Shown here piece by piece: positions 1 to 64,000 of a stretch of 64,000 nt of DNA (its first letter is position 1; the number at the start of each line of letters is the position of its first letter). The notes beneath the pieces were generated by a model. That model was given only the letters and a program-made list of their open reading frames with translations. It was not told the origin of the DNA and did not search any database. The stretch comes from Octopus sinensis. Its lineage: Eukaryota. The stretch spans positions 7,564,001 through 7,628,000 of the forward strand of contig NC_043012.1 in the NCBI RefSeq assembly GCF_006345805.1, given 5' to 3'. The position numbers and the translations under genes were made by a program.

Positions 1-675
1 TAGAATAATGGGAAATAAGCCAATGTACTTTAAACAGGAAGAACTGGAAGATATGCTTTTTCTGCCAAAGAAATTTAAAATGGAAACCGGACATTGTTTT
101 GAATTAAAAAAAAAAAAACAATGAAGACAACATTCAAGAGAAAAATCAATAACAAAAAATCAGATTGATTATAACCAATGAAAGAAAACAAAACCATGGA
201 CGCAGATTGAGATAAGTAATGAAACTTGATAAAACTTTAATATTATAAAAATACATTGAAACTATTGAAAGATTGATAGGTCAAAAATACTAAATGGACA
301 ATATTCTCTATCTAAATTAAAAGAACTTTTTGATGGGAAATTTTTACTTTTAAGAAACTCTCAAAATTAAAAAAAAAAAAAAACATATATTTCCTTACTT
401 CTAAATTGAATCCTCCCATTGAGTCACGTTCGAAACATATGAGAAACATTTATTCTTTACTTAAAATTTGGTAAGAATTAAATTTTTTTAAAATATATTG
501 AAACTATTTCAAAATTCAAAGACTAAAAATAATATGCGAACAACAATTTTTTTCCTAAATTAACTTTTTTTTTTTACTTTTCTATTAGAAATATTCTTTG
601 TTTACCAAATAAATGTATTTCTTACATTCAAAAATTATAACCTCTCACTGAGTCATGTGTGTATGTGTATGTATG

Positions 676-722
<47 letters not shown>

Positions 723-1195
723 TTTGCGAGATTTTTTATGTGAAATCGTGTGTTGAAACATATATTGTTGTATTTAGGAATGGTCATTTTGCTAGTTTAG
801 CCAATAAAAACACACGCACTATATATTTGGTGTTACTTTGCTTCAGCGTTATTTATTTTTTACATTAATCTTAATCTTATTTCGGCCAGAGTTCATTCGT
901 CACACTCCTGTGACCGCATCACTGGTCCTTTGCTTTCTTCTTTCTTATTTGTGTGTCTCTCCTTACTAACCGTCAACCATTTTGTATTTCTATTGTATGT
1001 GTCTTCATTTGCGCATGCGTATATCTCTATGTGCGTCTATGTTTAGTTAGTGTGTGTGTGTGTATATGTATGGGGGGGGGAAAACGCCTGTAATATTTGT
1101 ATCTCCTGTTTATATACGTTCGTGTAATTTGTTTTTGTTTTTGTTTATTCTTATTTTGTTCATGTGTTTATACCCACTTATTATTATTATTATTA

Positions 1196-1259
<64 letters not shown>

Positions 1260-1528
1260 CATTATTATTATTATTATTATGCATGTATGTATATATGTAT
1301 AACAATAATAATAGTAATAATAGTAATAAATATAAATAAAATTTTTAAAAAATAAAAATAAAAATAAATGAAATAAAAAATATATGTATATAGTTATTTA
1401 CTTCCATTTGTTTATTAGAAGGTTTGGAGATGATGTACAGGTATTTTATATTAGAAGAAATGAGGTACTCAGAAATTCGGATGGTTTTATATTTACAGAT
1501 ATTTATTTGTATATTACATGTTTTTATA

Positions 1529-1926
1529 CTAGCAGTATCGCCCGGCGTTGCTCGGGTTTGTAAGGGAAATAACTATATAAGCATTTTTAGAGTGTTATAG
1601 CCAGAAAATAGCAAAAAAATGCATTAAAAATGGAAAAAAAATTAAGGTAAATTTTTTTTTTAAATCGTTGACACATCGTAGATATTTTTATAGAGTTACT
1701 TCCCTTATATAATAGCGAAAAAATGCATTAAAATGGAAAAATATGATGGTAAATTTTTTTTAAATCGTGGACTCATCGTAGACGCGCGCTAATACCCAGA
1801 AGGGCTCGATATGAATCACGACTATAAGATACCCGGTTTTGGTTAAACTGCATCGCAAAATGTGGGAGCAGTTAGGAATCTAAATCGTAGGAGACAGACA
1901 CACAACTTCACTTTTATATATAAAGA
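1529..1926 (-). mobile_element. Non-autonomous Helitron, about 400 bp
   Basis: On the minus strand it starts TCTTTATATATAAAAG (1926) and ends CCCGAGCAACGCCGGG hairpin ... CTGCTAG (1529). It sits between A and T with no TSD and has an internal ~70-bp duplication (1608-1682 / 1712-1782). Confidence 0.85.
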
Positions 1927-2973
1927 TATAAGCCACGTAGTTATATACACATACTTTGTTATATACACATTCTTAAAAGAAAATGTTATTTTGAACACAA
2001 CATTTATAAAGAATAAAATATCTTTTGGTTTTTCTTTTAAACGGATGCATACATTTATTAATAACTATATATAAGTGTCGTCTGTTTATACATAAACACT
2101 GTTTCATACTGCAATTATATATACATATATCTATATATAATATTATATAATAAAACTAGCAGAATTGCCCGGCGTTGCTCGGGGCTGAATTGCTTGAAAG
2201 TACTGTTAATGATTGCACTGAATTATGATGATTGTTCAGGCAAATATTGATATAAGTTCATGGCGAATGAATGTATTTGTAAGTGTATAGAAAGCCGTGT
2301 AAAGGTGTTCTTACCCCCTCGTAGAATGGTGTAAGAATTGAATGTGAGGTTGCCTTGAAAAGAGCCATGTTATTGTTCTCATAATTGTAAGAATTTGATA
2401 GTCGTGGAAGGCGATGTAAAACGTTCGCAGGTGAATAGGGTCTCTTCGTTTTGCACGAACGGTAGCGGATGTGCTGTTACAAAACTTGATGCTGTGTTAA
2501 AAGAGAGTGGATTTCATATGTAGGCAAGAGAGGAATGAAGCATGGGTAAGTAAATATGTGTAATTTATAAAATATAGAACAATAGCATCTACTCACCATA
2601 TGTCAGACCGGCAAGACTGTAGTGGTGCTGATTAGGTGAATCACAATACAGTGGTGGAGATGTTTTCATTGATGGGCGTTTTGATTAAATTTGTTGTTGT
2701 ATAAAATGATATGTTGCGATCGTGTTGTCGCTCATGTAAACTTTAACAATGAGAGTGTAGATGTAGGGGGTAGATGTGTCATGTACGTTAGATATAGAAG
2801 ATGAGGCTGGTGGTTTGATGATGAATGGATAGAAATAGAGTTGAGCGAAGGACAGGTGTTGGTTAAGTGTGAATTAATGTTATGAAACGCCTAGAAATGT
2901 AAATGCCGTCATAAAAGAGAGTCGTATGTAAGTGAAATACTAACGTGTTTGAAAATGATGAAACGTAGTAATC

Positions 2974-4980
2974 CTATAGAACCTCCTTGTACACAATGTT
3001 TTTTGTTTTTCGTTGTGGAAGGAATGCGAAAGCATCACTGTTGCTGCCGACACGCGAGCAGCCAACATAAAGCTGACCATGAGAGAAACATGGCTCTCCC
3101 AAATGTATTCCTGCCACAGACAGTGTTTGACCCTGCGCTTTGTTAATTGACATTGCGAAACATGACCTTACTGGGAACTGGGACCTCCGAAATATGAAAG
3201 GTAGGTCTGCTCCTGATGGGAAAAGATGCATCCTAGGTATGAGCACAACGTTGCCTCGACCGCACCCTGTGATAATGGTGGCCTCAATCAGATTGGGAGA
3301 TAAGGACTTAACGATCAAACGTGTGCCATTACATTGTTTTGGGGGAACCAAATTTCTAATGAGCATTATAGGGGCACCAACTTTAAGTTTGAGAATGCGT
3401 GGTGGTAGTCCGGGGGGCTCAAAGGAATTGAGTACCTCTATTGGATAATTGATGACGTCGTCTGGGTCAGGAGTTGTATCAATAGACTTATATACATAGA
3501 CATCCCCAGGAATGAGTTTTAGTATTTCCTCATTAATATGGTGAACAGTTTTATTCCTCGGGGCTAGAATAGCCCTTTGGCCAATCCAATCCATATTCTG
3601 ATAATTAGCTTGTAGATCTGGGAAGACTGCATCTCTGAGATCAGAAGGCGTCTTAACAATGGTACAAATGGAATTGATGGCAATATTACCATTTTCATCC
3701 CCTGGTATTTTGCCTTCGCCAAGTGCAAGAAGGGTGTGAGAAAATGCTGCTGATGTGATATCACGTCGCATATGAGCACGCATATTGGTGTGAAGTTTGA
3801 GAGTCTTCACCAGTGGCCACAATGTGGATGACTTAAGACACGCACTTACAGCATCAGCTCTAGTCCCTTTGGGAATAACGGGAAGTGTTTGTCGGAAGTC
3901 CCCTGAAAGAAGAAGTGTTATGCCTCCCATGGCAGCTGAAGAGTGTTTGATGTCTCTGAGAGATCTATCTAGTGCCTCAAGAGCACCTCTGTGGGCCATC
4001 GTGCATTCATCCCAAACGATAAGCTTGCATCGTCTGAAGACTTCTGCCTGATCGGAGCTGTTACTGATGTTGCAAGTTGGTGTCTCAGTCTTCGCTAAGT
4101 CAAGTGGGAGTTTGAAAGTAGAGTGAGCTGTCCTGCCGCCTGGCAATAAAGTAGGCGCAATTCCAGATGATGCCACAGCTAGGGCAATGCCTTGTGTTCG
4201 CCTAATCTCAGCCAATATTAATTTGTTGACAAAAGTTTTCCCAGTGCCCCCAGGAGCGTCCAGGAAAAAAATGTCTCCAGCTTTGGCCCGGACTGAATTA
4301 ACAACGGAGTTGTAAGCGAACTTCTGTTCTGGAATGAGCTTTGGCTCATTGTCGGCTATGTACTCGGCAAGCTCGTCAATATTAAAACATGTCTCACGCA
4401 GCAAATGTGAAGACAGAGTGTTTGTGCCTTCCCGGTTTGTTGAAGGTAGGGCATAGACCGGCAAGGCACTACCGCCCATATCAAGTACAGTATCTTCAAT
4501 TTCAAGCAGCGCCCTGTTGTAAATGAGGTCAGTGTACCCGACCTCCATTGATGGATGTAGCGATTGAGCGTGACGCAGGAAATCTTCAGACATATCATCT
4601 TTGTAGGTAATCCATAAAGAGGCGGGATTAGCCAAGTCACACCATAGTAATAGAATAGTGAAAAGCGATCTGATTTTTTTAGGAGATTTGAATGAAACAC
4701 CTTCTGCCATAGTGGCGCCCCATTGTGAATCATCCTCCAAAAGTCGACGCCGAAAACAGGCTTCACGGAAAGTATCACATAATACACCATCAACAGTTCT
4801 GATGTCTTGAAAACTTTGTGGGCCTAAAACCTCATGGAGGAGAAGGCGCAGGTGAAAACAGTCATGTTGGTTTGGAGGTACAGTGTAGACTCTTCCTAGA
4901 CAACTGTTAAACTTGACACCAGGATGTCCTTCAACATCCTGACCCGACTTCCTACGCACCCAATTGTTGTTTGACCACAC
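2974..4980 (-). CDS. Helitron PIF1-family (SF1B) helicase portion of RepHel, 668-aa open frame
   Basis: Walker A APGGTGKT, IVWDECTM, SGDFRQTLPV, AMSINKAQGQTL and HGQLYVGCSRV motifs, ending TKNIVYKEVL. The frame is a continuation of a frameshifted upstream Rep, so the ORF start is not a true start. Confidence 0.9.
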   Translation of the reverse strand: MWSNNNWVRRKSGQDVEGHPGVKFNSCLGRVYTVPPNQHDCFHLRLLLHEVLGPQSFQDIRTVDGVLCDTFREACFRRRLLEDDSQWGATMAEGVSFKSPKKIRSLFTILLLWCDLANPASLWITYKDDMSEDFLRHAQSLHPSMEVGYTDLIYNRALLEIEDTVLDMGGSALPVYALPSTNREGTNTLSSHLLRETCFNIDELAEYIADNEPKLIPEQKFAYNSVVNSVRAKAGDIFFLDAPGGTGKTFVNKLILAEIRRTQGIALAVASSGIAPTLLPGGRTAHSTFKLPLDLAKTETPTCNISNSSDQAEVFRRCKLIVWDECTMAHRGALEALDRSLRDIKHSSAAMGGITLLLSGDFRQTLPVIPKGTRADAVSACLKSSTLWPLVKTLKLHTNMRAHMRRDITSAAFSHTLLALGEGKIPGDENGNIAINSICTIVKTPSDLRDAVFPDLQANYQNMDWIGQRAILAPRNKTVHHINEEILKLIPGDVYVYKSIDTTPDPDDVINYPIEVLNSFEPPGLPPRILKLKVGAPIMLIRNLVPPKQCNGTRLIVKSLSPNLIEATIITGCGRGNVVLIPRMHLFPSGADLPFIFRRSQFPVRSCFAMSINKAQGQTLSVAGIHLGEPCFSHGQLYVGCSRVGSNSDAFAFLPQRKTKNIVYKEVL

Positions 4981-5964
4981 GTAGTAGGACGGGACCTGAG
5001 GGTATAAAAGTTTTTAGCAAATGTGTCAAGTTGGCAAAGCCTAAAGAAACCGGTCAAAGTTGTTTGTTTTGGATTTGCCGCCAAATCAGCTGCAGTCTGT
5101 TCAGTAAAGTAAGTTCGTTGGCCATTTTCCAAATGAACCGCTAGTTGTATGATGGCGGGGTGCCTTTGGTGAAGTGGAAACCCGAATATCCGCCAAAAAG
5201 CTTCACCACTGCTTATGTACCGACCTGCCATGTACTGTGACACCTCGTCCATGCTATTGTCCTTTTGAAGGCCAAACATGGCAGCGTCAGAACCCTTGTT
5301 AACATATTTACATATATACTTTATAGACTTGACTGAATGACAGAACTCCACATTTATGTGAGCGTTAAAAGTTTTCATCAGAAATGGACAGTACGGCACT
5401 ACCACCTATTATCCACTTGATGACCCCGTAACGTTATAGTGAATCCACCATTGTCAGGGTGCCTTCTTCTGCACAGTGGGTATCCGTCGCGGCCGGTCTG
5501 GGTCTCGTCCACGAACCTCTTTGGGTACCGTTTAGTGCACACGTGGTCTTTGTGGCATGAGGAGAACTTTTGAAAACCAGGACCGCACGGACCGTGTACC
5601 ATGTGTGCCTTCACAATGTCGTACAGCTGCCGGTCAACAGTTGGGCCCGGAATTTCTGCTGCAATGAGATCATCAAGAACTGTTGGGTCTATTTTGTTGA
5701 CCAACCAAAGCAAAATGTGCGCGTGTGGCAACCCTCTTTTCTGCCACTCAACAGTATACATGTGGCAGTTAACAGGCCCAAAAACCTGGCCTTTTTTATT
5801 AAAAGAATGAGCTTAGCCAGTTTCTGCCTGAAAACCCTTGCAATAATATCATGGCGATGACAGTACTGCTGCCCTGGGAGAAGTTCTCGCGTTACTTCAA
5901 CCCACTTTGGGTTACATGTAAAGGTAATGAATAAATCGGGTCGCCCATAATGCCGAACGTAAGT
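4981..5964 (-). pseudogene. Helitron Rep (HUH/Y2 endonuclease) domain, frameshifted and N-terminally truncated
   Basis: YVRHYGRPDLFITFTCNPKW (motif 1), VEWQKRGLPHAHILLW (HUH) and SIKYICKYVNKG (Y2) lie in different frames, with frameshifts near 5770, 5401 and 5005. Confidence 0.9.
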
Positions 5965-6380
5965 CTAGCAGCTGAAAGAAAATTTTTATGCAAGTATAGC
6001 GACAGAGTGTGTAAAATGTATAGAAATTTGAGTTAAAAGCCAGAAAAGAAAGTTAGATTTGCAAGAAAGGAAGTAGTTTACGTACATGTTCGAAATGTGA
6101 AGTGTTTTAGTTGTTTAATCAAATATTTGCGTAAAGTGTATAGAAACGTAAATTGAAAATGAAAATGAATTGAAATTTTTAAGAAAGGAGTTTGTTTACA
6201 TACATGTGTGAAATGGCAAATGTTTGTGCAGTTGTCCGAAATGGAATCCAGGGTAAATGTGTGGAACTGATGTATTATAATGAATAGTCCTTCTTGAACT
6301 GAAAACCAGTGGTGTAGCATATAAGACGATAAGGGATCTTCTCGCCAAAATGGATGACCAGTCTGAATGGCTCACCCCTG

Positions 6381-6412
<32 letters not shown>

Positions 6413-7256
6413 GCACGCACAGACACACACGCACACACAGCACACACACAGACACACACACACACACACGTTAGCTTACAATGTCTGTCAACAATGTGTG
6501 TAAAGTGGAAGTGGGAGTGAAAGAGTGAAAAGTTAAAATATTGAGTTTTCTCGAATTTTGTCTTAATTGGGGGTGAAATTGAAAGAAATTTTGTATGGCA
6601 TGACCGAATGAAAGTACTTTGAAAAATCATAGGTAAACTCTAATTGAAGAAATTGTGTGAGGAGTAAATCGTTATGTATTTATTTGTTTCTGTTTGCTGT
6701 GTTTTTTTTTTTTGAGTAGTGGTTTAAGGTACACTTGCAAAGAGAAAGTGGGAGAAATTATGTTGATAGCATGAGTGATCCGTTTTATAGAAATACTTTC
6801 AGTTTAATCGTTGCACACTTGCAAAGAGAAAGGCGGAGAAATTAGGGTGATAGGGTGAGTGAAGCAGATCGCTCCGTTTTTGTGTGTGTGCGTGTGCGTG
6901 TGCTGTAGCCCACACTAAGAAAAGCACTTGACTTACACACCACAATGTGAGTTTTCTCTAAATTTTGCTTAATTGTGCGAGGTCAGAGATCTGATAAGCA
7001 GAGCCCTATTACTAAGTAACCCTGTAAACCAATACAACCTGTGCACGTTCGAGCGCCAGTGGCGACCCAACTCCGTATGGGGTGGAGATGACATTTTAAA
7101 CACCCAGCTGGATGAAAACTGCGAAACTAGTCAAAGGACAGATGATATCAAGTCAATAAACCGTCATCCAATATTTTGACATAACTGTATGAGCGTGATT
7201 ACGTGTATAAGTAAATGCACGCGAAAAAGGGATCCTTTTGTTTGAAATCCGCAATA

Positions 7257-7710
7257 CAGTGATCCCTCGCTACTTCGCGGTTCAACTATCGCGGATTCAT
7301 GTCTTCGCGGATTTTTTAAATATATATATGAACGCCTAAAAGTTTTCATTAAATCCATTAAAATATTAATAATAAATATTATTTCCTAGTCTAGGAACAA
7401 CAAAACAAGTGTAAAATAGCAAAAAAGCTTATACAGGGATATTTGAACTTAAGACGGGCTGTGATTGGTACAATCGAGGAGGGGACAAACAAGGACAGAC
7501 ATAGGTATTAAGTCGATTACACTGACCCCAGTGCATAACTGGTACATAATTTATCGACCCCGAAAGGATGAAAGGCAAAGTCGACCTCGGCGGAATTTGA
7601 ACCCACAACGTAACGACAGACGAAATACCGCGAAGCATTTCGCCCAGCGTGCTAACGTTTCCGCCAGCTCGCCTCGGAACCAATCTACCGCGATAAACGA
7701 GGGATCACTG
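7257..7710. mobile_element. Tc1/mariner (pogo/Tigger-like) MITE carrying a nested SINE fragment
   Basis: TIRs CAGTGATCCCTCG..TCGCGGT at both ends, flanked by TA at 7255-7256 and 7711-7712. A SINE family C fragment on the minus strand lies at about 7480-7673. Confidence 0.85.
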
Positions 7711-8266
7711 TATTTCGTGGTCTCTGGTCATTTTGTACTCCTTGCATCATTTTTGTTTAAAGACTGTTGAATAGCTTCAGATATGTTGTGAGAGGTTCGC
7801 GTGAGGCATAATCTCGGTTGTCACCTTCAAATTTGATTAAATTGTTTGTTTTTTCGTTTTTTTACTTCTTTGATTTTGACTTGTTTCGATCTTGGATTGA
7901 GGCCATACTGGAGGAACACTGACCTGAAACGTCTATCCAAACAAATCGACCACTAGTACTTGTTAGAAATTAAAGTCTGGTGCTTAGGTGCTTATTTTAT
8001 CGGGGGGGGGTGCTTTTACTGAACCGCTAGATTACGAGGACGAAAACAAACATTTACCGGTCGTCAAGCAGTTGTGGAGTACAAACACAATCACGAAGAG
8101 ACGCACACACACATACGTATATATGTATATTTGCATGGATGTGTAAATGTGTGTGTGTGTGTGCGTGTGCGTGTGTGTGTGTGTGTGTGTATGTGTGGGT
8201 GTGTGTGTGTGTGTGGTGTGTGTGTGTGTGTGTGTGGTGTGTGGTGTGTGTGGTGTGTGTGTGTGT

Positions 8267-8321
<55 letters not shown>

Positions 8322-8420
8322 TTTTAATATAATCTGTGTAAAGATCTTATAGAGTGCGTTTCAAAGCTCCTTTCGAGTATCGGCTACCAAGTGCTGTCAT
8401 TCTGTGGGACTTCTATCACT

Positions 8421-8494
8421 GGATAAAATGCACGCCGGATAAAATGCACGCCGGATAAAATGCACGCCGGATAAAATGCACGCCGGATAAAATG
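8421..8494. repeat. Perfect 16-bp tandem repeat (GGATAAAATGCACGCC) x4.6
   Basis: Read directly: copies at 8421, 8437, 8453 and 8469, with a partial copy at 8485. Confidence 0.95.
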
Positions 8495-8666
8495 GTGAGC
8501 GCCTTATGATTCGAATTCAAATACCCGCAGGTTCGACTTTCGTCTTTCAGAGTCGATGAAATAAGTATTAGTTTAGCACTAAGGACCAAGGTCGATATAA
8601 TCCACTCTTCCCTACCCCGAAAAATCTCAGGTCCTCTGCATATAATAGAAAGTGTGTGTGTATGTA

Positions 8667-8739
<73 letters not shown>

Positions 8740-9074
8740 TCTTTTATTCTTTTATACGTTTCAGCTCTAAAGCTGTGGCTATACTAGAGTACGGTCAGCG
8801 AAAATATACGACAAAATATCAGTGCCTCGGGTAAAGTTCGGACTCAGAACCTCCGCATTTTTCGTCCGTGACTTACACAGCGAAGGTACTGTCTATAAGT
8901 ACGGAATGCTAACTGATTGTACCACCGGGACACATTATTTAAAATAGTTTGATTCGGCTGCTTGCGACTTAAAGTTTCGCGGGTCTCTGACAAAAGATAT
9001 GGAAGCAAAGCAAACTTTTAAATAATACATGTGTTGAATGACTTTTTCTTTCATTTGTCCAATCACTGGTAAAT

Positions 9075-9558
9075 ATATTCATATATATAAATATGTATAT
9101 ATATATACATACACACACATGTATTTATATACATGTATATATGGATATATATACACACAAATATATATACATAAACATATATAAACACACACACATATAT
9201 ATACATACACTCACACACACACATATATATATACATGCACACACACACATATATATATATACATATATATATATGCATATATATACATGCACATATACAT
9301 ACGTATATATGCTTATATATATGCATATATATATACATATATATATTCATATACATATATATATATTATGTATATATATATTTATGTATGTATATATATA
9401 TGTGTGTATATATATATGTATATATATATATATGTATATATATATATAAGTATATGTATATATATATATATATATATATGTGTGTATATATATATGTATA
9501 TATGTATATATATATATGTATATATATATATGTATATATATGTACATATATATATATG

Positions 9559-9592
<34 letters not shown>

Positions 9593-9608
9593 CATATATA
9601 CATATACT
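9075..9608. repeat. Compound (TA)n/(TACA)n microsatellite
   Basis: Low-complexity sequence; source of the YIYI pseudo-ORFs. Confidence 0.95.
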
Positions 9609-10010
9609 CAATAATAAATTACCGTTAATAAGATGGCTGTTTATAGCCATGACACATTTTTAGTCAAATTTCGAAATTTTTCAAAAATTTACAATCTATA
9701 TTAATGGCTCGGACCAAGTTGTCGAAAGAATGAGTAGAGTCTGGTAGCGAACCCGTGTCGTCGTCGTCATTTTTGTGCATTTGAGTAAAATAGCGAAATT
9801 TTGCACTTTGGGGCAGATATCGTCAAATTGATGTCATGATGGCTTGTGCGAAAAAATGCCTAAATTTTGCTTGAGAAATAAAATGCTCTCTCTTACCTAA
9901 TCAAAACCTGAAATGTCGGGGATTTAAAACAACGAATTGAATGAATAAGTTTTAGCAAATCAAAACAATTCGCATTGGAATGAAGAATTAGCAAACGCTA
10001 AAAAGATTAC

Positions 10011-10410
10011 AGGAGTGGCTGTGTAGTAAGTAGCTTGCTAACCAACCACATGGTTCCGGGTTCAGTCCCACTGCGTGGCATCTTGGACAAGTGTCTTCTG
10101 CTATAGCCCCGGGCCGACCAATGCCTTGTGAGTGGATTTGGTAGACGGAAACTGAAAGAAGCCTGTCGTATATATGTATATATATATGTGTATATGTGTG
10201 TGAGTGTTTGTGTATGTGTGTTTGTCCCCCTAGCATTGCTTGACAACCAATGCTGGTGTGTTTACGTCCCCGTCACTTAGCGGTTCGGCAAAAGAGACCG
10301 ATAGAATAAGTACTGGGCTTACAAAGAATAAGTCCCGGGGTCGATTTGCTCGACTAAAGGTGGTGCTCCAGCATGGCCGCAGTCAAATGACTGAAACAAG
10401 AAAAAAAGAG
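10011..10410 (+). mobile_element. tRNA-derived SINE family A, full length
   Basis: A-box-like TGGCTGTGTAG, B-box GGTTCAGTCCC, central microsatellite and tail CAGCATGGCCGCAGTCAAATGACTGAAACAAG. More than 12 related copies are in the window. Confidence 0.9.
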
Positions 10411-10674
10411 TAATTACCGTTAATAAACTGTCTGTGTATATCCATGAAACATTTCTCGTCAAATTTCGACATTTTTTGTCCATTTTTTGCCGAAAATTTA
10501 CGATTTTTGAAAAAATCGATCTTGATTAAAAATCGATAGTGATTAAATACCAATTTTTTTACAAAATTCCAAGTGCGAAAGTGACCGCATGGGCATAAGC
10601 CACACACATGGGTCAAGTTTCATCAAGGTTTCGGAAGAGTTAAAGTAACAAATTCACAAAGACACAAACTTGCC

Positions 10675-10740
<66 letters not shown>

Positions 10741-10741
<1 letters not shown>

Positions 10742-11041
10742 TCACTGTGACCGACCAGGCTATCAGATGTTGCTACACATCGCTGGTCACAATGCGCTTA
10801 GCATTGTTTTAGCCTTCGAATGACGTCACCCCGCAGCTACGCGAGCAGGCCAACAGAACAAAGAGTGAGAAAAAGTTGTGGCGAAAGAGTTCAGCAGGAA
10901 TCGCCACCACCCTTTGCCAGAGCCTCGTGGAGCTTTTAGGTGTTTTCGCTCAATAAACACGCACAACGCCCGGTCTGGGAATCGAAAGCGCGATCCTACG
11001 ACCGCGAGTCCGCTGCCCTAACCATTGGGCTATTGCGCCTC

Positions 11042-11042
<1 letters not shown>
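10741..11042 (-). mobile_element. tRNA-derived SINE family B, tail variant 1
   Basis: Head GGAGGCGCAATAGCCCAATGGTTAGGGCAGCGGACTCGCGG... with B box GGTTCGA-like, shared with copies at 17992, 21948 and 26953. Confidence 0.8.
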
Positions 11043-11102
<60 letters not shown>

Positions 11103-11149
11103 ATATGTATATATATATATATATGTATATATATATGTATATATATATG

Positions 11150-11201
<52 letters not shown>

Positions 11202-11204
11202 TAT

Positions 11205-11235
<31 letters not shown>

Positions 11236-11240
11236 GTATA

Positions 11241-11312
<72 letters not shown>

Positions 11313-11328
11313 TATATATATATATATA

Positions 11329-11381
<53 letters not shown>

Positions 11382-11385
11382 TATA
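11043..11385. repeat. (CA)n/(TA)n microsatellite
   Basis: Low-complexity sequence. Confidence 0.95.
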
Positions 11386-11750
11386 CGGCAAATAAGAAAA
11401 TGGAGAGGGTACAAAAACGACATACATCAGCCGGTAGACATTCTAGTATGTCTATTTATTCCAAAGTATTAGAAAGTATTAGAGGAATACATACACATGT
11501 AATAACTGTGTGTTACACACACGTGTACTAATATTATAGAAAAGAGCAAAAGAGCAGATTGACAGCAGGTGCTAGTTCCTTACGGCCGTTTCTGCGAAGA
11601 CGTAACGAAATCCTCCATGCCATCTCCATCTCCTCAGTGTTCTGTAGGGATGGGCAGGTAAAGCTTGGATGATGAATGTGCCTCTAGGTTTCTTCAGAGG
11701 GTCTAAGTGGTTGGGAGGGTTAATACATATAAGAATATAAGAATATATAT

Positions 11751-11805
<55 letters not shown>

Positions 11806-11844
11806 TATATATATATGTATGTATTATGTATATATGTACATATA

Positions 11845-11890
<46 letters not shown>

Positions 11891-11996
11891 CTCACACACA
11901 CATATATATAATATATATATGTATGTATGTATATATATATATATAATATATATATGTGTGTGTGTGTGGTGTGTATATGTATATATATATATATAT

Positions 11997-12148
<152 letters not shown>

Positions 12149-12180
12149 CTAGCAGGGTACCCGGCATTGCTCGGGAAGTG
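12149..12180 (-). mobile_element. Helitron 3' terminus; extent of the element unknown
   Basis: CCCGAGCAATGCCGGG hairpin plus CTGCTAG|T, nearly identical to the termini at 1529 and 2156. Confidence 0.75.
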
Positions 12181-12809
12181 AAGGACTCGGCCGATGGACA
12201 ATTTGTTGCAAAAAGTAAATTCTGCATGATCTTATTCTTTCAAAAATCAGCTTTTGCATATTTCGTAACTAGGACGCAAAATTCAATGAAGTATAACTTT
12301 TGGTAAACATCAACAAGCAATTCTCAACCAATGGCATTTTGTCAATGACCCTATTTTTTTCTCTTTTCTTTGTTTATTTTGATCATGAAAAGCATTCATT
12401 TGAAGATTGTGTTTATTTTTTTACGGGACCATCCAACATAAAACTGTCATGCTCTTTCAGTCGCGTCCAGTTTCTCCCAAAGTTTTGCTCAAGGATTTGT
12501 TGATGTACACTGAGAAGCGTAGGATCTGGAAAAGTTAGGGAAAGCGGGAGGGGGGGCTCTCTTGAAGTAAAAGAGGCTGCAAGTATCTTCACCATTGCTA
12601 CATCTCGATGAGCAGTCAATATTTGACCGACCGTTACCAATGGAAGACTCTCTACCAATCTCGACTAACATTAGCTTATTGTCCATATATCTGCGACTGT
12701 ATTGCTGCTCCTGCGCTACTGGTTCCGTTGCTGCCACTGCTGCTGCTGCACAGACAAGCATCCCAGACTGACATCACACCTACAGCATTGTACAGTTACT
12801 TCCACAAAC

Positions 12810-13212
12810 AGGAGTGGCTGTGTGGTAAGTAGCTTGTTTACCAGCCACATGGTTCAGGGTTCAGTCCTACTGCGTGGCACTTTGGGCAAGTGTCTTCTGC
12901 TATAGCCTCGGGCCGACCAAATCCTTGTGAGTGGATTTGGTAGACGGAAACTGAAAGAAGCCCGTCGTATATATGTATATATATATATATGCGTGTGTGT
13001 GTTTGTGTGTCTGTGTTTGCCCCTCTAGCATTGCTTGACAACCAATGCTGGTGTGTTTATGTCCCCGTTACTTAGCAGTTCAGCAAAAGTGACCGATAGA
13101 ATAAGTACTGGGCTTACAAAAGAATAAGTCCCGGGGTCGAGTTGCTCGATTAAAGGCGTTGCTCCAGCATGGCCGCAGTCAAATGACTGAAACAAGTAAA
13201 AGAGTAAAGAGA
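12810..13212 (+). mobile_element. SINE family A
   Basis: Same head, body and tail as 10011-10410. Confidence 0.9.
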
Positions 13213-13745
13213 GAATCTTGGATTCAGAAATATATATATCTGATTGGATCTCCTGGGTCTCTCCATTCGGCATTCCAGAAATCCAAAGGAGTCAGGGGTC
13301 CCGTTAGCGGCCTGCGGAACTTGAAGCTGTTCCGAACCGAACCAAACTGTTTTAAATAATACATGTAACTCCTATTAAATGAGTTGTGTGCCCTTTTTTT
13401 TCGTTTGTCCAGTCACTTGCATATACATGTGTGAGTATGTGTGTGTGAGTTCGTCTGCGTGTGTGTGTGTATACGTGTGTGTGTGTGTGTGTGCTGTATA
13501 CTATATTTTCCGGTATACAAGTCGAATGTTTTAGACCAAACACTTATAGCCAAAAAGCAGGCAGGTCAAACTTATACACCAAGGTGACTTTGGAGGACCA
13601 AAAAATTCTTTGTAAAATGCTGTAGGATCTGGAAAAATGCTGACCATATATATTTGAATATTTATACTATATGTTTATACTACATGTTTACACTCTATAC
13701 TATGTCGACTTGTATGCTAGAAAATACGGTATTTATATGTATGTA

Positions 13746-13840
13746 TGTAGGTAGTAAGGTAGGTAGGTAGGTAGGTAGGTAGGTAGGTAGGTAGGTAGGT
13801 AGGTAGGTAGGTAGGTAGGTAGGTAGGTAGGTAGGTAGGT
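13746..13840. repeat. (TAGG)n microsatellite
   Basis: Read directly. Confidence 0.95.
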
Positions 13841-14173
13841 GTATGTGTATGTGTGTATATATGCATGTTTGTATACGTACATGTTAGAATGTAAATGTGT
13901 GCACGTATATGTATTTATGTATGTATATATATATATAAATATTTGTATGTATATATATATATGCAAATATGTATAAGCATATATATAAATATATGTATGT
14001 ATATATGTATATATATATATATATATATTAGAAGAAATGAGGTAATCAGAAGATCGGATGGTTTATATTTACAGATATTTATTTATATATTACATTTTTT
14101 ACATATATATCATATCACTTAGATCAGTAGCGCTTTCTCCCATTCTAGTGGGGTTTTCATATATATAATATAT

Positions 14174-14215
<42 letters not shown>

Positions 14216-14336
14216 TATATATACATACATGTATATACATATACATTTGTTTATGTATATGTGCGTGTGTATATAATGTCTGTGTGTGTTGTGCACACGT
14301 GTAATTTGTGAACGTGACTGTATAAATTTAAGTGTG

Positions 14337-14385
<49 letters not shown>

Positions 14386-14448
14386 CAGATTCAATCCTTT
14401 CACCACACACACACACACACACACAATACAAAGTCCACCTTCGCTCCA

Positions 14449-14488
<40 letters not shown>

Positions 14489-14596
14489 TCAATATAGGGT
14501 GGCAAAAAATTTCGTAGAATTTTTCTTAGAATTTTTTGCCACCAGCGGCCTAGTGTGAAAAAATTAAATAGTCAAAGACCATTTATAAAATCAAAC

Positions 14597-14768
14597 ATCA
14601 ACAATCAAGGAACGGCCATAATAGGCCATTCACCCACTAGAAATAACAGCCAAAGCTTCAACCGCAAAACAATATCAATTCCGGAATTGATATTGTTTTG
14701 CGGTTGAAGCTTTGGCTGTTATTTCTAGTGGGTGAATGGCCTATTATGGCCGTTCCTTGATTGTTGAT
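14597..14768. repeat. Perfect 172-bp palindrome (2 x 86 bp, no spacer)
   Basis: Arms checked base by base; centre ...AATTCC|GGAATT... between 14682 and 14683. Confidence 0.97.
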
Positions 14769-15077
14769 ATATATATATATATATATACACGAAAAGTGAA
14801 TAATGTCCAAAAGCCTGACTTCCCAAACCAGCCTGACAGCCTGTCTGCCTGCACGGCCTGTTCGATTGGATCGGCGGCTGCAGCAAAGCAAAGCTGTTTG
14901 AACAAGACTCAACAAGTATGGTCAGGCCAGTTCTACCGGTGCCGCACAATAACATCACCTTTTTATCGATTTCCGCCCACACACACACCTATCCATTTTT
15001 TTCCCTCTTTTTTCTGTTATTTATTTATTTACTTATTTTTCACAATGAATCAATTTAGGAACATTTAATTCGTTGTT

Positions 15078-15392
15078 TGTTGTTTATATATGTGTGTGTG
15101 CGTGCATGTGTGTATTTATGAATGTAGATGTGTATCTCTGTATGTGTGTGTGTGTGTCTCTGTATGAGTGTGTGTATGTACATGTATATATGTATGTGCG
15201 TATATGTTTATTTTCATGTATGTATGCATTTTTGAGCGCGCGTGTGTGTGTGTGTGTGTGTGTCTACGTATGTGTGTATCTATTAATATTTGTATGTGGG
15301 TAAGTTTCTATATGTGTATGTCTGTATTCATGTTTGTGCATGCATGTGTGTGTGTTTATGTGCGTGTGTATGCATGTATGTATGTATGTATG

Positions 15393-15426
<34 letters not shown>

Positions 15427-15694
15427 TGTATGTATGTATGTATGTGTGTATGTGTGTATGTGTGTGTATGTATGTGTATGTATGTGTGTATGTATGTATG
15501 TATGTATGTATGTGTGTATGTGTGTGTATGTATGTGTATGTATGTATGCATGTATGTATGTATGCATGTATGTATGTATGTATGTATGTATGTATGTATG
15601 TATGTATGCATGCATGTATGTATGTATGTGTATGTATGTATGCATGCATGTATGTATGTATGTATGCATGTATGTATGCATGCATGTATGTATG

Positions 15695-15725
<31 letters not shown>

Positions 15726-15868
15726 GTATGTATGTATGTATGCATGTATGTATGCATGCATGTATGATGTATGTATGTGTGCACGTAGTATGTAAGTATG
15801 TATGTAATATGTATTGTATGTATGTAGTAAGTATGTATGTTGTATGCATGTATGTATGCATGCATGTA

Positions 15869-15901
<33 letters not shown>

Positions 15902-16059
15902 GGTAGTTTATGTAAGTATGTTGATGTATGTATGGGTGTGCACGTATGTATGTACGTATGTATGTAAGTATGTATGTATGTATGTATGTAAGTATGTATG
16001 TATGTATGCATGTATGTATGCATGCATGTATGTATGTATGTATGTATTATGTATGTATG

Positions 16060-16090
<31 letters not shown>

Positions 16091-16187
16091 GTATGTATGT
16101 ATGTATGTGTGCACGTATGTATGTAAGTATGTATGTAAGTATGTATGTATGTATGCATGTATGTATGCATGCATGTATGTATGTATG

Positions 16188-16218
<31 letters not shown>

Positions 16219-16830
16219 GTATGTATGTATGTATGTGTGCACGTATGTATGTAAGTATGTATGTAAGTATGTATGTATGTATGTATGTAAGTATGTATGT
16301 ATGTATGCATGTATGTATGCATGCATGTATGTATGTATGTATGTATGTATGTATGTATGTGTGCACGTATGTATGTAAGTATGTATGTAAGTATGTATGT
16401 ATGTATGTATGTAAGTATGTATGTATGTATGCATGTATGTATGCATGCATGTATGTATGTATGTATGTATGTATGTATGTATGTATGTATGTACGTATGT
16501 ATATATGTATGTATGCATGTATGTATGTATGTACGTATGTATGTATGTATGTATGTGCGTGTGTATGTATGTATGTGTATGTATGTATGCATGCATGTAT
16601 GTATGTATGTATGTATGTATGTATGCATGTATGTATGTATGCATGTATAAATGTATGTATGTATGTGTATGTACGTATGTATGTATGTATGTGTGTATGT
16701 ATGTATTTATGTATGCATGTATGAATGTATGTATGCATGTATGTATGTATGTATGTATGCATAAATGTATGTATGTATGTGTATGTATGTATGTGCATAT
16801 GTATGAATTTATGTGTGCGTGTGTTGCATT
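15078..16830. repeat. About 1.7-kb (TGTA)n satellite with variant units
   Basis: Low-complexity sequence running into the assembly gap. Confidence 0.95.
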
Positions 16831-16930
16831 NNNNNNNNNNNNNNNNNNNNNNNNNNNNNNNNNNNNNNNNNNNNNNNNNNNNNNNNNNNNNNNNNNNNNN
16901 NNNNNNNNNNNNNNNNNNNNNNNNNNNNNN
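16831..16930. other. Assembly gap (100 N)
   Basis: Run of N. Confidence 1.
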
Positions 16931-17117
16931 TGACAACCGATGCTGGTGTGTTTACGTCCCCGTAACCTAGCGGTTCGGCAAAAAGAGACCGATCGAATAA
17001 GTACTGGGCTTACAAAGAATGAGTCCCGGGGTCGAGTTGCTCGACTAAAAGGCGGTGCTCCAGCATGGCCGCAGTCAAAATGACTGAAACAAGTAAAAGA
17101 AAGAAAAGAAAGAAAGA
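16931..17117 (+). mobile_element. SINE family A, 3' half (5' half lost in the gap)
   Basis: Matches the family A body and tail. Confidence 0.85.
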
Positions 17118-17246
17118 AATGTTCTTTAGTTCCAAGTCAGCCACGTACCTGTGCTAGCAGACCTATAATCAAAAGTATTCCACCCGTGGCCACCCCCATC
17201 CTTCCCTTACTCATTACATCGTTCTTATTTTCGATATATCATTGCT

Positions 17247-17661
17247 CTCTTTTTACTCTTTTTTACTTGTTTCAGTCATTTGACTGCGGCCATGCTGGAG
17301 CACCGCTTTTAGTCGAGCAAATCGACCCCGAGACTTATTCTTTTGTAAGCCCAGTACTTATTCCATTGGGTCTCTTTTGCCGAACCGCTAAGTGACGGGG
17401 ACGTAAACACACCAGCATCGGTTGTCAAGTAATGCTAGGGGTACAAACACAGACACACAAACACATACACATACAAACATACATATACATATATATACAT
17501 ATATACGACAGGCTTCTTTCAGTTTCCGTCTACCAAATCCACTCACAAGGCTTTGGTCGGCCCGAGGCTATAGCAGAAGACATTCGCCCAAGATGCCACG
17601 CAGTGGGACTGAACCCAGAACCATGTGGTTGGTTAGCAAGCTACTTACCACACAGCCACTC
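17247..17661 (-). mobile_element. SINE family A
   Basis: Reverse complement of the family A consensus. Confidence 0.9.
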
Positions 17662-17991
17662 TTTTTTTTTTTCCTTTTTTAATGTTATCATTCCCATTTT
17701 ATTCAATATATAATGTCTTTCCTATTTCCTTCCTACTTTAAAAACGATATGTGATGAAAGAGATTTTGTAGCTATTTCTAGCAGGGTGAATACCCACGTA
17801 TGTATACACTTCTGATGATTCGCAAAGATAAGGGAGTCGATTACATCGACCCAAGTCTATGAATGATTTTCTATCGACGCCTGAAAGATGAACGAAAGGG
17901 GAACCACGGTAAGATTCGAACACAAGCAATGCTAGAGGGACAAACACAGACACACAAGCATACATACACACACATATATATATATACATGT

Positions 17992-18373
17992 GGAGGCGCA
18001 ATGGCCCAGTGGTTAGGGCAGCGGACTCGCGGTCGTAGGATCGCGGTTTCAATTCCCAGACCGGGCGTTGTGAGTGTTTATTGAGCGAAAACACCTAAAA
18101 GCTCCACGAGGCTCCGGCAGGGGGGGGGGCGACCCCTGTTGTACTCTTTCACCACAACTTTCTCTCACTCTTTCTTCCTGTTTCTGTTGTACCTGTATTT
18201 CAAAGGGCCGGCCTTGTCACTCTCTGTGTCACGCTGAATATCCCCGAGAACTACGTTAAGGGTACACGTGTCTGTGGAATGCTCAGCCATTTGCACGTTA
18301 ATTTCACGAGCAGGCTGTTCCGTTGATCGGATCAACCGGAACCCTCGTCGTCGTAACCGACGGAGTGCTTCCA
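17992..18373 (+). mobile_element. SINE family B, tail variant 2, nested in the central microsatellite of a minus-strand family A copy (about 17925-18535)
   Basis: tRNA-like head and tail ...AACCGACGGAGTGCTTCCA, flanked by ATATATACAT on both sides. Family A halves continue on either side. Confidence 0.85.
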
Positions 18374-18569
18374 ATATATATACATATATACGACGGGCTT
18401 CTTTCAGTTTCCCTCTACCAAATCCACTCACAAGGCTTTGGTCGGCCCGAGGCTATAATGGAAGATTCCAACGCAGTGGGACTGAACCCTGAACCATGTG
18501 GCTGGTAAGCAAACTACTTACCACACAGCCACTCCTACACCCAAGATACACTTACAACTATAATACCTA

Positions 18570-19539
18570 TTTCTTTATTACCCACAAGGGGCTAAACACA
18601 GAGGGAACAAACAAGGACAGACATAGGTATTAAGTCGATTACATCGACCCCAGTGCGTAACTGGTACTTAATTTATCGACCACGAAAGGATGAAAGGCAA
18701 AGTCGACCTCGGCGAAATTTGAACTCACAACGTAACGCAGACGAAATACCTATTTCTTTATTACCCACAACGGGCTTAAACACAGAGGGGACAAACAAGG
18801 ACAGACATAGGTATTAAGTTGATTACATCGACCCCAGTGCGTAACTGGTACTTAATTTATCGACCCCGAAAGGATGAAAGGCAAAGTCGACCTCGGCGAA
18901 ATTTGAACTCAGAACGTAACGCAGACGAAATACCTATTTCTTTATTACCCACAAGGGGCTTAAACACAGAGGGGACAAACAAGGACAGACATAGGTATTA
19001 AGTCGATTACATCGACCCCAGTGCGTAACTGGTACTTAATTTATCGACCCCGAAAGGATGAAAGACAAAGTCGACCTCGGCGAAATTTGAACTCACAACG
19101 TAACGCAGACGAAATACCTATTTCTTTATTACCCACAAGGGGCTTAAACACAGAGGGGACAAACAAGGACAGATATAGGTATTAAGTCGATTACATCGAC
19201 CCCAGTGCGTAACTGGTACTTAATTTATCGACCCCGAAAGGATGAAAGGCAAAGTCGACCTCGGCGAAATTTGAACTCACAACGTAACGCAGACGAAATA
19301 CCTATTTCTTTATTACCCACAAGGGGCTTAAACACAGAGGGGACAAACAAGGACAGATATAGGTATTAAGTCGATTACATCGACCCCAGTGCGTAACTGG
19401 TACTTAATTTATCGACCCCGAAAGGATGAAAGGCAAAGTCGACCTCGGCGAAATTTGAACTCACAACGTAACGGCAGACGAAATACCGCTAATCATTTCG
19501 CCCGGCGTTCTAACGATTCTGCCAGCTCGCCGCCTTTTA
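18570..19539 (-). mobile_element. SINE family C with its 3' 184 bp tandemly repeated five times
   Basis: One head (GGCGGCGAGCTGGCAGAATCGTTAG), with units starting at 18566, 18749, 18933, 19117 and 19301. A 17-bp TSD TACAACTATAATACCTA lies at 18553-18569 and 19540-19556. Confidence 0.92.
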
Positions 19540-19974
19540 TACAACTATAATACCTAATACTGGAGAAGCTGGGTTATTTGGGAGAGAATGCAACCCCTTA
19601 ATTCATATATTACAAATGATCCCGATATCTGGGAGAATGAAAATCCGCAGGACTATCTTGAGATTTAAACGATGATGAGAGCATGGCCACATCTCTCGAT
19701 CTGAAACTAGTAAAAGGATAAAAAAAAAAGATGCTTGCCTTCACAATCTTGCTACCAAACAGATGACTGGTCAAAATTAACTCCAAAGTAAAATTAGAAA
19801 AAGAAAACATACATGAGGTACTGGAGATAAATAAATTTAAAAAACATTTTGAAACATTTTCTGACGAGATATTTCTATTTTCTTTCGATGCTACAGCGTC
19901 CAATATGTGCGTAAGTGTGTGTGTGTGTGTGTGCGTGTGTGTGTGTGTGTGTGTGTGGTGTGTGTGTGTGTGTG

Positions 19975-20033
<59 letters not shown>

Positions 20034-20250
20034 ACGTAACCCTGTATGAACGACTGAAATGGTGCCTATAACTGATGAAACATAACCACTCAGAAACATG
20101 TCTTGCGGTCATCCAGAGCCCAGAGCCCAGCTTGATGTGTTTTACACACAGGGACACTAAAAAGAATTTCTTCTCCGAAACAATTACTGCAGCAAACGTC
20201 TTCTTACGTTTGAAGGTACATATAAGCGTAAAGTTTTATTTTTTATCCAC

Positions 20251-20430
20251 AGGAGTGGCCGTGTGGTAAGTAGCTTGCTTACCAACCACACGGTTCCGGG
20301 TTCAGTCCCCCTGCGTGGCACCTTGGGCAAGTGTCTTCTACAATAGCCTCGGGCCGACCAAAGCCTTGTGAGTGGATTTGGTAGATGGAAACTGAAAGAA
20401 GCCCGTCGAATATATGTATGTATATATATA

Positions 20431-20471
<41 letters not shown>

Positions 20472-20680
20472 TTGTGTGTCAGTGTTTGTTCCCCCAACAT
20501 CGCTTGACAACCGATGCTGGTGTGTTTACGTCCCCGTAACTTAGCGGTTCGGCAAAAGTGACCGATACAATAAGTACTAGGCTTACAAATAATAAGTCCT
20601 GGGGTCGATTTGCTCGACTAAAGGCGGTGCTCCAGCATAGCCGCAGTCAAATGACTGAAACAAGTAAAAAAGTAAAAGAG
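20251..20680 (+). mobile_element. SINE family A
   Basis: Matches consensus. Confidence 0.9.
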
Positions 20681-20687
20681 AGAGAGG

Positions 20688-20725
<38 letters not shown>

Positions 20726-20729
20726 GAGT

Positions 20730-21600
20730 ACCGCCACTATTCGGCCTTTTGCTGCGTCTTTGGACCGCACGTATTTTGTTTTATTGCAGCTTATTTTGAG
20801 GCCCACTGCTGAACCCTGAGTGTCAGCATGGTTTGTCGCTGTTTTGAAGTTTCTGTGATGACCAAGATGTCTGCGAACAGGCGGTGTATTAGTAGCTCAC
20901 TGTTGTTGCTGACGCCACCTTCTAATTAATGTCTTCGTTAATCGTTTCGTGACAAGTGGCGAAGAACTTTGGTGAGATCGTATCTCCTTGTTTGACGCTC
21001 TTCCCGAGTCAATTATTGTGTCTGGATCTATGTACTGTGAGTTCAGCTATATCAGAAGCACATCCCGAGTTCACCTCCTCGAGTAATTTTATGTATTGTA
21101 CCTCGACTCCTTGTATTTCCAGAGACTTCAGTAGTGTATTCACTTCTACTCTATCGAATACTTTGACATAATCTGTGAAGGCGAAGAGACGGCTTCTCTT
21201 CGCGTTCGCTTGTTCTTAGTAGTTGCGTCAAAGTGAATATACAGTTCATCGTGCTGTCTCTGAAAACCGATTTGTTTCCTTGGTCATTTGTCGTAGCTGG
21301 TCGCTACGAGCCACAGGGTCATGTAAAAATCTATGTTCGAAATATAACTGAAGGAGCATACCCGAAATGAGGTGACTCGAAAACCTAATGGAGTGAACGA
21401 TATGGTCGTAGAATACTGTAAGCGCAAGTTCCGCTGAGCTGGACATGTCGCAAGGCGTACAAACAACAGGTAAGGTCATGCATAGTTTCCAGAGATTGGA
21501 GGAGACCACACGGAAGATCTCTAACACGATGGGGAAATGACAATCAAATAGTTCAAGTCCAAATAAAAGAGAATGGCGTAATCAAAAGAAAAATGCAAGT
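20730..21600 (-). pseudogene. Degraded RTE-clade LINE reverse-transcriptase fragment
   Basis: Minus-strand translation gives FTDYVKVFDRVE, SVKQGDTISPKFF, RLFADILVI (decayed FADD) and GLKISCNKTKY, with stops and frameshifts. Confidence 0.8.
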
Positions 21601-21947
21601 GCAATTTGACCAGCGATGTTTAAGGATAGCTGATAGACTAGTCAACAGAGTGAGTGATGTCATGTATAGGGCACGCAATAATACTTAGTCTGGCTTCCGG
21701 CTCAAGTTTATAAGAAACAAGGAAAGTATTTTTTAATTTAGAAATATTCTATGAAATATAAATTTCTTTACCATTTCAAATATGCTTCACTGTAATCTAT
21801 CGCGGAGACAATATGGAGACAGTGAATGGCTTTCTTACGGGTTCGAATATGCCTTAATCTTATTTGAGCTTATAACAAATTTGTATTTATACACATCACT
21901 GCTTAGCACCGGCACCCAGTTTCTTGTAAACTATATCTCGTCTGAGT

Positions 21948-22230
21948 GGAGGCACATGGCCTAGTGGTTAGAGCAGCGGACTTGCGGTCGAGGGATCGCG
22001 GGTTCGAATCTCAGACCGGGCGATGTGTGTGTTTATGAGCGAAACACCTAAGCTCCACGCGGCTCCGGCAGAAGGTAATGGCGAACTTCTGCTGACTCTT
22101 TCGCCACAACTTTCTCTCACTCTTTCCTCCTGCATCTTGCAGCTCACCTGCGACGGACTGGCGTCCCGTCCAGGTGGGCAACCTATACGCCAAGGAAACC
22201 AGGAAAACCATGGCTCGAGAAGGAACAAAC
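21948..22230 (+). mobile_element. SINE family B, tail variant 3
   Basis: Same head, with a 3' module containing CCTGCGACGGACTGGCGTCCCGTCCAGG. Confidence 0.75.
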
Positions 22231-22650
22231 AACAAAACATATATCGTTTGCATGCGTTCAGAGTCTGAACTTGACACGAGTAATGACTATCGCCTGTTCC
22301 GATTAAGCAAATCAATGCAACTTAGAGAATGTTCTTTTATCTCAACCATTGAAAAGATTTATGAATTTATATACTGAAAGATGGACCTATTTTCCCAACA
22401 AGTCGAGCTAGACGGCAATTTCAATCTACAATACGAATCAATTTAATCGAACTTCTCTACGAGCTCCACTATGTCCAATGTGTCTTTCATTTTTAAGCCT
22501 ATAGTTTGGAAATTTAGCTGCTATTTCCAACATGTTACGCTACCCACATAAGGGCTTTCTTGTTCAGGAAGGCACACTATTTCTACCTTTATTCTTATCA
22601 GCGAAAATAAATCACTGTCTAATGTAACATTATTAATCTTTTGTCTGTTT

Positions 22651-22990
22651 TCTTTTACTTGTTTCAGTCATTAGTAAGGCCATGCTGGGGCACCACCTTG
22701 AAGAATTATTAGTCAAATGTATCAACTCCAGCACTATTTTTTGAGCCTGGTATTTATTCTATCAGACTCTTTTGCCGAACTGCGAAGTTGCAGGAACATA
22801 AACACACCAATACCTTGTTATCAAGCGGTGGCGAAGGACAAGACAAACACACACACACACACACACACACACATAGTATATGATGCGTTTCTTTCAGTTT
22901 CCGTCAATCAAATCTACTCATAAGGCTTTGGTCGGCTCGAGACTATAGTAGAAGGCACTTGCCCCAGGTGCCACGCAGTGGGACTGAACT
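22651..22990 (-). mobile_element. Diverged SINE family A
   Basis: Recognisable tail, body and partial head. Confidence 0.7.
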
Positions 22991-23324
22991 CGGAATGTCT
23001 TTTTTTCTTCTTCTTTCGGTTGTTTATCCAGATGTAAGAGCAGTGCCCGTGACACCCCGTAACAGGGTCTCCAGGACATGTGGAAAAAAGGGTCGGTTTG
23101 AAGAAGGTATCTTCAAGCCGGAAGCCTGTCCCTTGAACGTTTGAACCCAGAACATTAAAAACCAGAGCAAATACCACAAAGCACTCAGTTCCACCAATTT
23201 TTCACCCTGGATTGATAATATTTTATCGATCATGAGAGGGTGAAAGGTAAAGTTGAACTCAGTGGGATTTGAATCCAAGACTGCAGCTAGAACAAATACC
23301 TCGAGGTATTCTAACGGTTCTAAA

Positions 23325-23554
23325 GGCGGCGAGCTGGCAGAAACGTTAGCACACCGGGCGAAATGCGTAGCCGTATTTTGTCTGCCGTTACGTTCTGAGT
23401 TCAAATTCCGCCGAGGTCGACTTTGCCTTTCATCCTTTCGGGGTCGATAAATTAAGTACCAGTTACGCACTGGGGTCGATGTAATCGACTTAATCTGTTT
23501 GTCTGTCCTTGTTTATCCCCTCTGTGTTTAGCCCCTTGTGAATAGTAAAGAAAT
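23325..23554 (+). mobile_element. SINE family C, single-unit full-length copy
   Basis: A/B-box head plus central GTCGACTTTGCCTTTCATCCTTTCGGGGTCGATAAATTAAGTACCAG. Confidence 0.88.
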
Positions 23555-23724
23555 ATATACTAAAGAAGAGAGAAAAGGAGAAATAGCATAATGTCGCTTC
23601 TCCACAAACAAAGCGAAATAACATCAACTCAGTATTGAAACCTTGTGGTGGTCTCGTCTTACCGGGAGCCTCCTTCGTGTATAAATATTTTTACTATTCT
23701 GCTAATCCAATATTCTGTATTGGT

Positions 23725-24104
23725 ACTCTTTTACTTGTTTCAGTCATTTGACTGCGGCCATGCTGGAGCACCGCCTTTTAGTCAAGCAAATCGACCCCAG
23801 GACTTATTCTTTGTAAGCCTAGTACTTATTCTATCGGTCACTTTTGCCGAACCGCTAAGTGACGGGGACATAAACACACCAGCATTGGTTGTCAAGCAAT
23901 GCTAGGGGGACAAACACAGACACACACACATATATATACATATATTCGACGGGCTTCTTTCAGTTTCCGTCTACCAAATCCACTCACAAGGCTTTGGTCG
24001 GCCCGAGGCTATAGTAGAAGATACTTGCCCAAGGTGCCACGCAGTGGGACTGAACCCGGAACCGTGTGGTTGGTAAGCAAGCTACTTACCACACAGCCAC
24101 TCCT
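23725..24104 (-). mobile_element. SINE family A
   Basis: Matches consensus. Confidence 0.9.
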
Positions 24105-24506
24105 GTGCCTATGTACCTTTTTTTTTTTCGATCCCGTATGAATGAAAGGCGAAGTTGACCTCGGTGTACAGAGGGATGGACTGAATACAGCGTTGCAGTC
24201 TATCCGATGCTGTAACAACTCTACCAATTTGCCGTTATGTAATTAAAGTAGGTAATGAATTGAGCGTTCGTTTTTCCATGATAGGATGGATTCGACGAAA
24301 ATATATTTGAGGCATGGTTTTTACAGTCGGATGCTTTTCCTACAGCTAACTCTTATATTTCCTTTTCTTTTCTTTTTTTTTTTTTTTTGTTAGGGCATCT
24401 TTTATTTCTCATGTCTTTAAAGGTGTGAAGTGAGTGGGCGATTTGTTGACAGGGGAAATGAAAACCACGCTCGCATCTTAAACCACAAATAAATAGACAC
24501 GCATAT

Positions 24507-24812
24507 TTTTTTTTTATTTATTTATCTAGTTTCAGCTCACTAGCTGTGGCCATGCTGGGGCACCGCCATTTGGTGTTGCTACATGATTTTACTTCACGAA
24601 TGCTTTTTAGCAATTGCCATTTGGTGCATGAGAGAGTTCGATGCAGCTACCCTCATCTGCACCTCCTGCCGTGAAGTTGGTTCATCCGGGACACCTGACA
24701 AGAAGAGATCCAGTTTCATTTTAAAGACATCTGCATCCACCCCATGCAGGTCTCTTAGGTTCTTCGGGAGGATATTGAAGAGCTGTGGGCCTCGGAAGCC
24801 CAGGCTATCAGG
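24507..24812 (-). mobile_element. 5'-truncated LINE 3' end (CR1/L2/Jockey-group-like ORF2 C-terminus plus 3' UTR)
   Basis: Translates as SLGFRGPQLFNILPKNLRDLHGVDADVFKMKLDLFLSGVPDEP...SNSLMHQM...*, followed by GGCGGTGCCCCAGCATGGCCACAGC..TGAAAC and an A-rich tail. The clade assignment is from recall only. Confidence 0.75.
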
Positions 24813-24816
24813 CTAT

Positions 24817-24856
<40 letters not shown>

Positions 24857-25042
24857 ACACAAAGATGGAGGATAACAGGGTTTAATAGTATCTCACAACA
24901 TTTGTTTCTGCACCGTGCACCAGATTTAAATTGCTGAGATTATATTCAAAGAACATTGTAGAAGAAAATACTTTATAACTATTATACACTTGAATGCAGC
25001 TCAGCAATAGCCGCGTGTGGGCACTTCATCAGGACGTGTGTA

Positions 25043-25117
<75 letters not shown>

Positions 25118-25127
25118 TATATATATA

Positions 25128-25358
25128 CATAAATTATTAGAGAGTTACCACTATGTGGATAGCTCTAGTGCTAAAAATAGCTCCATTAGTAATGTAACAA
25201 TTTGTTCAGGGTCAATCTATTTATTCGTTATGTTTCACTTTCCTTCCGTTAAATGTAATGTTATTTCTAATTGGAAACATCTTTTCTGTGGCTATACTAT
25301 CGGAGCTATTTTTAGCACTAGAGCTATCCACATAGTGGTAACTCTCTAATAATTTATG
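25128..25358. mobile_element. MITE with perfect 57-bp TIRs and TA TSD
   Basis: TIRs at 25128-25184 and 25302-25358 are exact reverse complements; TA lies on both sides. Confidence 0.88.
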
Positions 25359-26302
25359 TATAAATTTGTACTTTCTCCCTAGTTTTTTGTGCTAAGTCAC
25401 TTGGTGTTAAATTAATGGTATTATTAAATTAATATCAATTTTTCACCCTCATTTATAAATATATATATCTGTATGTATGTGTGTAAAAGCGTTTGCAAAA
25501 ACATACTTAATACAGTCATAATATTTGAAGAAATAGTTTCTTAAAAGTTAACTATTTTTAATAAAATCTTCGAAAAACAGAATGACACGAACTTTTGGGA
25601 AGGAAGCTTTTGTATTGTGTGTAAGCGCTTTCGTTGTTCAATTTTTCGAACACACGACTATATATGATTGGTTGTTTTTTCTAGACATATTATTAGAGCG
25701 AACTTGATTCACGTGGCTTTTTTTATCCTCGTTATGTAATTTTTCAAGCATGAAAAGAAAATTCATTAGTTCTTGTATAACGAAGGTACGCCTCTCTAAC
25801 CCTTCGATAGCTTCACTCACCAACTCGTCTTTCAGAGACACTTGCTTCGTTTTCATCATTTCCTGTATTTTTATCAACATTCAGAACAATGTCAATAATT
25901 TCAGAGCACGAAATTTGGCACATAAACTGATCTTTCTTCGTCGACATTTATCCATTAAGATAACTTGCCATTTTTTTAGCGGTAGGTTCTGACACTATTT
26001 GCACAGTCAAACATCTTTTACGTTTCATACATGAAATCCTGCAAAATCATTATGAACAGTTTCAACTGCTGAAAATTAGAGCAGGCCTCGACTTATACCA
26101 GCTTTTTTTTACGTTCCCACGCAATCCCATTCTTTAGCAATGAACATCTTTCATTTCATGTTAAATTCTTTATAAATGCCGGTACAGACCTGCCGGCATT
26201 CACCGCATCTAAAACATGTTTCATGAAAAGTGAGCAAATTTTGCTTTCAAAGAGCACGGTATTCCTTGGTCTTGGAGATGGACAAGTGGTGGTAAATACA
26301 CT

Positions 26303-26630
26303 CTTTTTCTCTTTTACTTGTTTCAGTCATTTGACTACGGCCATGCTGGAGCACCGCCTTTAGTCGAGCAAATCGACCCGGAACTTATTCTTTGTAAGCC
26401 CAGTACTTATTCTATCGGTCTCTTTTGCCGAACCGCTAAGTGACGGGGACAAAGACAGACACACACATATATATACGACAGGCTTCTTTCAGTTTCCGTC
26501 TACCAAATCCACTCACAAGGCATTGGTCGGCCCGGGGCTATAGCAGAAGACACTTGCCCAAGATGCCACGCAGTGGGACTGAACCCGGAACCATGTGGTT
26601 GGTTAGCAAGCTACTTACCACACAGCCACT
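26303..26630 (-). mobile_element. SINE family A with an internal deletion
   Basis: Head and tail intact; about 50 bp of the body is missing. Confidence 0.85.
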
Positions 26631-26952
26631 GTGCAAACATTTTTCATAAACATGGAGTGTGCTGAGCAATTGTCCAAAAGAATTTCGTAGTCTGCTGGTG
26701 CACTATAGAAAGGCACAAAAAGTTCTGGCATAAATCAGTTATAACCTCAGCATTTTTATTTGCTAAGTTTGTTAGTAGGTAGACTTAGCACCTTTCAAAG
26801 CCCAAGAGTATTTTTCCTATTGCTAATGACTTACGTTTGTGTGTACTGCCTGCTATTTCAGCACCAAAAGATGTTAACTCTGGCTTGAGATTCTTTAAAT
26901 CCTACTTCAAATGATAGGGTTCCGGGTTCAGTTCCACTGTATAGCACTTAGG

Positions 26953-27299
26953 GGAGGCGCAATGGCCCAGTGGTTATGGCAGCGGACTCGCGGTTTCGAT
27001 TCCCAGACCGGGCGTTGTGAGTGTTTATTGAGCGAAAACACCTAAAGCTCCGGCAGGGGATGGTGGTGATCCCTGCTGTACTCTTTCACCACAACTCTCT
27101 CTCACTCTTACTTCCTGTTTCTGTTGTACCTGTATTTCAAAGGGCCGGCCTTGTCACTCTGAATATCCCCGAGAACTACGTTAAGAGTTCACGTGTCTGT
27201 GGAGTGCTCAGCCACTTACACGTTAATTTCACGAGCAGGCTGTTCCGTTGATTCGGATCAACCGGAACCCTCGTCGTCGTAACCGACGGAGTGCTTCCA
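26953..27299 (+). mobile_element. SINE family B, tail variant 2, inserted in a family A remnant
   Basis: Closely matches 17992-18373. Confidence 0.85.
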
Positions 27300-28033
27300 A
27301 GGGCAAGTGTCTTCTTTTATAGCTCTTCGCCTTCAGTTAATGTTTTCCTATATGTGTTTCGCCAATATACGTTCCACTTACACAGGGCAGAATTCTTCAA
27401 CTGCTAGGGTTCAGGGTTCAGTTCCACTACATAGCACTTAGGGCGAGTGTCTTCTTTTATAGCCTCGAGCCGATCAAAGATTTGTGAGTGGATTTGGTGG
27501 TCGGAAACTGAAAGAAGCCTGTCGTATACATATATATATGTGTGCGTGTGTTGTCTCTGCCCCACACTGCCACTTGACAACCTGTGCTTGTTTACTCTTG
27601 CAACTTAGCCAAAGAGATCGATAAAACAAGTACGAGGCTCAAATAAGTCGAGTAAAAATTCTTCAGTGCGGTGCCCCAGCCTGGCCACAATCTAATGACC
27701 GAAACAAGTAAAATATAAACCAATGTCATAGATATCGTACAACTCACGCATCGAAACCCTGCGTTCCATTTCCCTCCACCCCTCAGCAGTTGTATTTTAT
27801 CTCGGACCGCTGTTTATGTGTGACATTATCACTGATGTTCTCAGTTCTCTTACCCGCAGTAGCCATAACTGAGGTTAACATTAAGCTAAACAAGCAGAGG
27901 ATCTCCACTGTGACAAGAACAATGTAAAAAATTTCATGAGAACACACGACACGTGTAGCTGCGCACTGAACTAGACTGGCGGCCACGGGAATTTCAAGCC
28001 TCCCCTCATAATTTATCCGGATTAGAAATGCGC

Positions 28034-28407
28034 GGGAGTGGCTGTGTGGTAAGTAGCTTGTTTACCAGCCACATGGTTCCGGGTTCAGTCCCACTGCGTG
28101 ACACCTTGGGCAAGTGTCTTCTACTATAGCTTCGGGCCGACCAAAGCCTTGTGAGTGGATTTGGTAGACGGAAACTGAAAGAAGCCCGTCGCATATATAT
28201 ATGCGTGTGTTTGTCCCCCTAGCATTGCTTGACAACCGATGCTGGTGTGTTTATGTCCCCGTTACTTAGCGGTTCGGCAAAAGAGACCGATAGAATAAGT
28301 ACTGGGCTTACAAAAGAATAAGTCCCGGGGTCGAGTTGCTCGATTAAATGCGGTGCTCCAGCATGGTCGCAGTCAAATGACTAAAACAAGTAAAAGAGTA
28401 AAGAGAG
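28034..28407 (+). mobile_element. SINE family A
   Basis: Matches consensus. Confidence 0.9.
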
Positions 28408-28699
28408 TACCGGACAACTAGACGCTAAAAAATGATGATACACACTCATGATGGGTGTCTTTCAGTTTCAGTTTCTTTCTACCGAATCCAATCAGAAGGC
28501 CTTGGTCTATCAGGGCCAAAAGTACTTTGCAGTGAGACTGAATTCGAGACTACATGGTTGAGAAACAAGCTTTTTAACCACAGAGCCATACGCAAACACA
28601 CGTACAAGCCTTTCAACTCTCACTTGCAAGGATTTGGTTGACCCAGGGGCATATAAAACACTTTCCAAGGTACCGAAATCAAAACCATGTGAATGGGAA

Positions 28700-28965
28700 G
28701 GAAGCTTCATAACTGCACAACCAATCCTTCAACTTAGCATCGGAAGGAACCAACTTCGTGCAAGCTTGAAGGTATGCTAGCAAAACACCGCTTCTGTGAT
28801 TGTGGTTTTGTGACACGATGCAAAGCAGGCTTTGCCGTCCACTCATGGCTAGCAGTAAATGATCCACAAGGGCTCGAGCAAACCGAGTCCTCAACTTGTG
28901 CCATTTGCCAAAAGGTTTGCAAGGTACCAGCAGGCCTCAAAAGACATGCGTGTCCATACATGATT
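28700..28965 (+). pseudogene. Probable RTE-type LINE C-terminal remnant with two C2H2-like motifs
   Basis: CDCGFVTRCKAGFAVH and CAICQKVCKVPAGLKRH resemble the Cys/His tail of RTE ORF2. Confidence 0.5.
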
Positions 28966-29293
28966 GCCGCTTTATTTTACTGAACTCTCTTTTGTCGTGC
29001 ACGAGAGAATCCCTTATATATATACATATTTTCTGTCCTTGTTTCGTATACATTCGATCCTTTTTCCAAGAAATCTAATGCTCGTAGCTTAGTTTTTCCT
29101 TGGGGCTGTCCGGATCGGAGCGATCTCAAGATTAATCAGCCGAAATTGCGAGGATGATCCGGTTCTTGACTGAAGATTAGAGGCTTCGAATGACCCGTCC
29201 GTTTTTTGTGTCGTCTATTTGAATGTTTTGCGTTCTTTTCCCATTTTGTATTTTATATATATTTTTTATACATGCATACATACATATATGAGT

Positions 29294-29672
29294 AGGAGTG
29301 GCTGTGTGGTAAGTAGCTTGCTACCCAACCACACGGTTCCGGGTTCAGTCCCACTGCGTGGCATCTTGGGCAAGTGTCTTCTGCTATAGCCCCGGGCCGA
29401 CCAATGCCTTGTGAGTAGATTTGGTAGACGGAAACTGAAAGAAGCCTGTCGTATATATGTATGTTTGTGTGTCTGTGTTTGTCCCCCTAGCATTGCTTGA
29501 CAACCGATGTTGGTGTGTTTACGTCCCCGTCACTTAGCGGTTCGGCAAAAAGAGACCGATAGAATAAGTACTGGGCTTACAAAGAATAAGTCCGGGGTCG
29601 ATTTGCTCGACTAAAGGCGGTGCTCCAGCATGGCCGCAGTCAAATGACTGAAACAAGTAAAAGAGTAAAGAG
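29294..29672 (+). mobile_element. SINE family A
   Basis: Matches consensus. Confidence 0.9.
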
Positions 29673-30732
29673 TATATATATATATATACTTATACGTTTC
29701 TATACCTACATATATATGTATATACACATGCATATATGTTGCCTGTCTCGTTTCTCTATTTGTTTCTTTCGTTGTTCAAAAAAAATAAGTTCATTTTCCA
29801 TTTTATCCACGTTTTTTTTTACGTCCTGTACCCATATATGCATATTTATATACATGTACATGTATGCATATATATATTTTTATATGATCGAACGCCACGC
29901 ATCCATTTCCAAGTAAGTTTTATCTTAATTCCCATGCGACACTTGTATCACTATCTCTATTCTCCGCTCTTCTTTTTTTCTCTCCCACCCTTTCTCTAAT
30001 TCTTCTCCTCCCCCTTCATCGTTCTCTATCTCTCCCTCCTTGACTATCGCGTTGCTCACACGTGACCAGCGGCTATCTTACTTTCTCCTAACGCTGCAAG
30101 AGACAACAAACATTTTCGCCCGTCTCCTGTCAAAGCTTGTTCCTCCAGCGTTCACACTTCACCCTGTTATAACCTAACAGCCCTTAACGTTTGTTACCAC
30201 TTCAACCCTCTTTGCAGGAACGACTGTTTTGACGAAGACGCATCTTGTCCTAAATGTCCGAAATGTGGAGTAGATAAAACAGGGGACAACTGATGAAGGA
30301 ATTGTTCTTTTTGTTGCCTGTCTCGTTTCTCTGTTTCTTTCGTTGTTCGAAAAGAAAGTTCGTCTTCCATGTTGTCCAAGTCCTTTTGACGCCCTGTGCC
30401 CATATATATGTATGTACATATATTTATGCATATATATATATATATATATATTATTACATGATCGAACGCAACGCATCCATTTCCAAGTATGTATATATGC
30501 GTGCGTGTGTGTGTATCCGTGAGCGAGAAGACAAAGGGACTTGCATCTGCTGATGGCAAGATGAATAAAGGGCCTGTTCTCACATCTTTCAGAAATGTTG
30601 TATAGCGGATACAAGATAAGTGACGAAGGAAGCGATCTCTAATAAATTTGGGTAAATTCTTATTTTGTATCAGATTATTACACCTTTCCAGCCAAGCACC
30701 CTATTATCTATAATGTATCTAATGCTTTTTAA

Positions 30733-30927
30733 GCATATCTCTAGAGATTTTCTATAGAAATTAGAGCCAGCGCCGAGAGTTACGACGTTTCGTATACAAA
30801 TACGTCTATGTAAACAATGGGATCGAAAATTTAGTGGTGTATTTTTCTATCTTCAATTGCATTGTTTACATAGACGTATTTGTATACATCTAAGTACTGT
30901 CTCTAATTTAATAAATCTTTAGAGAAC
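30733..30927. mobile_element. Small TTAA-flanked MITE with an internal perfect 28-bp inverted repeat
   Basis: Arms at 30792-30819 and 30860-30887 are exact; there are imperfect outer TIRs, and TTAA at 30729-30732 and 30928-30931. Confidence 0.6.
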
Positions 30928-31717
30928 TTAAGATCTTTTGTTTTATATATATATATATATAGAAGGGTTGACAACAGGCGGTGAATCCAGTCGTAGAAAA
31001 CGTCTCAAATACCTATCTGTGCAAGCCAATCTTGCATGGCCAGTACGTAGTCTTCAGTGAACAGTTGTTCAACCATTGAGCTGTTTCAAGGACTATGGGA
31101 AGTACTACCCTAAAAACCAGCCCAAAGTCTTGTCAACACCATGGAAAAGTGGATGTTAAAATAAAAGATTAGGCTGTCTGCTCATCATTTAACCAGTTTT
31201 CCATGCTGGAAAAGATTGGTCAGTTTCACAGGAGCTAGCAAGCTGTATGACTGCACTAAGCTCTGTTTGCTTTAGAATGGTTTCTATGGCTGGATGCTCT
31301 TCCTGATGCCCGAAACTTTACAGTGCACTAGGTGCTTTATATGAGGCACTAGCACTACCAATGACACCAAGTAACTTGCAAAACACCTCAACTGAAAGGG
31401 AGTGGTTTTGTGCCAGGTGATGAGAGATCAGATTATGATACAGTGACAAACAGGTGTCTTGCTGCAGGGGTAACCCCAGTCGGAGCGTGTAGTTGACAAA
31501 TCAACATTCATGTAGCAGCTCCATGTACATTTCATGGAAAATTAATGTTGTTACACCAAAATATAAAAAGGGGCCATCAGTGGGCCCTTCTTAGCTAGGA
31601 ACAGAACAGAATTCCAACGTTTTTTTTGGAATTGAAAATCCCCAAAAGCTACAATTCTTGTCATAAGACAAACATTATTTAAATGGTAACCCACAAAAAT
31701 CAGAACCAGCTGGAATA

Positions 31718-32218
31718 CACAGGGTTGGCCAAAAGTCAGCCGACAGTAAATCAAAAGTCCATAATTACTATCTATAATTCTGTATTGACTTGAATGGAAA
31801 AATGTGTCACTCAAGGACTTCAGTTTGAACAATTTTCATGATTAGAAAATTACTATTTGTAAATCTCACGAGAGAGATTGAGCAACAGTACTTTGGAGTA
31901 AAGATTGTTTACCAACATAACATGGCAGTCCTGGCTTAGGACAAATATTAGCCCCAAGAGACCATCTCCAGCTGGCTATACATGATCTGTTTCCTTACAT
32001 TTTCAAACAAGAGAATCTAGCAGATCATGTCGTATAGCCAGCTGGAAACATTTTCTCCTGGGGCTAAATTACAGCAACATTTGTTCTAAACAGGACTGCC
32101 ATGTTATGTTGGCAAACAATCTTTACTCCAAATTTTCATGATGTTTCATAGTCATTCAGTTGTTAAACATAAATAATGGTTTTGATTTACTGTCAGGTGA
32201 CTTTTGGCCAACACTGTG
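31718..32218. mobile_element. Tc1-like foldback MITE
   Basis: TIRs CAG(G/T)GTTGGCCAAAAGTCA..GACAGTAAATCAAAA, plus an internal ~100-bp inverted repeat (31892-31989 / 32021-32132). Confidence 0.8.
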
Positions 32219-32938
32219 TTCAGTGTAGATTATTATCAGCTACAAAATATTTGGTACAACAGCTGACAGATGATTGATCTGAGATGTTGTAGAGACAGAA
32301 CTGTGTGTGTGTGTGTGTGTGTGTGTACATATATGGATGCCACGAAATTCTGTTCAGTATTTTAACAAACAAGAGCTATGTGCTCCTTGGTGGCTCATCA
32401 ATATTCTTTCCATAAAGCAGTTCTCCACAATTTACTATTTGACCAAATCTGGGTAATCTGATTCCAGGAATACGAACACTGCAAATGTCAATATGAAAGA
32501 CTCAAACAGCAGCTACTACCTATATAGCCCAGCAGAGTGGTGACTGCAGAGGCTAATGGAAACAGCTGCTGAATAAACTTCACAAATGGCTCAAAATTGG
32601 TACATGTGTAAAATATATATTGATAGAAAGAGTAAAGGGATAGGATTAGTTGAGAAATATTAAGCATTTCTTCAATTAATTTACAATGTAAAGAGATTCG
32701 AAATGTAAATGAGGGTAACATCTGGTCCAGTACACCTTAAGTCCTCTGGAACAATTATAATTTTCAAAACATGAGGGGTTTGACTGTGTTTCAAGGATTG
32801 ATAAAAGGACATGGAAAGTAATATGTTCCAATATTGAGCCAATTGTACAACAAATTAGTAAAAAAAAAAAAAATTTAAAAAAAAGGTAAGAAGAAAACCA
32901 AATCCATATTTTATGATATATATATTCTGAAACCAACT

Positions 32939-32944
32939 TTTATT
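32939..32944 (-). promoter_or_regulatory. Candidate hnRNP K polyadenylation signal (AATAAA), giving a 3' UTR of about 1.3 kb
   Basis: AATAAA on the minus strand followed by a GT/T-rich downstream element; not validated by transcript data. Confidence 0.5.
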
Positions 32945-33435
32945 AACACCAAATCTGCCAAAACAGGTGTATTCACAAACCTATGTGTACGCCAGCTGAA
33001 ACAATATTTAAAAGGAGAGAACACCCCCATGCCCCCTTCCCCTCCCCCTAGTTGGCAGCCTCAGGTGGTGGTTAACTACTGCAACACATGGAACTCACAA
33101 CATTAACTAAATCAGTACCTAACAATGAGATCCATACACATCAGAATAATGGGCGGCAATGATGAATATTAATAATAATCATAATAATAATAATGCTTGC
33201 TCTGGCCATTTGAAGTTGTTCCCCATAGTTCTCCCTTTTTTTTCTTTTCTTTTTTTTTTTTATATTTTTCAATGAGAGGAATGCTAAAGTTAATGAACAT
33301 GAAATGAAATATACAAATGTGACAGAAACAATGTATGAGTGAGTGGTGTATGTGCATGCATAGTTTGGGGGGTTGTTTTTTTTCTTTTTGGTTGGGGGTA
33401 TGTGTTTGTGTGTGCGTGTGAATATGTATATATAT

Positions 33436-33479
<44 letters not shown>

Positions 33480-34267
33480 CAGTGAGTTGACGGATATTAA
33501 GTTACTCAATAAGACAACAAAAAAAAAAGTGTTCATAACTAAGAATCAGATAAAATTTAAAGTAGTGCTCTATATATAATATGCATGTATGTGTATATGC
33601 TTTATATATATGCATATATAAAATACATGCATACACATGAATATACACCAGATAAACTGAGGTCAGTGGGGTCCAACTGACAACTGGTGATGGTGGCGGC
33701 GGCGGGTAAAAAAAAAAAAAATTAAAAATTAAAACGTGATAAAGAAAACTCCGCCCATGTTTAGGAAATTACTTTTTTTTTCTTTTTCAACTAAGAGCTA
33801 AGATATAAAAATAGGCCCTCTACTACCATTAGGATCAATAAAATTAGGAAGTGCAAAGGATAGATGCTGAAATACATAGATCACTATAAAGAAAGAAAAT
33901 GGATTGAAAAGAGCAATGTGGGCAGCAGTGTGCAAAGTGGCATTGCCATTATTAACATGTGCCAGAAGCTACAAAAACAGCTATTGTACTCCACATTGAA
34001 TATACAGCTGCCATCCTACATTTCTGCACCACCCACATAGTAGACATGTTGCTTTTTCTTTTTTTTTTCCCCATTTTTATTTTGTTGTTGTAGGCATTCT
34101 TGCCTTTCATATTAACTGAATCTGACTGTTGTATCTTTCCAAACCAACCCTTTTAACTAAATTTGTTTGTTTGTTTGTTTTCTGTCCCATCCCAAAAACC
34201 ACCCAGCCCTTCTTCCTTCCAATTTTGCCAGCTTCTGCCCTGCTAGAGTTGCCATGCAGTGCAGGCC

Positions 34268-34295
34268 TCAAAATTTATCTGAATATTTCCGCACA
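34268..34295 (-). CDS. HNRNPK: hnRNP K last coding exon: (S)VRKYSDKF*
   Basis: tttttgttttcag acceptor in phase 2; resembles the vertebrate C-terminus SVKQYSGKFF. Confidence 0.88.
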
Positions 34296-36239
34296 CTGAA
34301 AACAAAAAGAGGAAAATGATTTACTATCAAAAAGACAATAATAAAATTAAGTCATTTTCATCAATAAATTACAAAGAAAAAAATCCAACTAGAATTTATA
34401 TAAAACATAACCTGTAATTACAAGAGAGAGGCTGGGACGGTTAATCTAGCCTCTCCACTATTATTGAATACAATAGTCAATTTAACTATATAAAATGATG
34501 GCAGTAAGGTTTGTAAGTTGACAGTAAATTTCTTATGCTAAAGGTGAATTAGTTGAGATTAAGGGGTTGGGGAAATTAAAAAAACAAATAAACATGAAGT
34601 ACAGTTGATCATGGTATAGTGTAGGAAGTGTTTAAGAGATTAGTCTACATGTCTTAGTGCTTTCCCTACGAACTAGTTGGAGCAATGATGTAGATACACA
34701 ACACATTGAACAGTAAGTAGGCTTGTGGGTTAGAATCGACTAGTTTTAAAATCCCTAGGTCTGAGAAACAAATGTGAAAATAACTTCTCCCAACTCTGTA
34801 GGTACTAACAAAAAAGTATTTTCATTATAAGCCAAGATTATTCCTATGTTGTAACTAAAAATTCTCCCTTTCCCACAATTACACAAGTTTGATAAATGCT
34901 ATCAGTTAATTCAAAGCTATCTGATTTTCAGGAACATGAATATCAGCTTACGATATATAAGCATACATATCTTGAAGTTAGTTACTTATATATAATCAAG
35001 TACATAAAGCAAAACTGATATGAAACAGAAGAGAAAGAGTCTAATGGTACAATACATATAAAGGAAGTTTGCAGGAATTAAACCCTCCCAACTTTGTAGT
35101 CAAAACATGTTGGTAAATGCAATTACAGTAAATTGTCTATGGATTAGAGCATAACAGTTTTAGAAATCGGATGTTCCAACAACTGGACATCACAAAACAA
35201 CCTTTATGTTGTTATAGTAGCAATAACCAGGTTATAACGATTTTTATAATATTCCTAAGAAGTTCAGAAAGAAATCTAATTGATTAACCCTTACATCACT
35301 GTGGATAGTTTCTACGATTGTGCTAATAAATCAAGTTGTATGTGAAAAGTTATGTTAAATATTTTAACCCTTTTGTTGCAATACACTGCCTCTGTTCTAT
35401 TTAATTTTGAAAATAAGAATTTAGTATCAAAAAGGTTAAAACCAGTCAGAGTTTGAGAATGGAAATTAACAGAAAAGCTATTTATGTCTGAACAAAGCAC
35501 AAAAAACTTTGTTTAGTCCAGTTGCTCACTTCTTATCTAAATATCCAACACATAAAAATTCTATTAAGCGTTACTTATTTTCATTTACCAACTGATGCCA
35601 AAGATTCTACAAACTGACACATCTGACTAGTTTACCAAAACAAATTTTCAAACTGAGTCACCTGTCTGGAACACCTGTAACTCAGTTTCCAAACTATAAA
35701 TATATCTCCAACAAAATAAATAAATGCATTTCATTTCTAAATCAACAGGAAATAACTAGCAATAGAAACCATTTTCTGGAGTATATGAATAGGAAAAGGA
35801 AAATTTTGTTAGAAAATGTGTTTTTTTTTAGCATTTATAAGGGCAACGAATGGTATCTCTTTGTGTTGTCATTCCAACCTTTTGAGTTTGATTAGTCAAA
35901 GACTGGGTCGATTTAATGGGTATTATTGTACTCAGTAAACAACAACAAAAAAATTCTGAAACAAGAACCCCATTCTGGTTTATAATTTCAAGAAATTTTA
36001 CTTTTCCCTTAAAAACTTGGCTGTTAAGTAAAATTTAAAAAAAAAAAAAAAAAAACTTTCCTCAAAATGACATTTGCTAACAACTGACCTAAGCTGGGAA
36101 TGAACACTTTCTACTTGCTTGCCATTTACAGCCAGGGAAGAAAAAACAAAAACCAGGCTGCCATGAAAGAATATGCTGTATAAGAGTTGCAATGTTGCAG
36201 AATTGTTCTCCAGTAAACAACTGTTATTATCCTGCTAGA

Positions 36240-36460
36240 AGGCAGTGAGCTGGCAGAATCGTTGGCATGCCAGGCAAAAAATGCTTAGTAGCATTTTGTC
36301 CATCTGTCCTTACATTCTGAGTTCAAATTCCACTGAGGTTGATTTTGCCTTTCATCCTTTCAGGGTTGATGAAATAGGTACCAGTTGTGCACTGGGGTTG
36401 ATATAATCAACTTAACCCCTACCCCAAAATTTCAGGCTTCGTGCCTATAATAGAAAGGAG
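36240..36460 (+). mobile_element. CpG-decayed SINE family C copy in the last hnRNP K intron
   Basis: Colinear with 23325-23554. Confidence 0.8.
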
Positions 36461-37189
36461 TGTTATCCTGCAATTCATGTAACTTAGTATATTTCATACT
36501 TAGGTTTCCCATCAATGTGCACCCACACTGACAGTAGCTATTGTAGATAAATTTTTTTAAAATTTCAGCTATGTACGTATTTATACTTCCTGACTTAAAT
36601 ATTTCCTGAAGACCTAAATTAGAATTTATCTCCAGTTTCAACACAAACCTAACACATAGGGCAACAAATCACAAGACATTTAATCAACACGTGTATTAAT
36701 TATTAACTTTGTATGTCAAATCAATTATTAGAATATAATAATTTATACCAAGGACGCATGGAAACTTTCCTAAAATTGAAATCTAAAATTTAGGAAGAAT
36801 TCTAAACCGATTCCAACAAGTTGCTTCAGTTTTCACCGTAATTTCGCTCTGTAAACATGTCATGCACATTTAAACATTTCATTATTTTACATTTAAAAAT
36901 ATTAAATAAAAATTAGTTTGTAACATGCCAATCACAGTACCAGTTCTGGATAGTGGTTATAACGATAGTAGTAGTAGTAGTTATAATAATAATAGTAGCA
37001 AACAGTAGTAATAGTAGTAGTAATGACAATAGTAGCAGCAGCAGAAACAGTAGCGGAGCTGAAGGTTAGCAAAGCAGCAGTGGTGGGCAGCCATCAACAA
37101 GGGATCCAGGAGGGGGTCAATCGAATGAGTGGCAGTTGTGAGGGAAGGGAGAAGAGGATAGGGATGAGCAAGAGCTGGTGTTGCTGCTA

Positions 37190-37279
37190 CTTACATCCAT
37201 GGTTCAGGAAGATAATGATTCATTGTTCTCACACTACACAACAACAAAATTCATTAGTCTTCCAGACCATGGGTGCCAA
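37190..37279 (-). ncRNA. MIR7: pri/pre-miR-7 hairpin (5p mature about 37264-37241, UGGAAGACUAAUGAAUUUUGUUGU; 3p arm about 37227-37203)
   Basis: miR-7 5' end and seed UGGAAGAC and a complementary 3p arm. Basal stem CCAUGGU/ACCAUGG, basal UG at -14/-13, apical UGUG, and CNNC (CAGC) about 17 nt downstream. It lies in the last intron of hnRNP K, as in human and Drosophila. Confidence 0.92.
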
Positions 37280-38212
37280 AGGTTAGTTACAAGCCAAATC
37301 CCATCACCAATGTCTCATGCACATCATCGACAATAGCCACCAGATGCCACCCAATGCTAACCAAGAAAGCCTTAACCACACCCATTAAACTGGTACCATC
37401 AAAATTTTAAACCTAAAGCTACTTTGTGAAAAAGTAATGGCTACAACAAGAACATTAATCTTTAGAGGAAACACTCCCTTACTTCACAATGTAACACAAT
37501 AACACACATTTAGATTTTAAGAAATAAATTCGATTTATACATCTGTTAATATTTTTCTTTATTTAAAAGACATTTAAACTAAGAATTTAGATTCCAAAAG
37601 TTAACAGACTTTCTAACTGTATAAAAAAAAGATATCAATAAAACGAAGCTTTGTTTTTTTCCTTACATTGGATAAATGAGAATTTGTAATATTTGTTACC
37701 ACTCTTATCTTAGTGTTTAGTTTTTCTAAAGGTGTTCAAATTGAACCTACACTTCTCTCTCTGGCATATATTATACATTTTGCTAGCTTACTAAATAAAA
37801 ACTATACTAATTTATGCTGTGTAAATCCTAAATGGACCAACAATTAGATAAAGATGCAATTATCAAATTAACCAAATAGCAAATTCCTTTTGATATAATG
37901 TATCAATAATTAAAGCTTTCCTACGAGAGGATGGGAAATCAAGTGGCAACCATTCTATAGAATTAAGTCTTCGTGCACTGGATTTACTTTTAGTAACAGT
38001 AGTAAAAAGTTTTAGTGTCACTAAAAAAACAGGTTAGTACATGTGAGTAATGGAAGATGAAGGTACAGATAGCTAATACAATTTCTAATCAAGGCATTAG
38101 TGTCTCTTTTGTTTACAACCAACAGAATGCAATGCAATGAGGAATAGAAGAGAGGAAAGAGGAGAAACAAAGAGGAGAAAAAGACCAAGTCTTTACATGA
38201 CATTCAACTAAC

Positions 38213-38382
38213 CTGCTCTGCAAGAGAAACTGTGCAGCATCAATTTGTTCTTGAGTTCCTGTGATAGTAATTATCCGATCACTGGAACCAGGAAGGGCTT
38301 CATCTATAACCACTTGGGCTCCAGACTGGCGCCGCACATCAGTAATGCGAGTTCCACATCTGCCAATAATGGCACCAGCAAG
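38213..38382 (-). CDS. HNRNPK: hnRNP K exon, KH3: [56 protein letters not shown]
   Basis: KH fold with GxxG loop; AG/GT boundaries; phase 0 to 2. Confidence 0.95.
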
Positions 38383-38493
38383 CTAAATGGAGGGAGAAAC
38401 AAAAGGGACAAAATTCAAAATTACACATGGCTCTTTTTAAGAATACTCTAGCAAAATTTTTAAGTACAGCGAAACTAATGGAATGAAACTTAC

Positions 38494-38568
38494 CTCCTTG
38501 GGAATGGTTACTTGTGTGGTTGTAGTCTGTTCCATACCAAACATCATCCCTTGATTTCCCATACCACC
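38494..38568 (-). CDS. HNRNPK: hnRNP K exon: GGMGNQGMMFGMEQTTTTQVTIPKE
   Basis: TTQVTIPK is the conserved start of KH3; canonical splice sites. Confidence 0.93.
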
Positions 38569-38653
38569 CTGGAAGAAAAAAAAAAGGAGGGGTAATAATA
38601 TCTCAAAATATTTCATCTGAATCATCACAAAGTTAATAACTGAAGTAACTTAC

Positions 38654-38736
38654 CATACTGTCTTGGGCAAAGTTTTGCTGGCCACCATAGAAACCTTGGC
38701 CACTGTTTCCTCTTGCAGGATTGCCAAACCTGTTAT
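38654..38736 (-). CDS. HNRNPK: hnRNP K exon: (D)NRFGNPARGNSGQGFYGGQQNFAQDSM
   Basis: Phase 1 to 0 fits both neighbours; canonical sites. Confidence 0.85.
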
Positions 38737-38837
38737 CTGAAAGGGGAGGAGGGAAAAAAGGGAACATTTTAGGAAAATGTTGATGAAAGAGAAAGTAATA
38801 ATGCTGAAGAGTTTGAGAGAATCTGCAATTTACTTAC

Positions 38838-38884
38838 CTCCTCCACGCCCGGCACGAGCACCCATGCTGCCATTCATGGCATTC
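38838..38884 (-). CDS. HNRNPK: hnRNP K exon: (R)NAMNGSMGARAGRGG
   Basis: Phase 2 to 1; RGG content; tttcag acceptor and gtaag donor. Confidence 0.85.
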
Positions 38885-39017
38885 CTGAAATTATTGAAAC
38901 ATTTGGCCGATTAATATTTATAAAGTACAGATTTGAAATAAATGTGGAACTAGAAATGAAATAATAGCTACAACATGGAACATTATGAGATAATGAGAAA
39001 CTAATAAAATATTTACC

Positions 39018-39056
<39 letters not shown>

Positions 39057-39750
39057 ATGAATTAGATTCAATAAAGAGATTTGCAGAAGACAGAAATATA
39101 TTTAGTGAGTTAATGCCGTCTGACTCAACAGAATGAAGATGTTAGAACTGCTTGGTGCAGGAAAAAGATGTGACTACGTTTACCTTGAGGTGAGTGAGAT
39201 CATTAGAAGAGAGTATAATATTGATTTTAATTATGAAATAGGAATTTTAATGAGGAAAGAAAACAATAAAACATTCTTCGAATAACATTTAAATCCTAAT
39301 TAGGACCATCAGTGATACCTCTAGACAGAAATTTGGGGAGAGCTAAAGAGGGAAGCTAAGCCTAGATGCTATTTTGTGCACGTTTGCCTAGGACAAATAA
39401 CTCAATCCACAATTAGAACACTTAAGGCCACTATCAACTCGTAAGTGCACAGCTTCAAGAGAAATTGGGCAAATACTGAATGAAAAGGCAAAAAAAAATC
39501 AACAAGCTTTCGAAATAAACTTAACCACTAAAAGTAATAAAATGTGATGAAAATTGGATTGTTGAATTTGTTTTGTTTTGTTTAAAATATCATTGATTAG
39601 TTTGCAAGTTTTTTGTTTGTAGATTGAACTTGGCTACAGAATAATTTTGACAAACTTACAAATTGTTCAAGAGGAATAATCTAACGATGGTTGGGGCCCT
39701 CTCTAGAGGTATCTCTGCTGCACAGCACTAGTATGATAGAGTGTTATTAC

Positions 39751-39927
39751 CTCATTCCTCCAAGTTCTTGCAGGCCATCATCTCTGCCCCCACTGCCACC
39801 GCCACCACTGCCATAGGGGAGAGCAGCACCCATGTTGTTTCTACCTCCAGTTAGGCTAGGTAGTCCACCCCTGCTCATGGAGCCAGACCCTCCCATGCCC
39901 ATATCTCCCATTCCTCCAGCAGTACCT
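39751..39927 (-). CDS. HNRNPK: hnRNP K exon, Gly/Met-rich linker (GTAGGMGDMG...LQELGGM)
   Basis: Phase 2 to 2; open frame; canonical sites. Confidence 0.88.
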
Positions 39928-40829
39928 CTGAAATTTTCACAATTCAGACTTATTTACAGCAGAATCCAAAAGTTTGGAGTTCAAATTTAAGCATTTCAAA
40001 GCATGAAATATAGAGAATGAAAATCATTGTTTATATAAAAATTGCCAAAAAATCAGTGGCCACAAACTAGTTCACATCTACATATAAAAACTATATCATA
40101 AACTGATATTAACCTTAATATTGATAAGAGTGAAACTTCATTAATACTTAACTTACAATAAAGAGAAAACAAAACCTAAGAAAAAAAAAAAAAAAAAACT
40201 GGAGCCATTTTAATTTTTCAGAGAATCTCTAAGTCAATATTCTAAGATATAGTATTACTGACACAAACATATGTATCTTTAGAAGATCTTGCATTTCTCT
40301 AAAATGCAAATATCCTATGAATGGTTAGGATAGAGCTACTGGAAATTAAATCTATGGATCAAAAGTAGTGGCTAGGAATTATGTTTTGATCAAAGGCTCA
40401 CTTTGCTAATAGCTTTGTTTATTAACACTACACTTCTTAATTACACTAATGAAGTTACTCAGGTGTGATGAAGAACAAATGAATAAAATAAATGGGAAGT
40501 AAAAATGATACAATGAAGAAAATACTTCAAATACTTGATGAAGGGTTAAGAGATGAAATAATGAAATAAATTTTAAAAATTAACATTTTTGAAGTTTATA
40601 CATGAAATAAGGACAAGGGAATTATTTCCCTTAATTTTCAGGCAAGTCAACTAAATGGGTGACTTAATATATTAATTAGGGAATATTTTATGAAGGTATG
40701 TTTTTCAAATGCAGCATTTAAATATGAAAAGTGATCAAAGATCTTAAGTTTCTACATACTACAGTACTTTAAAAACAATGCTATTTATGCTAGCGTCTAA
40801 TTATATATAAATCTGGAAAGTTAACTTAC

Positions 40830-41008
40830 CGTCCTCTTATCTGTGGGCTCATCAATGGAGAGACACCTCCTCGTGGTGGTGGTGGCGGGGCACCCCTAGG
40901 TAGTTTACCACGGCCCCCCTCTGCAATGGTGTAACCACCATAGTCATGGGCGTAATACTCATCATAGTTATGTGGATCATATGGCTGGTTAACTCCTTTC
41001 GGTGGTGC
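40830..41008 (-). CDS. HNRNPK: hnRNP K exon: APPKGVNQPYDPHNYDEYYAHDYGGY...RGAPPPPPRGG...
   Basis: PYDPxxYD...DYGG (ROKNT/KI region) and a polyproline motif typical of hnRNP K. Confidence 0.93.
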
Positions 41009-41154
41009 CTACAGAAGAGAGAGGGACCATTATACACCAACTGTTGCCTGTTCCTCACACCATGTCATTTACTTTACAATTATGTATTTGAGAAGAGTTT
41101 TGAAACATTTACTATAATATATAATAGAAAACATAAAAAAAAATATTGTCTTAC

Positions 41155-41283
41155 CATTTCCAAAAGCTCATAAATAACATTAATGCAAGCTATGACCACA
41201 GGAGGTCGACCAGAAATTGCCACAACACGATCAGTGGACTGAGCACAGCAGGTTGAGTACACCTTGATGTTTGCTCCAGTTTT
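41155..41283 (-). CDS. HNRNPK: hnRNP K exon, second half of KH2: KTGANIKVYSTCCAQSTDRVVAISG...ELLEM
   Basis: CC..STDRVV is conserved with vertebrate KH2. Confidence 0.95.
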
Positions 41284-41402
41284 CTGAAATATTTCATATT
41301 TATAGAGAGACGTGTAAGAAAAAACTTCAACATTCAAATAGGGTTAAAATGCAAGAGAGAAATATAGACACTAAAGAATGAAGAACAAAGAAAGATACAC
41401 AC

Positions 41403-41516
41403 CTCTCTCAACTCTTTGATCTTAAAACCAGCTCTACCAATAATGCAACCAGCCTGGCTCTGGTGAACCAATATTCTTATTTCACAGTCATACTCATCAT
41501 TGGAGAACTGTTTGTA
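41403..41516 (-). CDS. HNRNPK: hnRNP K exon, first half of KH2: YKQFSNDEYDCEIRILVHQSQAGCIIGRAGFKIKELRE
   Basis: DCE.R.L.HQS.AG.IIG..G.KIKELRE signature. Confidence 0.96.
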
Positions 41517-41621
41517 CTGCAACAGAGATTGAGCCTTAGATTTTTATCCCAATAATAACACAGAAAAGTGAAGCTTCAATATAGACAATATTTTACAAAA
41601 GACTACATGAAATATACATAC

Positions 41622-41694
41622 ATCTTCAAGGGATGGTATAATGTCTGCCAAACAGTCCAATGCTGTATCTATGTCTGCACCAATTGTCAAAATT
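41622..41694 (-). CDS. HNRNPK: hnRNP K exon, end of KH1: (R)ILTIGADIDTALDCLADIIPSLED
   Basis: Homologous to [25 protein letters not shown]; phase 2 to 0. Confidence 0.93.
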
Positions 41695-43246
41695 CTGTAA
41701 AATGTAAAAAGGATTTAAAATAATTATAGCTGTAGAAAACAATATAAGTCAAGATGTCTTTTATTTTAAAAAAATTTTAAAAATAAAAATACCAATTTAC
41801 TAGACTGGTATGCAGATTAATAACTAAGTGCATAATCCATCTGAATGTTCAAATGGATAAAAATAAAATAAAATAAACTAACTGACTGTTGTACTAAACG
41901 TTCACGATATGCTGTGTAGATGAACGAACTACATTTACTCAGTTACTGAAATCTAGTTCTAACCTCTTTCAGCAGCTATATCATCTAGAGACCTTGGAAT
42001 TTAGTCCTTACAAACATTGGAGTTTTATTGTTTAACAAATTCATATTATGTAGATATATATATATATATATATATAGAAACCAAACGGTATTTAAAACTG
42101 AGCTGTGTCACATTTCATATGAAGCTGTCTATTAAGAGGGAATGGTTAAGTGCAGAAGAAACCCAAAGCTTAGAATAAAATGAATTAAATTACTAGAATA
42201 TTAGCTTTGATAATTAGGTCTTTGATAGTGATGAAGTATTCCTTTAAGTGACATGAAGCAAGTTCTAATAAATTAGTAAATCTCAAAAGGAAAATAAAAT
42301 ATATTTATAAATATACATTAATACTTTTTTTTTTTTTATTAAAAAATATAATTAAGCAAGGGGAATTTGGAGTATGAGAATTTAATATTAAAAAAAAACC
42401 ATGAATAAGATGAAACTAAAAATAAAAAACCACTAAATACCCAAAGTAATTGTTAGGCTGTTTAAACCCAAGCCCTTTCATTTTTAAGCAGAGATCTCCA
42501 CTGATACAGAACTCAATGACTTAAGAATAAATATATACAACTATCTTTACAATTCACAGAGCACATACAACTTTTCAAGTGTCATCCACTAACTTGGAGG
42601 ATAGTAATAATAGCTGCTGGTTTAACACTTCCATATTAAAAGAAAACTATATTAGAGTTATGATAGACATCTAAATTACAATATGAATTGTATAAAAAAA
42701 AAAGTCAAGTTGTTGATCACTTAGTGAATTGCAGTAGAAGAAAATAGAAACCCATGATGAAAAAGCAAATAAACAATTTTTTAAAATATTTTATTTTTTG
42801 AAGCTGTAACAAGGAACTATAATGAGTATGAAGTACCCAATTTTACATTTGGTCGTTGACTGGGAATCGCTGGGCAGGATGGACTGAATATTAATACATC
42901 TAGCAGGGAGTAATGCAGATTCCAAGTTATTGAGCTCTGTATGTGGTTATTTCCCAAGATCCTAACTAGCTAGCTACATTTACTGGGTATAAGAGAGAAT
43001 GAGAGAGAGAGAAAGAGAAAAGAGAGAAAAAGAAATTTAGAGGGTGACAGAAGAGTGGGAAAATAAATTTAAATAGAAGTAAAAAAAAAAGAACTAAAGA
43101 GTGAATGACATCAGATAAGTTTTGAAAGGGTGGGAAGAAAAAAATGTAAAAACAGTGTGGAGAAAAAAGAACTTACAATGGGCTTTTAACATTATGAAAC
43201 AGTTATTAATAAAATGTGTAGTAGTACAATGCAGTAGGGTGCATAC

Positions 43247-43290
43247 CGTTCAGGGCCGGTGCAATCGGGCACTGTAACACTTGCTTTGAA
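43247..43290 (-). CDS. HNRNPK: hnRNP K 44-nt exon, middle of KH1: FKASVTVPDCTGPE(R)
   Basis: Homologous to YNASVSVPDSSGPER; phase 0 to 2. Confidence 0.93.
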
Positions 43291-45163
43291 CTGCATCATG
43301 GATGGACGGACGGACGGGCAGGGATGACGTTCCGTGGGTCAGGGATATTCAGGGTCAACAGACGGGCCATTGGTGGACATGGAAGGGCAAGAAGAATGGG
43401 GCAGGCAAGATATATATAACAAAGTATTACTACCAGAAATCTTCACAATGGGCATAAAAAAGTAATATAAATGGAATCCATACATTCATTGAACAAGTCA
43501 ACTTCAACGGGGCTGAAATTCTGTGGAATAAAAACTGGAGGCATTAGTTAAGACAAACTTGCAGTACTGAGAGATACTTGCAGGGAAAGTCTTGTTTTCC
43601 CCTATAACGTTCTGACTAGTTCTCTTTCTCCTCAATTCAGTTTTTCCCTTCTTAGAGACAGACAGGTTCCCGGGAATGGGTTATAAAAGAGAAAGGAAGC
43701 TGCTTTGTTCCTGAGAGAGAGAGAGAGAGTGAGAGAGAGAAAGAGAGAGGAAAAGTTACATTTCCCCTCACACATATCTTCACGATATTAACTGCTGGCT
43801 GGTCAAATTCAGCTGCCACTGATAAAAAGAACAACAGTGCAAAGCCTTACATTTCAGATTGGGGGAACATCCCAGTCAACAAGCAGAATTTGAAAAAATT
43901 TCTTTTTATAAATACAGTTTTTTTTTTTTGTTCCATAGTAATAAAACATTCTTGCATGCATGGTTATTGTTCAAAGAAATAATACCTAAAAGGAATAAAG
44001 AAGGAGAATTAGCTATAAGTTAAATGCACCTCCATCTTTTGTGCAAGACTGGGGTTACTTCTCGACCCCTTTACAACTCCTGCTTAGCGTTTCAAGTTAT
44101 TATAATCACTATAGTCGGGTTCAGATGCTACATTTATCATTTATTAGACATGCACTGGAAGTCCAGTTTGGGAAAAAAACTATCATCATCAAAAGTTCAG
44201 GAGTAAGATCATATAATTTCACAAGAAACAAGTTAGAAAAAGAGAAAGAGAGATAGGGGAGGAAAAAAAAAAAATAAGAAAGACAGTTTAAACTAGTTTC
44301 GATCTTAAATATTTTGCATGCTTTGTGGAAAAGATCATTTTGAAAATTCATTTATTTTATTTATTTATTTATTTATTTTAGTCCAGACATCACAACAGAA
44401 TTGCAGCCGTATGGAAAAAAAATTTGAAAAAATAAAACAAAGCAATGTCAGTTTCAAAAATGAAATACAAATAAACTAAGCTAGATTTCAATATTTATAT
44501 TTAAAATGACAAAAAAAAAAAAAAATTTAATATATAAACAAAAAAAAAAGAAAAAAGAAAAACAATTCAGTTTGAATATACAATATGGGAATTAATTTCT
44601 TTAAAAAAAAAAGAAAAAAGATGGGTAAGAACAGAAAATAGCATCTCATGTGGTGTGCTTTTTATATACTTATATGCACACACACACACACATATATATA
44701 CATACATATATATATATATACACACATATATATATATATATATATATATGATAAATAGTTGTTAGATACAACTGTCAAATTTGACGGCCAATTTGGACAA
44801 TGAAACAAACTGGTCAACCTTCACTACTTTCGAAGTTCATTTTCCGATGAAGGTGAAGATAAAGGATAATCATCTCTTTACTTTCAAAGATGAAATATTT
44901 ACAACAAAATGTGATAAATAGTTAGATAGATATATATTTCTAATCTCTATTTTAAGACAAAGTTTAAAAAATACTCGGTACTAATATTTACTGATAACAA
45001 CACACCCACCCTCAAGAGAATAATTAATGTCACCTTCTTATAAAATGGCAACTAGCATCTAGGCAGAAGCAATGCCTAGTTTTGTTTTCATTATTACAAA
45101 AACAGTAAAAAATATAATATGAGAAAATGGTAAAGGAAAAACTGTTGAATTAGAAATACTCAC

Positions 45164-45220
45164 ATGTTCTCTTAATCTTTTAATATTACTGCCACCCTTG
45201 CCAATGATAGCTCCAGCATT
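45164..45220 (-). CDS. HNRNPK: hnRNP K exon, KH1: NAGAIIGKGGSNIKRLREH
   Basis: GKGG loop; canonical sites. Confidence 0.96.
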
Positions 45221-45704
45221 CTGAAAGACATTTCAAATACAAACTTTGTTATTATTCAACAAGTGTGGGTGAGAGGGAGTGTGTGTGTGTGTTTAGTTAA
45301 ATTAAAAATCAACTGATATTAATGCAAGCCTACATCTAGGTAAAAAAAAAAAAAAAAAATCTAGTTCGTTTCTTGCAAAGAAAACTATTCTAAACCTATT
45401 CGCTTATATCAGTTACACTATCACACATTTTTGAAAGATATTTTGAAGCAGCAATTATGAGTATTGCTGAAAAGCACAAGAGTAAAAAGAAGTTAAAAGC
45501 TAATGCAATAAGTGGTATGGACATATGAAGAAAGGAGACCAACTGCTCAAAATTAGAAGGGCAAGTGTTGCAGAAAACATCCAATAAGACCCCACCAAAA
45601 AAAAATTTTTTTTTAAATGCATTTTAATTGAAGAAAAACTAAAGCAATAATAATAATAGGACCCAAAATTGAATTTTTTTAAAAGGGTTTTTTTGGAAAC
45701 CTAC

Positions 45705-45808
45705 TTTGCTCTGAAGTAAAATTCTTAACTCAATTTTTGGCCCACTGCCACGAGCTCTCTTCATCGATGAGTCATCATCTTCTTGTTCTAGTGGCCGCTT
45801 CATTATGC
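45705..45808 (-). CDS. HNRNPK: hnRNP K exon: (G)IMKRPLEQEDDDSSMKRARGSGPKIELRILLQSK
   Basis: Bipartite NLS (KRP...KRAR) plus ELRILLQSK, the start of KH1. Confidence 0.95.
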
Positions 45809-46284
45809 CTGTTGAAAAATCAATTAAAATGAAAAACAAAAACCCATTAGTCTCATTTGTAATACACAGAAGTATATATATAAAAAGCAGCTCCCTAACA
45901 AATATTTAGGGGGTTTAATTTACAGAAATATTTTTTTCACAAGCCATCCATGTAAGTAAAATTTTACAAATTACTAGAGTAAATCTTTAGAAATTGCATA
46001 TGGAAAAAAAATGCCTACAATAGCCCCAGCAATCAATCTAAAGGTAAAAAGAGTGCCTTTAAGATTAATAAAGGGTGGCAACAGGTAAATCAGCCAAGTA
46101 GGAAGGTACCTGCTTCTTTTGCATGAAGATAGAGAAAACTGATAAAATGGCTGTTAAACTCAGCTTTCAACTCCAACTGAACCGACAGCAAACTCAGGAA
46201 GACTCAAATGAAAATTCTTTTCATGTGGAACACCAACTACCATTATTAATCAACATGCCTAACAGTGAATATCAAATATAATTC

Positions 46285-46319
<35 letters not shown>

Positions 46320-48402
46320 TTTTACCAAAGCCTTTAACAAAGAGATGGAGATTCAGACTCAACACATGACATGAAAAGATAGTTTTTTTTTCATCTTTTA
46401 TCTTTTACCTTGATTCAGTTATTGGAGTGTGGTCATGCTAAAGCATCAGAGTGAAAGGTTTGGTGAAACAAATCAACCCCAGTACTAATTTTAAGTCTCG
46501 TAATTATTCCATTGGTCTCTTTGGCCAAACTGCTAAAAATGATGTAACTGCTATGCCTAAACCTAAATTCAGATGTATCTAATCTCTTTTGTAACACCTA
46601 ATCAATTCCAGAGTGTGCCTGTGTGTGCACATGCAATTGAACACCAACTCCTCACACCTAGCAACCACATAATCCAACAGTGTATATCTTTAGCACTAAG
46701 ATGAAAGGTAGAAAAACTAGAAAACCCACACACTGAAGAAATAGAACTAAACTGAAGTAGACTGGAAAGGAACAATAGGATGATAAAGAAAAATACCAGA
46801 TTCACAAATAAAAATTCTTGTAAATTTGGGCAATGAGAAAAAATATTAATATAAAAAAAACCTAAAAAAAAAATAACCAGAACCCCTTAATTTGCTGTAT
46901 GAGGAGCAAGAAAATAACAAAACCATTACTATCAGTCCTACTAAAGAGTAACTTAGAATTTATAAATGCCAAAATTTAATAAGAGTCACCCACCTCTTCA
47001 ATAAAATATAATTACTTCAATTTCAGTTAAAGAGAAGCATTAAGTGGACTTGAAATATACAACACAGAAATAGCCAAAGGGAAATAAAATTGGAGATGTT
47101 AAAAGTTGATAAACACACAAAATAAAAAAAAAAATGTAAAGATATCACAAAAATAAAATTTTAAAAATTCATCTGAAAGAAAATACATACCCCAAGGTGA
47201 CCTATTGACCAAAAAATGGTCAGTTAAAACATCATTAGTTTTCACTGCATGTGTGTGAGTGTGTGTTCAAGTAGGAGTTAAACAAGACTGATGTACTCCC
47301 ATCATCATCTCTTTTGTTGTGTATAAAAGTAAGACAGAGAGGGATGAAAACTGGTTGCCTGTGGACTTGTTAGACAACATTTCAGGTCTAAAGAGCAGCA
47401 TGATAGTGATGTAGCCAATGGAATAACTGATAATGAATGAACCAGCCTGACTAGTAGCACTACTTAAATGGCTCTTTACACCCCAATACACCAGTTTTTT
47501 GTTGATATTTAGTGGCCTAGCAACAACCAATGAGCACCTGCTCACATCCTCCTAGCTGTGGAGGAGTAGGCGATACTATCCTGCAAAAGCTTTGTTCAAA
47601 AACCAGCCTGTAGGACAGGCTGGTTGGGGAGGATAATTAATAATCTAAATCACAAATGCTAAAGCAACCATGACATGGGATCATTAGAAAGGGAAGGGAT
47701 GAAGCGAATCAACAAGTTAAGCCATAGAAATTCACCTAACACTAATTGATGGAGCAGCCTGATTTAATTCATTGGTATATTTGAAATTATAATAGCTTAT
47801 AAATCTAGACATGTACATGTCTCACACTTATAAATAATGGAACATTTTAACAGACAAAAATAAATAAATAACAATGAAACTATAACATCTACATAAATTA
47901 TTGACGGCTTTAAAATATTAAGAGAGAGTTTTATAAAACTTGAATATAAAATACAAATTTTCTATGATGATATTAATGCTTTCTTATGAAAATACTAGTT
48001 TAAGTATACTAAAGAATAATAAAGCAGGCTGCTTCTCACCTGGGTCAGCCATGGTGCCACTATGGAAGGGGGAGAAATACAGAAGACAATATGTAAAAGG
48101 AAAGAAATCAATAAGGAACATGTACTTTATGACACCTGTTGCTGCTGCTGCTGCTAGTGATACAGGCTAGCTACCATGGCAACACTTAGCAACCAATTAA
48201 ATGGTTTAAACTGGACATTTTGAATATTGTAAAATATTTGCACCAACAATATACAATATAGCCACACCACCCACAATAAATAAAAAATAACATTAAAAAA
48301 AGTGTAACCCCACCTACAATTAGAAGGGAAAACCTTAAAGAAATTAACAGGTGAGGGAGATCGAAAAGAAACAAAACAATGAAAAACTATAACTGAACTC
48401 AC

Positions 48403-48524
48403 CTTCTTTCGAGTCCATCGTTAATTGATGACCAAAAGTTTCAATGAAATCTCTAAGGAGTGCTGTGGAAGCAACTGTTATTGTTGAAAAGAAATTATTT
48501 CTTCACTTAACACTTTACCACACC
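48403..48524 (-). CDS. HNRNPK: hnRNP K exon containing the probable start ATG (48418; MDSKE|G)
   Basis: ctttctcgttgtag acceptor and AAG|gtgagt donor; aacgATGG is a strong context and joins the next exon in frame. The part upstream of 48418 is 5' UTR or an N-terminal extension. Confidence 0.75.
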
Positions 48525-48916
48525 TACAACGAGAAAGGAAACAAAGCAATAATGGTGTGTTTAAAGTTAGGACAAATGGACTAAGACGAAGCAAATGAAA
48601 ACATTCCCAACACTACTATATAGGTACTTTATCCTTTCAAAATTCATTACAGCATTGGCTTCAATTAATTTTGAAAATAATGAAGAATTTAGTGGAATAA
48701 CTTTGTCTTTACTACACCCGGTGTTTGGAATGTAAATTAGCATGGTATTTTGATGGAAGGTTTTAATAAAGATCACTTATAGCACTGGAAGTCTTGGGCA
48801 GGTTAATATCAAAAGGGTTCAACTGAACTTTCAAAATTACTTTTATTTACTACTGAAGAATTAGAATTTTACACAGGATCATATGCATCAACTAATATCC
48901 AAAATCTGATGTTTGT

Positions 48917-48969
<53 letters not shown>

Positions 48970-50104
48970 ATATATAGATATATAGATAGATATATAGATA
49001 GATAGATAGAGATGCACAAGCACAAATTGATATGAGAAGAAAATCTGCACAAATTGATATGAGAAGAAAATCTGCACCAACGAAATTACTTGTTGCACCA
49101 ATAGACAAAAATAGGCAGGAATCTTTAATATAGCCACAATACAAAAAAAATCAGACCACAACAGCCAACAAACTATGTTAATGAAATTATAAATTATGAA
49201 ACTTAAATTAGGGAAAAACCCTAGCTGTGAATAGTACTTCAAAGAGATATCATTTAAAGTTTTATTTTGATGTCTATACACAAAACAATCTGATAAAAGT
49301 CATTAGTATAATTAGCTCAAAATTATATTTTATACAGTTATAGTTTACTTTCACTTATATCCTCATCCGGGAATCTAACATCACCAGTATGCAACCAGAA
49401 AAAAAGACAATATCAACCTTATATGGTAACAACCCTTTAAAGAGAAAAGAAAATAAATCTCACCAAGTACAAAATTCACTAACCAGCAATTTAGCTAATT
49501 ACAATGGATTAACTATAATTTAGGGGGTTAGATGGATTTGCTTATGTTAAGGTATTAAATCTCGTAAAACAACTTTAATACAGGATTTGGAAATCTAAGA
49601 GAATAGTGTACCGTTTTCATTCCTGCAAACTTCAGCTTCCGTTTCAATATATTATATTCAACAATATACATTCAAGCAAGAATATGAAAGCAATACTGTT
49701 CACGTCTAACATGGTGCCATAAGTTTATCAAAAATATATCTATGTAACTTTAAATCTATGAAATAAGAAAACCAACAGCCATCTCTAGAAGTGAAAGCTA
49801 AAAAGGTCCGGACTGAGGAGAACGTCAGCAAAAGTGAAAGTTTTAATCAATTGCTATAGAGTGCAAGTTTCAAGAAGAAAACGATATATATCAAATGTTA
49901 CAATCCAAAAGCTGGCCTAGAATATCTTACAGCATGACAAACTGAAATAAGTTTTTATTTTTACAACCAAGATATTTACATCTTTAACACCAACTCATAT
50001 TAAGAATTTAATAAATAATCACATGAAATAAAGTTTCCAGTTGATCAACGCCAGATGTTTTATTAAAACTTTTTTTGGTGAGCGTTATTTTGGTTTATCT
50101 TTCG

Positions 50105-50425
50105 TTTCAGTTATTAGACTGTGGCCACGCTGGGGCAACGCCTTTAAGAACTTTTAGAAAAATGTATCGACCTCAGTATTAAGTTTAAGCCTGGTACTTA
50201 TTCTATCGATTTATTTCGCCGAACGGTGAAGTTACAGAGATGTAAACACCGGTTGTCAAGCAGTGAATAGACAAACACAAAGCTACACACACACACATAC
50301 GACGGGCTTCTTTCAGTTTCCGCCTACCAAATCCACTCATGGCTCTGGTCGGACCGAAACTATAGTGGAAGACACCTGCCCAAGATGCCACGCAGTAGGA
50401 CTGAATTCAGAGCCATGTGGTTGGG
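50105..50425 (-). mobile_element. Diverged SINE family A in a 5' intron of hnRNP K
   Basis: Body and tail recognisable. Confidence 0.7.
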
Positions 50426-52886
50426 AAGCTACCTAAGTGAAAAATTATCCAACACAATCGGGACTGAAATTCTGGGACCAAAAAATGTTCAGAATCATAT
50501 TCTCCATATTTTTAAACACAGCCTACCTCACATATCGAAGTCTGCCTTTAAAAACAGGAATCCGAAGAAATCATAAATAAAAAATAAACATGGACACGTT
50601 TTTCCTGTCAATATTTCTTTCACTTTCAGTTTGTGATCACAAAATAAACTTGTTTCATTATAGCAACAATTATTCCTTGTCCGCACACTGGGGTCATGGT
50701 GGCAAGATACTTTTTCCTGGGTAGGATGGGGTAAGAGAATATCACTCCACAAAACCCTGCTCTATTCTAGCAGACCCACCATAAAATTCATATATATTAG
50801 AGAGAGAGAGAGAGAGATGCGTAGTTAATCGAGTTCCAAAGCTGTGACCACGTTATCAATAGTGAAATCAATAGAAACTGTTGCATCAGTAATGAAATAC
50901 TTGCCAATATCTCATAGCCATTTTTTTTTTTCACTCGTAAACTAATAATTACCATCCATGGACACGATAAATATTAAAGTGAACGACGAATGCTACAAGC
51001 AATAATGTCTGATTTGTTTACCAAGGCCCCGAGTTCGAACATAGAAGGGGATCGCTCCCATTTCGGAGTTAATCATAAACCACCTTAACCCTGATCCAAA
51101 GCTTTATTCCTGTTATTTATGACCTGGTGTACCAAATGAGAGAACCCATAGCCAACATTGTTTCCCATTAATTAAGCCCTAATAGTATCAGATGGGCAGA
51201 GTTGAGTAAGAATTGAAACTTAAATAGAGGGCTTAGCAGGCAAGAAATTGAATAGTAGGGCCCACGTTGCTCGCTACCCTTTCAATAATCACACTAAGTT
51301 ACACCATCGCGCAACTTCGCCCAAACTCAATATTTAAATCCGTCCACACGAATTTTTTAAAGAATAAATATAGGGATTCATGATTATATAATCTAAATAG
51401 CTCAATGTTGAAGTATAACCGACACTAGAAATTAAAAACTCTTTGTTAATGTCATATTACAGCAAAAGGTAGAAAGACAACCAAATAAAACAATATAATC
51501 CATATTCACACAGAATGGAAAAAAACGAATGTTGTTGAGAGTGGGTGAGTGCCAAAAGCCCAAAACACAAAATAACCACACCCAATGCAGTCTGTACAAG
51601 GCAGACAATTTAATACACACACACACACAAGATTGGATGCATGAGAAAGATGCAGTATTTTCTTCCCTTGGTCTGCATAAAAAGGCTGATATTTTTGAAG
51701 ACGAAGAAATTGGAAGTTGTGACGTTCATGCATTTTCATAATAAGCATTACTCACACAAGAAATGAAAACAAAAGATTACAAAACTCTTGCGTAGTTCAT
51801 TACTTCCACCACTGTGACGAGGTGTATATAATCAACAGAATTAACAAACCTAAAACAGGAGGGTAAACGCTAAAATTTTACTTCATCTGCCGTTTTTACT
51901 TCTAGATTTTACCAATTCCTCAATTTAGAGAAATGCACGTTCCTAACACACTCTCTCTCTCATGAGCAACGCTGGTTAAACTCAAAGACTCAAACGTTGG
52001 CAATGAAACCGAGGCGCGCAATCGAGAGGTTTTACCTTTAGTTCTAAGCTATATGCTTCCTTATATTCAATATCAGAAATTTTGATAGTATCGCTATCAA
52101 TAATATATTCAAAATATAGCACCGCTACGGTTTACTAATTCAGTTTGAAAGGAAATAACAAAGTCAGTGAACTTAGAATCGTTGCCTAATAATTTCAGCT
52201 GGTCCAGCGACCTTTTTTTTTTTAAAAAAAAAAGAAAATTAATTGTATTCACTTTTAAACCTCCTCACGAACGACACGCCCTTCGAGGTATTATAGTTAG
52301 TAATAATACTACAATAATAGTGGAGTAGCCGGTTCGTTTGCGTCATTTTATTACACTAGAATACAATACTTCGGAAAGAAAGAAAAAAAAAAAAAAATCA
52401 ACCTATGCTATAACACCTGACTTCAACAAGCTGGAGGTAGACTGCTTGGCGCCAGTATTTTTTCCTTCCTTTACACGTAGCTACGACTTCGTGACGAAGC
52501 AGTTTTCAATTTTGGGGAAACAAGTTGCTTCTGACCTTTACCTTTTATGGCATTAAAAATTGTTTTGATTATTTGATAAATTTCAAGAACCTTTTTCATT
52601 GTTCAGTTCTTTATGCTGCGTTACTCAGCAACATTTCTTTTGAAGAACCAGCTTAATAAGGTTACTAACTGCATGCGGACCGCTAAAAGTGAAATAGGCC
52701 CGAAACCAGACGAGAGCCGAGTAGACCACTCCACTGTCTAGGTATACCTTGGAGTCTATAATAATAATAATAATAATAGTGAAATCTAGCGTTCTCCTAT
52801 GATTTACAGATTTTTAAATCTACTTCGGATGTGGGACACGGACGCAGAAACACGAAGATTAACTAAGCATCCAGTTAGAGGGAGAT

Positions 52887-52922
<36 letters not shown>

Positions 52923-53165
52923 AACACACACACACAAGCGTGCAAACGAAGAAAGAGCTAAATGGGCGAAAAACACTAATATATAATCTATTATTAGCTG
53001 AGATTGTGGTGGCAGGAATGGTTCAGAGGCCAGTAGTTTTTGCAGTAACAAACTCCAGGCTAGAGAATCGCTTCTGTAGCAATCTCAAATAATAAATTGC
53101 ATCTTTTAAATATATACACACAAACGTAAAGAAACCGTGGAATGCAAACTAAATTTTACATTTAC

Positions 53166-53700
53166 CGCACTCGCTTCACGTTGGAAAAGGATGAAGCCCT
53201 CAACATCTTGTTGCCTACCTCCAACAGTTAATCAGCTATCGAGCGCCGACAAAGACGCAACAGGAAAAAGTGAAGCGGTTAAAGGTCGGCGTGTTAGAGG
53301 GACGGTTTTATTATATAAAGATTAGAAAAATCCCTACTGTTAGCAGAGAGAAACACGACTGTAGGGCAGACGAAAGGAGTAAAAAGCAATTAAGGAAAGA
53401 GAAATATGGGAGGGAAGAAGTATGGCCGCCATGTGACAGACAGACAGCAAGGCAGAGAATATAGAGAGAAAAGTGGTGATAGGAGGAGAGAGAGAGAGTA
53501 CAGATAGAGAACAGAGGTGGTAGGAAGAAGAGAGTGAAAACAGTGTGTGTACAGATAGAGAGAGAGAGAAGGGCGGAAGAATACGTGTACATATCAACAA
53601 GAAGTTTTATACACGAGTACAAAGCGTGTAAGCATCTGGATAACAATTAAGATTATTAATTGAAAATTCAACGAGGGGCCGCCAAAATATAAGGCAAACA
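53166..53700 (-). promoter_or_regulatory. Candidate hnRNP K promoter / first exon region
   Basis: CpG-rich relative to the gene body, with a YY1-like ATGGCGGCC (53424-53434), a pyrimidine-rich TCTTCCGCCCTTCTCT stretch (about 53560-53580) and a GCG|gtaaat donor at 53166. The TSS was not determined. Confidence 0.45.
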
Positions 53701-56700
53701 TTAAACAGACAGGAAAAAAATCAACAAAAGATTAATTATTAGCTTTGATGTTCGGCCAAATTTCACCACCATGTGTGCAGCACCATTTTAATGAAGGCTT
53801 ATAATATATGCCCCCCCCACACACACACACGCGTTTTTCTATAATGAAACCAGATTTACTAGGAAAAAAAATATACACAAGGAAGCTTATGACATCGAAT
53901 CTCCGTGTGAAATAACTACATATAATTCCACCTACATAATTATCAGCTAAATATATTTCTAAGCGAGGAGGGAAGGCAGCAAAAAAAAAAAATTATTAAA
54001 TACTGCACCTTCAGGCCTGCTATTCAATGAACACAGTATAAACATATACAGACTATTGCGACAGTTCAGTCTATATCACTTCCTAGTTCGCAATCACTGA
54101 AGTAAAAAAATATACTGGTAACATTTACCCAAACACCATCTGGTATCAAAATTAATGTTTGTGAGAAAGGAAGATCAAGTCTTTATAAGCAGGGTCCCGA
54201 GCTAACGAAGGACTACTCTCTTGTGGTCACTGGACGTTACAAGAAATAGCAGCGAAATCCTCGCATCATACCTTCTCGTCTAGATATGTGAAACACTAGT
54301 TCCTGTTACACAAAAATGTGGAACATTTTACGTTTGGAATGCCTTTAGTCAATAAGGCTGTTCGATAAGTGCTGACCTGGGAGTCAAACAACATCCAGTG
54401 AAGTCCAGGCGAATCAACAAACTTGCACGATTTACATTACTAATAGATTCAGTCCTCTCAGCAAGATCGAACTTGCTCTGCAGTAAAGGCCGATGTTGTT
54501 ACACCACTAAATAACGAGAAACGATGGAAAAGATATCTGAAAGACATGTGACCATCAATGCTTATCTGATCGGGATGAAAAAGAGACAACTGGCTTTTAT
54601 ACTTGACCAATAAATACACAGTTTACAGATTTTATACATACACACAGTGCATGTGTTAGTGTAATAAAAAAAAAAAACCGTAACAATTCACGCTTGCTTT
54701 TATTAACTGTGAATACGATGGGTAGAATGGGGTCTCCCGGGTAACGGTCCTTTCTAACCAAAACTAGTGCTACATATCAAAAATCGAACAAGCCTCTATG
54801 TAGTCACTGGATTCGCTAGAAACAGCAGCAAAATATCCTTCAGATGATTTCCTATTATCTTTAATAATAATAAAGCATTAACAAGAGGGGATAATGCAAT
54901 TGAGAAAACACAATGACCATGGCCACAGATCAACTCGATCAGATCTGACCTATGGTTATTCCATTAAACACGTTTGGTCGCTTCTATATTTAGCGTTGAC
55001 GGATAAATGAATGGCCAGTCTTATATGACAGGAGCAATTTGAAATGTGAACAAGTTTCCAAGAGGATATGGTCTGGTGCACCACCCACCAACGGAACCGC
55101 AAACCCGGTATAGCAGGACCATTGATAAAGCTGGACAGAAAAACTCATCTAGATAACTTACTTACCCATTTTAAACTAGCGTTTTATCACTCAGCGAAGA
55201 AACCACTCATTTCAATTAATACACATAACACAAAGGCACATCTAAAGTTTAGGGCCTCAATGACTGTTCCAGTTTTCTGAAAATTATAGTTTATATTTAA
55301 AGAAACTTTGCAAGGAAAGACCCCCCACCCATTTTCTCCCAGGAAAAAATAAAGGGGTGTTTTATTTGGCGGGGGATATACAAAATGAAGTCTTGCTCGC
55401 AAGTCATTAAATGACATTTTGTGGAAATGTGCTAAGCGAGTGGAGATTATTACACAATGAGGTTTCAAACATAAACCTTAGAAAAATATTCAAACTAGGA
55501 AACTGGTGGTGGTAACGAAGACAGCTTGGATGGAGTAAGATCGATCCTCCGAAACTCCAAAAACAAATTTCAAAATTTTATCAAAATAATTGTAATTTAC
55601 TTCTATGAAAATGTATCTGCCAAATTTCATTTTAAAAATATATGCCTTTTTTTCAGAAAGTTACAAAGAAACGAGGCCGGTGGGGCACCAATTTGTAATC
55701 ATGACACGCACACACACACACATTTTTATATATACACACACGTATATGCGTGTGCGCACACGCGAATACAAATATCCTACAAGTTGGACGATGGTGGTTC
55801 CGAATATAAAAATAAAAAGTAAATACAAGAGAGTTTTGTGATTGAAAAATCGAGGAACGATGGCGATAGTGAGAGGCGGTTCACCGATCGTAGTAATACA
55901 TGTATAGCAGGAAGACAAATTGGAACAGCCAACCTCCTCTCCCGATACACACTACTACCACCACCACCACCACGCACTCAATGGGACTTATTCCTCTCGC
56001 CGCCTCACACACATCGAAGTGAAGCTTATCGGTTCCTCCCCGTAAAAATCTCTTCAATCAAATTACCAGCGACCAAAAACTACAGCATCATCACTGTGTG
56101 ATCAAAATAAGGAAACTACAAGCCTGACTTAGCAACAAAAACAAAATATACACACACGCATACTACATAAATATATATATATATATATATATATATGGCG
56201 AAAGCTACACAGACTATATTCTGTTGCGTAATAACACATGGTGCAACGGCAAGTAACGCGAGATTGAGGAAGAGAAAAGGACGATTCCCTGATCAGTTCA
56301 GTTCCAACCGCAATCGGGTTTTCAGACTAAATATTTATATATTTTCATTAAAAAAAATTTAGCAAAACGTAAAGCAACGATACAAATAAATGCAATAAAA
56401 AAAAAAAAAAGGTGACATAGTAAAACGACTGATTCGGGCAGGAAAGAAGCAGTTTTTTCTTCAGTGAAGGTTTTTCAAATAAAGATTTTCTTGCAATGAT
56501 CGGGGGATTTCGGACCAAGATAAATGTCGTACGATTTACTTCAATGAAGGGTTGATAATAATGATTTAAAGCATTAAAAAAAAAAAAAGACAAGATTAAG
56601 GGGGTTTTTTTTCTTTTAGTTTCTATATATCAGATGAGACAATTTTAACCATCGCCTTTCCAGTCAGTAGTCACATTTTCATGGAGGAAAACCATTTAAC

Positions 56701-57514
56701 TCATTCTTTTAGATCTAATAAAATACACCCAGGCGCAATATCCTTATACACACACACATATATATATATATGTGTGTATATATAGGGCCTATGGTGGGTG
56801 TGGGTGATTACGTGAAGCCACGGAGTGAAATAAAGGCGACAGGAACCTAGCTGGCCATGTGCTAGTGGGAACTATCAGCGTGTAATATCTGTTAATGATA
56901 TTATATATATATATATGGCGATGGTAAAGGATCGCCTCTAAATATATATATATACACACACACACACACACTTGAAATAATTTCCCGAGCGTATATAGTG
57001 AAATTGATATAATTACACAGAAAACCTGGATCAATGGCCAATGCCGTGCGGTTTTGCAGCACAGATAGAAGAAACTAGGCACACATAATACATATATTAA
57101 CGATATTCCTTTTCTTGCCTCCTGTCAACAAACATACATATATACGTTCCTTTTGCAAATGTGAAATGAAGGGAAATTAAAAGGAAAATAAGGAGAACCA
57201 ACGGGTGGGGAAAACAAAAAGTATAGAGAGAGATATTTAACACATGCAATGGCGATGATTATTAAGGAAATATTGCAATCATCGGCAATATAACATCTAT
57301 AATACACAGAATGAAAATTATATATACATACATTTATTTATATGGTAGTATTTAGCTTGGGCGTACCACTACATGGGAATATATTTATATATATTATATA
57401 TACAATATGCACATAGGTAGATTTCCTAACAAGATCGGGGCAAACCCTGAGATGCATGAAAATACTTCAAAAGCGGGCGGCGTTTTAAGAACGAATATAA
57501 CAGTAAATACAATT

Positions 57515-57950
57515 GTTGGGTTTATATATATATATATATATATAAATACATATATACACACACAAATATATATATACACACACGTATACATACACAAATA
57601 TATATGTACATATATACACACGTATACATACACAAATACATATATACACACGAATACATACACATATATATACACGTATTCATACAAATATATATATATA
57701 CATATATACACATATATATACACACGTATACATACACAAATATATATATATATACATATATACACACGTATACATACACAAATATATATATATATACATA
57801 TATACACGTATTCATACACATATATATATATACATATATACACGTATTCATACACAAATATATATATACATATATACACGTATTCATACACAAATATATA
57901 TATATATATACACACGTATACATACACAAATATATATATATATATATATG
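57515..57950. repeat. Compound (TA/CA) microsatellite with a recurring ~30-bp unit CACGTAT(A/T)CATACACAAATATATA
   Basis: Read directly. Confidence 0.9.
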
Positions 57951-58242
57951 TGAGGGTACAACAAAAATGCGTTTCAAGAAAGATTTTCCCCCCTGAAAAG
58001 TCCCTGGTTTTTTACCCCCCGAATGTGTGAGTGTCTATATGTGAAATGCATGTATGGAAAATGTAGAATTAAATTTTCCTCGCTATACATTCATCTTTAC
58101 ACCCAATTGTTAAGAAATACAATAAACTGCAAAGCCACACACACACATATATATATATATATGTATATATATATATGTTTAATATGTATTTATGTATGCT
58201 TTAAATATACACATTATTGTTCAACATATATATATATACACA

Positions 58243-58286
<44 letters not shown>

Positions 58287-58879
58287 CCTCATTACCTTTC
58301 TAAAAGGAATCAATTTTCCACTGAAGAATGGAAAAAAAAGAAATCAGAAGAGACAGAAAAAGGAAGCTGGCGCCTTAATTTTTCTACAAAGCTCCTCAGA
58401 AATGAGGAAGAATGGATAAAGAAAGCGACAGGAGGGCAAAAATTAAAGAAAAAAAAAGGAACAAGCTACAGACTTCAGACAGTTGTAGGAATTATAAGAT
58501 ATATTCCAATATATATATATATATAGCTTGCGTCTATGTATGTGTATATATCTTGATGAAATGTCAGAGAAAAGATGGGGAAAGAAAAAACTGGTAAGAG
58601 AAACATATAGAGGGGAAAAATGAAGTGAAATGAGATGGGGAAGACTTGGGCTGGTTACATATTTCGTATATTTTAAAGATCGCTATAGGAATTATGGACA
58701 TTATATATATATATATATATATATAGCTTGGGTATTGGGTATATATATCCTGTGTCTGTGCATGTATGTATATCTTGAGGAAGTGTGAGAGAGAGAAATA
58801 GAGAAGAAGGTAAATGAAATGAAATGGAGAAAATACTGGCTTACATTCTTCAACGTGTTTCACACAGACCGATGTAGGA

Positions 58880-59600
58880 AATATGGATATGGATATATAT
58901 ATATATATATATGTATTCTGAGGATATATATAGCCTGTATCTGTGAGTGTATGTAAATTGATGTGAGATATAAATCCCTTAAAATCCTTTTAAAATGTTT
59001 TAGCTAGAAGGCCGCCGCGGCCATGCTGGGGCAATACCACCGCAGAGAAAAGAGGGGGGAAAAATATGGATATGTATATATATATATATATATTCTAAGG
59101 ATATATATATAGCCTGTATCTGAGTGTATGTAAATTGATGTGAGATATAAATCCCTTAAAATCCTTTTAAAATGTTTTAGGCCGAAGGCCGCCGCGGCCA
59201 TGCTGGGGCAATACTACCGCAGAGAAAAGAGGGGGGGAAATATGGATATGGATATGTATATATATATATATATGTATTCTAAGGATATATATATATAGCC
59301 TGTATCTGAGTGTATGCAATTTGATGAGATATAAATCCCTTAAAATCCTTTTAAAATGTTTTAGACCGAAGGCCGCGGCCATGCTGGAGCACCACCGCAG
59401 AGAAAAAAACAGGTAAGAGAAATATATATATATATATATATTGTAAGGATATATATATAGCCTGTATCTGTGAGTGTATGCAATTTGATGAGATATAAAT
59501 CCCTTAAAATCCTTAAAAGTGTTTTAGCAAGAAGGCCGCCGCGGCCATGCTGGGGCACACCACCGCTGAGAAAAGAGGGGGGAAAAAAACAGGTAAGAGA
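58880..59600. repeat. Tandem array of four ~165-185-bp units containing a SINE-tail fragment
   Basis: GCCTGTATCTG recurs at 58933, 59112, 59298 and 59460; GCGGCCATGCTGG recurs at 59017, 59194, 59375 and 59541. Confidence 0.9.
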
Positions 59601-62600
59601 AATATATATATAGAGAGAGAGAGAGGAGGGAAAAAATGAAATGAAATGAAAGGTGAAAAAAAAGACTGGTTTACATACTTCAAATGTGTTTTAAAGACGA
59701 AGGCAGTAGAAAACTGCGGATATAGAAAATATCTTTATATGTTTCTGTCTCTTTTCTTTTTTTTTTTTTTTTTTTTTTGCTCCTCACTCTGTGTCTCTAT
59801 GTATGTAAAAGTATATATATATATGTGTATATATATGTATATAAGATCTCTGTTGTTGGAGTTTGTAGTGTTGAGTCGGGCCGAACTAGATTTGAGGACT
59901 CCGTACGAGGCGAACGACCTTAGCACGAGTGTGTGTTGGTAAAAGTGTGTCTAAGAAGAAGAAGCAGCAACTGTAAAATGGCCGAACTGTGGGGAGGATT
60001 GACCTGTTTAGCTCGGCCCCTTACCTACTCTACAAATAACATCGCCGATCACATAATACATCTACACACAAATACGATATTATTTTTTAAAAATCAATAT
60101 TTTTATATATAAATCGCAGAAAATAAATAAAGTTTCAATGAATATACAATAGTTTTTTTTTCTAATTTTTAAATATTCATTTAAATATTATTCATTCGTT
60201 TATGGATTATCGTTCGTGGAGGCTTTTTTTGAGAACGTGAGAACGTATATGAACCAAGAAATACGGAACTTCTGCTTTTTTCCTTGATATATTTTAAATT
60301 TCATTGAAAATTTTCCACTGAGAAATTTATATTATTAAAAAAAAAGAATAATTATAAATATATATAGATATATACACACATACACACACGTACGTACGTA
60401 TATACATATATATGTATATTATGTGTGTAGATATGTACAACTTCCGTTATATTCGCACCGATTCAATTTTATTTATTCTTGTCTCAAAATCACGTTCAAT
60501 AACCAATATTGTTTTCTTTTTTAATATTCAAGTTCTTTTATTAGTAAAATCCGATTCGTAATTATCGTCACAGCAAAATACTTTTAACGTAAAAAAATCT
60601 CAAAGAGGGGGAGTAGTCGGAGTAGCGTCGAGTGAAGGAGTTGCACTGGGTTTTTCGATAGAACGTAAGTGGCCTTAACCATGAGTGGCTCGCCATTCGA
60701 ATGGCCGGTGGAATGTCCAACGAAGACAAACATTCCACTGTATTAACAAGGATGCTCCTACACGACCACTGCCAATATCCTAGTTGCACTTTAACTCTCT
60801 GCCACGTTAACTCCACTGGCTGTAATACCGCTACTGCTACGACTACTTGTGGACGAGGTGATGTACAATGGCTAGTTCCATGTTCTTTAAACAATTTGAT
60901 GACAATTTCTACCTGACTTCTTCTTATATATTATTATTATATATATATATATCTTTTCTTTTTCCTCTTTCTATTCTCTTTTCGTCTGTTCATGTTTCGT
61001 TATTTATTAAATATTTCTAAGATGTTTGCCCACAGCCGGGACACATGTTCATCACTCTTGTACCGACTTCTATGTAAATATAACTAATAACTTCCATATT
61101 TATTTACATGTGCTGTTTGTTGTTTATATACTGTCAAAACCATAACACAGCTTAACTTTCCATCTTCATATCTGTTTGATATGTGTTTTACCTTTCTTTT
61201 ATTATCAGTTTCATACCTGTTACATGTCATGCTATATACTTGTGTGACATACACATACTCAATTACATTATATACACACACTCGTACTCGCATAGGTATA
61301 ATTAATTGGGAATGGTATACACATAATTAACAACTTACCTGATAGGTATTAACAGACACATACTTACACATACATACACGTGATGTAATAGATAGACACA
61401 CGTGACACATAGACATGTCATACATACATGATCTCATACACTGTGACATGATATACGCGTATACACATGGACATAACATTAGACACACCCAGATGGACTT
61501 GGCGTAATATACACACACGAAGCGTAGATATGATGTAATATACACATATGGACATGATACTTATACACATGTACACACACATACGTAATTACATGACATA
61601 CACGAAGAGGGACCTACATGCATATAGATAACATTAGCTAAAAGGATCAGCCTCCTGATGTAGTAATACATAAACATTTAACCCAGGAACAGTGACCCCT
61701 TTGTTAAAGGGTGATGGATAGCCCAATGATTTTGATCATGATTCCCTCTATAATATCTTTGTCACTCTCTATGAGTGACCCTTGTATCAATGGAAAAGCA
61801 AAGTTGATCTTAACAACGTATTCAAAAGATTCCTAAAAGGCATTTACGACACCATCCCTTTCTTCAATGGTATTTGATATCGCTTACTCATGAGGGCTTT
61901 TCTTTTTCCTGTCCTCGACTGTCATGCAACTTAAATGATGACCTCACGAAAAGTACACCCAGTACACTGTGTTAGGTGGTTGATGTTAGGAGGGTATTCT
62001 ACTGTAGAAACCGTGTCATGACTGATACTGGAGCTTGGCACAGCCCCTTGGCTTGCCACATTCTATCAAACCATGCAACCCATGCCAGCATGGACACAAC
62101 AGTCACTAAATGATCATGATACACGCAGGTGTGTACACAGACATACACACACAACACAATTAGGGTTTTAAGAGTGTCCTATTAAAATGTTTTATGGGAT
62201 TTGTTCCAGTACCTGAGTCAACCATTCTGGGTTCAGTGAATTAAATGCCAGATCAGAATGGTGAACTAATGGAATGGTAGAGCAAGATAATTTGCGAGTA
62301 TCTCTTTTGAATGTGTTCTGCATTCAAATATTGCTTCCTATCACCAAAATGAGAGTCATTTGGGAGCCCATCACAAGCCCCCAGTAGGCTGGGGAAGTCC
62401 TTATGTAACCAAAGTATTTCAGCTGATAACTCTTACTGCCAACATACCAGGTGGCAGAAGATAATGTAAAGTGATTTTCAAGTTTTGTTTTCCCCAACCA
62501 AATTGTTTTAATGTCTACTTTTTCCATGCTTATGATGAAATTCATAGAGGCAGATTTTCTAAAGCTGGATGCTTTTCCTGATATCAACCCTCACCTGCCT

Positions 62601-63032
62601 ATAAATAAGATATTTTCCCTAGTCCTTCAAACATGAACAGCATAATGGCTGTACATGTATTGATGGGAGATTGCAAACAAATGACACTGTTTGTATGATG
62701 GTAACACTTGTTTAAAGCAGTTCATACATGTTAAGACTTGGAGGCAATGGAAAATAAATGTCTGACCTGATAACTTCAGTGAAGCCAACAACAACACCGC
62801 ACATTTATGTGAAGACAAATTAAGGTAAAACATACATGAGTCCACCCATGGTGCATGTCCATTCATTGGTCAGAATACACACCATGTTCACTGATTGGTT
62901 CAATTTCAAATCAGTTTTTCCTTAACAGAGACATGTACTGCAATACCAGTTGGTCATGCTGTTACTGTTATCAACGACCTGGACAATACCAAAGTGCATT
63001 GTGTGTGGTACATACATTCTGCTTGAATTCGA

Positions 63033-63066
<34 letters not shown>

Positions 63067-63067
63067 A

Positions 63068-63446
63068 GGCGCAGGAGTGGCTGTGTGGTAAGTAGCTTGC
63101 TAACCAACCACATGGTTCCGGGTTCGGTCCCACTGCGTGGCATCTTGGGCAAGTGTCTTCTGCTATAGCCCCGGGCCGACCAATGCCTTGTGAGTGGATT
63201 TGGTAGACAGAAACTGATAGAAGCCTGTCGTCTATATGTATGTGTTTGTCCCCCTAGCGTTGCTTGACAACCGATGCTGGTGTGTTTACGTCCCCGTAAC
63301 TTAGCGGTTCGGCAAAAGAGACCGATAGAATAAGTACTGGGCTTACAAAGAATAAGTCCCGGGGTCGATTTGCTCGACTAAAGGCAGTGCTCCAGCATGG
63401 CCGCAGTCAAATGACTGAAACAAGTAAAAGAAAAGAATAAAGAATA
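63068..63446 (+). mobile_element. SINE family A
   Basis: Matches consensus. Confidence 0.9.
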
Positions 63447-63847
63447 TATGTGTGTATAATACTATGTGGCTGTTGGTCATAATGCCGGGGTGCATTGCTA
63501 GTACATTGTTATATTAGTTAAAGATTCAGGTAAAAACCTTGTAGAAAACTATGCACAGTTGTGGTTTTAAGTTTTGCCTGTAAACTGCTGAAAATGATAC
63601 CTTAGTTTGGATATATATTCTCACACTGAGTGAAATGACTGTACAGCTAATGAAGGCCTTATTTAAACAATCACCTGAGATGGTGCATTTTACATATGGA
63701 TGTATGATAATGGTTACACAACATCTCACTGATGTACTACAAGTGTAAAAATATGTTGAAACAATAGTAGTGATTTCAAATTAAGAATGTTGTTCATTCC
63801 ATTTTCTGTCACTTATCTATTTGTCTATATTATATATATATATATAT

Positions 63848-63978
63848 ATCATCATCATCATCGTTTAACGTCCGCTTTCCATGCTAGCATGGGTTGGACA
63901 GTTCAACAGGTTTTGGAAGCCAGGAGGCTGCACCAGGCCCAGTCTGAACTGGCAGTGTTTCTACAGCTGGATGCCCTT
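63848..63978 (-). mobile_element. 3' end of a fourth SINE family (D) with an (ATG)n tail
   Basis: (CAT)n-CGTTTAACGTCCGCTTTCCATGCTAGCATGGGTTGGAC; degraded relatives near 31140-31320 and 62070-62120. Confidence 0.65.
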
Positions 63979-64000
63979 ACACACACACACACTACAATAG

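What the first reader, a model, noticed from the sequence alone, without database searches (positions are those of the whole stretch)
37191..37264. miR-7 hairpin that is also a complete in-frame hnRNP K cassette exon (splice-site-overlapping miRNA)
Seen in sequence (minus strand): CUAAU at 37257-37253 matches the branch-point consensus, with the branch A 20 nt before the AG. It is followed by the U-rich miR-7 3' half, UGUAG| in the apical loop (37235-37234), a 39-nt segment (37233-37195) and a strong AT|GTAAGT donor in the 3' basal stem. The segment is phase 2 to 2, exactly matching the flanking exons, and begins T GTG AGA, almost the same as the true last exon (T GTG CGG). Inclusion gives ...LLQS-SVRTMNHYLPEPW-I-VRKYSDKF*. 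If the donor is skipped it is an alternative terminal exon, SVRTMNHYLPEPWM* (TAA 37193-37191). The branch point exists only because this miR-7 has A where the canonical sequence has G (UAAUG vs UAGUG). Established: miR-7 sits in an HNRNPK/bancal intron in human and fly, vertebrate hnRNP K has alternative C-termini, and splicing inside a hairpin competes with Microprocessor. Inference: a switch in which each transcript yields either miR-7 or a distinct hnRNP K isoform.
Basis: partly seen in the sequence, partly recalled or inferred. Interest (0 to 1): 0.9.

Follow-up and report, generated by a model that had tools for sequence, protein, structure and literature searches.

The report
Octopus miR-7 hairpin, not an exon
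This is the octopus copy of the ancient microRNA miR-7, sitting as usual in the last intron of the hnRNP K gene; the splice-site-like motifs inside it are real, but nothing shows they are used as an exon and ordinary hairpin constraints explain them.

Summary
The hairpin (37278-37191) is the genome's only miR-7 locus. It lies in the last intron of hnRNP K, as in oyster and chiton.

The cassette-exon/switch idea found no support. None of the annotated or assembled hnRNP K proteins retrieved from five cephalopod species contains the peptide. Three searches of a 5.8-billion-protein collection with cassette-bearing queries found nothing. Two assembled mRNAs join exon 38213 directly to 34295.

AG, GUAAGU, length and frame are kept in Argonauta and Sepia, but so is almost every other hairpin base. 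No third-codon position of the 13 changed between Octopus and Sepia, against 31 of 37 differences at third positions in the neighbouring coding exon. The few changes alter the peptide. That is RNA-structure constraint, not coding constraint.

The donor GU closes the basal stem, as in chiton. G11A is one half of a compensated G-C to A-U pair.

Genuine residue: the coleoid miR-7 sequence differs from the bilaterian one, and about 80 nt of conserved upstream flank carries UAACUAAC. Rare or tissue-restricted splicing is not excluded.

The parts
37191..37278 (-). pri/pre-miR-7 hairpin, the coleoid form of Mir-7
   Evidence: Rfam RF00053 over the full model length, 41 bits, E 4e-7. MFE -39.5 kcal/mol, z -3.2. 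8 of 33 pairs covary across Octopus, Argonauta, Sepia, oyster and chiton. It is the only such locus found in the 2.72-Gb genome.
37241..37264 (-). mature miR-7-5p, UGGAAGACUAAUGAAUUUUGUUGU (ends inferred)
   Evidence: The seed and first 10 nt are identical to canonical miR-7. The arm is identical in Argonauta and Sepia. Ovu-Mir-7 is annotated with target site GTCTTCCA and reported as neuronally expressed in PMC9699675 supplements.
37204..37225 (-). inferred miR-7-3p (star) arm, CAAUGAAUCAUUAUCUUCCUGA; this is most of the putative exon
   Evidence: It pairs with the 5p arm in the MFE and consensus folds. The ends are inferred from a 2-nt overhang, not measured.
37253..37257 (-).
   Evidence: Seen in sequence. 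It is base-paired in the stem. Its A11 pairs with a U, where oyster and chiton have G-C (columns 37/77).
37234..37235 (-). AG in the apical loop (putative 3' splice site)
   Evidence: Present in Octopus, Argonauta and Sepia. The chiton loop also has AG at the equivalent place. Pyrimidine content upstream is 0.55, against 0.45-1.00 for the gene's real acceptors and 0.90 for the two flanking ones.
37195..37233 (-). 39-nt open, phase-2-compatible segment (putative cassette); no evidence of use
   Evidence: Frame confirmed. Absent from all retrieved proteins and mRNA contigs. 0 of 13 third-codon positions changed between Octopus and Sepia.
37189..37194 (-). GUAAGU, 5'-splice-site-like hexamer at the basal junction of the hairpin
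   Evidence: The only GTRAGT in the intron. Its G and U, with the preceding U, pair with GCA of the 5' flank in the consensus fold. The chiton has UGU at the same columns (columns 15-17/97-99). Invariant in the three coleoid lineages.
37277..37278 (-). basal UG at -14/-13 from the inferred 5p Drosha cut
   Evidence: Counted in the sequence. The motif rule comes from my own knowledge of pri-miRNA determinants, so this is an inference.
37183..37186 (-). CAGC, a CNNC-type motif about 18 nt after the inferred 3p cut
   Evidence: Counted in the sequence. Conserved in Argonauta and Sepia. The assignment as a motif is an inference.
37279..37356 (-). conserved upstream flank containing UAACUAAC (37289-37282)
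   Evidence: Block 37356-37178 is 87.6% identical to Sepia, against 78% for the KH3 coding exon. Alignment. It forms a hairpin in Octopus but not clearly in Sepia.
38213..38382 (-). hnRNP K exon encoding KH3 (...FLLQS, ends in phase 2; donor gttagt)
   Evidence: It shows the coding-type substitution pattern: 31 of 37 differences from Sepia are at third positions.
34268..34295 (-). coding part of the last hnRNP K exon ((S)VRKYSDKF*); the exon continues as 3'UTR to about 33166
   Evidence: The proteins end with this sequence.

Best explanation
The feature is the single-copy, intron-hosted Mir-7 gene of an octopus (probably Octopus sinensis). It sits in the last intron of hnRNP K, a position kept across bilaterians. 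I infer that the hairpin is cropped from the intron by Drosha/DGCR8 while the host intron is spliced normally from 38213 to 34295, so one transcript can give both the mRNA and the miRNA.

The splice-like motifs are parts of the pri-miRNA:
- The U-rich tract and CUAAU are the mature 5p arm.
- UGUAG lies in the UG-rich apical loop.
- The 39-nt segment is the 3p arm plus lower stem.
- The GU of GUAAGU closes the basal stem, and AAGU begins an invariant 3' flank that carries a CNNC-type motif.

Their conservation follows from conservation of the hairpin. Shown: identity, single copy, synteny, covariation, canonical junction in assembled mRNAs, absence of the peptide from the collections searched, and the non-coding substitution pattern. 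Inferred: the exact Drosha cut sites, the motif assignments (UG, CNNC, apical UGU), and that splicing into the hairpin is negligible in vivo.
For: Identity and position:
- Full-length mir-7 match and stable fold.
- Only one miR-7-like locus found in the genome.
- Oyster and chiton carry a canonical mir-7 in the same hnRNP K intron, at 58 and 56 bits. The same position is reported for Ciona, human and fly in PMC6829576.
- 8 of 33 pairs covary, including G-C to A-U at miRNA position 11.
- Ovu-Mir-7 is annotated and neuronally expressed (PMC9699675 supplements).

Against exon use:
- Exon 38213 is joined directly to 34295 in two mRNA contigs.
- All retrieved hnRNP K proteins from five cephalopods end ...LLQ[SN]SVRK[YF]S[DE]K[FY].
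- No product holds SVRTMNHYLPEPW in three searches covering candidate lengths 49-735 aa.
- 0 of 13 third-codon positions in the segment changed between Octopus and Sepia, against 31 of about 57 in the KH3 exon. The only changes are non-synonymous and fall in the loop or at an unpaired stem position.
- The donor GU is paired in the basal stem, and the chiton has the same GU there.
Against: - A perfect GTAAGT with an in-frame open AG...GT segment arises in only about 1% of shuffles, and it is the only GTRAGT in the intron.
- AG, GUAAGU, the 39-nt length and the open frame all persist in Sepia even though two loop bases next to the AG changed.
- A near-perfect branch-point sequence, UAACUAAC, is invariant just upstream.
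- The AAGU part of the hexamer and the 80-nt upstream block have no demonstrated pri-miRNA role.
- The negative transcript evidence comes from assembled contigs and gene models, which drop rare isoforms. No raw reads could be examined.
Confidence: 0.8

Rival explanations
1. The hairpin is a splice-site-overlapping miRNA whose 3p half is a genuine 39-nt cassette exon of hnRNP K. Spliceosome and Microprocessor compete, so each transcript yields either miR-7 or an hnRNP K isoform with a 13-residue insert.
For: All the sequence elements are present, in phase and open. The donor hexamer is as good as the gene's real donors, and the acceptor's pyrimidine content is within their range. The elements are retained in Argonauta and Sepia. 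The chance estimate is about 1%. The mechanism has precedent in vertebrate SO-miRNAs such as miR-34b, whose branch point lies in the hairpin (PMC3794580).
Against: No isoform, fragment or mRNA contig contains the insert. There is no coding signature: 0 of 13 synonymous-type positions changed while all three observed changes alter the peptide. Branch point, pyrimidine tract and donor are all base-paired in a -39.5 kcal/mol hairpin. G11A is explained by pair covariation. For SO-miRNA exons in coding genes, Drosha or SF3B1 knockdown did not change exon inclusion (PMC6097652), so a 'switch' is not the expected behaviour even for real SO-miRNA exons.
Confidence: 0.06
2. The splice-like signals (UAACUAAC, loop AG, GUAAGU) are functional snRNP or splicing-factor binding sites, but not to make a protein isoform. 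They would act as a decoy exon-definition unit, or as a U1 site at the base of the hairpin, tuning Microprocessor access or the timing of host-intron removal. Few or no stable exon-included mRNAs would result.
For: GUAAGU, its flank and the upstream block with UAACUAAC are invariant over the Octopus-Sepia split and better conserved than the neighbouring coding exon. These elements are coleoid-specific: oyster and chiton lack them. This model is compatible with the absence of an included isoform.
Against: There is no direct evidence for any factor binding. Conserved pri-miRNA flanks are common and need no splicing explanation. The GU is accounted for by the basal stem. Only three coleoid lineages were sampled.
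Confidence: 0.1
3. Alternative terminal exon. The AG at 37234 is used, the donor is skipped, and the transcript ends ...SVRTMNHYLPEPWM* with downstream polyadenylation.
For: TAA at 37193-37191 is in frame.
Against: No AATAAA or ATTAAA until 36684, about 510 nt downstream. No protein ends in ...EPWM. In Argonauta the same reading would give ...EPWL* (GGT TGT AAG -> TGG TTG TAA), again a non-synonymous change.
Confidence: 0.02

Closest known systems
Mir-7 hosted in the last intron of HNRNPK / bancal (human MIR7-1, Drosophila mir-7, Ciona miR-7)
   Same: Same miRNA family (identical seed and first 10 nt), same host gene, same last intron between the KH3 exon and the short terminal exon, same orientation (PMC6829576). 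Neuronal expression is reported in octopus (PMC9699675 supplement).
   Different: The coleoid mature arm has A for G at position 11 and one extra A. There are matching changes on the 3p arm and a rebuilt lower stem. The hairpin therefore scores below Rfam's gathering threshold (41-43 bits), while oyster and chiton score 56-58.
Splice-site-overlapping (SO) miRNAs, e.g. miR-34b, miR-205, miR-133a-2 (Mattioli et al. 2013, PMC3794580; Pianigiani et al. 2018, PMC6097652)
   Same: A pri-miRNA hairpin containing branch-point-, AG- and GU-type signals. In miR-34b the branch point lies inside the hairpin.
   Different: SO-miRNAs are defined on splice sites that are used in known transcripts. Here no transcript uses them. 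No known SO-miRNA has both sites of one exon inside a single hairpin, as far as the papers read here show.
Mirtrons
   Same: The hairpin is delimited by splice-type dinucleotides.
   Different: The geometry is the opposite. A mirtron hairpin is the intron itself, with GU at its 5' end and AG at its 3' end. Here AG is in the loop and GU at the 3' base, and the hairpin has a full lower stem of about 11-12 bp, suited to Drosha.

Membership tests
Mir-7 (Rfam RF00053 / MirGeneDB Mir-7) | Covariance-model match at or above the curated gathering score | tested here: not met
   41 bits against a gathering score of 51.8, full-length, E 4e-7. Argonauta scores 42.8 and Sepia 40.7. Oyster (58) and chiton (56.4) pass. 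The shortfall comes from lineage-specific changes, not from a partial match.
Mir-7 (Rfam RF00053 / MirGeneDB Mir-7) | miR-7 seed (GGAAGAC) on the 5p arm of a stable hairpin of about 60-90 nt | tested here: met
   UGGAAGACUA is identical to canonical miR-7. Hairpin -39.5 kcal/mol, z -3.2. 8 of 33 pairs covary.
Mir-7 (Rfam RF00053 / MirGeneDB Mir-7) | Orthologous genomic position (last intron of hnRNP K, sense strand) | tested here: met
   Exon map from the mRNA contigs. Oyster and chiton mir-7 lie in the same intron. Literature support.
Mir-7 (Rfam RF00053 / MirGeneDB Mir-7) | Mature small RNAs with defined 5' ends from both arms | not testable with these tools
   No read data are available here. 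Indirect support only: Ovu-Mir-7 is listed as expressed in PMC9699675 supplements, and this is the only miR-7-like locus found in the genome.
Splice-site-overlapping miRNA / SO-miRNA exon | Hairpin overlaps a splice site that is used in a real transcript | tested here: not met
   No protein or mRNA contig uses AG 37234 or GU 37194. Caveat: only assembled data were searched, not raw reads.
Splice-site-overlapping miRNA / SO-miRNA exon | Splice-signal sequences (branch point, AG, GURAGU) present within the hairpin | tested here: met
   CUAAU, UAG and GUAAGU at the stated coordinates.
Protein-coding cassette exon | Coding-type conservation (synonymous changes exceed non-synonymous) among orthologues | tested here: not met
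   0 of 13 third positions changed between Octopus and Sepia. The three changes seen are at codon positions 1-2. In the neighbouring KH3 exon 31 of 37 differences are at third positions.
Protein-coding cassette exon | Length a multiple of 3, open in the host phase, kept in relatives | tested here: met
   39 nt and open in Octopus, Argonauta and Sepia. This is confounded by near-invariance of the hairpin, and the chiton hairpin also has an open in-frame AG...GT segment.
Mirtron | Hairpin ends coincide with the 5'ss (GU) and 3'ss (AG) of a short intron | tested here: not met
   AG is in the loop and GU at the 3' base. The hairpin lies about 930 nt from the upstream exon and about 2.9 kb from the downstream exon.

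The most novel reading that the evidence does not exclude
Coleoid cephalopods rebuilt the otherwise near-invariant pri-miR-7. They changed the mature sequence and added a complete exon-definition unit: UAACUAAC/CUAAU, a loop AG, and GUAAGU at the basal junction. All of this has been kept since the octopus-cuttlefish split. The unit would be used either as a rare, tissue-restricted SO-miRNA exon of hnRNP K or as a decoy that couples U1/U2 binding to Microprocessor access. That would link production of a neuronal miRNA to splicing of an RNA-binding-protein host gene.
Probability: 0.1. Interest if true: 0.7.

Novelty: already known. Interest (0 to 1): 0.25.

Why it matters
As it stands, this is the expected Mir-7/hnRNP K arrangement, already annotated in octopus, so it adds little.

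Two side results may interest miRNA specialists. First, the mature miR-7 sequence, usually treated as invariant in bilaterians, carries a compensated G11A change and a 1-nt insertion in Octopus, Argonauta and Sepia. Oyster and chiton keep the canonical form. Second, about 80 nt of upstream flank are conserved better than the neighbouring coding exon.

If the splice-like signals were shown to be used, it would be the first SO-miRNA exon outside vertebrates, and the first with both splice sites inside one hairpin. The present evidence gives that a low probability.

Tried and rejected
- The Rfam scan of the whole window at gathering threshold found nothing. The hairpin appears only with E-value thresholds.
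- A search for a second, canonical miR-7 locus in the genome found none within 2 mismatches or with a gapped pattern. The divergent hairpin is therefore not a pseudogene copy of a canonical gene.
- A scan of JGI metagenome contigs for the coleoid miR-7 arm, aimed at squid sequences, gave 0 hits. No squid or Nautilus genomic sequence could be reached. O. bimaculoides, O. vulgaris and one S. pharaonis genome record were not returned by exact-protein look-ups.
- A full-text search for the variant mature sequence gave 0 papers.
- Second miRNA hairpin upstream (37279-37362): it folds well in Octopus but the fold is not kept in Sepia. I rejected it as a conserved hairpin and keep it as an unexplained conserved sequence.
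- Mirtron reading: rejected on geometry.
- Alternative terminal exon: no nearby poly(A) signal.
- MaxEnt-type splice scores could not be computed offline. I used hexamer matches and pyrimidine fractions against the gene's own 13 introns instead.

Full report
**1. The observation**

On the minus strand the region reads ...ggcacccatggtcTGGAAGACTAATGAATTTTGTTGTtgtgtag|TGTGAGAACAATGAATCATTATCTTCCTGAACCATGGAT|gtaagtagcagcaacacc.
- CUAAU at 37257-37253
- AG at 37235-37234
- a 39-nt segment at 37233-37195
- GTAAGT at 37194-37189
- TAA at 37193-37191

The upstream exon ends ...CAG AGC AG|gttagt at 38213, which is phase 2. The terminal exon begins T GTG CGG AAA TAT TCA GAT AAA TTT TGA at 34295. Inclusion would therefore give SVRTMNHYLPEPW-I-VRKYSDKF*, exactly as stated.

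**2. What the hairpin is**

Rfam finds nothing in the window at gathering thresholds. A local E-value scan gives a full-length mir-7 match at 37278-37191(-): 41 bits against a gathering score of 51.8, E 4e-7. The sequence folds into a long hairpin of -39.5 kcal/mol, z -3.2.

The window is contig 16, positions 7,564,001-7,628,000, of a 2.72-Gb, 13,516-contig assembly. The encoded hnRNP K is identical to NCBI records for Octopus sinensis and O. bimaculoides.

This is the only miR-7-like locus found in that genome. A covariance search, a 2-mismatch search for the canonical mature sequence and a gapped pattern all return only this site.

The mature arm is UGGAAGACUAAUGAAUUUUGUUGU. Relative to canonical UGGAAGACUAGUGAUUUUGUUGU it has G11A plus one inserted A.

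The supplements of Zolotarov et al. 2022 (PMC9699675) list Mir-7 as broadly expressed in O. vulgaris neuronal tissues and suckers. They use the target site GTCTTCCA for Ovu-Mir-7. The gene is therefore already annotated and expressed.

**3. The host gene**

Two assembled mRNA contigs from public RNA-seq runs (L003, L004) align to the window as 14 blocks for L003 and 13 for L004, from 59.9 kb to 33.2 kb on the minus strand. Both join 38213 directly to 34295. The product is hnRNP K with three KH domains. The hairpin lies in the last intron, which is 3917 nt long.

I fetched the orthologous genes of an oyster (L012) and a chiton (L013). Both carry a canonical mir-7 in the same intron, at 58 and 56 bits. 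The same position is described for Ciona, human and Drosophila (PMC6829576).

**4. Is the 39-nt segment used as an exon?**

- Every hnRNP K protein retrieved for O. bimaculoides (five isoforms), O. sinensis, O. vulgaris, Argonauta hians, Sepia (Acanthosepion) pharaonis and several run-assembled transcripts ends ...FLLQ[SN]SVRK[YF]S[DE]K[FY]. The isoforms differ at the N-terminus, at an AQSLLQ micro-exon and at a Gly-rich exon, never after KH3.
- I queried the 5.8-billion-cluster protein collection three times with sequences that contain the hypothetical insert: 420, 89 and 179 aa, together covering candidate lengths 49-735 aa. No hit contains any part of SVRTMNHYLPEPW.
- In the genome the reading frame around the segment is only 19 codons long. 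A hit would therefore have needed splicing, which makes the search specific.
- The terminal-exon variant lacks a poly(A) signal for about 510 nt.

The limitation is that these are assemblies and gene models, which lose rare isoforms. A major isoform in any sampled tissue is excluded; a rare one is not.

**5. Conservation**

I obtained genomic orthologues from Argonauta hians (L005), Sepia pharaonis (L009, with a near-identical L010) and a second octopod (L006).

The AG, GUAAGU, the 39-nt length and the open frame are all retained. However, the hairpin is almost invariant as a whole. The only differences are:
- UG>CA in the loop of Sepia, directly after the AG
- A>U at an unpaired lower-stem position in Argonauta
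- C>U at a lower-stem position in Sepia, which keeps the pair as G-U (columns 19/95)

The first two lie inside the 39-nt segment and both change the hypothetical peptide (V>Q; I>F). None of the 13 third-codon positions changed.

In the adjacent KH3 coding exon, Octopus and Sepia differ at 37 of 170 positions. Of these, 31 are third positions, and they cause only 5 amino-acid changes. At that third-position rate, zero changes in 13 would be very unlikely (about 4e-5). The constraint on the segment therefore acts on the RNA, not on the protein.

The resemblance of the segment's start to the true last exon (T GTG AGA vs T GTG CGG) is not kept in Sepia, which has T CAG AGA vs C GTG CGG.

**6. Each 'splice signal' has a hairpin explanation**

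- The consensus fold over five species has 33 pairs, 8 of them with compensatory changes.
- The G11A change that creates CUAAU is paired with a C>U change on the 3p arm: G-C in oyster and chiton, A-U in coleoids.
- The U preceding the donor plus its G and U pair with GCA of the 5' flank as the last three pairs of the lower stem. The chiton has the same GCA/UGU pairs there.
- Counting from the inferred Drosha cut, there is a UG at -14/-13 (37278-37277) and a CAGC about 18 nt after the 3p cut (37186-37183). The loop begins with UGUG.
- These match the known basal UG, CNNC and apical UGU determinants of pri-miRNAs. That assignment rests on my own knowledge and is an inference.
- The branch point, pyrimidine tract and donor GU are all base-paired in the hairpin, which disfavours spliceosome access.

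**7. How unusual is it by chance?**

GTAAGT at 37194 is the only GTRAGT in the intron, where about 2 are expected from composition. Three other intronic GTAAGT decoys occur elsewhere in the gene.

Of 5000 dinucleotide shuffles of the 131-nt region, 0.9% contain GTAAGT plus an in-frame open AG...GT segment. With a donor matching at least 5 of 6 the figure is 9.5%. Among 353 real windows from the rest of the intron, 61 (17%) meet the looser criterion.

The chiton's canonical hairpin also offers gtgaag|TGAATC...CAA|gtctgt, which is 36 nt, in frame and open. The arrangement is uncommon but within reach of coincidence for a single conserved hairpin.

**8. What remains unexplained**

- The AAGU of the hexamer and the invariant 3' flank.
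- An upstream block of about 80 nt (37356-37279). Together with the hairpin it is 87.6% identical to Sepia, against 78% for the coding exon.
- That block contains UAACUAAC (37289-37282), a near-perfect branch-point sequence 49 nt before the loop AG. It forms a hairpin in Octopus but not convincingly in Sepia.
- These elements are absent from oyster and chiton.

They keep alive a low-probability reading in which snRNPs bind here as a decoy exon or as a U1/U2-dependent modulator of Microprocessor.

**9. Comparison with known systems**

The object is a member of Mir-7 by seed, structure, covariation and synteny, though it falls below Rfam's curated score because of lineage-specific changes.

It resembles SO-miRNAs only in carrying splice-type motifs. 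The defining feature of that class, use of the overlapped site in a transcript (PMC3794580), was tested on assembled data and not met. Even for bona fide SO-miRNA exons in coding genes, altering Drosha or SF3B1 did not change exon inclusion (PMC6097652). That weakens the 'switch' inference in general.

It is not a mirtron, because the AG and GU are in the opposite geometry.

**10. Verdict**

The identification of miR-7 and hnRNP K is correct. The cassette-exon/switch interpretation is not supported and is probably wrong: I put about 6% on the exon model and about 10% on any splicing-factor function of the motifs.

The feature itself is already known. The coleoid-specific change of the mature miR-7 sequence and the conserved upstream element are modest but real side observations.

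Noticed in passing
window 37279-37356 (-): About 80 nt directly upstream of the mir-7 hairpin are conserved in Octopus, Argonauta and Sepia, better than the neighbouring coding exon. The near-invariant 3' half contains UAACUAAC (37289-37282), a near-perfect branch-point consensus. It folds into a hairpin in Octopus but not clearly in Sepia, and is absent from oyster and chiton.
   Followed up: partly
window 37241-37264 (-); L005 15229-15251; L009 24655-24677: The mature miR-7 of Octopus, Argonauta and Sepia differs from the canonical bilaterian sequence: G11A, compensated on the 3p arm, plus one inserted A. Oyster and chiton keep the canonical form. The variant string was not found in any searchable paper text.
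   Followed up: partly
window 48403 / 45820 (-): The hnRNP K isoform starting MDSKEDFSTGIMK (mRNA contig L003 and the NCBI X2 models) joins exon 1 to an acceptor that reads ttaattg|ATTTTTCAACAG. This is a GT...TG intron with a non-canonical 3' site, 12 nt upstream of the canonical cag|GCATAATG used by the other isoform.
   Followed up: partly
window 2974-5812 (-): Long open frames (679, 169 and 137 aa) with PIF1/Helitron-type helicase motifs such as DAPGGTGKT. Probably a Helitron-like transposon remnant downstream of hnRNP K.
   Followed up: no
window ~16,800-16,900 and much of 9,000-17,000, 57,400-59,600: An assembly gap (a run of N, read as X in the ORF translations) lies inside long TG/CA-rich and TATG-type microsatellite arrays. 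Simple repeats fill much of the window's non-genic sequence.
   Followed up: no
window 36913-37065 (-): A CTA/CTG trinucleotide-rich tract of about 150 nt lies some 130 nt downstream of the hairpin. The Argonauta alignment block extends to 36762, but Sepia does not align there.
   Followed up: no
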